DNA from: a virus | Lineage: Duplodnaviria > Heunggongvirae > Uroviricota > Caudoviricetes | Length of the DNA: 8,656 nucleotides | IMG/VR virus record: IMGVR_UViG_2675903495_000009 | Reading direction: 5' to 3' (one strand) | Shown: positions 1-8,656 of the stretch, piece by piece | Layout: every line of letters begins with the position of its first letter | Numbering within the stretch: position 1 is the stretch's first letter | The notes under the pieces: generated by a model | Seen by the model: the letters and a program-made list of their open reading frames with translations, nothing else | What the model was told of the DNA's origin: nothing | Database searches by the model: none | Made by a program: the position numbers and the translations under genes

Positions 1-22
1 ATATCTCCCCGGCAGCCTTCAG

Positions 23-93
23 GGAAAAATATCATCAGATGGCTGCTTAAAAAAAGAACAAATGGTAGTGTCCGCTATTGCCAGTACACCTCA
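23..93. repeat. Left arm of a perfect 71-bp inverted repeat (partner 8586..8656)
   Basis: Plus 23..93 is identical to the reverse complement of 8586..8656 by direct comparison. The match runs to the right window edge, so the repeat may be longer. Overlaps the 3' end of the CDS 47..235. Confidence 0.8.
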
Positions 94-235
94 GGGTATA
101 AGGGGTTATGGCCACCGGACTACCAAACGGCTGCCAGCCCTCTTTCAGTTTATGTGTCAGCTTTTCCGCAAGATCTGACGGCGGCGCCGCCCTGACAACA
201 TCATAGTGTTTAAATGCCATGGTTCTTTCCACCAT
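47..235 (-). CDS. Small prophage late-region protein, DUF1737-like (recalled family)
   Basis: ORF track 62 aa. The second ATG at 220 (MAFKHYDVVRAAPPSDLAEKLTHKLKEGWQPFGSPV...) has a GGTGGA Shine-Dalgarno 7 nt upstream and is the likelier start. Resembles small proteins found just upstream of holin genes in lambdoid prophages. The last ~15 codons lie inside the inverted repeat, so the C-terminus may be a recombination product. Confidence 0.5.
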   Translation of the reverse strand: MVERTMAFKHYDVVRAAPPSDLAEKLTHKLKEGWQPFGSPVAITPYTLRCTGNSGHYHLFFF

Positions 236-413
236 CTGAAAAATAATTCTTTAAAATACCTGACATGTAATACAGAAAAAACACAAAACCATACCTTAAA
301 TAAAAACCTGATTATCAAGCAGATATGCATGGATAAACTACAAGACGAGATATAAACCACCCTGCATTTAAATAAACAATAAACAACATCAGAAAAATAA
401 TTCTGCTCTATGG

Positions 414-440
414 TTTACATTCAAAAATATCATTTATACT
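414..440 (+). promoter_or_regulatory. Candidate sigma70 promoter (TTTACA-N15-TATACT) for ORF 481..816
   Basis: -35-like TTTACA at 414..419 and -10-like TATACT at 435..440. The 15-nt spacer is short, and the region is AT-rich where such matches arise by chance. Confidence 0.2.
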
Positions 441-480
441 TTTCAGAACATCACCAGCAAGGCATAAACAAGGAAACTAA

Positions 481-816
481 ATGAAGTGGATTGTGATTGA
501 TACAGTTATCCAGCCATCATGCGGAATATCTTTTTCAGTCATATGGAGTAAAATAAAATTAATAATCTGGTATCAATCGGATGCTTTCTTACCTCCTGAA
601 AGTATATTTACACTGACTCACACAGGCATCATGCTCAATAACAAAGTGCTACCTGTAACCATTTACAACGTAGTACCATTCAATAAAACATTCTGGAATT
701 CAATCAAAAATAGCCAGGAATGCCCTACAAATACAGATAACGTATTGAATGAATGCTTTAATAACCGTTGCACTCTGCAAATATGTCCTTATGGACTAAA
801 ACAACAAAGTCCATAA
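481..816 (+). CDS. Hypothetical protein (111 aa, 5 Cys) in AT-rich cargo island, opposite strand to the phage genes
   Basis: ATG preceded by AAGGAA 6 nt upstream. A 111-codon open frame in roughly 33% GC DNA is unlikely by chance. 6 of 13 Ile codons are ATA. No recognisable domain. Confidence 0.35.
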
Positions 817-840
817 GGAGTTTACTCACATCTGACAAAA

Positions 841-872
841 TCAATATAAACAGCCCCTCCGGAGAGGGGCTG
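841..872 (-). terminator. Rho-independent terminator candidate (minus-strand orientation)
   Basis: Perfect 9-bp stem cagcccctc/gaggggctg with loop cgga at 851..872. On the minus strand it is followed by UUUAUAUU (plus 841..850). No U-tract on the plus side. Confidence 0.45.
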
Positions 873-1212
873 GAGAGTGGCGCTATGTGCCATTGCATGG
901 TGCCGGGTGCCTCCCGGTGAATTCAGTACCAGCACCTGAATCCGCGATTATCCCATATACCTACTCGCTGATTGCCCCTCCGCACAGGGGGATTCACCAT
1001 GCCAGTTTCTTTTAACAAACTCCCCGCAAACCAGACAACAGTCAACCGCCTGAATTGTGAAGTATTTAAAAATTTCTCCCGCTAACTGATACCCGGCTAA
1101 CAGTCTGGCGTTTTCTTTTTCAGCAACGGGAAAGCAACAACCACCACACCCGCCACCAGCACACCGTCAGCCAGCACTTTTTACCGTAACAGGTGATAAT
1201 CCAGATATGTAT

Positions 1213-1566
1213 CTACCCCAGATGAGTAATCCGAAGTTCATCCATACCACAGGTCCTGGCTATTCTGTTGTACTCCTGAACAAGAGCAAATAATTCTGAA
1301 TTAGCAACCATGAACTCATCGCAAACCCTCTGTATAGCATCACTATTCAGAATAATAACGTCTCTTCCCGAAAGACGATCAGGAGTACAGAACAAAACTG
1401 TCAAACGGCTGAAGGCCTTTGCTCGTGCTGCATTGACTATATCAATACGCTGCCTAAGGATGAAACACCCCGACGCCTCATCAATATTCACTCTACCCAC
1501 ACCATATGAATGATAAATATTTAATGCTGAAAAAACCATTAGACCGTATAACAAACACTCAATCAA
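1213..1566 (-). CDS. Hypothetical protein (about 108 aa from ATG at 1539), rich in rare Arg/Ile codons
   Basis: ORF track 117 aa from a TTG; first ATG at 1539 (MVFSALNIYHSYGVG...). 8 of 11 Arg codons are AGA/AGG/CGA/CGG and 3 of 10 Ile codons are ATA, matching the three tRNAs immediately upstream. No recognisable family and no obvious Shine-Dalgarno. Confidence 0.4.
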   Translation of the reverse strand: MIECLLYGLMVFSALNIYHSYGVGRVNIDEASGCFILRQRIDIVNAARAKAFSRLTVLFCTPDRLSGRDVIILNSDAIQRVCDEFMVANSELFALVQEYNRIARTCGMDELRITHLG

Positions 1567-1676
1567 TACTTAACAGAACTTTTATTTTTGACAAACATAA
1601 AATATTTTCAACAATATCCTGAGCCAGGTATATTTCAGTATAAGGCTCTGCCGGAAGGAATCTGGAAGAATGAATA

Positions 1677-1753
1677 TGGCGCGCTGTACTGGATTCGAAC
1701 CAGTGACCGATTGCTTAGAAGGCAATTGCTCTGTCCGGCTGAGCTAACAACGC
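1677..1753 (-). tRNA. argO: tRNA-Arg (anticodon UCU)
   Basis: Cloverleaf read by hand: acceptor GCGTTGT/ACAGCGC, anticodon loop CUUCUAA, T-loop GGTTCGAATCC, 3' discriminator G + CCA encoded. Symbol given by positional analogy to the ileZ-argN-argO trio of Stx phages; uncertain. Confidence 0.85.
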
Positions 1754-1766
1754 ATGATGCAGATAA

Positions 1767-1843
1767 TGGACCGCCATCGGGGACTTGAACCCCGCGCAGC
1801 CAGCTTCGAAGGCTGGCGCTCTTTCCTGATGAGCTAATGGCGG
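1767..1843 (-). tRNA. argN: tRNA-Arg (anticodon UCG)
   Basis: Acceptor CCGCCAT/ATGGCGG, anticodon stem-loop CCAGC-CUUCGAA-GCUGG, T-arm CGGGG-TTCAAGT-CCCCG, CCA encoded. The 5' C is unusual, so the 5' end may be off by 1 nt. Symbol by positional analogy; uncertain. Confidence 0.8.
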
Positions 1844-1850
1844 TATGTGA

Positions 1851-1926
1851 TGGTGGCCCTTGCTGGATTTGAACCAGCGACCTGGCGATTATGAGTCGCT
1901 CGCTCTCACCACTGAGCTAAAGGGCC
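1851..1926 (-). tRNA. ileZ: tRNA with CAU anticodon, near-identical to E. coli tRNA-Ile2 (lysidine, reads AUA)
   Basis: GGCCCTTTAGCTCAGTGGTGAGAGCGAGCGACTCATAATCGCCAGGTCGCTGGTTCAAATCCAGCAAGGGCCACCA differs at only a few positions from ileX as I recall it. Ile2 versus Met cannot be settled from sequence alone. Confidence 0.85.
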
Positions 1927-1966
1927 GGGAGCCGCATAATAACGACGCGTAATTAATTCTTCAATA

Positions 1967-3034
1967 TCATCCGTTCTGGCTGACTAAATCCTGTACTTCC
2001 CGAACCGTCTGCTCAAAACGTTCAGTCTCCAGCTCAACGCCAATTGCACGACGCCCGAGCGCCAGTGCCGCTTTCACTGTCGAACCCAACCCCATGAAAA
2101 AATCTGCAATCAGGTCACCCGGACGACTGCTAGCGCTGATTATCTGCTGCAGCATTTCTGCCGGTTTTTCGCACGGATGTTTCCCGGGATAGAACTGCAC
2201 CGGTTTATGCGTCCACACATCGGTATACGGCACCTGCACCGTCACGCCAAAATACCGCCGCAGATGTTTATATTCACTCAGCAGCTCCGCATACTGCCGG
2301 TTCAGTGAGGTATACGTATCCACCAGCTGGTGGTGGAGCTTTTCCAGTTCACCACGCCGATGCTTCTCTTCTGCCACCCGGGCAAACAGCGCCTGTAATT
2401 TCAGATAATCGCTTTCATTCGGCAACTGCCACTGACCGGCACTGAACCAGTGCGACACCATGTTTTTCTTTCCTGTGGCATCTGCAATCTGTTTTGCCGT
2501 TATCCCCAGGGCAGCTCGCGCATCACGAAAGTAAGAAATCAGCGGGGCCATCACATNNNNNNNNNNNNNNNNNNNNNNNNNNNNNNNNNNNNNNNNNNNN
2601 NNNNNNNNNNNNNNNNNNNNNNNNNNNNNNNNNNNNNNNNNNNNNNNNNNNNNNNNNNNNNNNNNNNNNNNNNNNNNNNNNNNNNNNNNNNNNNNNNNNN
2701 NNNNNNNNNNNNNNNNNNNNNNNNNNNNNNNNNNNNNNNNNNNNNNNNNNNNNNNNNNNNNNNNNNNNNNNNNNNNNNNNNNNNNNNNNNNNNNNNNNNN
2801 NNNNNNNNNNNNNNNNGGTTTCAGCACCCGCCAGAACTGCGCCAGACACTGGTCCAGCCACTTCAGGTAATCATCGTCGCCCTTCCACTGGTTATCCCAG
2901 CCCTCAGGCTTCACTTTAAAGTACGGCGGGTCCGTGACTATCAGGTCAACAGAATTTTCGGGTAACGACCGGATAAATTCCAGGCAGTCGGCGTTGATTA
3001 ACTCACAACTGGATATTTTTACAGTATTAAGCAT
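1967..3034 (-). CDS. DNA methyltransferase (N6-adenine/N4-cytosine, beta class), phage-type
   Basis: 355 aa. N-terminal VTDPPYF (catalytic motif IV, DPPY) and C-terminal FFMGLGST (AdoMet-binding motif I, FxGxG) in the order typical of beta-class MTases. The middle (2557..2816) is masked. No adjacent restriction endonuclease, so apparently orphan. Confidence 0.9.
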   Translation of the reverse strand: MLNTVKISSCELINADCLEFIRSLPENSVDLIVTDPPYFKVKPEGWDNQWKGDDDYLKWLDQCLAQFWRVLKXXXXXXXXXXXXXXXXXXXXXXXXXXXXXXXXXXXXXXXXXXXXXXXXXXXXXXXXXXXXXXXXXXXXXXXXXXXXXXXXXXXXXXXXVMAPLISYFRDARAALGITAKQIADATGKKNMVSHWFSAGQWQLPNESDYLKLQALFARVAEEKHRRGELEKLHHQLVDTYTSLNRQYAELLSEYKHLRRYFGVTVQVPYTDVWTHKPVQFYPGKHPCEKPAEMLQQIISASSRPGDLIADFFMGLGSTVKAALALGRRAIGVELETERFEQTVREVQDLVSQNG

Positions 3035-3128
3035 GGATCATTAAGCCTGTCTCTGATAGGCTCATTCTGCTTTTGCGCAAAGCAGTGGGCCTGAGGTTTG
3101 CTTGTGAACCCAACGCATGAGCAGATGG

Positions 3129-3155
3129 CTGGTGGGTGCCCCTAACACCCACCAG
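3129..3155. other. Stable 10-bp perfect hairpin without U-tract between the small late ORF and the methylase gene
   Basis: ctggtgggtg-cccctaa-cacccaccag. Possible processing or attenuation element; function unknown. Confidence 0.3.
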
Positions 3156-3170
3156 CCGCCCATTTACCAC

Positions 3171-3198
3171 AAATAAAAAAGCCTTCACTGCGGAAGGC
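3171..3198 (-). terminator. Rho-independent terminator candidate overlapping the stop of CDS 3185..3382
   Basis: Minus-strand gccttc-cgcagt-gaaggc hairpin (plus 3181..3198) followed by UUUUUUAUUU (plus 3171..3180). Confidence 0.5.
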
Positions 3199-3382
3199 GT
3201 CTGTAACAACCGAACTGATAGTCTGCCAGACCCGCCATAACCAGCTGGGTCAGTATTAACTGGCAGCGTTCGCGTGAAAGGTAAGTATTCTGCGCTATCT
3301 CCCCGACTGTCGCCGGTTCGGTAACGCTTAATTCATTAAACACCACTCTGGCGGTTTCTGTCATATCCTGCTGTTTTAGCAT
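3185..3382 (-). CDS. Small hypothetical protein (65 aa), possible winged-helix/HTH DNA-binding protein; first gene after PR'/tR'
   Basis: MLKQQDMTETARVVFNELSVTEPATVGEIAQNTYLSRERCQLILTQLVMAGL... with a ggaaaaggaaaag Shine-Dalgarno region upstream. The helix-turn-helix-like segment TVGEIAQNTYLSRERCQLIL is judged by eye. Confidence 0.5.
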   Translation of the reverse strand: MLKQQDMTETARVVFNELSVTEPATVGEIAQNTYLSRERCQLILTQLVMAGLADYQFGCYRRLPQ

Positions 3383-3499
3383 GTCTTTTCCTTTTCCGGT
3401 TAACGTGACACACCAATAACTCTTGTCGAAAAAGCCAGCAAGCTGAAAGACAGGTATTCACCGCCACCAGCGCGTTTACTGTACTGACGCGATTTCAGT

Positions 3500-3526
3500 C
3501 ATAAAAAACCCGCTCGGCGGCGGGTT
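3500..3526 (-). terminator. tR'-like intrinsic terminator of the short PR' transcript
   Basis: Minus-strand acccgc-cgccga-gcgggu hairpin followed by UUUUUUAU, about 40-65 nt downstream of the PR' -10. Confidence 0.65.
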
Positions 3527-3559
3527 GTAGAAACTCTTCTAACGTCAGGCATAAAACGC

Positions 3560-3601
3560 CCATCGTTATGACGAATTTACCACAGATTCCGGAAAAATCA
3601 A
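3560..3601 (-). promoter_or_regulatory. Lambda-type late promoter PR' with qut and pause-inducing element
   Basis: On the minus strand, immediately after the Q2 stop: TTGATT (-35, plus 3596..3601), 16-nt spacer, TAAATT (-10, plus 3574..3579), then cgtcat-AACGATGGG. This matches the lambda PR' arrangement TAAATT-N6-AACGATGGG as I recall it. Confidence 0.7.
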
Positions 3602-3606
3602 CCTTG

Positions 3607-4354
3607 TTACCTAGTTACCTTTTTTAACTGCCGCTCAGCCCATGCTTCTTCAATATCAAACCGGGTCACCAGCGCATCATAAAATTTCTTAACTGTTTTT
3701 TCCCATGACGCGCGTGTTATCTGGTTTGTCACCTCGCATATAGCATTAAATGCCTCCGTTGATGGTAGTCTTTCATAGCCACGACCACCANNNNNNNNNN
3801 NNNNNNNNNNNNNNNNNNNNNNNNNNNNNNNNNNNNNNNNNNNNNNNNNNNNNNNNNNNNNNNNNNNNNNNNNNNNNNNNNNNNNNNNNNNNNNNNNNNN
3901 NNNNNNNNNNNNNNNNNNNNNNNNNNNNNNNNNNNNNNNNNNNNNNNNNNNNNNNNNNNNNNNNNNNNNNNNNNNNNNNNNNNNNNNNNNNNNNNNNNNN
4001 NNNNNNNNNNNNNNNNNNNNNNNNNNNNNNNNNNNNNNNNNNNNNNNNNNNNNNNNNNNNNNNNNNNNNNNCTACCGGTTTTATTTCTGCCGGAAGTTTT
4101 CTCAACGCCGCCACACGATCGCACCGACTGAGTGCATAATCTGCCAGTAATTCTGTTGCCCGCGCCCTGTCATTCATACTGATGCCCATTTTCCCCAGGA
4201 ACGCAGAAAACCCCATCTCAGCCCGATTCTGTGTCATGCCCTGCGCGGCCATCACATCAGTGATACTCAGCGCATCTTTTGACGTTGAGGCCGATGCATC
4301 GGTCAGGCAAGGGGATTTTGGGGAGTAGTATTTCGGTAAATCTTCCAGTTTCAT
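3607..4354 (-). CDS. Q: Late antiterminator Q, lambda-Q family (copy 2, adjacent to PR')
   Basis: N-terminus MKLEDLPKYYSPKSP...TDVMAAQGMTQNRAEMG resembles lambda Q (MRLESVAKFHSPKSP...TDVMAAMGMAQSQAGFG). C-terminal frame ...ASWEKTVKKFYDALVTRFDIEEAWAERQLKKVTR* resembles the lambda Q C-terminus. The interior 3791..4071 is masked. The span is 748 nt, not a multiple of 3, and about 38 codons longer than copy 1, so integrity is unverified. Confidence 0.7.
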
Positions 4355-4430
4355 TTTTTGACCTGCTCTTCATGCATTATGGGGTAAATCTTCACCCCCA
4401 GACGTCCACCAGATACTGGCTGACCACGAA
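4072..4430. repeat. Direct repeat, copy 2 of the rusA-3'/Q-5' module (partner 5153..5511, offset 1081 bp, about 92% identity by eye)
   Basis: Base-by-base comparison shows scattered substitutions only, so these are diverged copies rather than an assembly duplicate. Confidence 0.85.
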
Positions 4431-4574
4431 NNNNNNNNNNNNNNNNNNNNNNNNNNNNNNNNNNNNNNNNNNNNNNNNNNNNNNNNNNNNNNNNNNNNNN
4501 NNNNNNNNNNNNNNNNNNNNNNNNNNNNNNNNNNNCACCGTCGGCGGATAAGGTAAAATAAACTCATGGCGCAT
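4351..4574 (-). pseudogene. rusA-like remnant (second copy): N-terminal and C-terminal segments but too short and out of frame
   Basis: N-terminus MRHEFILPYPPTV (RusA-like LPxPP start) and C-terminus ...RGQPVSGGRLGVKIYPIMHEEQVKK* (cf copy 1 ...RAQPVSGGRLGVKIYPIMLEGQVKK*). Only 224 nt span start to stop, including the 105-nt mask, versus about 360 nt for full RusA. Its TGA overlaps the Q2 ATG (ATGA). Depends on the mask length being true. Confidence 0.4.
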
Positions 4575-4816
4575 CAGCGCAGCACCTCCTGCACCAGTTT
4601 TTCAAACTTTCCGACTCTGGTTTCCAGCTCTGCCACACAGTCCACCAGCTCATCTACTGCTTTCTGTGCGCGATGCTTCGCCTGCATCAGTTCCCGAAGC
4701 GCGGGTACCATATCTTTACGGATAGCGTCTTTTGTTATGCCCGTTTTTTCGAGTTGTTCAGCATGACGCAGCATTTCCTGCGCGTGTTTACGCAATTGTT
4801 CAGGGGTAAAAGTCAT
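4574..4816 (-). CDS. Small hypothetical protein (80 aa from ATG at 4816), predicted helical and charged
   Basis: MTFTPEQLRKHAQEMLRHAEQLEKTG...AELETRVGKFEKLVQEVLR. The N-terminus resembles that of CDS 7868..8212. Its start overlaps the 3' end of Q1 by 17 nt. Confidence 0.45.
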   Translation of the reverse strand: MTFTPEQLRKHAQEMLRHAEQLEKTGITKDAIRKDMVPALRELMQAKHRAQKAVDELVDCVAELETRVGKFEKLVQEVLR

Positions 4817-5435
4817 TGTCTGGTTGTTCAAAAGAAACGCTCCATCTTACTGCTGTCAGTTCGTTTATTACTGTATCTGCGCGGATTGCCGGGCNNNNNN
4901 NNNNNNNNNNNNNNNNNNNNNNNNNNNNNNNNNNNNNNNNNNNNNNNNNNNNNNNNNNNNNNNNNNNNNNNNNNNNNNNNNNNNNNNNNNNNNNNNNNNN
5001 NNNNNNNNNNNNNNNNNNNNNNNNNNNNNNNNNNNNNNNNNNNNNNNNNNNNNNNNNNNNNNNNNNNNNNNNNNNNNNNNNNNNNNNNNNNNNNNNNNNN
5101 NNNNNNNNNNNNNNNNNNNNNNNNNNNNNNNNNNNNNNNNNNNNNNNNNNNNCTGCCGGTTTTATTTCTGCCGGGAGTTTTCTTAACGCCGCCACGCGAT
5201 CACACCGACTGAGTGCATATTCTGTCAGCAATTCTGTTGCCCGCTCTCTGTCATTCATACTAATGCCCATTTTCCCAAGGAACGCAGAAACCCCCATCTC
5301 AGCCCGATTCTGTGTCATGCCCTGCGCGGCCATCACATCAGTGATACTCAGCGCATCTTTCGACGTTGAGGCCGATGCATCAGTCAGGCCGGGGGATTTT
5401 GGGGAGTAGTATTTCGGTAAATCTTCCAGTTTCAT
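4800..5435 (-). CDS. Q: Late antiterminator Q, lambda-Q family (copy 1) with C-terminal extension
   Basis: 211 aa, in frame across the 258-nt mask. N-terminus about 95% identical to copy 2. The C-terminus ...IRADTVINELTAVRWSVSFEQPDNDFYP* runs about 16 aa past the position where lambda Q ends (...NILNAVTR*). Its ATG overlaps the rusA stop (ATGA). No PR'-like promoter follows it. Confidence 0.75.
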   Translation of the reverse strand: MKLEDLPKYYSPKSPGLTDASASTSKDALSITDVMAAQGMTQNRAEMGVSAFLGKMGISMNDRERATELLTEYALSRCDRVAALRKLPAEIKPAXXXXXXXXXXXXXXXXXXXXXXXXXXXXXXXXXXXXXXXXXXXXXXXXXXXXXXXXXXXXXXXXXXXXXXXXXXXXXXXXXXXXXXXPAIRADTVINELTAVRWSVSFEQPDNDFYP

Positions 5436-5511
5436 TTTTTGACCTGCCCTTCAAGCATTATGGGATAAATCTTCACCCCCAGACGTCCACCAGATACTGG
5501 CTGAGCACGAA
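5153..5511. repeat. Direct repeat, copy 1 of the rusA-3'/Q-5' module (partner 4072..4430)
   Basis: See partner entry. Confidence 0.85.
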
Positions 5512-5713
5512 CGATATTGATTTCATCAAACTGCTCATCGTCCATTAGCAACCCCGCATGCGTCAGCGCATCCAGCGGCGCTTTCAGAATATTGTCCAGG
5601 TCACGGCGGCGCTTATCCGGTGGTTCTGCAATAATTTTTATTGCCAACCTTCCGGACAGGCTTAATTTCAGCCGCTGCTGGCGAACAATAAGCGCCACTG
5701 CCCGGCGATAACG
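5432..5713 (-). CDS. rusA: Holliday-junction resolvase RusA (visible C-terminal 93 aa; N-terminus inside mask 5714..5939)
   Basis: ...EPPDKRRRDLDNILKAPLDALTHAGLLMDDEQFDEINIVRAQPVSGGRLGVKIYPIMLEGQVKK* matches the RusA core (DLP12 RusA ...[31 protein letters not shown]... as recalled). Stop is translationally coupled to Q1. Confidence 0.85.
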   Translation of the reverse strand, partial: RYRRAVALIVRQQRLKLSLSGRLAIKIIAEPPDKRRRDLDNILKAPLDALTHAGLLMDDEQFDEINIVRAQPVSGGRLGVKIYPIMLEGQVKK

Positions 5714-5939
5714 NNNNNNNNNNNNNNNNNNNNNNNNNNNNNNNNNNNNNNNNNNNNNNNNNNNNNNNNNNNNNNNNNNNNNNNNNNNNNNNNNNNNNNN
5801 NNNNNNNNNNNNNNNNNNNNNNNNNNNNNNNNNNNNNNNNNNNNNNNNNNNNNNNNNNNNNNNNNNNNNNNNNNNNNNNNNNNNNNNNNNNNNNNNNNNN
5901 NNNNNNNNNNNNNNNNNNNNNNNNNNNNNNNNNNNNNNN

Positions 5940-6609
5940 ACAAATCATCAGCCTTTGTTCCCATCCCTCCCAGTCCATGACCAATGATGTGATGCGGATC
6001 ATCTGCCTGATTGCCACACGTCATGCATTTCTGCGTTTTTACCCAGCGCGTGTATACAGGCATCTCTTCCCGTTGTGATTTCTGGCGCTGGAGATACTGA
6101 GCCGGTGACTCCGGATCAACGGCAATGCTGACCACCGTCTTTTCCTGTGGTGGGTTCTGTTGCTGGTGGACGTGAGGCAGTAACGCAATATTTTTTGTGC
6201 GCTGCTTCAGTATGCTGGTGGCTGTCTGCTCTCCCGGTATGATGTCGCTTTCACTGTACACAGAGCGAATTTTTTCCGCACGCAACCCCAGCGAACGACG
6301 TAATACCGCTTCCGGTAGCGCGTCCGCCACCTGATTGCGGACCGCCCACCAGGATAATTCAGCCAGAGATAATTCACGCTCCTGCGTACCGCTTATTGCG
6401 TGACCGATGACGTCAATCATCCATGCTGACAGGTTTTGATGAGCAAGTTGCTCGAGTGATTCGGATGTCTGGTCACGCAGCTGGTTGTCGCAGTGCCAGC
6501 ACAACACCATTGCGCCGGTACCATAACGGTGAATGACGGTTTCGCTGTGATGATAATCGCCGTGTGGCCACTGGCAGGATTTAATATGGCGCAACAGCCA
6601 GTCAGACAA
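5940..6609 (-). CDS. Prophage protein, DUF968/YdfU-like (recalled family), Cys/His-rich; both ends inside masks
   Basis: Visible 223 aa with CQWPHGDYHH...CWHCDNQ near the N-terminal side and CMTCGNQADDPHHIIGHGLGG near the C-terminal side, suggesting zinc-binding or HNH-like motifs. Gene order hok - short ORF - this gene - Q parallels hokD-rem-ydfU-quuQ in the K-12 Qin prophage. The track's TTG start at 6609 is probably not the true start. Confidence 0.5.
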
Positions 6610-6906
6610 TGCANNNNNNNNNNNNNNNNNNNNNNNNNNNNNNNNNNNNNNNNNNNNNNNNNNNNNNNNNNNNNNNNNNNNNNNNNNNNNNNNNNNNNNN
6701 NNNNNNNNNNNNNNNNNNNNNNNNNNNNNNNNNNNNNNNNNNNNNNNNNNNNNNNNNNNNNNNNNNNNNNNNNNNNNNNNNNNNNNNNNNNNNNNNNNNN
6801 NNNNNNNNNNNNNNNNNNNNNNNNNNNNNNNNNNACCTCCAGATCCGTTGCTGGAATGTGCGGGACGGACGCGTTGGCCGTTCGGAGTAAGGGAGCCTGA
6901 CGGAGA

Positions 6907-7191
6907 TTATCCAGTGACGGTAGTCGAGGCTAAGGGCTTTTTTAACCTCGCATCCGCGCCTGCGGTAACACTGAATGAGCCATTCGGCCTGTTCTTCAGT
7001 GCATGGGGGATGCTGGTACCAATCAGATTTAAATGCGTGAGAGCGCCGCCCGTGCCTGCTGGCAAAGACGGCTGAATTATCAGAATTGTGTAGTCTGGAA
7101 GGCAGTGGCTGACAATAGCGCCATTCTCAACGCGCACAGTATAGAGGCCATCTTCACTAAAAATTTCACGTAATTCTTCGATTTTCATCAA
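6907..7191 (-). CDS. Hypothetical small protein; only the first ~38 codons look protein-like (possible frameshifted gene)
   Basis: ATGATG start with AAGGA Shine-Dalgarno 8 nt upstream; MMKIEELREIFSEDGLYTVRVENGAIVSHCLPDYTILII then a low-complexity tail. An alternative frame is open and protein-like from about 7120 into the mask at 6834 but has no ATG/GTG/TTG. Confidence 0.3.
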   Translation of the reverse strand: MMKIEELREIFSEDGLYTVRVENGAIVSHCLPDYTILIIQPSLPAGTGGALTHLNLIGTSIPHALKNRPNGSFSVTAGADARLKKPLASTTVTG

Positions 7192-7516
7192 CAGAATCCT
7201 TCCAGATAAATAGCACTCCCCTGTTCGGGGTCCATCCCTCTTCTCCCTGCGCGCTACTTAAGTATTNNNNNNNNNNNNNNNNNNNNNNNNNNNNNNNNNN
7301 NNNNNNNNNNNNNNNNNNNNNNNNNNNNNNNNNNNNNNNNNNNNNNNNNNNNNNNNNNNNNNNNNNNNNNNNNNNNNNNNNNNNNNNNNNNNNNNNNNNN
7401 NNNNNNNNNNNNNNNNNNNNNNNNNNNNNNNNNNNNNNNNNNNNNNNNNNNNNNNNNNNNNNNNNNNNNNNNNNNNNNNNNNNNNNNNNNNNNNNNNNNN
7501 NNNNNNNNNNNNNNNN

Positions 7517-7579
7517 CACTATGACGGTTAAACAGATGACGATCAGGGCGATTAACATCGCCTTTTGCTGCTTCATAGC
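7517..7579 (-). CDS. hokD: Hok-family type I toxin, HokD/RelF-like (visible N-terminal 20 codons; rest inside mask 7267..7516)
   Basis: MKQQKAMLIALIVICLTVIV matches the HokD/RelF N-terminus as I recall it (MKQQKAMLIALIVICLTVIVTALVTRKDLCEV...). AAGGAG Shine-Dalgarno 9 nt upstream. Expected length about 50 aa, so the stop should fall near 7430 inside the mask. Confidence 0.8.
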
Positions 7580-7867
7580 CTGCTTCTCCTTGCCTTTCGG
7601 CACGTAAGAGGCTAACCTAGATTTGCCGTTCATAGATTGAGCCTCAGATTAATGTTAAGCGTCTTGCCGGACGCGTAATGTTAACTGGGGCTTTTCTCTA
7701 TCTGCCTTTTGGTGTTCATGCCTGAGACAGATAGCCTCAAGCACCCGCTGCAATTCTACTTAACTCTCCTTTTCCCGCAAACCGTTTTTATCCCCAGCGG
7801 CAAATCGAATACACCACCAGCGCCACCGCCATCGCAATTCCTACCGTTGTTAATGCTTCAGGCCAGG

Positions 7868-8212
7868 TCATCGTAAAATATCCTCCACGCTTATCAGTCC
7901 GTTCCGCTCCAGATAACTCATCGCCTTATCCGGTAATTTGCAGTCTGGCTTCGCTTTCCTCAGTTGCCAGGTTAACTGCTTTACCAGCATGGTTAACTCA
8001 TCGACCAGACGCTGATATCCCACTGGTTTGTATTCATGCAATTTACCGGCTGGCTCTGCTGCCAGCGATACCAGTGCGATTTCCAGAACAGCAATATCCA
8101 TCTTATATGTGCGGATGATGTCATGGTCGATTGTGCCCGGTATGCACAGTCTCTGTGCTTCAATAGTCTCCTCTGCGTGAGCTATTAACTGCTCTCTGGT
8201 AAAAGTCGTCAT
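7868..8212 (-). CDS. Hypothetical nin-region protein (114 aa)
   Basis: [23 protein letters not shown]... Shares the N-terminal MTTxTxE motif and an IAL(A/V)SL(E/A)AEP motif with the upstream 55-aa ORF. Its ATG overlaps the stop of that ORF (ATGA). Confidence 0.5.
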
Positions 8213-8376
8213 GCCGTAGCCCCTTCTTGATATTTTTCAAACCAGAACACAACCGGCTCTGCTTCCAGCGATGCCAGCGCAATCCGTGCCAGTTCCATTT
8301 GTTCACCACGGGTAAGCCCGTTTTCAAGCGGGTTTTTAATGAACAATTCAATACGTTCTTTGGTAATAGTGGTCAT
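8209..8376 (-). CDS. Hypothetical small acidic protein (55 aa), below the ORF-track cutoff
   Basis: Translated by hand: [55 protein letters not shown]. Strong Shine-Dalgarno (TAAGGAG, 6-nt spacer) that overlaps the stop of CDS 8387..8617. Confidence 0.45.
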
Positions 8377-8386
8377 GTGTTACTCC

Positions 8387-8617
8387 TTAACCCGCAGTGC
8401 TTTCAACTGATGAGGGGAACAAAATCTTTTCATCAAACCCTGCATTCATATCATGAACAGCAACACACCAATCCATCGACGAACGATTATCAAGAGCCTC
8501 CATGATTTCATCCATGCGGCGTAGGTCATACAGGTAAATGCTTTTATCGCCAATGGTGTAAAAGCCAATTTTTTTCGGTGATGGATGAGGTGTACTGGCA
8601 ATAGCGGACACTACCAT
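8387..8617 (-). CDS. Hypothetical protein (76 aa); first 10 codons lie in the right arm of the inverted repeat
   Basis: MVVSAIASTPHPSPKKIGFYTIGDKSIYLYDLRRMDEIMEALDNRSSMDWCVAVHDMNAGFDEKILFPSSVESTAG. No clear Shine-Dalgarno. An in-frame TAA four codons upstream rules out extension beyond the window. Confidence 0.35.
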   Translation of the reverse strand: MVVSAIASTPHPSPKKIGFYTIGDKSIYLYDLRRMDEIMEALDNRSSMDWCVAVHDMNAGFDEKILFPSSVESTAG

Positions 8618-8656
8618 TTGTTCTTTTTTTAAGCAGCCATCTGATGATATTTTTCC
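8586..8656. repeat. Right arm of the perfect 71-bp inverted repeat (partner 23..93)
   Basis: See partner entry; the match reaches the window edge. Confidence 0.8.

Follow-up and report, generated by a model that had tools for sequence, protein, structure and literature searches.

A prophage cargo slot between tRNA genes and lysis genes is probably a mosaic of iraL, an STnc100-family sRNA, a tciB remnant and one small uncharacterised gene

The window analysed in the current study is a stretch of 8,656 nucleotides from a tailed-phage record (IMGVR_UViG_2675903495_000009). An original prediction, made from the sequence alone, had described a low-GC cargo island there, with two convergent ORFs lying between three tRNA genes and a DUF1737-like gene on the lysis side. 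Both ORFs, the three upstream tRNA genes, the DUF1737-like gene and an AAGGAA motif ahead of position 481 were all present. The features of the slot and its borders, in window coordinates, are the following:

47..235, minus strand: truncated DUF1737-domain gene (Pfam DUF1737, E 1.5e-15)
435..480, plus strand: iraL promoter-proximal region, with TATACT at 435-440 (putative -10-like element), predicted transcription start at 448 and AAGGAA at 470-475
481..816, plus strand: iraL, encoding an IraM-family anti-adaptor of RssB (111 aa) and oriented convergently to the phage late genes
841..872, minus strand: intrinsic terminator of STnc100, stem-loop 872..851, then TTTATATTGA at 850..841
842..1031, minus strand: STnc100-family prophage sRNA (Rfam RF02076, cmscan)
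1097..1177, minus strand: remnant of a gene for a DUF3927 / TciB-like small membrane protein, 26 aa here and 43 aa in relatives
1176..1177: point at which 51 bp have been deleted in frame, as compared with L001, mEp460 and CFT073
1213..1491, minus strand: ORF92, gene for a 92-aa protein, GTG start, phrog_2873, occupant of the stx-equivalent position
1677..1753, minus strand: tRNA-Arg (TCT), ARAGORN and Rfam
1767..1843, minus strand: tRNA-Arg (TCG), ARAGORN and Rfam
1851..1926, minus strand: tRNA with CAT anticodon (tRNA-Ile2 type, ileZ-like), Met(CAT) according to ARAGORN, Rfam tRNA 72.5 bits

A gene for the antiterminator Q (Pfam Antiterm, E 8e-16) lies upstream of the tRNA genes. The identical CAT tRNA gene is labelled tRNA-Ile by RefSeq in CFT073 and in two of the loci compared with the window, L001 and L010. 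The tRNA-Arg (TCG) gene is intact in the window and in CFT073, but the annotations of L001 and EC958 list just two tRNAs. At the other border, the 3′ end of the DUF1737 gene enters one arm (23-93) of an inverted repeat, the second arm of which is at the opposite end of the window (8586-8656); the repeat could be a genuine rearrangement or an artefact of assembly. Homology of the DUF1737 region to L001 and L003 ends at about position 93. The GC content of the slot is 39% overall, but the proposed low-GC island proved to be patchy: the regions 200-800 and 1400-1700 are AT-rich (29–35% and 33–37% GC, respectively), while 800-1300 has 47–52% GC. A plus-strand ORF of 42 aa (887..1015), annotated by PGAP as a pseudogene in relatives, was judged to be spurious, having no family match and lying antisense to STnc100.

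The original prediction assigned neither of the two convergent ORFs to a recognised family. For ORF 481..816 this did not hold, as its product is identical in 110 of 111 residues to c1429 of CFT073, a gene that bears the name iraL (PMC12890032). The protein also matched NCBIfam NF007393 over residues 1-110 (162 bits, cutoff 121, E 4.7e-48) and the PDB entry 8twd_A (IraM) over residues 1-78 (E 6.3e-31). IraL of CFT073 has been shown to be an RssB anti-adaptor that stabilises RpoS in log phase (Hryckowian et al. 2014, PMC4045071). In that study iraL was defined by at least 95% identity to the CFT073 gene, together with a conserved promoter and leader. Besides the near-identical protein, the window has a leader in which 31 of 32 positions agree, and the flanking DNA is 99.3% identical. 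The only substitution is S74, which is L in CFT073. RssB binding and RpoS stabilisation, demonstrated by experiment with the 99%-identical CFT073 protein, would be expected of the present allele. The prophage context is also the same (Q, tRNAs, DUF3927, iraL, DUF1737, holin), except that the DUF3927 gene beside iraL carries the 51-bp deletion in the window.

The 5′ end of the CFT073 iraL mRNA was mapped by 5′-RACE as ACATCACCAGCAAGGCATAAACAAGGAAACCA (PMC4045071), and it was the alignment of this sequence to positions 448-479 that gave the 31 matches. Transcription in the window would accordingly begin at 448, with TATACT at 435-440 as a putative -10-like element (our own reading) and the Shine-Dalgarno sequence AAGGAA 5 nt ahead of the ATG at 481. 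The gene has its own σ70-type promoter and is directed against the late operon; for these two reasons it would be expressed in the lysogen. K-12 IraM, a PhoP-regulated RssB anti-adaptor (PDB 8twd), belongs to the same family (NF007393), can be aligned over the full length and is 61% identical. However, IraL is a paralog and not an ortholog of this protein, and K-12 iraM is located elsewhere, beside e14.

Downstream of iraL on the opposite strand, cmscan detected a full-length STnc100 sRNA that covers the model from position 1 to 206 of 206 and scores 132.4 bits (gathering score 47; E 2.3e-30), although its single-sequence fold z-score was just -1.55. The terminator scan gave a 9-pair stem that includes 7 G-C pairs and closes a 4-nt loop. 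A terminator hairpin between the two ORFs had been predicted at 841..872, and a hairpin is indeed found at 851-872. The T-tract (841-850) is on the minus strand, whereas the plus-strand sequence after the stem is GAGAGTGG, with no T-tract; the hairpin therefore ends a minus-strand RNA, that of STnc100, and does not serve both ORFs.

Expression of other STnc100-family copies was reported by RNA-seq and Northern analysis (PMC5331693). EcOnc27/sRNA103 is cited as a member in connection with expression and Hfq binding of the family (PMC12711010), and both EcOnc27/sRNA103 and PasD were reported to be expressed (PMC12370729, PMC12711010, PMC5331693, bioRxiv 10.64898/2026.05.13.724894). The window copy resembles these two sRNAs in its full-length match to the model, its 3′ intrinsic terminator and its location just 3′ of a late-region cargo gene. 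In contrast to EcOnc27/sRNA103, which lies 3′ of stx2B, the predicted sRNA of the window follows DUF3927 and ORF92. In L010 a family member comes immediately 3′ of stx2B, and L001, L003 and L008 each have one behind another cargo gene. From position, STnc100 would mark where the preceding cargo gene ends, whichever gene that is, and could act as a conserved joint for cargo exchange.

The next feature is a peptide of 26 aa that matched Pfam PF13064 (DUF3927) at profile positions 29-53 only (E 1.7e-13), while the intact 43-aa ortholog in L001 covers positions 7-53 (E 1.7e-27). The remnant also matches phrog_1470 (TciB-like). Alignment showed that 51 bp were deleted between short AGTG repeats with the loss of 17 DUF3927 codons, and the BLAST comparison with CFT073 has the same gap. 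Among the best 25 matches in E. coli, all span 1481–1482 bp against the 1431 bp of the query. TciB of phage P1 covers the whole DUF3927 profile, whereas the window peptide covers the C-terminal half and has no tciA partner. In JLK-2012, tciA-tciB occupy the same slot, from Q and the tRNAs to DUF1737. Neither STnc100 nor the DUF3927 remnant had been listed in the original prediction.

The minus-strand ORF had been placed at 1213..1566 (ORF117, from a TTG start). It was found to be a gene whose frame is kept in relatives, but whose conserved start is the GTG at 1491, giving 92 aa. The N-terminal extension (residues 1-25 of ORF117) was rejected as it is not conserved, and neither L007 nor L008 has an earlier start after the upstream stop. 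Homologs of ORF92 are found in L007 (3977..4255, annotated; 63% identity) and L008 (3955..4233; 60%). In the window and these two loci the gene is 279 nt long each time and shares both its GTG start and its stop, with no indels and a DNA identity of 72–76%. By codon position the differences number 19/19/40, with the excess at the third, and dN/dS is 0.25–0.26 compared with 0.8–1.25 in control frames.

ORF92 is also not without a family, since it matched phrog_2873 over residues 1-91 (E 1.1e-57, 193.8 bits). The family is small and enterobacterial (32 clusters). An exhaustive profile search enlarged it by a few relatives of 94–106 aa; a 1364-aa repeat protein (P0036) in this search was spurious. 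Searching phages by tblastn with ORF117 gave mEp460 only. Related hypothetical proteins of about 92 aa (WP_001017777.1 and WP_000662184.1) are 34–63% identical to ORF92, the 34% value being that of plasmid homologs, which are annotated as CDSs. No member has a described function, and a literature search found no paper citing either accession.

The silence of PGAP, which does not call ORF92 in the CFT073/ST131 lineage and leaves it without annotation in more than 1,000 E. coli genomes, would be explained if ORF 1213..1566 were a chance open frame in a non-coding spacer. In keeping with this, no CDS is annotated beneath it in any high-identity E. coli match, the start is not ATG, the Shine-Dalgarno sequence ahead of GTG 1491 is weak (GGGTAGA, compared with AGGAG in L007) and the rare-codon profile is like that of out-of-frame DNA. 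Such a frame would not be expected to stay ungapped in three lineages with a dN/dS well below that of the other frames, nor to have annotated plasmid homologs, distant relatives and a phrog_2873 match, and this explanation is very unlikely. ORF92 is best regarded as a real gene under purifying selection, and its omission as a clear gap in the annotation of E. coli lineages of clinical importance.

The original prediction had taken the two ORFs together as the strongest candidate for an undescribed module serving as a toxin, in defence or in anti-defence, with its translation tied to the rare-codon tRNAs next to it. Both genes are genuine and lie in a cargo hot spot that is already known, both the ATA and the rare Arg codons (AGA, AGG, CGA, CGG) are present, and ORF92 has no known function. 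However, one of the two is the characterised iraL, and each occurs without the other: iraL without ORF92 in 640R1, ORF92 without iraL in mEp460, L007 and L008, and an iraL-like gene together with stx in L010. As iraL and ORF92 are apart in five loci, they do not form a module. A PADLOC search with the products of ORF92, iraL and DUF3927 gave no match.

The codon counts behind the proposed coupling were largely reproduced (AGA3, AGG3, CGA1, CGG1 and CGT3 for Arg in ORF117; ATA for 6 of 13 Ile codons in iraL), except that ORF117 has 11 Ile codons and not 10. The usage did not differ from a composition null: ATA fractions of 6/13 in iraL and 3/9 in the minus-strand gene compare with expected values of 0.43 and 0.33, and 7/10 rare Arg codons in the latter gene with 0.72 (P(≥observed) 0.51–0.70 across tests). 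Other frames of the same DNA have similar or higher rare-codon fractions. K-12 iraM, with no phage tRNAs nearby, has the same ATA use (8/18), iraL contains no rare Arg codons at all, and stx2A, for comparison, uses ATA for 15 of 20 Ile codons. Thus, the rare codons reflect AT-rich composition with no specific adaptation to the neighbouring tRNAs, and the apparent coupling vanishes under composition control; a single coupled module is extremely improbable. The rare codons are nevertheless present, and the phage tRNAs could help translation even without enrichment.

The claim that the slot corresponds to that of stx was borne out by L010, an O157 Stx2c prophage (strain 180-PT54), which has the tRNAs Ile-Arg-Arg, stx2A, stx2B, STnc100, a convergent iraL-like gene, an esterase and a holin. 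The flanks, order and orientation are those of the window, and the iraL-like product has 74% amino acid identity. The cargos differ and have no sequence relation (stx2A and stx2B in L010, ORF92 and the tciB remnant here). The two slots are positionally equivalent, with ORF92 and DUF3927 located exactly where stx2AB lies. The tRNAs and STnc100 can be seen as constant joints around swappable cargo (stx2AB, tciAB or ORF92), and as a landmark for cargo genes in lambdoid prophages.

In CFT073 the order is Q, tRNA Ile-Arg-Arg, a gap, DUF3927, iraL (convergent), DUF1737, holin and lysozyme; BLAST gave 99.3% identity for window positions 91..1178 and 97.2% for 1175..1959. The whole slot was found in 863 genomes; 1183 contain the ORF92 region, and about 1419 have iraL with an identity of ≥95%. 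We therefore regard positions 91-1959 as the version of the CFT073 potB prophage of a cargo hot spot between Q with the tRNAs and the lysis genes, forming a mosaic in which four modules, most of them known, are independent of one another, and not a two-gene system (probability roughly 0.85). What is already known of iraL, STnc100 and tciB accounts for nearly all of this orphan-looking AT-rich slot, and only ORF92 is uncharacterised.

Searches for an ORF92 function in Pfam, NCBIfam, PADLOC and by PDB sequence profile gave nothing meaningful; a weak PADLOC match to HEC-06 (E 0.0016), obtained with a plasmid homolog, was not significant. The AlphaFold2 model is an alpha-hairpin (pLDDT 81), and no membrane segment was predicted. 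The gene is co-directional with the late genes and, like stx, would be read from the Q-dependent late transcript. Its product may perhaps act by binding another protein.

One tentative role for ORF92 is that of a late-operon accessory working with TciA/TciB-type envelope proteins by the lysis cassette, for example in the envelope, in colicin or tellurite tolerance, or in lysis timing. In the lineage of the window and CFT073, DUF3927/TciB follows ORF92 after 35 nt, and downstream of Q in L017 an ORF92-like gene, TciA, DUF3927, holins and endolysin are arranged in this order on one strand, the TciA being TerB-like and 86% identical to TciA of P1. This role is nevertheless rather unlikely, since neither DUF3927 nor TciA is annotated next to the copies in L007, L008 and plasmids, no membrane segment is predicted in ORF92, and in the window an intact ORF92 accompanies a truncated tciB. 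In addition, the Tci functions themselves are assigned in the P1 record by homology only. Identity of ORF92 with P1 TciC was ruled out, as TciC has 35 aa and follows tciB, while ORF92 has 92 aa and precedes tciA/tciB in L017.

Alternatively, ORF92 might be a small regulator that is expressed in the lysogen and directed at the host, where it would bind a protein or regulator, with a logic like that of IraL or of small anti-activators. On IncF plasmids of ETEC it is a stand-alone gene next to a K88-like fimbrial operon that has a PapB-type regulator, and in L008 the gene immediately upstream of it encodes an AraC-family regulator. The modelled alpha-hairpin would be typical of small binding proteins, and the AT-rich upstream region contains a promoter-like minus-strand site (1611..1584). 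On the other hand, these context associations are few and could reflect hitch-hiking, promoter matches are about as frequent as expected by chance (6 sites against 4.5) and the fold is non-diagnostic, so that a host-directed role is possible but somewhat doubtful. The AraC-family neighbour in L008 raised the idea of a PerC/Pch-like or ANR-like regulator, which found no sequence support. It is a less likely, speculative option that ORF92 is a new lysogenic-conversion factor (host-protein inhibitor, anti-defence protein, envelope or lysis modulator) made from the Q-dependent late transcript. The plasmid homologs stand alone, outside any phage late operon, which makes expression in the lysogen with a host-directed role just as plausible as late expression.

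The region between the phage tRNAs and the DUF1737-domain ORF is a known prophage cargo mosaic of iraL, the STnc100 sRNA and a tciB remnant, and it also contains ORF92, a small gene that is real but uncharacterised, at the stx-equivalent position. The remaining interest of the region lies in ORF92 and its annotation gap. Phage genes in the window are on the minus strand, in the order two Q-family antiterminator paralogs, DNA methylase, three tRNAs, cargo slot and DUF1737-domain ORF; no holin or lysis genes were found inside the window.

Features of the slot and its flanks
47..235: DUF1737-domain ORF
481..816, plus strand: iraL (CFT073 c1429 identity, NCBIfam and PDB matches)
842..1031, minus strand: STnc100 sRNA (RF02076), full-length Rfam match at 132 bits (gathering score 47)
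851-872: terminator hairpin, T-tract on the minus strand
1097..1177: DUF3927/TciB-like remnant, 26 aa, still matching the C-terminal half of the Pfam profile
1213..1491, minus strand: ORF92, 92 aa, GTG start at 1491, phrog_2873
1677-1753: tRNA-Arg-TCT
1767-1843: tRNA-Arg-TCG, the middle of the three tRNAs
1851-1926: tRNA with anticodon CAT, labelled Met by ARAGORN; RefSeq gives tRNA-Ile for the identical gene in several genomes
1967..3034: DNA methylase gene, after the Q-family antiterminators and before the tRNAs

The original prediction described an AT-rich island with two convergent orphan ORFs. The sequence does contain the two ORFs, the hairpin (851-872) and the AAGGAA ribosome-binding site (470-475). 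The low GC content holds at 200-800 (29-35%) and 1400-1700 (33-37%), but not at 800-1300 (47-52%), giving a patchy region with 39% overall.

The plus-strand ORF 481..816 had been regarded as belonging to no recognised family. It is 110/111 identical to c1429 of the potB prophage of uropathogenic E. coli CFT073, whose DNA matches window 91-1959 at 97-99% identity, and c1429 is iraL (PMC12890032). Hundreds of genomes carry the ORF in RefSeq under the name "anti-adapter protein IraM"; it scored above the NCBIfam cutoff (162 vs 121 bits), matched the solved IraM chain 8twd_A (E 6e-31) and showed 61% identity to K-12 IraM. The iraL mRNA 5' end mapped by 5'-RACE (ACATCACCAGCAAGGCATAAACAAGGAAACCA; PMC4045071) agrees with window 448-479 at 31/32 positions. 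The CFT073 match, together with the family and leader matches, therefore identifies a characterised gene and not an orphan. According to Hryckowian et al. 2014 (PMC4045071), IraL of CFT073 is a paralog of IraM, 58.9% identical to it; the gene has a sigma70-type promoter of its own, and its product keeps RpoS stable during log phase. The AT-rich stretch upstream of iraL contains a 21-nt direct repeat (230-250 and 384-404; CACCATCTGAAAAATAATTCT / CAACATCAGAAAAATAATTCT; 90% identical, spacing 154 nt). The iraL promoter has GGTTTA (412-417) as its -35 hexamer, which resembles a PhoP half-site.

The hairpin had been described as a terminator lying between the two ORFs. Since its T-tract is on the minus strand, it is the terminator of STnc100 and is not shared by both ORFs. 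STnc100 is an established family of prophage sRNAs. Its eleven copies in EDL933 are transcribed, one of them confirmed by Northern blot (PMC5331693), and a copy is located 75 nt behind stx2B (PMC12370729). The copy after stx2B overlaps the Hfq-binding EcOnc27/sRNA103 (PMC12711010), and PasD is related to STnc100 (bioRxiv 10.64898/2026.05.13.724894). STnc100 was also the part of the slot commonest in phage records, most of the matches listed spanning only query 607-939 (window 846-1178). We infer that cargo is exchanged at a joint formed by STnc100 and its terminator. Strain 07-4299 carries five head-to-tail STnc100 copies (2686-3665) directly 3' of an ORF92 homolog and a sixth (5425-5637) following a TolA-like gene; in phage 640R1 there are two (3603-3791 and 4067-4260) and no ORF92. 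A 42-aa ORF antisense to STnc100 (887..1015, plus strand) gave no family match, appears in relatives as a partial 'hypothetical protein' pseudogene (PGAP) and is probably a spurious call.

The predicted equivalence of the slot to the stx position was borne out by an O157 Stx2c prophage (strain 180-PT54), in which tRNAs Ile-Arg-Arg are followed by stx2A, stx2B, STnc100, a convergent iraL-like gene (74% identical), an esterase and a holin. By this gene order, stx replaces exactly ORF92 and DUF3927. The tRNAs, sRNA and iraL are constants flanking exchanged cargo, and JLK-2012 has tciA-tciB at the same position.

The predicted minus-strand ORF (1213..1566) is a genuine gene but a shorter one, starting at GTG 1491. 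The 279-nt frame with this start is kept without indels in three lineages (the window, a chromosomal relative and strain 07-4299), and no earlier start codon exists in the latter two. Its dN/dS was 0.25-0.26 in frame vs 0.8-1.25 in control frames, with differences of 19/19/40 by codon position; on this sequence comparison, ORF92 is under purifying selection. In the chromosomal relative, the slot holds a 63%-identical gene that is annotated as a 92-aa CDS, and the homolog in strain 07-4299 is intact and unannotated. PGAP annotates no CDS here in the high-identity matches of the CFT073/ST131-type lineage (strain 64, ST131 EC958 and CFT073), which is an annotation gap. ORF92 matched phrog_2873 (E 1e-57), with no matches in Pfam, NCBIfam, PADLOC or PDB sequence searches. 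A word-indexed search gave a small family confined to E. coli and Shigella, and an exhaustive profile search added a few more distant relatives of 94-106 aa. Chromosomal copies were found at 72-76% identity (blastn) and annotated plasmid proteins of E. coli at 34% (tblastn).

In relatives, the minus-strand ORF is separated from the sRNA by a DUF3927 gene of 43 aa (Pfam E 1.7e-27; phrog_1470, "TciB-like"). In the window it is shortened by a 51-bp in-frame deletion at 1176/1177, between AGTG repeats, that is shared by none of the best 25 E. coli matches and is also absent from CFT073. DUF3927 is a repeated neighbour of ORF92, and in a distant relative an ORF92-like gene is followed by TciA, TciB, holins and endolysin. 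In phage P1 (1116-2776), tciA-tciB-tciC likewise have tRNA genes on both sides, those for Asn and Thr upstream and tRNA-Ile2 CAT downstream, echoing the tRNA-tci association of lambdoid prophages.

The two ORFs do not form one module, as each occurs without the other: iraL alone in 640R1 and, with stx, in the Stx2c prophage, and ORF92 alone in mEp460, the chromosomal relative, strain 07-4299 and plasmids. Genome counts also differ (whole slot 863, ORF92 region 1183, iraL at at least 95% identity about 1419).

A match between rare codons in the cargo and the adjacent tRNAs had also been proposed. The codon counts were right overall, except that the longer minus-strand ORF has 11 Ile codons and not 10. 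Under a null that weights synonymous codons by the composition of the gene, ATA usage was 6/13 vs 0.43 expected in iraL and 3/9 vs 0.33 in ORF92, and the rare-Arg fraction 7/10 vs 0.72 (P(>=observed) 0.51-0.70). Rare-codon fractions in other frames of the same DNA, the comparison named in the original prediction itself, were similar or higher, leaving the coupling unsupported. The only Arg codon of iraL is CGT. K-12 iraM has ATA 8/18 with no phage tRNAs nearby, and ORF92 homologs in loci without tRNAs show comparable usage; stx2A, unlike the slot genes, has ATA 15/20. The phage tRNAs could still aid translation of the AT-rich iraL and ORF92. The window, CFT073 and the Stx2c phage all have an intact tRNA-Arg(TCG); its counterpart in strain 64 and ST131 EC958 is a diverged stretch with no tRNA annotation.

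The window ends (23-93 and 8586-8656) form a perfect 71-nt inverted repeat, whose right arm reaches the final base. Similarity between the DUF1737 gene and relatives breaks off near position 93, and the gene is thus fused at its 3' end to the beginning of ORF 8387..8617 (minus strand) in inverted copy; the repeat is either a true rearrangement junction or an assembly artefact. Masked N runs (about 2560-2850, 3800-4080, 4430-4530, 4900-5150, 5740-5950, 6610-6840 and 7280-7520) break most genes outside the slot, while 1-2500 is free of them. They partly cover both Q-family antiterminator ORFs (3773..4354 and 4800..5435, minus strand), tandem paralogs with near-identical N-termini (MKLEDLPKYYSPKSP...), that of 4800..5435 matching Pfam Antiterm (E 8e-16).

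Follow-up and report, generated by a model that had tools for sequence, protein, structure and literature searches.

The prophage methyltransferases (MTases) M.EcoGI and M.EcoGII of Escherichia coli C227-11 are 349-aa enzymes that methylate adenine in any sequence context and harm cells expressing them constitutively (PMC5778455). They are unexpressed in the lysogen (PMC5778455), and their non-specific, lysogen-silent and deleterious character has been restated (PMC12707154). The native strain shows no non-specific methylation (PMC5778455). The MTase gene of the window, by which we mean the whole 8,656-nt stretch of DNA analysed here, resembles M.EcoGI and M.EcoGII in family, in its beta-class motif order and in its orphan status, as well as in its setting, in which an antiterminator gene (Q), a 65-aa ORF, the MTase gene and tRNA genes follow one another in a lambdoid prophage. 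The terminators, the small ORF and the leader of the MTase gene are not described in the M.EcoGI/M.EcoGII paper (PMC5778455).

The com-mom operon of phage Mu and the com-like/hia5-type operons of Mu-like prophages (PMC6483171, PMC3299994) offer a second comparison. Like these operons, the window module would deliver a host-toxic, broad-spectrum DNA-modification enzyme late, its purpose being protection from many restriction enzymes, and the enzyme is preceded by an ORF of about 60 aa and by an mRNA structure, here a predicted one, that hides the start codon. However, Com, which binds RNA, is a zinc-finger protein, whereas the 65-aa protein is a predicted winged helix; Mom is not a methyltransferase and the Hia5-type enzymes are alpha-class, whereas the window MTase is beta-class; and transcription of mom depends on the C activator and Dam/OxyR, whereas that of the window module probably depends on Q antitermination.

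The terminated transcript of the lambda PR'-tR' region is 194 nt long. That region, which yields 6S RNA, and StxS (PMC7547250) have in common with the window a constitutive late promoter, a -10-like pause element and an immediate terminator, followed by Q-dependent read-through into cargo before the lysis genes, which is probable here. The terminated transcript predicted in the window is about 70 nt long, against 258 nt for StxS (PMC7547250), and, unlike lambda PR'-tR' and StxS, this part of the window has a second terminator after the first cargo gene and no Rfam match. Finally, the C proteins C.PvuII, C.AhdI and C.Esp1396I are, like the 65-aa protein, small predicted DNA-binding proteins encoded just upstream of a DNA-modification gene. 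They are Xre-type helix-turn-helix (HTH) proteins, whereas the 65-aa protein is a predicted winged helix that comes without an endonuclease or C-box and is not an obligatory partner.

The window takes in the beginning of a late operon in a lambda-like E. coli prophage. Its minus strand carries, in order, Q, a lambda-type PR', tR', the 65-aa ORF, a second terminator (T2), a hairpin, the beta-class MTase gene and three tRNA genes (Table 1), and each element that an earlier note had read from this DNA was recovered in its place, all on that strand. The tRNA trio is the usual downstream neighbour of the MTase, and its CAT member is annotated as ileZ or tRNA-Ile in relatives. Relatives of the region are cryptic Qin-like prophages, and the nearest E. 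coli match to the 2-kb core stands at 95.9%. The region also contains a duplicated RusA-3'/Q-5' segment with foreign DNA between the copies, and the window terminates in a 71-nt perfect inverted repeat.

The core of the module, a promiscuous MTase of the M.EcoGI/M.EcoGII type, is already known, because the MTase matches a locus of C227-11, the source of M.EcoGI and M.EcoGII. As a discovery on this window the core is also ordinary, about 3,400 of 5,426 complete E. coli genomes having the same module. The order Q, small ORF, MTase, tRNAs, (stx), holin recurs in annotated Stx2 phages and in E. coli genomes, and in many Stx2 phages stx follows the module directly. The Q genes before the module belong to three unrelated families (PF03589, PF06323 and PF06530), and the Q-linked module was found in E. 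coli, Klebsiella, Salmonella, Buttiauxella and Citrobacter; in one case (L080) it lies directly behind a lambda-type PR'-tR'. What seems to be undescribed is the conserved folded RNA leader together with the small partner gene of DNA-binding type.

Table 1. Features of the MTase module and its surroundings in the window, in order of position.
Feature	Coordinates	Strand	Evidence
tRNA trio, anticodons CAT, TCG (Arg) and TCT (Arg)	1677..1926	minus	ARAGORN, Rfam, annotations of relatives
Beta-class N6-adenine DNA MTase, M.EcoGI/M.EcoGII family by sequence	1967..3034	minus	PF01555; 95.5% to C227-11 MTase
UGAUCC-AUG, MTase start codon with weak non-canonical ribosome-binding segment	3032..3040	minus	alignments
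Conserved structured leader (5' UTR) of MTase, about 135 nt	3035..3170	minus	conservation, fold, covariance model
UGAGCCUAUCAGAG, nearly invariant leader segment	3051..3064	minus	alignment
Leader hairpin CUGCUUU-GCGCA-AAAGCAG	3067..3085	minus	alignments, minimum-free-energy fold
Predicted anti-Shine-Dalgarno segment GGUUCA (RGRUCA in relatives)	3105..3110	minus	consensus and single-sequence folds
Leader helix P1, including hairpin 3129-3155	3117..3163	minus	fold, compensatory changes
T2, second intrinsic terminator, stem GCCUUC/GAAGGC plus UUUUUUAUUU	3171..3198	minus	fold, position, conservation
65-aa winged-helix protein gene, phrog_331, 'TrmB family' at NCBI	3185..3382	minus	codon conservation, AF2, Foldseek, phrog
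5' UTR of small ORF; conserved motif AGAGTTATTGGTGTGTCAC (3405-3423), Shine-Dalgarno AAGGA	3383..3500	minus	alignments
tR' intrinsic terminator, 7-bp GC stem plus U6	3501..3526	minus	hairpin 3526..3507
AACGATGGG, -10-like pause-inducing element	3559..3567	minus	invariant in alignment with lambda
Candidate late promoter PR': -35 TTGATT (3596-3601), extended -10 TGgTAAATT (3574-3582)	3574..3601	minus	alignment
Proximal antiterminator Q, lambda-Q family, possibly a pseudogene here	3607..4354	minus	PF03589, tblastn

The MTase ORF has 355 codons, of which a stretch at 2557-2816 (260 nt, 88 residues) is masked. Despite the masked residues it matches the N6_N4_Mtase profile PF01555 (E=9e-30, 104.7 bits against a cut-off of 26.7), and its motifs stand in the beta-class order, DPPY (motif IV) at aa 35-38 preceding FMGLG (FxGxG, motif I) at aa 313-317. 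Among the visible residues, to which the comparison applies, 252 of 264 (95.5%) are identical in the 349-aa MTase that E. coli O104:H4 C227-11 carries at its syntenic locus, the masked middle being presumably the target recognition region. C227-11 holds three copies, M.EcoGI and M.EcoGII being among them. By sequence, the MTase of the window is a member of the M.EcoGI/M.EcoGII family, which is characterised by sequence-independent methylation of adenine in DNA (and RNA). It differs from the C227-11 protein in three extra codons inside the mask, in a longer C-terminus ending in SQNG, as in Stx2_EH1910, and in FMGLG where C227-11 has FMGSG. Phage 1720a-02, which has been named a close homologue (PMC5778455), was among the matches (H2). 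A search of PDB sequences found no structure of M.EcoGII, the top matches being generic beta-class MTases. The description of the enzyme in the earlier note as an orphan beta-class MTase holds, neither the window nor any of 11 annotated or called relatives showing an adjoining endonuclease partner. Both visible parts of the gene share one frame, and the 267 visible codons are without defect; the hidden stretch exceeds the 251 nt of all relatives by 9 nt, which fits the in-frame three-codon difference. A stop codon may lie inside the mask.

Q belongs to the lambda-Q family, PF03589 matching its N-terminal part (E=6e-15) and its C-terminal 41 aa (E=1e-6). A tblastn comparison puts aa 1-94 at 4354..4073 and aa 214-273, read in another frame, at 3789..3607; between these visible parts, with 3791-4071 masked, 74 nt are missing relative to the 355 nt that all relatives have, a reading of frame and length subject to the fact that masks may not preserve length. 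The second, upstream copy of Q is truncated. With one copy apparently frameshifted and the other truncated, late expression may need the Q of another prophage, or be dead. The candidate PR' can be aligned to lambda PR' (TTGA..GGTAAATT) as well as to the corresponding regions of C227-11 and Stx2_EH1910, and with 8 of 12 matches it falls under the threshold of a simple promoter scan. Downstream of it, AACGATGGG is presumably the site where Q loads, as established for lambda PR'.

The tR' hairpin (-11.2 kcal/mol, z=-2.6) lies about 45-70 nt past the predicted start site, and a terminator with a differing stem sequence occupies its position in every relative. The T2 hairpin (3198..3181; -8.9 kcal/mol, z=-2.65) is followed by UUUUUUAUUU and overlaps the stop codon of the 65-aa ORF. 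In 40 of 40 distinct upstream contexts the leader is preceded by a hairpin (-6.9 to -17.4 kcal/mol); a clean U-run after this hairpin is confined to E. coli-type versions, so double termination is not a family-wide rule. The region holds 5 terminator-like sites against 2.3+-1.5 in shuffles, not clearly more, and the case for tR' and T2 therefore rests on position and conservation. With a lambda-aligned PR' and two hairpin-plus-U-tract sites, the proposal that the MTase lies downstream of PR'/tR' and a second terminator was borne out. The promoter scan found no convincing sigma-70 promoter between tR' and the MTase, and given this position and the lack of such an intervening promoter, Q-dependent late transcription of the MTase appears the most economical reading. 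It agrees with reports that lysogens keep M.EcoGI and M.EcoGII silent and that induction probably turns them on (PMC5778455; PMC12707154).

The MTase gene is preceded by a conserved leader that is 79-85% identical to those of Klebsiella, Salmonella, Buttiauxella and Citrobacter, against 40-57% at the synonymous sites of the flanking genes. It is conserved like first and second coding positions, while the synonymous sites are saturated, and the non-coding leader is, as judged from these alignments, under purifying selection. The possibility that it is coding (a 60-aa ORF at 3027-3209) was rejected because close relatives differ by one-nt indels. Because two conserved anchors were used to retrieve the viral sequences, the apparent conservation in that set is inflated, and most leader columns are invariant and so uninformative on structure. 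The leader folds at -63.4 kcal/mol (z=-3.9), and its RNAalifold consensus has 33 pairs, with 98.4% of cells paired against 23-37% when the partners are slid. Compensatory changes occur in 14 cells against 7.2+-2.0 in shuffles, none of 500 shuffles reaching as high. With a covariance model the leader was located in 40 genome loci across Enterobacterales (E<=1e-24), immediately before the MTase start, and the leader stays with the MTase where another gene has been inserted after the small ORF (L027).

The earlier note had described a strong 10-bp hairpin without a U-tract (3129..3155) between the small ORF and the MTase. The hairpin is real and strong, but it is larger and is not an isolated element, forming instead the first stem of the leader. 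This helix, P1, has a stem of 12 bp (3146-3157 with 3127-3138), which AUGGGC/GCUCAU lengthens, and folds at -29.9 kcal/mol (z=-5.2), as well as which none of 200 shuffles folds. Changes in P1 are G.U-compatible on the minus (sense) strand only, and compensatory ones include U-A to C-G in Salmonella. In Tatumella and Pseudocitrobacter the sequence of the stem is wholly replaced; divergent leader versions occur in these two genera and in Rosenbergiella. In the hairpin at 3067..3085, one pair is U-A in the window, U.G in two relatives (L002 and L007) and C-G in another (L006). The segment UGAGCCUAUCAGAG is invariant in 32 sequences, though it was also a search anchor; in the independent genome set its conservation is at least 90% at most positions. 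Pairing of GCUCAU with AUGAGC as an alternative could possibly make the leader a two-state switch, a reading on which few variants are informative. The leader matched no Rfam family, the sole match within 3035-3170 being to P26, on the opposite strand, where it scores 24 bits and the gathering threshold is 36 (E=0.13), and candidate identities as a known RNA (SAM riboswitch, StxS-like RNA or sRNA) were dropped for want of an Rfam match. A full-text literature search with two leader sequence strings returned unrelated papers only.

At the 3' end of the leader, the GATC before the MTase AUG is invariant and a GGAGG-type Shine-Dalgarno sequence is absent. UGAUC is complementary to the 3' end of 16S rRNA (GAUCA). 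In consensus and single-sequence folds GGUUCA is predicted to pair with the bases immediately 5' of the AUG; covariation of this helix is weak, with 62 of 74 outer pairs formed against 57 expected. The bases at -6..-1 form the 3' strand of a predicted long-range helix in 81 of 81 variants, and, compared with shuffled controls, predicted unpairedness of the initiation region drops only moderately (from 0.48 to 0.35).

The 65-aa ORF is a genuine gene under selection: identity to distant relatives is 0.84-0.88, 0.91-0.94 and 0.42-0.57 at codon positions 1, 2 and 3, and its product is 100% identical to a very widespread protein. The winged-helix-like segment noticed earlier corresponds to a confident AF2 model (pLDDT 92) of MarR/IclR/TrmB type with the H-H-H-wing topology of a minimal winged helix. 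Foldseek aligns it with MarR/OhrR and IclR N-domains (TMq up to 0.80), and it matches phrog_331 (E=1e-37) and, below cut-off, Pfam TrmB (E=0.0026). Membership of the C proteins was rejected: there is no HTH_3 or Xre match, the fold is not all-helical, and there is no endonuclease. A Com-type zinc finger (about 62 aa, Cys4) was likewise rejected, the winged-helix protein having two Cys residues only, and a defence or anti-defence role was set aside because the PADLOC match (14 bits) is at chance level. The small ORF lies directly upstream in 131 of 142 leader-bearing loci, whereas eight of the 142 have MTase and leader without it, and in Citrobacter a 110-aa ORF sits between the two genes. The 65-aa gene thus usually, but not always, accompanies the MTase, and is an accessory gene.

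Taken together, the locus is probably a late-operon MTase of the M.EcoGI/M.EcoGII type that serves anti-restriction, with transcription gated by Q and translation limited by the leader. From the anatomy, PR' would be constantly active, with transcripts ending at tR' and any leak ending at T2, so that the MTase would not be transcribed in the lysogen. On induction, Q-modified RNA polymerase would pass both terminators and read through the 65-aa gene, the leader, the MTase, the tRNAs and the lysis genes. In this transcript the leader, as its conservation and predicted structure suggest, would form a long 5' hairpin and a multi-helix domain whose closing helix pairs RGRUCA with UGAUC. The MTase lacks a proper Shine-Dalgarno sequence, and its translation should therefore be throttled or gated. 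Methylation of replicating and packaged phage DNA late in infection would, in line with the literature, render progeny resistant to many restriction systems in the next host.

Other accounts weigh the same elements differently. Inertness of the module in this particular prophage, as a decaying remnant with Q frameshifted or truncated and the masked MTase possibly damaged, is a rather unlikely prospect. The different frames of the visible Q parts and the 74-nt deficit agree with it, as do the duplicated RusA-3'/Q-5' segment with its foreign DNA, the terminal inverted repeat and the cryptic nature of the relatives; the MTase, however, keeps its frame across the mask with every visible codon intact, the small ORF product is identical to that widespread protein, a same-type Q from another prophage could act in trans, and the deficit itself is measured across masks that may not preserve length. 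An MTase promoter of its own is highly improbable. This would be a weak, Q-independent extended -10 (TGgTAAATG, about 3163-3171), leaving control mainly translational, and it is suggested by the resemblance of the leader start (TGTGGTAAAT..ATGGGCG) to the -10 region of PR', by TGtGAAAAT at that position in some lineages, and by the common gene layout in which a promoter and a 5' stabilising hairpin come after a terminator. Yet the hexamer lacks the T at -7 in the window and, in other lineages, the A at -11; a -35 is absent, the site was not called by the scan, and the native strain is without non-specific methylation (PMC5778455). In the leader and the small-ORF 5' UTR alike, only weak and inconsistent -10-like strings were found.

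The role of the 65-aa protein divides the remaining accounts. The earlier note had proposed a controller protein, and in that model a 65-aa transcription factor would bind module DNA and time or limit MTase transcription, which we consider very doubtful. The confident DNA-binding-type fold, the tight linkage to the MTase and the conserved non-coding motifs upstream of both genes (3405-3423 and the leader) speak for it, but the fold is unlike that of C proteins and without an HTH_3/Xre match, there is no endonuclease to control, alignments of the module non-coding regions hold no C-box-like dyad repeat, and no promoter was detected on which the protein might act. The ORF is moreover dispensable in the eight loci, and the G.U tolerance of leader substitutions on the sense strand only points to RNA rather than to a DNA operator. 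The other account is a com-mom-type gate, in which a translation-inhibiting leader is opened late by the 65-aa protein or by the MTase itself and the toxic enzyme is made only at the end of the lytic cycle. Its precedents are Mu Com, which binds a hairpin beside the translation-inhibition structure of mom (PMC6483171), and the com-like genes that precede non-specific adenine MTases in Mu-like prophages (PMC3299994); the position of the small ORF in the 131 loci and the structured, conserved leader with its predicted pairing of the initiation region fit as well. Against it, the protein is a MarR/IclR-like winged helix of DNA-binding type with two Cys rather than a Com zinc finger, eight loci retain leader and MTase without it, and the Citrobacter ORF splits the two genes, and we regard such a gate as improbable.

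M.EcoGII serves phages as an anti-restriction device and is also in wide use as an enzyme for chromatin footprinting and RNA labelling, and in the literature searched the mechanism that silences its native gene has not been worked out. A testable account of that silence is offered by the anatomy described here: PR' is followed by two terminators, the leader is conserved and folded, a true Shine-Dalgarno sequence is lacking, and a winged-helix gene is linked to the MTase. Where the module lies directly upstream of stx, the toxin transcript passes through its elements. We suggest, tentatively and as a rather unlikely reading, that the leader represents an undescribed family of cis-regulatory RNA for M.EcoGII-type MTases and, with the 65-aa protein or the MTase, an analogue of com-mom. 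If so, its fold would stay closed until late in the lytic cycle, and this would account for the ability of lambdoid phages to carry a host-toxic enzyme.

The gene downstream of the late-control sites encodes a DNA methyltransferase (MTase) with a Pfam PF01555 match of 104.7 bits, despite the masked bases at 2557-2816. Its motifs, DPPY (residues 35-38) followed by FMGLG (FxGxG, residues 313-317), stand in the beta-class order, as the earlier note had stated in describing an orphan beta-class enzyme. The visible halves share one frame and the masked part exceeds the 251 nt of every relative by 9 nt, which as read from the sequence fits an in-frame difference; a hidden stop is also possible. Among the best chromosomal matches is E. 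coli O104:H4 C227-11, which encodes a 349-aa "DNA-methyltransferase" in the same place and gene order, with 95.5% identity to the window MTase over 264 visible residues. M.EcoGII was cloned from C227-11 by Murray et al. (PMC5778455). M.EcoGI and M.EcoGII (349 aa each) have 333 of 349 residues in common, and their genes are both prophage-borne and silent in the lysogen; M.EcoGII targets adenine in any context in dsDNA, ssDNA, and RNA, and constitutive clones grow poorly (PMC5778455). Phage 1720a-02, which our search with the window core also recovered, has an enzyme very like M.EcoGII (PMC5778455). The window MTase is therefore assigned to this characterised enzyme family in its usual location, a lambda-type PR'/Q late unit, and we hold the identification to be very likely. 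A PDB search returned no solved structure for the M.EcoGI/M.EcoGII family.

Read from right to left, the window spans a lambdoid prophage's late-regulatory region. DUF968 and RusA genes come first. After a truncated copy of the antiterminator gene Q and a segment of foreign DNA lie a fragment from the 3' end of RusA, another Q (PF03589, lambda-Q family), the candidate late promoter PR', and the terminator tR'. Next come a 65-aa ORF, a second terminator (T2), a leader, the MTase, tRNAs with anticodons CAT, TCG, and TCT, a 117-aa ORF, an STnc100-type sRNA, and an iraM-like gene on the other strand, where it also lies in Stx2 phages and Qin-like prophages. The identical order is annotated in Stx2 phages (with stx2AB after the tRNAs), phiP27, phage 1720a-02, and many E. 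coli chromosomes, and the 2-kb core is matched in 3,384 of 5,426 complete E. coli genomes and in 292 phage records. An orphan MTase under late control is known biology, and this sequence is extremely common. In two related loci (L019 and L024) the 117-aa ORF comes straight after Q, and the small ORF, MTase, and tRNAs are all missing, so the MTase module acts as a facultative insert. Five others (L004, L007, L009, L017, and L021) carry varied cargo between Q and the 65-aa ORF or MTase. TfpB, an AAA_15 ATPase, GmrSD with HEPN, HicAB, and a Ser/Thr kinase with a PP2C phosphatase occur in this post-Q/PR' slot, which appears to be a hotspot for moron or defence genes. The tRNA trio might be expressed independently of Q from a promoter-like site, and the early region holds a hok/sok type I toxin-antitoxin locus.

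Features of the window, listed from left to right
Feature	Coordinates	Strand	Description
iraM-like anti-adaptor gene	481-816	+	NF007393, 162 bits
STnc100 sRNA	842-1031	-	full-length Rfam match, 132 bits (gathering score 47)
Promoter-like site	1936-1964	-	TTGAAG-17-TATTAT, between MTase stop and tRNA trio
MTase	3034..1967	-	355 codons
Leader	3035..3170	-	5' of MTase
Leader, closing helix of second domain			RGRUC paired with GAUCY ending two bases before AUG
Leader, second domain			AAGC/GCUU, AGGC-CAC/GUG-GCCU, inner hairpin
Leader, helix P1	3117-3163	-	AUGGGC/GCUCAU plus GGCUGGUGGGUG/CACCCACCAGCC
T2	3198..3181 + UUUUUUAUUU	-	-8.9 kcal/mol
65-aa ORF	3382..3185	-	ORF call
Motif in 5' UTR of 65-aa ORF	3405-3441	-	AGAGTTATYNGTRTGTCAY
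tR'	3526..3507 + U6	-	-11.2 kcal/mol
PR'	3574..3601	-	candidate late promoter
Proximal Q	3607-4354		masked at 3791-4071
sok antitoxin RNA	7571-7746	-	112 bits, with start of hok-type ORF (MKQQKAMLIALIVICLTVIV...)

The stretch from the Q stop to tR' aligns with lambda PR': TTGATT, 16 nt, TGgTAAATT, six bases, and AACGATGGG. The lambda element matching the last of these is the -10-like sequence at which RNA polymerase pauses and Q loads. Every feature pointed out in the earlier note was found on the minus strand where the note placed it; the observation is confirmed, and its interpretation holds in part. Both terminators that the earlier note placed before the MTase were recovered as terminator-like sites in the correct orientation. 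In each of the 40 distinct upstream contexts the leader is preceded by a hairpin (-6.9 to -17.4 kcal/mol), irrespective of the gene found there. A clean U-run (7-8 U in 9) follows only in E. coli-type versions; most others have UUUCUGCUG or less. T2 is thus a canonical intrinsic terminator in the window, while family-wide the conserved part is the hairpin.

By its substitution pattern the 65-aa ORF is a real gene, with identities at codon positions 1, 2, and 3 of 0.84-0.88, 0.91-0.94, and 0.42-0.57 against Klebsiella, Salmonella, Buttiauxella, and Citrobacter relatives. It has a good Shine-Dalgarno sequence (AAGGA), and its 5' UTR contains a cross-genus conserved motif with TTGCTG 17 nt upstream of the motif's TAT; this may represent a weak promoter-like arrangement, or else an RNA element. 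The product belongs to phrog_331, a function-unassigned family, and the homologues found are all from Enterobacterales, with at least 81% identity among the best 120. NCBI names it "TrmB family" or "DprA-like winged helix", the Pfam TrmB match (E=0.0026) being under the cut-off. The winged-helix-like segment noticed earlier was borne out by a confident AlphaFold2 model (pLDDT 92) of three helices and a beta-hairpin wing. Foldseek matched this model to MarR/OhrR, IclR N-terminal domains, and O-methyltransferase N-terminal winged helices (TMq up to 0.80, E about 1e-3), so the protein is predicted to be a generic winged helix. Behind three unrelated Q families the identical protein is encoded 150 nt upstream of the MTase. 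At loci with the MTase leader the ORF is adjacent in 131 of 142, separated by a 522-nt insertion in two, and absent from eight; at one locus (L080) a lambda-type PR' and tR' lead straight to the leader and MTase. The 65-aa protein thus often accompanies the MTase but is dispensable, and the systematic pairing of this MTase with a minimal winged-helix gene seems to be undescribed.

The 150-nt stretch separating the MTase from the small ORF retains 79-85% identity between the window and other-genus relatives, whereas synonymous positions in both flanking genes fall to 40-57% in the same comparisons. The stretch is non-coding, since close relatives differ by 1-nt indels, and in Citrobacter, where the small ORF is followed by an inserted 110-aa ORF, it remains directly before the MTase. 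We collected 85 distinct versions from viral contigs and built a covariance model from 32 of them. At 40 genome loci (E<=1e-24) the modelled leader ends 16 nt into the MTase ORF, in genera including Escherichia, Salmonella, Citrobacter, Klebsiella, Enterobacter, Kluyvera, Kosakonia, Buttiauxella, Trabulsiella, Mixta, Erwinia, and Rosenbergiella, with weak matches in Tatumella and at one Pseudocitrobacter locus. Upstream of the Proteus, Vibrio, Shewanella, and Catenovulum MTases, which are 45-57% identical, the model gave no match. No Rfam family matches the leader and a literature search found nothing describing it, so this conserved structured element seems to have no earlier description. Records titled Vagococcus, Chryseobacterium, Geobacteraceae MAG, and Bacillus MAG (L164, L173, L154, and L202) encode the enterobacterial MTase at 76-96% aa identity, and the first three, which were those scanned with the leader model, carry the leader too; these records are probably contamination or misbinning.

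The whole window leader folds at -63.4 kcal/mol (z=-3.9) into the architecture of the RNAalifold consensus. The hairpin at 3129-3155, previously credited with 10 bp, is real and was underestimated: it has 12 bp and, extended by AUGGGC/GCUCAU to 3117-3163, is part of the conserved leader, reaching -29.9 kcal/mol (z=-5.2; 0 of 200 shuffles as stable). Across 32 sequences standard pairs fill 98.4% of pair cells, against 23-37% with slid partners, and two-sided changes occupy 14 cells, against 7.2+-2.0 in shuffles (0 of 500 as high). The strongest structural evidence in the leader lies in the predicted helix P1. Single changes in P1 give G.U on the minus strand where A.C mismatches would result on the opposite strand; Salmonella has C-G for U-A and an inserted A-U pair, and Tatumella and Pseudocitrobacter keep the pairing with quite different stem sequences. 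The closing helix hardly varies and its outer pair forms in 62 of 74 distinct versions versus 57 by chance, so its support is mainly conservation and thermodynamics. Bases -6 to -1 are predicted to form the 3' strand of a long-range helix in 81 of 81 distinct versions, and predicted mean unpairedness from -8 to +3 is 0.35, versus 0.48 with the upstream part shuffled. The MTase start has no GGAGG-type Shine-Dalgarno; UGAUC at -6 to -2 is invariant and complementary to GAUCA at the 16S rRNA 3' end, a sequence that its upstream partner (GGAUCAC in some lineages) mimics. GCUCAU (3117-3122, the 3' strand of the P1 base helix) could instead pair with AUGAGC (3059-3064) of the invariant UGAGCCUAUCAGAG. 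A two-state switch is possible, with the few informative variants weighing neither way.

As in lambda and the Stx phages (PMC7547250), PR' would be constitutive; its transcripts would end at tR', and any that leak past it would end at T2. After induction, Q-modified polymerase would pass the terminators into the small ORF, leader, MTase, tRNAs, and lysis genes, with the leader's fold and a poor ribosome-binding site keeping translation low or gated. The enzyme would then methylate adenines of replicating and packaged phage DNA, protecting progeny from many restriction systems; adenine methylation by a near-identical enzyme has been shown (PMC5778455), and the protective role has been proposed in the literature. 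We consider this chain as a whole probable, and lean slightly towards the leader acting on translation.

The module has a functional likeness to com-mom of Mu and the com-like/hia5 operons of Mu-like prophages, where a toxic broad-range DNA modifier, made late, is preceded by a ~60-aa ORF and a start-site-occluding mRNA fold (PMC6483171, PMC3299994). A comparable gate, with the leader opened by the winged-helix protein or the MTase, is unlikely here; unlike Com, the 65-aa protein is a winged helix with no zinc finger, and a Com-type assignment was rejected. Slightly less likely is the earlier suggestion of a C-protein-like transcriptional controller; the 65-aa protein does not belong to the C proteins, since its fold differs from their Xre type and there is no nuclease. 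The leader start, TGTGGTAAAT-ATGGGCG (3158-3172), oddly echoes the PR' -10 region and initially transcribed sequence TGTGGTAAATTCGTCATAACGATGGGCG (3559-3583) minus the middle 11 nt; a weak promoter at the leader start is, in our view, the most improbable of these readings.

Independently of these three, the window copy may be an inert remnant, which we think doubtful though a good deal less remote. The N-terminal 94 and C-terminal 61 codons of proximal Q lie in different frames, and the stretch across the mask is 74 nt shorter than the 355 nt of all relatives; proximal Q is possibly a pseudogene, unless the mask alters length. The upstream copy is cut off after codon 93 by another phage's DNA, and if the masks preserve length the prophage would have no intact Q of its own. 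This region is a recombinant mosaic: the RusA 3' end and first 93-94 Q codons are duplicated (4072-4430 and 5156-5466), and the DNA between them (4570-4884) matches, in another lambdoid phage (L009, 2147-2461), the 3' end of a DnaB-type helicase gene and an 85-aa ORF. The arms of a perfect inverted repeat of 71 nt lie at 23-93 and 8586-8656, the second ending exactly where the window ends; the repeat may be an artefact of the assembly graph or may mark a true inversion junction joining prophage segments.

For the M.EcoGI/M.EcoGII family, the predicted leader and its linked winged-helix gene make the long-noted silence of M.EcoGII directly testable.

Follow-up and report, generated by a model that had tools for sequence, protein, structure and literature searches.

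Our analysis indicates that the series of two rusA-Q modules in the window, by which we mean the whole 8,656-nt stretch of DNA under study (IMG/VR virus record IMGVR_UViG_2675903495_000009), probably consists of two Shigella prophage remnants that have been misjoined, most likely by scaffolding or contig ordering. All genes of the region lie on the minus strand and all of its parts are known: they are ordinary lambdoid late-regulation modules, comprising a RusA Holliday-junction resolvase, a Q-lambda-family antiterminator, PR' with its pause site and tR', and the two prophage remnants, referred to here as X and Y, are catalogued in Shigella. The juxtaposition of X and Y is probably not biological. 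The original prediction, in which two rusA-Q modules from two lambdoid phages stand in tandem as the scar of a recombination, holds to the extent that diverged modules do occur in series and do come from two prophages, but the recombination scar itself is doubtful.

Comparison with reference loci resolves the window into a mosaic. Positions 8656-5153 and 3790-2817 are 100% identical to remnant X (e.g., CP151357 and CP032523), the IS600 insertion junction included. Positions 4894-4536 and 4430-4072 are 100% identical to remnant Y (e.g., CP104423; intact form NZ_CP065613), and positions 1753-1 are Y-type except for a single 47-nt deletion. Exact-protein look-ups in finished Shigella-type chromosomes gave the gene order IS600-76aa-55aa-114aa-hok-DUF968-RusA(126)-Q(273)-hyp65-methylase-tRNAs for locus X and IS21-helicase remnant-hyp85-RusA(124)-Q(284)-...-IraM-DUF1737'-IS600 for locus Y, with tRNA ahead of IraM, and in finished Shigella chromosomes the two are separate loci. 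The longest recorded contig is 5,039,992 nt for the X Q protein and for the Y Q protein alike, and X and Y are therefore probably located on one chromosome. Among RefSeq-annotated relatives, one (L001) carries helicase-hyp85-RusA(124 aa)-Q(273 aa) and another (L003) carries DUF968-RusA(126)-Q(273)-hyp65-methylase-three tRNAs. Whereas remnant X has a single rusA-Q, the window has a Y block inside Q, and its far right end is Y-type. It likewise departs from S. sonnei-type Y, in which an 8-nt deletion at the stop codon yields a 284-aa Q and the methylase module is missing, by having the X-type Q stop and the methylase. The switch from X to Y in tRNA-Arg (1685-1753) was considered as a possible chimera and set aside, since positions 3790-1175 form a contiguous natural locus in another genome (L061) at 100% identity, and this switch is probably natural. 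Within the rusA-Q region, every X/Y transition lies under an N run. Two inverted IS600 copies contribute their right ends to the two ends of the window (1-93 and 8586-8656), a hallmark of a short-read contig or scaffold.

The direct repeat in this region is real and far beyond chance. Direct alignment of its two copies found 338 of 359 positions identical (94.2%) without a gap, close to the 92% first reported.

4072..4430, no strand assigned: repeat copy A, the Y allele, placed by alignment
5153..5511, no strand assigned: repeat copy B, the X allele, placed by alignment

Read on the minus strand, each copy takes in the final 76 nt of rusA, the ATGA at which the rusA stop and the Q start overlap, and the first 94 codons of Q, in agreement with the content assigned to it originally. 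The repeat ends at 359 nt because N-runs bound both copies; the homology itself continues beyond this length, with window positions 5156-5713 being 93% identical to Y-type rusA-Q across 558 nt.

The N-runs are central to any reading of these genes. Their lengths were compared with the distance between both flanking 18-mers of each run in every fetched locus that holds both:

2557-2816: 260 nt in the window, reference spacing 251 nt (20 loci)
3791-4071: 281 nt in the window, reference spacing 355 nt (12 loci)
4431-4535: 105 nt in the window, reference spacing 256 nt (11 loci)
5714-5939: 226 nt in the window, reference spacing 245 nt (15 loci)
6614-6834: 221 nt in the window, reference spacing 242 nt (14 loci)
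7267-7516: 250 nt in the window, reference spacing 237-238 nt (14 loci)

All six comparable N-runs disagree with a reference spacing that is constant (237-238 in one run) across 11-20 loci each. The sequence flanking the N-runs matches X at 100% identity across some 3.8 kb, and the 7 kb of visible sequence holds one indel only. The N-run lengths are not true distances and carry no frame information, and arguments about frame or length across them are therefore void. That the runs are length-true masks over natural allelic indels was rejected because the references, among them a divergent E. coli prophage, all agree on the spacing. Collapsed repeats likewise fail as a full explanation: the N-run in Q already begins 120 nt ahead of the stretch that X and Y have in common, and where ordinary drafts break within Q, they do so at codon 128-134 rather than 94. 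A simple scaffold-gap model leaves unexplained why the N begin at one and the same homologous base in both Q copies and why five of the hidden stretches are 238-256 nt long, and an ordinary gap estimate would not turn the 256 nt between two Y blocks into 105 N. If the runs were instead deliberate masks over a contiguous contig, this would imply an X-to-Y junction that is supported by reads and real. We regard it as very improbable that the N lengths are true, in which case rusA2 would have lost about 151 nt, Q2 would carry a frameshifting deletion of about 74 nt, and the upstream Q would work in trans on PR'. Although four of the runs are within 10% of the reference spacing, so that their lengths are perhaps roughly meaningful, and the two large deviations (105 vs 256 and 281 vs 355) fall exactly in the Y module, such a reading needs hidden indels of +9, -19, -21 and +12 nt in about 3.8 kb that is otherwise 100% identical.

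With the reference distances in place, the downstream module takes on a coherent form. Its features are as follows:

4828..4894, minus strand: 3' end (remnant) of a replicative DNA helicase gene, Y-type, 100% identical to L004 5938-6004
4574..4831, minus strand: hyp85, an 85-aa conserved hypothetical protein of the Y module, the exact protein being indexed in 2758 blocks of the collection
4351..4574, minus strand: rusA2, Y-type, with its start and last 76 nt visible and its middle under N-run 4431-4535
3607..4354, minus strand: Q2, with the N-terminal 94 codons Y-type, the C-terminal 61 codons and stop X-type, and the middle under N-run 3791-4071
3562..3601, minus strand: PR'-like promoter plus sigma-dependent pause element, TTGATT-16-TGGTAAATT-6-AACGAT
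3498..3526, minus strand: tR'-like intrinsic terminator with a 7-pair stem, 5 GC pairs and a T-run, about 75 nt past the promoter

The counterpart of the helicase remnant in L001 is annotated in RefSeq as 'replicative DNA helicase'. In the contigs examined, RusA (124 aa) and Q invariably come after hyp85, for which no Pfam family reaches the cut-off. Both flanks of rusA2 are 100% identical to L004, the reference gene measures 375 nt (124 aa), and the reference RusA proteins match the RusA profile PF05866 with E values of 1.5e-16 and 1.8e-16. The rusA2 flanks are 256 nt apart in 11 of 11 loci, against 105 N in the window; once the 256 nt are restored, the start lies 297 nt, or 99 codons, from the first visible codon past the run, in frame. 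Restoring 355 nt in Q2 similarly gives 822 nt that encode an uninterrupted, in-frame protein of 273 aa. The CxxC region of Q2 lies under N-run 3791-4071, its last 61 visible residues are identical to the reference, and neither a stop nor a frameshift is visible in the unmasked parts of rusA2 and Q2. A 273-aa protein that joins the Y-type N-terminus of Q2 to its C-terminus (P0003) occurs in more than 1000 contigs, and exact look-up placed another 273-aa hybrid Q with a Y N-terminus and an X C-terminus (P0004) in 6 contigs. The earlier view that the downstream rusA is a short, out-of-frame remnant and that the ends of Q2 lie in different frames depended solely on the 105-N and 281-N lengths, and both genes come into frame at 256 and 355 nt. 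The alternative offered alongside it, that these frame shifts are artefacts of the masks, is thus upheld for the downstream module only, by way of the references and not of unmasked sequence. Judged by sequence, hyp85-rusA2-Q2-PR'-tR' would be the only complete unit in the window.

The pattern TTGATT-16-TAAATT-6-AACGAT occurs once (3601-3562, minus strand; 0.00 matches expected), directly past the Q2 stop, and a terminator comes next, at 3526-3507. A strict sigma-70 scan does not list this promoter, which has 8/12 hexamer matches and was found with the lambda-type motif; we take the site to be a lambda-type PR'/SDPE from what is established for lambda PR'. Nothing comparable follows Q1, so that the placement of PR' beside Q2 alone was correctly called: promoter, AACGAT pause element and terminator come after Q2 only. 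By analogy with Q-lambda, the 273-aa Q2 would be expected to load at PR' and to take RNA polymerase through tR' into the methylase, tRNA and late region. The leader of lambda is the 194-nt 6S RNA, whereas the distance to the terminator here is about 75 nt.

The assignment of Q to the Q-lambda family is supported by several comparisons. The reference X and Y Q proteins match PF03589 with E values of 1.6e-53 and 7e-55 and contain two repeats, and the visible 94-aa N-terminus by itself matches with an E value of 7.9e-16. Full length in the family is 273 aa, and among solved proteins Q-lambda comes closest (7UBM, E 3.5e-41). Likeness to Q-lambda (PDB 7UBM, 7UBN, 4MO1) extends over the PF03589 match, the alignable ends of the protein and the TAAATT -10 element with AACGAT 6 nt on and a terminator beyond. 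Residues 1-113 and 182-273 of Q align with residues 1-113 and 116-207 of Q-lambda. The two differ in size, Q-lambda having 207 aa and the window-type Q 273 aa with a 68-residue insertion (aa 114-181) that holds extra CxxC pairs and falls at the start of the Q-lambda zinc-ribbon arm. In Q-lambda, residues 1-44 form the exit-channel torus, residues 61-113 plus 153-207 the HTH body and residues 114-152 the zinc-ribbon arm, with residues 116-207 comprising the zinc ribbon and the HTH, which bind QBE (PMC9388147).

The upstream module is of X type and incomplete in the visible sequence:

5432..5713, minus strand: rusA1, X-type, with the C-terminal 93 codons visible and the start under N-run 5714-5939
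5153..5435, minus strand: Q1 5' fragment, X-type, codons 1-94 plus 1 nt followed by an N-run, 100% identical to L024

The visible part of rusA1 is 100% identical to a reference locus (L024 12933-13214). The reference RusA protein has 126 aa and matches PF05866 with an E value of 1.5e-16, and the open reading frame 5432-5698 shows the acidic motifs RDLDN and DDEQ. Of the two Antiterm repeats of PF03589, the Q1 fragment matches the first alone (aa 24-82), and the next unmasked block after it is the helicase remnant, not the remainder of Q. The 211-aa Q1 reported originally is an open reading frame (4800-5435) read through 258 N. Its visible tail, PAIRADTVINELTAVRWSVSFEQPDNDFYP, comes from window positions 4800-4894, a stretch in which the helicase remnant ends and hyp85 begins and which is here read in a wrong frame; the last 30 residues derive from the 3' end of the remnant. 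In Y references, a TGA stands in the frame of this tail, starting 2 nt inside the N-run and one codon before the first fully visible codon. An intact Q of 211 aa with about 16 extra residues is thus refuted, as the full length in the family is 273 aa and the supposed extension is out-of-frame helicase remnant. The upstream Q is, as its sequence reads, neither intact nor extended; it would be at most a 5' fragment that abuts the remnant of a helicase gene. The visible Q1 lacks the second Antiterm repeat (aa 178-265), which aligns with Q-lambda 116-207. It would not be a working Q, since no more than about 86 hidden codons follow codon 94 before the helicase remnant is reached. Both points weigh further against true N lengths. 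By analogy with Q-lambda, a Q1 fragment that ends soon after residue 94 would be unable to bind QBE.

The junction at which X gives way to Y lies under a further N-run:

4895..5152, no strand assigned: N-run over the X-to-Y junction, both flanking 18-mers within 1.5 kb of each other in no reference locus

A gapped pattern across this run gave no match in viral contigs. No 12-mer is common to the X sequence that follows Q1N and the Y sequence that precedes the helicase remnant, which also argues against a k-mer path switch as the cause of the join between Q1 and the helicase; in the absence of X/Y homology at this point, a real junction would have to be illegitimate. Each of the 25 finished chromosomes above 1 Mb that were examined for the exact IS600/76-aa junction of the window carries just one DUF968-RusA(126)-Q(273)-methylase. 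Neither DUF968 nor Q stands upstream of hyp85 in any of the 10 distinct contexts shown (28 contigs). None of 5,426 complete E. coli genomes covers the tandem, the best places there being single modules, and it occurs in none of 50,697 phage records. S. sonnei-type references have IS21 inserted 58 nt upstream of the window's helicase-remnant end. The same position, 58 nt beyond the last unmasked helicase base, is occupied by IS21 in 8 of 8 references that share the window's IS600/DUF1737' junction, which makes a short, contiguous read-through into Q1 unexpected. The right end of IS21 reads ...GGGGGCCAGTCTA. X rusA1-Q1N was found upstream in two (L044 and L047) of 26 IMG/VR contigs with the helicase/hyp85 anchor, and in both an explicit N scaffold join separates the blocks, IS21 end sequence lying on the helicase-remnant side of the N. 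The complementary join, from Y Q2 to X PR', occurs in L045 at an N on the Q stop codon. In these collections a genuine tandem thus has no contiguous independent junction, its order appearing only across N joins in the two IMG/VR contigs. The possibility raised at the outset of a duplication made in assembly is accordingly the more likely outcome, with single modules in the finished chromosomes and the series in drafts only across scaffold joins.

We propose that the X left arm (DUF968-rusA1-Q 5') and the Y left arm (helicase remnant-hyp85-rusA2-Q 5') stand here in series before one shared right arm. The Q 3' half and PR' region are nearly identical in X and Y, with complete identity over 343 nt in the Q 3' half, so that a single repeat would connect to both left arms; most likely, scaffolding or the ordering of contigs then put both in one line. 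Serial placement by a scaffolder also fits the two grossly wrong gap sizes.

The principal alternative, which we consider unlikely, is a real, strain-specific tandem in which an illegitimate deletion or fusion joined X, broken in Q1, to the 3' end of the Y helicase, leaving rusA2 and Q2 intact. A truncated, non-functional Q1 would then stand upstream of an intact hyp85-rusA2-Q2-PR', and the N-run lengths would be no more reliable. The unmasked blocks do follow one another in the order first described, Shigella remnants are heavily rearranged by IS elements (IS600, IS21 and IS1 lie around both loci), the private 47-nt deletion marks a distinct lineage, and the contiguity of 3790-1175 in L061 at 100% lends a natural setting to that part of the window. 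The junction, however, is contiguous nowhere in the finished chromosomes examined, the E. coli genomes, the phage records or the 26 IMG/VR contigs; without X/Y homology it requires an extra illegitimate event besides a crossover inside Q; and the relatives with the IS600/DUF1737' junction have IS21 at that very spot. There are two readings of Q1: it forms the 5' part of the normal Q of the X locus, with the 3' half of that gene in the shared repeat, or, if the join is real, it is a dead 5' fragment. In the latter case, comparison with Q-lambda suggests that Q1 would consist of the N-terminal torus segment and half of the body, without the DNA-binding part. That the fusion is real and that such a truncated Q1, transcribed early, modulates or competes with intact Q2 at RNA polymerase is conceivable by the same analogy, though exceedingly improbable. 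A fusion of this kind, if real, would add another strain-specific scar to a decayed prophage and would involve no new mechanism. Under the misjoining that we favor, the window illustrates how easily paralogous prophage modules in IS-rich genomes, such as those of Shigella, are strung together by scaffolding, and it cautions that reading frames and gene lengths should not be inferred across N runs.

The 47-nt deletion at 1175/1178 is private to the window sequence and absent from finished genomes, and a 41-mer spanning it has no match in genome, metagenome or viral contig collections; the exact protein of the 355-aa methylase open reading frame with X residues is not on record. The region as a whole resembles Stx-converting and mEp460-like lambdoid phages, which have the same order rusA-Q-PR'-methylase-ileZ/argN/argO-stx, and its rusA-Q has 88-96% nucleotide identity to mEp460_ev081, vB_EcoS-640R1 and Stx2_EH1910. 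In one relative (L002), stx2g directly follows the same tRNA trio, whereas the window is without stx and has DUF3927, IraM and a DUF1737 gene truncated by IS600 after its tRNAs.

The window looks, from its sequence, like a whole contig or scaffold of a Shigella-type genome that stops in insertion-sequence copies, since right ends of IS600 lie at both of its edges. Sequence and junction comparisons, together with annotation, place the following features in the window.

1-93 and 8586-8656, right ends of two oppositely oriented IS600 copies (sequence comparison)
47-235, minus strand, DUF1737 gene cut short by the IS600 insertion (junction comparison)
481-816, plus strand, IraM
1677-1926, minus strand, tRNA trio: Arg-tct, Arg-tcg and a CAT-anticodon tRNA (Ile by RefSeq annotation)
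3185-3382, minus strand, 65-aa ORF directly 3' of the terminator tR', with a weak winged-helix (TrmB) match
7267-7633, hok/sok-type type I toxin-antitoxin locus (PF01848 in references), mostly under an N-run

Together the two IS600 ends make a perfect inverted repeat of 71 nt, and their sequence agrees with IS600 in NZ_CP065613 at 100% identity. The junction of IS600 with the truncated DUF1737 gene recurs unchanged in 8 finished Shigella-type chromosomes. In IMG/VR, public drafts from related strains (scaffolds L044, L045, L047 and L061) string together, by single N characters, contigs from three paralogous late regions: those of X and Y, two Shigella prophage remnants, and a third one. This concatenation results in pseudo-tandem rusA-Q arrays.

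Within the window, the change from X-type to Y-type donor falls inside tRNA-Arg, in a 69-nt identical stretch (1685-1753). The same join is present, contiguous and at 100% identity, in L061; it is part of the third of these late regions and probably arose naturally. The tRNA trio itself matches the ileZ/argN/argO-type cluster located before stx in Stx phages; in the comparison locus L002 it is followed by stx2g, whereas the window carries DUF3927 and IraM there, without toxin genes. The small DUF3927 ORF contains a deletion, with 47 nt missing at 1175-1178 relative to all Y-type references and CACT microhomology on its flanks. The 40-mers of this deletion were the sole ones in the window missing from the whole set of loci compared at that stage, and a 41-mer spanning its junction had no match in three public collections.

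The reference Q antiterminators P0001 and P0002, members of the Q-lambda family, carry a 68-residue insertion (aa 114-181) with extra CxxC pairs, which sits where Q-lambda has its zinc-ribbon arm and suggests that the zinc ribbon is doubled in these proteins; the DnaJ_CXXCXGXG match to the insertion is weak. In the window, the equivalent of aa 114-181 is covered by the N-runs at 3791-4071 and 4895-5152. The Y copy of Q in S. sonnei reaches 284 aa because 8 nt are deleted at the stop codon. In many prophages the 65-aa ORF is conserved, with Q on one side of it and the methylase on the other.

Follow-up and report, generated by a model that had tools for sequence, protein, structure and literature searches.

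Two EaA-type leader genes and a probably unrelated phiP27 L20-family gene behind one apparent N-terminal motif in a defective lambdoid prophage segment

The EaA protein of phage P22 is long (317 aa): its leader is followed by a middle region, and its C-terminus is DUF551-like. EaA-like, DUF551-containing proteins occur in P22-like and lambdoid phages, for example as hkaE of HK620, and are encoded in accessory ea/nin gene arrays. The Ea22 proteins of lambda and Stx phages (Ead_Ea22, PF13935) are mosaics of the same design, in which a short segment at the N-terminus precedes a helical region and C-terminal domains, DUF551 among them, that can be swapped (PMC10834534), but their sequences are unrelated to those of the EaA-like proteins. 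Phage phiP27 carries another small gene, L20, which follows the gene of the replicative helicase (L19) and precedes that of a short Q-like protein (L21). Boundary or linker sequences are known from lambdoid phages as 20-30 nt of conserved DNA at module edges, with abrupt transitions in identity and with recombinant products (Susskind and Botstein, 1978; Clark et al., 2001, for HK620), and the concept as applied to lambdoid modules has been summarised (PMC3029335; PMC2327257). Exchange at such short conserved sequences is a recognised minority route to lambdoid mosaicism (PMC3029335; PMC2327257), and the Red and RecET systems are proficient with short or diverged homology (PMC2327257).

The window, a stretch of 8,656 nucleotides, carries on its minus strand a defective composite lambdoid prophage segment. 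Three small ORFs in it, here P1, P2 and P3, had been grouped by a common MTT-x-T-x-EQL start, and all three lie on the minus strand where the original prediction had placed them:

4574-4831, minus strand: P1, 85 aa from a TTG, with an internal ATG at 4816 that gives an 80-aa form (4574-4816); phiP27 L20 family, predicted long helix
7868-8212, minus strand: P2, 114-aa EaA-like protein with a leader (aa 1-54), a disordered linker and a conserved C-terminal module (ELTMLVKQL...)
8209-8376, minus strand: P3, 55-aa leader-only EaA-like gene with leader residues 1-41 and a 14-aa tail

In RefSeq Escherichia coli genomes they are hypothetical proteins (P1, WP_001064800.1, with the same coordinates in matching genomes; P2, WP_000206826.1; P3, WP_000207997.1). 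The grouping, tempting but wrong, probably merged two unrelated things: an EaA-leader pair, P2 and P3, subject to shuffling mediated by short DNA boxes, and P1, a member of the phiP27 L20 family at a prophage junction. The pattern is ordinary lambdoid-phage mosaicism and not a new kind of system. Scans of the three proteins against Pfam and NCBIfam returned zero matches above the curated cut-offs, none of the three matched the Ead_Ea22 Pfam family, and PADLOC, which was used without a curated cut-off, gave weak coiled-coil-type matches alone (E >= 0.0027); for P1 these scans yielded coiled-coil noise. In related loci, Ea22-family genes lie next to EaA-like ones.

P2 and P3 share the location type of the EaA-like proteins and resemble each other at both the protein and the DNA level. 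They align by BLASTP with E = 1e-5, their protein score was reached by one of 5000 shuffles, and their best nucleotide match (26/29) falls exactly at a motif, IAL(A/V)SL(E/A)AEP, that the original prediction correctly reported in both sequences; none of 2000 shuffles reached it. In each protein this motif closes the leader and is followed by a variable module. When the 5' nucleotide sequences of all three genes were compared, similarity appeared for the P2-P3 pair alone, and its best match was again this box, not the start. Four PHROG profiles (phrog_660, 60, 5117 and 3323) are also matched by both P2 and P3, at corresponding positions, and make up the very set matched by P22 EaA (60, 3323, 660, 5117); the E-values are 8e-43 (phrog_660), 3e-9 (phrog_5117) and 1.5e-7 (phrog_60) for P2, and 1e-19 (phrog_3323) and 4e-18 (phrog_60), with a further match to phrog_660, for P3. 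The N-terminus of P3 is identical to that of P22 EaA at 38 of 44 positions (86%, EaA residues 1-44; E = 8e-24), and its phage homologues carry the annotations EaA, Eaa, DUF551 and hkaE. Thus both proteins are EaA-type leaders by their N-terminal sequence and PHROG matches. As judged from these comparisons, they are true paralogues within the N-terminal ~45-55 aa, and the shared part is the P22 EaA-type leader.

P3 and P2 would accordingly represent tandem members of the EaA family, which comprises mosaic accessory proteins encoded by P22-like and lambdoid prophages. P3 corresponds to the leader of P22 EaA alone and may be a leader-only remnant, whereas P2 would have a different leader type joined directly to its conserved C-terminal module. 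Compared with P22 EaA, P2 thus differs in leader type and in carrying a different, short C-terminal module, and no Pfam domain was detected in either P2 or P3. In the AlphaFold2 model of P2, a hairpin of two helices (residues 6-26 and 30-51, pLDDT ~90) is followed by residues with pLDDT below 50 (56-62) and then by a three-helix C-terminal module, so that the EaA leader is predicted to be an N-terminal two-helix hairpin of ~40-55 aa. Downstream of P2, a short hydrophobic ORF travels with the C-terminal module:

7788-7871, minus strand: hydrophobic 27-aa ORF, whose ATG overlaps the P2 stop (ATGA)

This ORF has no match among the PHROG profiles, and its nucleotide identity is 95-100% across the four relatives compared.

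The leaders share a layout consisting of a conserved start (MTTxTKEQL), a variable core of 25-40 aa and the conserved IALxSLxAEP end. The first ~7 and the last ~10 codons are conserved in both protein and DNA, and the cores between them fall into discrete, unalignable types. Within the box at the leader end, the columns I, A, L, S, L and A are invariant or nearly so in 15 leader types. Each of the two DNA boxes occurs exactly twice in the window, where none would be expected by chance:

8356-8376, minus strand: 5' start box of P3, ATGACCACTATTACCAAAGAA, a pattern match (0 expected by chance), identical in P22 eaa
8192-8212, minus strand: 5' start box of P2, ATGACGACTTTTACCAGAGAG, a pattern match
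8255-8283, minus strand: IALxSLxAEP box of P3, ATTGCGCTGGCATCGCTGGAAGCAGAGCC
8052-8080, minus strand: IALxSLxAEP box of P2, ATCGCACTGGTATCGCTGGCAGCAGAGCC, a mosaic breakpoint

Ahead of eaa-like genes, a junction of Shine-Dalgarno sequence, stop and start codons (GAGGACTAACMCATGACCACT) is conserved despite unrelated upstream genes. A ClpX-type N-degron was considered for the N-terminal TTxTKE and dropped, as the residues do not fit the published motif classes.

The start M-T/A-T-x-T-K-E... could in principle be a translation-initiation or early-codon feature of small early genes, marking neither homology nor recombination. Upstream of P3, an unrelated gene for an 87-aa protein (phrog_1714) has MATLTKKEQ as its native start, and the start boxes are A/T-rich and lie behind good Shine-Dalgarno sequences, as such a feature would predict. 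However, the start is confined to three gene families across 109 kb of related loci (a biased set), the Met of P1 is probably internal, and neither the IALxSLxAEP box nor the breakpoints described below are accounted for, which makes this explanation highly improbable. The reading of P2 and P3 as EaA-type leaders bounded by two conserved boxes is retained in what follows.

The relatives of P2 are mosaics. Each of the 120 listed shares one half of P2, N-terminal or C-terminal, and 79 of them have a recognisable leader; these 79 comprise 14 leader types (about 10 clearly distinct) and 20 downstream types in 38 combinations, with the P2 C-terminal module behind nine leader types, counts that are biased in that the sample was retrieved entirely as matches to P2. 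The DNA of window P2 was aligned with that of four natural relatives in which other leaders precede the P2 C-terminal module, and nucleotide identity to window P2 varied by segment as follows:

First 21 nt of the gene: 62-86%
Variable core of the leader: 16-35%, that is, random
30-nt IALxSLxAEP box: 83-97%
C-terminal module: 180/180 nt identical in three relatives, 167/180 in the fourth

Identity thus changes abruptly at 29-30 nt of conserved DNA, the IALxSLxAEP box, with an identical sequence on its 3' side and an unalignable one on its 5' side. Natural recombinants have their crossover inside the same stretch. P0151 (101 aa), seen on 13 contigs that were read, has the sequence of P3 as far as ATCGCTGG and that of P2 from there on; both it and P0152 consist of a P3 leader and a P2 tail, and the DNA of L014 switches parent within ATCGCTGG. 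On this sequence evidence, P0151 appears to be the product of a deletion by crossover between the two box copies (8255-8283 and 8052-8080). The paralogy of P2 and P3, the sharp breakpoints and the P3::P2 product at the box together support, for this pair, the earlier suggestion that the shared sequence is a module boundary used as a recombination linker. As for the described lambdoid boundary sequences, short conserved DNA, abrupt transitions and recombinant products coincide; the stronger box, however, lies within the coding sequence of a gene, where two domains meet, whereas the lambdoid boundary and linker sequences lie at gene boundaries.

The two DNA boxes, above all the IALxSLxAEP box, may therefore serve as short-homology crossover sites through which leader cassettes and downstream modules would be reshuffled between co-resident prophages, via phage Red/RecT/Erf-type or host recombination; we infer the use of the boxes by recombinases from the positions of the breakpoints. 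A caveat is that constraint on the protein alone could keep the boxes conserved, and that selection could sharpen the junctions left by illegitimate events. In its full form, this alternative holds that the boxes are kept solely as the base of the hairpin and are not recombination substrates, the joints being random illegitimate recombination events of which those in frame and functional at a domain boundary were selected. It agrees with the prevailing view that conserved sequences are absent from most mosaic boundaries in phages (PMC3029335), and with the position of the box, which closes a predicted helix just before the disordered linker and so marks a natural domain boundary. However, the crossovers fall inside 26-29/29 nt of homology, the endpoints of the P3::P2 deletion lie within the two box copies, and the ~30-nt box spans the whole fall in identity from 100% to random, forming a "shoulder" of 83-97% as for homologous or homeologous exchange (PMC2327257). 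An origin of the boxes in protein constraint alone is consequently unlikely, and box-mediated exchange is the reading preferred here. An extension of it would make the EaA leader a dedicated diversification cassette, in which the variable hairpin tip (about 10 discrete types) sets target or partner specificity and the boxes are kept partly because they let prophages that share a host exchange tips and effector modules through recombination at short homologies. This proposal is decidedly doubtful; if true, the cassette would amount to recombination-based shuffling of specificity for an accessory function such as anti-defence or host takeover. In either case, P2 and P3 offer a clean intragenic instance of lambdoid mosaicism at boundary sequences, in which both parents and the recombinant are visible and which is a possible test substrate for short-homology recombination.

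P1 differs from this pair beginning with its start codon. RefSeq places the start at TTG 4831, five codons upstream of the "MTFT" that had suggested the common motif, and the 120 listed cluster representatives all have 85 aa except four (87, 86, 86 and 83 aa). A ribosome-binding sequence precedes the TTG:

4840-4843, minus strand: GGAG Shine-Dalgarno sequence, 8 nt upstream of the P1 TTG, conserved in SE11 and phiP27

No Shine-Dalgarno-like sequence lies upstream of ATG 4816, and diverged homologues have no Met at that position (MNNRTITVSPEQL, MKQQQVISPTPEQL). Because of the RefSeq TTG, the GGAG before it, the lack of such a sequence before the ATG and the missing Met in the diverged homologues, the real start of P1 is probably TTG 4831 and "MTFT" is probably internal. 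The three ORFs thus do resemble each other near their N-termini, as first reported, but in P1 the resemblance probably does not concern the N-terminus itself.

By sequence, P1 is an already catalogued gene, probably unrelated to the EaA leaders. It is 95% identical to phiP27 L20 (NP_543072.1) over 80 aa and matches PHROG 2565 (E = 8e-32, residues 1-79) and PHROG 2539, neither of which is matched by P2 or P3. The family is small: among 1.84 billion representative proteins, searched exhaustively, only 33 relatives turned up. It occurs in two forms, either as standalone proteins of 80-93 aa or as the C-terminal ~75 aa of proteins of 170-265 aa; phage examples are gp10 of Shigella phage 75/02 and Lys8385Vzw_52. 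A (T/S)PExL element is conserved at the helix start and preceded by variable residues, often ~100-190 aa into the longer proteins. K39, P43 and D64 are invariant in an alignment of 26 sequences, and P1 both matches the family over its full length and retains this core. P1 differs from the SE11 allele by 24 synonymous and 5 non-synonymous codon differences, a ratio that implies purifying selection. AlphaFold2 models residues 10-84 as one long helix (pLDDT 87), and a likely role for P1 would be in oligomerisation or partner binding. The longer relatives gave zero matches above cut-off in Pfam. A Zn-ribbon part in the middle of these relatives matches endonuclease VII-like and Lar-like PHROGs. 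A search of PDB sequences with the P1 profile, P2 and one long P1 relative found no relatives, and Foldseek comparison of the P1 and P2 models with BFVD gave no match at E <= 0.001. Folds as generic as one long helix or a helical hairpin make such structure comparison uninformative.

The reading that unites the three ORFs as paralogues in one family of small proteins, with the MTT-x-T-x-EQL start as its hallmark, draws on the similarity of P1 to P2. BLASTP aligns these two with 16/33 identities and E = 6e-4 (one comparison), with a shuffle p of 0.0026, and hhalign aligns the two families in register over 20 N-terminal columns. In the predicted structures, a hairpin for the leader of P2 and one long helix for P1, the Thr is directly followed by the beginning of the helix in both. 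Each of these points is weakened by others. The hhalign probability over those 20 columns is 3%, and P1 and P3 give no BLASTP alignment at all (shuffle p = 0.43). The commoner P1 allele scores lower against P2 (E = 0.004), having Gln where the window allele has His, so the His residues that raise the score are allele-specific. The motif is internal in the P1 family, the start codon of P1 itself lying five codons upstream, and the PHROG sets of P1 and of P2 and P3 are disjoint. P1 has neither the start box nor the IALxSLxAEP box, neither pattern being matched even with 3 mismatches allowed, and at its 5' end there is no nucleotide similarity to P2 or P3 beyond that due to shared amino acids, synonymous positions being different. 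P1 thus does not belong among the EaA-type leaders by sequence match or by box. Given the many ORF pairs that a reader could pick, the P1-P2 similarity is not significant, although with a single-test p of ~0.003 an ancient helix common to both may exist.

A single family of three is therefore already largely refuted and appears extremely unlikely. The notion of a paralogous small-protein family survives for P2 and P3, whose similarity is significant at the protein and DNA levels, and is lost for P1. Helix N-capping provides a basis for reading F-T-x-E-Q-L as a common N-cap/hydrophobic-staple motif. The FT-x-EQL resemblance of P1 to the leaders is best read, on the predicted models, as this same helix N-cap/hydrophobic-staple motif plus chance. 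P1 is accordingly treated below as a phiP27 L20-family gene.

The surroundings of P1 had been taken to place its 80-aa form exactly at the chimeric junction of a Q gene, Q1, and to have it overlap the extended 3' end of Q1. They contain the following features:

4828-4894, minus strand: 3' remnant of a phiP27-type replicative DNA helicase gene, which runs into masked bases and whose TGA stop overlaps the P1 TTG (TTGA)
4895-5152, no strand: masked run of N, under which the helicase remnant meets the 5' part of Q1 (the latter readable at 5153-5435)
4536-4574, minus strand: start of a second rusA copy, MRHEFILPYPPTV..., whose ATG overlaps the P1 TGA by 1 nt, arranged as in L001 (helicase-P1-RusA-Q)

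Bases 4832-4894 encode the helicase C-terminus PGNPRRYSNKRTDSSKMERFF*, identical to that of the L001 helicase, and the remnant region has 99.7% nucleotide identity to L001 and L002. The 211-aa "Q1" ORF exists only by reading across the N-run into out-of-frame helicase sequence, and its overlap with P1 is an artefact of calling ORFs through masked bases. Going upstream, at least 64 nt of native helicase sequence separate the P1 start from the junction, which thus does not coincide with the shared motif; the Q1::helicase breakpoint would fall somewhere within 4895-5152. The linker proposal, borne out at the module end of P2 and P3 by the breakpoints and the P3::P2 crossover, thus fails for P1, which has no boxes and no junction at its start.

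With the helicase C-terminus upstream and the rusA' start at its stop, P1 is in its native context. It directly follows the replicative helicase with a 4-nt overlap and directly precedes RusA or Q, and in each of 25 rows sampled from 170 matching E. coli genomes its neighbour is a helicase gene or a RusA/Q gene; the annotated regions inspected, together with phiP27, have the order helicase-P1-(RusA)-Q. Translation of P1 would be coupled to that of the replicative helicase on one side and of RusA on the other. Its position is the same as that of L20 in phiP27, whereas downstream RusA takes the place of the short Q-like L21, and of the helicase upstream only the 3' end persists, joined to part of a foreign Q. 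The arrangement Q1-helicase remnant-P1 has no record among 5,426 complete E. coli genomes. The Q sequence at 5153-5435 belongs to a Qin/Rac-like array (P3-P2-hok/sok-DUF968-rusA-Q), and a phiP27-like segment (helicase 3' end-P1-rusA-Q) may have been joined to the truncated Q of this Qin/Rac-like prophage, which would be why P1 lies between two Q genes. The ORF is hence placed in the phiP27 L20 family, and its odd position is accounted for by a prophage-prophage junction.

Both ends of the window are IS600 ends in inverted orientation, so the whole segment is bracketed by IS600 copies:

1-93 and 8586-8656, inverted orientation: IS600 end sequence, 100% identical to one IS600 end, as in the annotated relative locus L001
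8387-8585, minus strand: phrog_1714 gene upstream of the EaA-like gene P3, natively 87 aa, with the native start MATLTKKEQAWL

This bracketing suggests a Shigella-like, IS-rich host. The IS600 insertion at 8585/8586 interrupts the phrog_1714 gene, whose native protein start resembles the start of the leaders shared by P3 and the second EaA-like gene, P2; the protein itself is unrelated to the leaders.

Three related loci (L010, L012 and L014) have a second conserved junction, GCTGGYATTCGCATMRAAGGAGAGTGAKATG, upstream of their EaA-like genes, where the coding sequence of Ead/Ea22-like genes runs out (...GIRI(K/E)GE*). Because this junction stands before differing downstream genes, it is a candidate for a further boundary sequence beside those of the EaA-like leader. 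Among related proteins outside the window, P0137 starts with MATLTKEERFTKEQL; this resembles a start box that has been duplicated or is a hybrid. Three others (P0121, P0122 and P0144) are P3-P2 read-through fusions, representing either frameshift variants or sequencing errors.

The region downstream of P2 contains a short ORF followed by elements of a sok/hok type:

7788-7871, minus strand: 27-aa hydrophobic ORF, its ATG overlapping the P2 stop
7571-7746, minus strand: sok antitoxin RNA (Rfam, 112 bits)
about 7166-7633: mok/hok-like ORF, partly masked, accompanying the sok RNA

Between the window and the four relatives used for comparison, the 27-aa ORF shows 95-100% nucleotide identity; it carries no annotation in the RefSeq region inspected, and a PHROG search gave no match. 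The sok RNA and the mok/hok-like ORF lie just 3' of it.

Masked runs (N-runs) lie inside the second copies of rusA and Q (rusA' and Q2), and were compared with L001, which is 99.3-99.7% identical:

4431-4535: N-run inside rusA'
3791-4071: N-run inside Q2

These runs are shorter than their L001 counterparts by 151 nt and 74 nt, respectively, and in both genes the N- and C-terminal parts are in different frames. In three other N-runs, compared with more diverged relatives, the length differences are multiples of 3. Either deletions have made pseudogenes of both rusA' and Q2, or the masks do not preserve the length of the sequence they hide.

The remaining features lie towards the other end of the window:

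481-816, plus strand: iraM anti-adapter gene, identified by colinearity with L001
842-1031, minus strand: STnc100 sRNA (Rfam, 132 bits)
1677-1926, minus strand: three tRNA genes of the prophage: Arg-tct, Arg-tcg and one of Met/Ile type with a CAT anticodon
1967-3034: phiP27-like DNA methyltransferase gene
3185-3382: small L23-like gene

The STnc100 sRNA adjoins iraM, and the three tRNA genes are located downstream of the methyltransferase and L23-like genes.

Follow-up and report, generated by a model that had tools for sequence, protein, structure and literature searches.

The window analysed here is a single stretch of DNA of 8,656 nt, and all positions given below are counted along its whole length. 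At the locus of interest, whose features all lie on the minus strand (Table 1), direct reading of the sequence identified an ORF that begins at TTG 7191 or ATG 7188 and runs to a TAA stop at 6909..6907, encoding 94 or 93 aa, respectively. The Shine-Dalgarno sequence in front of it, GGAAGGA, likewise precedes the intact rem gene in two related loci, L001 and L003. A second frame, at -1 relative to this ORF, is open for 97 codons, none of which is ATG, GTG or TTG. A preliminary description of the locus had reported a good start followed by a start-less open frame, and this two-frame arrangement was borne out, with its coordinates confirmed on the minus strand. A scan of 6835..7266 for promoters and terminators returned none on the coding strand. 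Elsewhere, three runs of N mask the window (5714-5939, 6614-6834 and 7267-7516), and these are not length-preserving: gauged against S. sonnei loci of 100% identity, their 226, 221 and 250 n stand for ~245, 242 and ~238 nt, respectively. Reading frames therefore cannot be counted across the masks, and the ORFs listed through them are artefacts.

In Shigella sonnei, the block to which the locus belongs is a prophage remnant that adjoins ompW and is broken up by copies of IS1 and IS3-family elements. A perfect 71-nt inverted repeat is found at the window ends (23-93 and 8586-8656), and in the S. sonnei loci these repeats are the ends of two inverted IS3-family copies (IS600-like, 100 + 272 aa). 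The two copies bracket the whole block of hok, the truncated rem gene described below (rem'), DUF968, rusA, Q, methylase and tRNA genes, an arrangement that is composite-transposon-like or invertible. Within the block lie two tandem paralogues of antiterminator Q on the minus strand (4800-5435 and 3773-4354), which have near-identical N-termini (MKLEDLPKYYSPKSP...) and are separated by an 85-aa ORF at 4574-4831. Two genes of the Q family are likewise present in the S. sonnei locus L011, and L012-L016 have ~1 kb less DNA between rusA and the methylase gene. Gathering-level Rfam matches on the minus strand (7571-7746, 842-1031 and 1680-1926) comprise the sok antisense RNA, the sRNA STnc100 and three tRNA genes; the sok RNA marks the hokD locus just upstream of rem', and the tRNA genes lie downstream of the methylase gene.

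Table 1. Features of the locus in the window and their intact counterparts in the related locus L001
Feature	Position	Strand	Remarks
Shine-Dalgarno sequence GGAAGGA	7197..7203	minus	8 nt 5' of the rem ATG; read from sequence
rem', first 88 nt of rem	7101..7188	minus	codons 1-29 plus 1 nt of codon 30; from L001 alignment
Deletion junction	7100..7101	minus	250 bp of relatives (L001 3167..3416; L003 9061..9310) absent between these bases
'gene2, without first 11 nt, start codon and RBS	6833..7100	minus	66-aa core (residues 27-92) complete
Chimeric 93-aa ORF, rem' plus out-of-frame read of 'gene2	6907..7188	minus	'hypothetical protein' in S. sonnei annotation
Start-less open frame, 97 codons	6836..7126	minus	last 88 codons are gene2 codons 5-92
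T_TTA_AAT heptamer	7027..7033	minus	rem' slippery phase; -1 enters gene2 frame at core start; judged incidental
A_AAA_AAG heptamer	6937..6943	minus	rem' slippery phase; judged incidental
rem, 86 aa	L001 3076..3336		DicA antirepressor family
gene2, 92 aa, phrog_1212	L001 3406..3684		'hypothetical protein'; TAA 1 nt before GTG of DUF968/ydfU

A 250-bp deletion joins rem to the downstream gene

A megablast comparison of the 432 visible bases of the locus (7266..6835) with 5,426 complete E. coli genomes returned matches in 3,178 of them (853 full-length), and the top matches were all in two pieces that covered 682 nt of the subject. More than 850 of the complete E. coli genomes have intact loci in which this DNA is occupied by two distinct genes, rem and a gene for a 92-aa protein that we call gene2, and the records of the relatives annotate them as separate CDSs 69 nt apart. 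Direct alignment equated window 7266..7101 with L001 3001..3166 at 99.4% identity and window 7100..6835 with L001 3417..3682 at 97.4% identity, and the gap is exactly 250 bp with respect to each of L002 (Stx2a phage/PPompW prophage), L003 (pig ETEC UMNF18) and L004 (strain 131). What the window has lost is rem codons 31-86, the 69-nt spacer with the gene2 RBS (GGAGA) and nucleotides 1-11 of gene2. As a result, 88 nt of rem, counted from its ATG, are joined to nucleotide 12 of gene2, so that the rem frame reads gene2 in the +1 register and gene2 lies at -1 to rem'. The break had initially been placed at 7075..7090 and taken for a possible indel; the actual discontinuity lies between 7101 and 7100 and is a 250-bp deletion rather than the gain or loss of 1-2 bases. 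The first ~38 residues of the ORF had also been described as protein-like, and this proved too generous, the genuine part ending after residue 30 (ATG numbering). No direct repeats of at least 5 nt were detected within 20 nt of either deletion endpoint, and the inverted repeats at the deletion ends amount to just two 5-nt matches, too short to mean anything. We found no literature on this deletion in S. sonnei.

The left-hand remnant is readily recognized as Rem. Its closest known counterpart is encoded by the Qin cryptic prophage of E. coli K-12 (b1561; PF27490/phrog_340), downstream of hokD and upstream of ydfU/DUF968, and K-12 has the same hokD-rem-(gene2)-ydfU order. The window shares this placement, the same Shine-Dalgarno sequence and start, and a homologous stretch of 30 residues that includes the N-terminal segment M-x-IEELR-x-IF-x-EDGLY-x-V-x-VENG. 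It differs in keeping only ~30 of the ~86 residues (full-length Rem proteins have ~83-87 aa): the conserved C-terminal two-thirds (GAALI-FVD-..VTDGFILR..EFVTSL..LKE-GIKAGFSAF), the counterpart of L001 3167..3336, is deleted and replaced by 63 out-of-frame residues. In PHROGs searches, the 93-aa ORF matched phrog_340 over residues 1-29 only (E = 4.9e-7), and the best phrog_340 stretch of intact Rem covers residues 32-85. A precomputed PF27490:Rem match is on record for the exact 93-aa protein. The copies of Pfam and NCBIfam that we searched yielded no match to Rem, to gene2 or to either frame of the window, leaving PHROGs as the only informative collection. In a pairwise alignment that spans the N-terminal segment, K-12 Rem and the intact allele from the lineage of the window share 72% identity.

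The right-hand remnant belongs to phrog_1212, a family of 92-aa proteins in Escherichia prophages and 66-aa distant relatives whose genes always lie just upstream of DUF968/ydfU. The start-less frame matches the PHROGs profile over positions 1-66 of 66 (E = 7e-35) and thus is not a chance open frame, and it conforms to the core pattern FK-x-x-W..H..CTEEQAEWLI..YRRRG..K.L..D...WIISVRLPYSERPPRPSRTFQQRIWR. Like other members it has the whole core, at 97% DNA identity, and the same stop; unlike them it lacks the start codon, the RBS and the first four codons, the start and the GGAGA-bearing spacer that would make gene2 an expressible gene both lying within the deleted 250 bp. The sole near-cognate codon that could serve as an alternative start upstream of the core is an in-frame CTG at 7105, which has no Shine-Dalgarno sequence. 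In the window allele, Thr also replaces a Pro whose conservation is at least 90%, a change at a nearly invariant site that hints at what may be relaxed constraint. In MG1655, an intact 92-aa phrog_1212 ORF is found at L018 3307..3585 on the minus strand (NC_000913.3 1644306..1644584), between rem (b1561) and ydfU (b1560); it is unannotated in the RefSeq record and annotated in most other E. coli genomes.

Several comparisons indicate which of the two frames is the conserved one. A database search with gene2 returned 158 clusters of homologues, mostly of 88-92 aa, and those with source names came from Escherichia or Shigella. All 27 aligned homologues start with Met (26 with Met-Ala), and the start-less frame aligns with them along its full length. 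A profile search extended to distant 66-aa relatives, whose initial MK.. falls exactly on residue 27/28 of the form found in Escherichia, and this argues that the 66-aa core is the functional unit; the window therefore encodes all of the functional unit without a start. In a comparison of six intact alleles with the window, the retained part has 19, 20 and 41 variable sites at gene2 codon positions 1, 2 and 3, respectively, a bias towards the third position. For five of these alleles, reading the differences from the window in the rem' frame produces a larger number of amino-acid changes than reading them in the gene2 frame; for the sixth, L011a, the two totals are equal. The 94-aa product is thus not conserved at full length, and the alternative frame is. 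Within gene2, the C-terminal 26 residues (67-92, WIISVRLPYSERPPRPSRTFQQRIWR; window ~6911-6836) are almost invariant, and alleles differ elsewhere by up to 30%. This segment lies directly 5' of the DUF968 start and may be under an extra constraint at the DNA or RNA level, for example through translational coupling, the context of the DUF968 RBS or a recombination boundary.

The 'gene2 frame ends at a TAA corresponding to 6835..6833, the last two bases of which are masked in the window and were read from L012, an S. sonnei locus whose identity to the window is 100% to either side of the 6614..6834 mask. There, the GTG of DUF968 follows 1 nt after the TAA, in a different frame and with a GGAGG of its own, and DUF968 thus retains its GGAGG-GTG start. 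The proposal that the open frame runs on into DUF968 is therefore refuted by proxy, since the 100%-identical S. sonnei loci stop at this TAA 1 nt earlier.

Distribution of the junction and competing explanations

Some features of the junction could raise the suspicion of an artefact of sequencing, assembly or window preparation, with the 250 bp truly present in the organism: the length is a round number, the ends are blunt and without microhomology, and N-runs that are not length-true indicate that the window was edited. Moreover, none of the complete E. coli genomes or GTDB species representatives contains the junction. A 50-nt junction-centred probe, each half of which is below the megablast word length so that a match needs an intact junction, had no match among the 5,426 complete E. 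coli genomes, and a junction 26-mer was absent from the GTDB species representatives, a collection in which Shigella genomes are assumed to be filed under the E. coli species. The Shigella source accounts for the lack of matches in the E. coli collection, of which Shigella is not a part. The 26-mer was found in six IMG/VR contigs, and the 12 independent loci that were retrieved (six from IMG/VR and six from NCBI assemblies, some on multi-megabase contigs) are all 100% identical to the window over 432 nt. In addition, the exact 93-aa product occurs in 965 index blocks of public assemblies (NCBI and Logan assemblies of S. sonnei), and a cluster look-up placed the exact protein on 679 contigs, with names only in Shigella sonnei (FORC11_1990; A0A8B4CJ38_SHISO). 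With 12 independent assemblies in agreement and the product called on 679 contigs, an artefact is hardly conceivable, and the sequencing indel that had been offered as one explanation is refuted: the deletion is fixed in the S. sonnei lineage. Among the collections searched, the junction of GTCAGCCACTGCC with TTCCAGACTACAC is apparently a simple S. sonnei-specific marker. Two of the NCBI assemblies, L011 and L012, carry a called gene at 6001-6356 that starts at the rem ATG and ends at the gene2 stop. Its length, 356 nt, is not a multiple of 3, which suggests that the annotation pipeline of the submitters had already handled the two as a single frameshifted gene or pseudogene.

Another possibility is that the core of gene2 is rescued by programmed or fortuitous -1 frameshifting from rem', at either T_TTA_AAT or A_AAA_AAG, to yield a fusion of Rem(1-30), a linker and phrog_1212. 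The gene2 frame lies at exactly -1 to rem', and two X_XXY_YYZ heptamers are in the correct phase, slightly more than chance would give, at least two such heptamers arising by chance with P = 0.03 (3% of shuffles). T_TTA_AAT coincides precisely with the beginning of the autonomous 66-aa core, the point at which the distant homologues start with MK.., and A_AAA_AAG is the dnaX slippery motif. The arrangement is thus like a dnaX-type -1 frameshift in that both heptamers occupy the upstream 0-frame and the downstream frame is at -1. However, both heptamers pre-date the deletion. The intact L003 locus has the two of them in a phase that is never translated, and there the bases of T_TTA_AAT encode the invariant Phe27-Lys28 of gene2; A_AAA_AAG, which occurs in intact L001, L003 and L011a alike, stems from invariant Lys-Lys codons. 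Because the heptamers derive from conserved Phe-Lys and Lys-Lys codons, they are not a product of selection for slippage. Shifting to -1 is stimulated by an SD-like sequence 10-14 nt 5' of the slip site or by a hairpin or pseudoknot 3' of it, and dnaX-type sites combine an SD element with a hairpin; the window has no such stimulator. No SD-like element was seen at the stimulatory spacing, the sole GAGG being 2 nt upstream of A_AAA_AAG, and no RNA structure downstream of the heptamers was more stable than in shuffled sequences (z = -0.97 for T_TTA_AAT and +0.84 for A_AAA_AAG, with a further value of +0.61). The window's arrangement, moreover, is not conserved, the heptamers pre-existing out of phase in homologues, all of which express gene2 separately from its own start and none of which has an overlapping architecture, and a slip at A_AAA_AAG would recover just about the last third of the core. 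Given separate initiation in the homologues, heptamers older than the deletion and no stimulator, the programmed frameshift raised in the preliminary description is unsupported, and rescue by slippage of any kind seems to us very improbable. Equally improbable is an accidental -1 cassette in S. sonnei, in which some ribosomes would slip at T_TTA_AAT and make a low-level fusion of Rem(1-30), linker and core; if true, the translational signals of rem would still drive some low-level expression of the 'dead' gene2.

Two further readings accept the junction as real and differ from a simple deletion in how it arose or why it was kept. The joint might be the product of illegitimate recombination between two resident lambdoid prophages, with hok-rem' derived from one and 'gene2-DUF968 from the other. 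Identity to L001 and L003 is 99.4% and 94.5%, respectively, for the left arm and 97.4% to both for the right arm, which indicates mosaic ancestry, and S. sonnei and STEC genomes harbour several paralogous copies of the module. Nevertheless, the same 250 bp are missing with respect to three relatives and the genes otherwise run in collinear order; parsimony favours a single deletion, and mosaicism on either side of the junction could be older. We consider such a recombination event unlikely, and the functional outcome would be unchanged either way. It is also formally conceivable that the 93-aa chimera is a functional new protein kept by selection in S. sonnei, for example as a Rem N-terminal dominant-negative or decoy acting on DicA-type repressors. 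Its Shine-Dalgarno sequence and ATG are intact, it is perfectly conserved in the S. sonnei assemblies sampled, and S. sonnei genomes can hold a second, intact rem-gene2 module (L011 1222..1818). Identity among assemblies, however, is uninformative about constraint because S. sonnei is a recent clone, and the chimera has lost the most conserved part of Rem (residues 32-85), gained a tail that is an out-of-frame read of another gene, and belongs to a cluster with additional variants, shortened or lengthened, of 63, 85 and 118 aa. We accordingly give a selected function for the chimera very little weight.

Probable loss of rem and gene2 in a decaying prophage

The explanation that we favour, with a probability of roughly 0.9, is that the locus is a deletion pseudogene: a loss of 250 bp placed rem' out of frame onto 'gene2 and inactivated both genes within a decaying, IS-ridden prophage. 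The source would be a defective, IS-flanked lambdoid prophage of Shigella sonnei whose ancestral order was probably hokD - rem - gene2 (92 aa, phrog_1212) - DUF968/ydfU - rusA - Q. A single deletion would have taken out rem codons 31-86 together with the 69-nt spacer and the first 11 nt of gene2. Ribosomes loading at the intact Shine-Dalgarno sequence and ATG of rem would then enter gene2 in the +1 register and stop at 6907, producing a 93-aa chimera of 29-30 Rem residues and 63 nonsense residues, and the gene2 frame would persist as an open but start-less relic. The cell would thereby lose both the Rem antirepressor and the phrog_1212 protein. The 'frameshifted pseudogene' of the preliminary description was thus right in kind, in that this is a pseudogene and both frames are real coding sequence, and wrong in form, in that two genes have been joined by a 250-bp deletion and not one gene disrupted by a small indel. 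From the sequence, we infer that neither remnant is functional and that the event represents either neutral decay or prophage 'grounding'.

In K-12, Rem has been shown experimentally to be an antirepressor that frees dicBF from repression by DicA; by antagonising DicA, Rem expression increases the activity of dicBp 165-fold, and it leads to filamentation that depends on DicB/DicF (Ragunathan et al. 2023, PMC10448788). With only ~30 N-terminal residues left, the antirepressor activity of the window allele is almost certainly gone, judging from the residues that remain. The S. sonnei contig L011 carries two paralogous modules, at 1222-2866 and 6001-7416; the former comprises an intact rem (83 aa, K-12-like), gene2 and DUF968, and the latter is the deleted module of the window. 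Some S. sonnei strains may therefore retain Rem function in trans.

Pseudogene formation and prophage decay through IS expansion and deletions are characteristic of Shigella. The locus is like other products of this process in that it carries a lineage-fixed inactivating deletion in a remnant bracketed and interrupted by IS1 and IS3-family elements, and unlike them in that its junction has neither an IS nor microhomology. The phenomenon is an ordinary one, and both gene families are already known. The finding has little import beyond annotation: the 'hypothetical protein' of S. sonnei, in records such as FORC11_1990 and A0A8B4CJ38_SHISO, should be annotated as a rem/phrog_1212 deletion pseudogene and not as a protein. 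It nonetheless records the loss of Rem in this S. sonnei prophage remnant, a loss in line with the prophage 'grounding' and gene decay generally seen in Shigella.

Follow-up and report, generated by a model that had tools for sequence, protein, structure and literature searches.

The described hok genes closest to the one considered here are hokW, which is paired with sokW in 933W/Sp5, and hokD (relF) of the K-12 Qin prophage; enrichment of hok in prophages is documented (bioRxiv 10.1101/2025.08.07.668861). The Ea22/exo-xis proteins of lambda and the Stx phages, products of small early accessory genes in a hypervariable array, are the nearest described counterparts of the ORFs upstream of our hok gene. 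Ea22 itself is a mosaic in which a constant N-terminal part and a coiled coil precede exchangeable C-terminal domains that include DUF551 (PMC10834534). A further point of comparison is provided by IS600 insertions in Shigella prophage remnants. The window, by which we mean the whole stretch of 8,656 nucleotides that was analyzed, carries a hok-like gene preceded by small minus-strand ORFs, and an earlier note proposed that these ORFs may form a novel module associated with a type I toxin. The observation is confirmed in part, and the novel hok-associated module is not supported. Instead, we strongly favor the explanation that the ORFs upstream of hok are the IS600-cut tail of an already catalogued lambdoid accessory array, and that the hok/sok system beside them is self-contained. 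The locus is a decayed prophage fragment whose proteins are catalogued as hypothetical in hundreds of genomes.

The features that bear on this explanation are collected in table 1. The ORFs of 76, 55, and 114 aa are present on the minus strand where the earlier note placed them, and their junctions are as it described. The TAA stop codon of the 76-aa ORF overlaps an AGGAG, the ATG of the 55-aa ORF follows 10 nt further on, and an ATGA overlap joins the 55- and 114-aa ORFs. The 55-aa protein is acidic as claimed (computed pI 4.76), and its likeness to the 114-aa protein reflects a shared N-terminal module (BLASTP of the 55-aa protein against the N-terminus of the 114-aa protein, E=1e-5, 18/54 residues identical). 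The idea of a discrete three-gene operon is not supported: the first ORF is a chimera cut by IS600, and intact relatives have at least 10 co-oriented small genes. A fourth ORF had been overlooked.

Table 1. Features of the window (positions are those of the whole stretch).
Feature	Position	Strand	Basis
76-aa ORF	8387..8617	minus	ORF list; chimera of IS600 and a phrog_1714 member
55-aa acidic ORF	8209..8376	minus	ORF list; phrog_3323/60/660
114-aa ORF	7868..8212	minus	ORF list; phrog_660
27-codon hydrophobic ORF	7788..7871	minus	alignment with 933W, conservation among variants
hok mRNA leader, Rfam sok (RF01794)	7571..7746	minus	112.4 bits vs gathering score of 59
Sok-type antisense RNA	7625..7695	plus	homology with annotated sokW of phage 933W, gap-free alignment
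hok, visible 5' part, 20 codons	7517..7576	minus	sequence; remainder under mask 7267..7516
IS600 right end (IRR side)	8586..8656	minus	100% inverted copy of 23..93
Other IS600 right end, in reverse orientation to that at 8586..8656	1..93	plus	100% identity to IS600 ends

The apparent first gene is an insertion-sequence artefact. Its first 11 codons (8586..8617; MVVSAIASTPH) are IS DNA, because the terminal stretch in which they lie is an exact inverted copy of 23..93 and the first 93 nt of the window are identical to the ends of IS600 (IS3 family) in 3415 E. coli records. An orfAB transposase is also adjacent, a 385-aa protein with an rve domain that adjoins the ends in loci L008-L011. Homology between the window and all of its relatives ends at 8584, and codons 12-76 match residues 23-87 in a conserved prophage protein of 87 aa (phrog_1714), the native gene of which, in relatives L001 and L002, is an 87-aa ORF that starts MATLTKKERAWLNELQDVLDRCPSPKK. 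The chimeric ORF lacks the N-terminal helix that carries W11, R21, and C22 (W11 and C22 being invariant in the family alignment), and its ATG is preceded by no Shine-Dalgarno sequence. A full-length phrog_1714 member would have this helix together with W11 and C22-P23-S24; the window copy covers profile positions 21-87 only. Chimeric ORFs of this type can lead ab initio reading astray.

The exact 76-aa sequence is a "prophage protein" of Shigella sonnei (P0144) found on 832 contigs, and complete S. sonnei chromosomes reveal how it is placed. In these chromosomes the IS600 transposase gene is directed toward the 76-aa ATG and stops 11 nt before it, and past methylase and tRNA genes there is another IS600 in inverted orientation. 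The entire prophage fragment (94..8585) sits between these two copies, and the IS600 end at the start of the window cuts a DUF1737-like ORF at 93/94. We considered the possibility that the inverted window ends represent an assembly hairpin and rejected it, since both IS600 copies, inverted relative to each other, really exist in the complete S. sonnei chromosomes. On the far side, the DUF977, IS1, and DUF4014 genes lie on the opposite strand beside ompW, and therefore no input from pR or pL reaches the window fragment. The 23 codons that the 87-aa gene lacks at its 5' end are located 3.4 kb away in S. sonnei genomes, on the other strand and beside ompW, where they are fused to an integrase remnant. 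That this detached piece is joined to the integrase remnant and not to the other IS600 end implies a further rearrangement. A 3-bp target duplication (TCC) at the IS600 junction, which had looked possible, was discarded because the detached piece does not adjoin the left end of IS600. The locus thus resembles IS600 insertions in other Shigella prophage remnants in its terminal 93 nt (100% identity) and in the adjacent transposase of complete genomes, and differs from them in that no clean 3-bp target duplication is demonstrable.

The hok gene starts at an ATG at 7576 (not 7573) with MKQQKAMLIALIVICLTVIV, and the mok frame starts at 7633. The 20 visible Hok codons are identical to those of HokD and HokW; the 3' two-thirds of the gene lie under a mask, and in complete genomes whose flanks are identical to the window (L008) hok is an intact 51-aa PF01848 gene. 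The mask also covers the 3' region, where a fold-back (fbi) element that pairs with the 5' end of the mRNA would be expected. Upstream of hok, the sok antisense/leader region, within which the mok frame starts, matches RF01794 and is collinear with the annotated sokW of 933W (L005, 2609..2679); the mok frame and this leader are ~93-99% identical to prophage copies. The masks are not faithful in length: compared with relatives, 250 N stand for 238 nt, 260 for 251, 226 for 245, and 221 for 242. Neither distances nor reading frames can thus be read across a mask, and we set aside the 12-nt length difference under the hok mask as mask jitter, given that all masks differ from the real lengths.

As in K-12 Qin, the window hok lies ahead of rem, DUF968, RusA, and Q genes. 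In contrast, K-12 hokD has relBE 16 nt upstream of its ATG and no mok/sok leader, whereas the window retains the leader, and similarity between K-12 and the window starts only 16 nt before the hokD ATG. The window does not carry a Qin-type operon with relB-relE directly upstream of a leaderless hokD. The description of a hok-like gene without relBE was thus accurate, as the hok start, the mok frame, and the sok match are all seen and relBE is absent. That the missing relBE is unusual, as the earlier note implied, is not supported by the distribution of these genes: the relE-hokD junction is present in 1167 of 5426 complete E. coli genomes, and hok-type sequence is present in ~4700-5100. The relBE-hokD of K-12 is a derived, leaderless arrangement, in which relBE has taken the place of the mok/sok leader, and not the reference state. 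By homology, the hok/mok/sok locus in the window appears to be a type I toxin-antitoxin unit in its own right, self-regulated and belonging to the hokW/hokD lineage.

Scans of the 76-, 55-, and 114-aa proteins and of a downstream 94-aa ORF against Pfam, NCBIfam, and PADLOC returned no matches. Structure and profile searches of the three proteins had been suggested earlier, and they were run as PDB-sequence, family-profile, and Foldseek searches. Whether queried with single sequences or with family profiles, PDB sequences yielded chance or designed coiled-coil matches only, Foldseek against viral models gave unnamed proteins only, and PHROG profiles gave strong matches to families annotated as "unknown function." The 76-aa protein belongs to phrog_1714 (E=5e-37), the 55-aa protein to phrog_3323 (E=1e-19) and also to phrog_60 and phrog_660, and the 114-aa protein to phrog_660 (E=8e-43). 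Hence, the statement that the three proteins are of no recognized family stands with regard to established function, for which Pfam, NCBIfam, PADLOC, and PDB sequences were empty, and fails with regard to family membership, since PHROG already catalogues all three. Compared with families phrog_1714 (the 87-aa protein), phrog_3323, and phrog_660 ("EaA"-labelled proteins of Salmonella and E. coli phages), the window proteins match the profiles directly, with the difference that the phrog_1714 member has lost its N-terminus and carries IS600-encoded residues in its place. RefSeq already lists identical or near-identical proteins as hypothetical.

The 87-aa family comprises 219 clusters at 50% identity. 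Its AlphaFold2 model is an alpha/beta fold (pLDDT 91.6). C22-P23-S24 is invariant in the family, and the C-terminal tail, FPSxVESTAG, is conserved and modelled with lower confidence. The 55-aa protein consists of an N-module (residues 1-41, ending in ALASLEAEP) and a 14-aa tail, and the same tail also ends the HNH endonuclease gene in ArgO145. The 114-aa protein starts with another variant of the N-module (residues 1-54), which a linker connects to a helical module at the C-terminus that is widely shared; its AlphaFold2 model begins with an N-terminal helical hairpin (pLDDT ~90) that ends at ALASLEAEP. Among 98 downstream genes beside 87-aa homologs, more than 25 kinds of C-terminal part follow the N-module, in proteins of 47-335 aa. 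The recombination joints lie at the ALASLEAEP hinge, and natural fusions are seen (P0031, and P0001 with P0002), both of the 55-aa N-terminal to the 114-aa C-terminal part and by read-through. The 55-aa protein is essentially the N-module alone, and genes 2 and 3 belong to one modular family. Both the 87-aa and the N-module families are widespread and structurally confident in their predicted models, which makes them reasonable targets for phage accessory-gene screens.

These proteins share with the Ea22/exo-xis proteins their origin in small early accessory genes of a hypervariable array, and with Ea22 in particular the combination of a constant N-terminal part and swappable C-terminal domains, DUF551 among them (PMC10834534). 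The sequences themselves are different. Lambda Ea22 falls in phrog_250 and phrog_368 and the window proteins fall in the disjoint set phrog_660, phrog_60, phrog_3323, and phrog_5117; the N-terminal motif of the window family is MTTxTKE...ALASLEAEP and that of Ea22 is MSxIxYQALREAAE. No window protein matches Pfam PF13935 Ead_Ea22 (IPR025153) at E<=1, and PDB searches gave no match to the solved Ea22 C-terminal domain. NCBIfam has no model naming even lambda Ea22. Accordingly, the window proteins have the mosaic build and the early accessory location of the Ead/Ea22 group and do not match its profile.

Two intact relatives of the locus, E. coli prophage L001 and phage vB_EcoS-689R5 (L002), have the 87-, 55-, and 114-aa genes at the end of a run of at least 10 small co-oriented genes. 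This run is preceded by cro, replication genes, and DUF977 and followed by hok, DUF968, RusA, and Q, and several neighbors in the array are annotated as ead or Ea22-like. The same genes also occur elsewhere. In phage PhiR49_2 all three directly adjoin xis and int in the other early operon, and there is no hok. In ArgO145 and many Stx2a phages the 114-aa gene is in the exo-xis region after an HNH endonuclease gene. Homologs of the 87-aa gene belong to the pL-type operon in Edwardsiella and Serratia, and those in Klebsiella belong to the pR-type operon. Conversely, the genes upstream of hokW in 933W are unrelated to the cassette.

The cassette (7872..8584) is present at >=80% coverage in 315 E. 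coli genomes, 241 of which have cassette and hok together. Among the 65 IMG/VR contigs with at least 2.5 kb of sequence downstream of the 87-aa gene, hok is present in 34, at a distance from the 87-aa gene of 0.8-2.45 kb with at least seven spacings and varied intervening genes. At loci from other genera, hok was found within 2.5-5 kb in 0 of 12. The frequent adjacency of cassette and hok is compatible with shared descent of one prophage lineage and might also reflect a functional link, and the E. coli adjacency is best explained by shared descent together with the location of both elements at the distal end of one array. The cassette is a portable piece of accessory arrays and not a fixed partner of hok, its association with hok being positional and variable.

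On the explanation that we favor, the stretch from 94 to 8585 would be a degraded lambdoid (Rac/Qin-like) prophage fragment of the Shigella sonnei type, held between two inverted IS600 copies. The ORFs are the 3' remainder of an early accessory array of the kind located between replication genes and nin/Q, or between exo and xis, the first gene having lost its first 22 codons to IS600, and the last three are followed in turn by the 27-codon ORF, which would encode a membrane peptide. Tight coupling by Shine-Dalgarno and ATGA overlaps is how phage polycistrons of this kind are normally packed. In intact phages the cassette would be transcribed from pR or pL after induction as a translationally coupled polycistron. 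The window fragment is severed from the phage early promoters because of the IS600 cut and the opposite-strand genes on its far side, and expression there may occur only by read-through from the IS600 transposase gene; a promoter and terminator scan of 7517..8656 found nothing above shuffle expectation. By analogy with the Ea22/exo-xis genes, for which such action is reported, the products may be dispensable and may modulate host physiology or the choice between lysis and lysogeny, and would act through protein-protein contacts and not as a toxin-antitoxin pair. As originally posed, the locus matters little, and hok/sok is a textbook system.

The proposal that the three ORFs are a novel module, toxin-antitoxin-like or anti-defence, that works with the Hok toxin draws on their tight translational coupling, on the frequent adjacency of hok in E. 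coli prophages, and on the fact that none of the proteins has a known function assigned. We consider it very unlikely, however, given that its first ORF is an IS600 chimera, that the cassette is also found without hok in PhiR49_2 and in other genera, and that hok in 933W has unrelated upstream genes. The variable distance to hok with its differing intervening genes, the end of the hok-module homology block at the 27-aa ORF, and the lack of matches to PADLOC or toxin-antitoxin families all point the same way. It is extremely unlikely that the two paralogs form a two-gene pair in which the acidic 55-aa protein serves as antitoxin to, or inhibitor of, the 114-aa protein, an arrangement of which the earlier note had been reminded. 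An ATGA overlap and a small, acidic upstream partner are what such a pair might present, and the shared N-module could mediate hetero-oligomerisation. Yet each gene occurs independently: in ArgO145 and many Stx phages the 55-aa gene is missing and the 114-aa gene directly follows the HNH endonuclease gene, and the 55-aa position is filled by the 47-335-aa variants with other downstream genes. The natural fusions of the two proteins also argue against this pairing, as does the lack of any toxin-antitoxin family match in Pfam, NCBIfam, or PADLOC, and the two genes are not obligately co-occurring.

A different partnership, in which the 87-aa protein would be the conserved partner of the product of the N-module gene that begins 10 nt further on, the N-module being a constant docking domain for exchangeable C-terminal effectors, strikes us as unlikely. 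In its favor, the N-module gene starts exactly 10 nt after the 87-aa gene in 71 of 80 viral contigs, the arrangement persists at 56-69% identity in Edwardsiella and Klebsiella and weakly in Serratia, and one N-module fronts more than 25 C-terminal variants. Moreover, the lower model confidence of the conserved FPSxVESTAG tail is what might be expected of a binding motif. Against this, not every N-module gene follows an 87-aa gene (the 114-aa gene does not, nor does the gene located just ahead of the 87-aa gene in L002), and the downstream gene is unrelated in Erwinia and Pectobacterium. In Leclercia and Klebsiella spallanzanii it shares only the first few residues (MT..T), followed by a hydrophobic stretch, and conservation among the E. 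coli copies may merely reflect a recombination joint. We regard as quite unlikely the fuller version, a two-part system in which the 87-aa protein, possibly docking through FPSxVESTAG, acts with a constant adaptor N-module that delivers rapidly exchanged C-terminal effectors (DUF551, the helical C-module, and others). Were it true, temperate phages of enterobacteria would possess in this system a polymorphic set of tools for host takeover or anti-defence, of which the window copy would be an IS600-inactivated relic.

The overlooked fourth ORF, of 27 codons, is located between the 114-aa ORF and the hok leader. Its ATG overlaps the stop codon of the 114-aa ORF (ATGA) and is preceded 8 nt upstream by GGAGGA, and its product is hydrophobic (computed GRAVY 1.13). 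Homology with the hokW region of 933W starts exactly at this ATG, and the 933W gene upstream of it is unrelated. Most variants retain the ORF and differ in it by conservative substitutions, and in other prophages two other kinds of small membrane ORF fill its position.

The two termini of the window carry one identical IS600 end in opposite orientations, and thus the 8.5-kb prophage fragment is wholly bracketed by inverted IS600 copies. The left end cuts a DUF1737-like ORF (MAFKHYDVVRAAPPSDLAEKL...) at 93/94, and complete Shigella sonnei chromosomes hold two full copies of the element. In these chromosomes the detached 5' part of the 87-aa gene (its initial 23 codons) is found on the opposite strand at a distance of 3.4 kb, fused in-frame to the 3' remnant of a phage integrase beside ompW. 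The junction with this remnant does not coincide with an IS600 end, which implies one more rearrangement. The 87-aa protein itself is confidently modeled as a small alpha/beta fold (AlphaFold2 model mc243fc74534a, pLDDT 91.6), and its family alignment (A4) shows that a C-P-S motif is invariant and that the C-terminal tail, FPSxVESTAG, is conserved. We found no solved structural relative, and its sole close structural neighbor among viral models is an unnamed protein.

Several natural fusions are found among proteins of relatives (P0031, P0001, P0002, and P0011). A 101-aa protein joins the N-module of the 55-aa protein to the C-terminal part of the 114-aa protein at the ASLEAEP hinge, read-through proteins of 167-168 aa combine the 55-aa and 114-aa products, and a 143-aa protein unites the 114-aa protein with the 27-aa peptide. 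These fusions show that recombination and frameshifting are ongoing inside the array. Translation of the hydrophobic 27-aa ORF is coupled to that of the 114-aa gene, and the block common to the window and the hokW locus of phage 933W starts at this ORF. Comparison of the window with a prophage locus (L012) and IMG/VR loci L068, L075, and L087 shows that small ORFs encoding a single helix occupy the site directly 5' of the hok leader, with at least three unrelated kinds in different prophages (MTWPEAL..CRWG, MEGALAVV..DRLGN, and MFGHINAL..EYWR).

The runs of N in the window differ in length from the sequence that they replace in the S. sonnei reference locus L008, and therefore distances and ORF frames across masks are unreliable. 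The N-terminal region of antiterminator Q is present twice in diverged form (~6 differences/94 aa), and between the copies lie an ORF of 85 aa as well as a second RusA-like start. S. sonnei reference loci have a single Q of 273 aa, and the region is ~1 kb longer in the window. Downstream of the DNA methyltransferase gene, Rfam gives a 132-bit match to the STnc100 sRNA, accompanied by three tRNA genes (Arg-tct, Arg-tcg, and Met-cat), an arrangement shared with Stx-type lambdoid prophages.

Coordinates of features in the window and in comparison loci
Feature	Location	Strand	Remark
IS600 end, left	1..93		
DUF1737-like ORF	47..235	-	
RNA genes	842..1031	-	
RNA genes	1677..1926	-	
Mask	2557..2816		260 N vs 251 nt in L008
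Q region	3729..5435	-	
Q N-terminal copy	3773..4354	-	
Second RusA-like start	4392..4574		
Q N-terminal copy	4800..5435	-	
Mask	5714..5939		226 N vs 245 nt in L008
Mask	6614..6834		221 N vs 242 nt in L008
Mask	7267..7516		250 N vs 238 nt in L008
27-aa ORF	7788..7871	-	
IS600 end, right	8586..8656		
ORF upstream of hok leader	L012 1536..1640		
Detached 87-aa gene codons	L008 6542..6609	-	
Full IS600	L008 8833..9989		
Full IS600	L008 16441..17597
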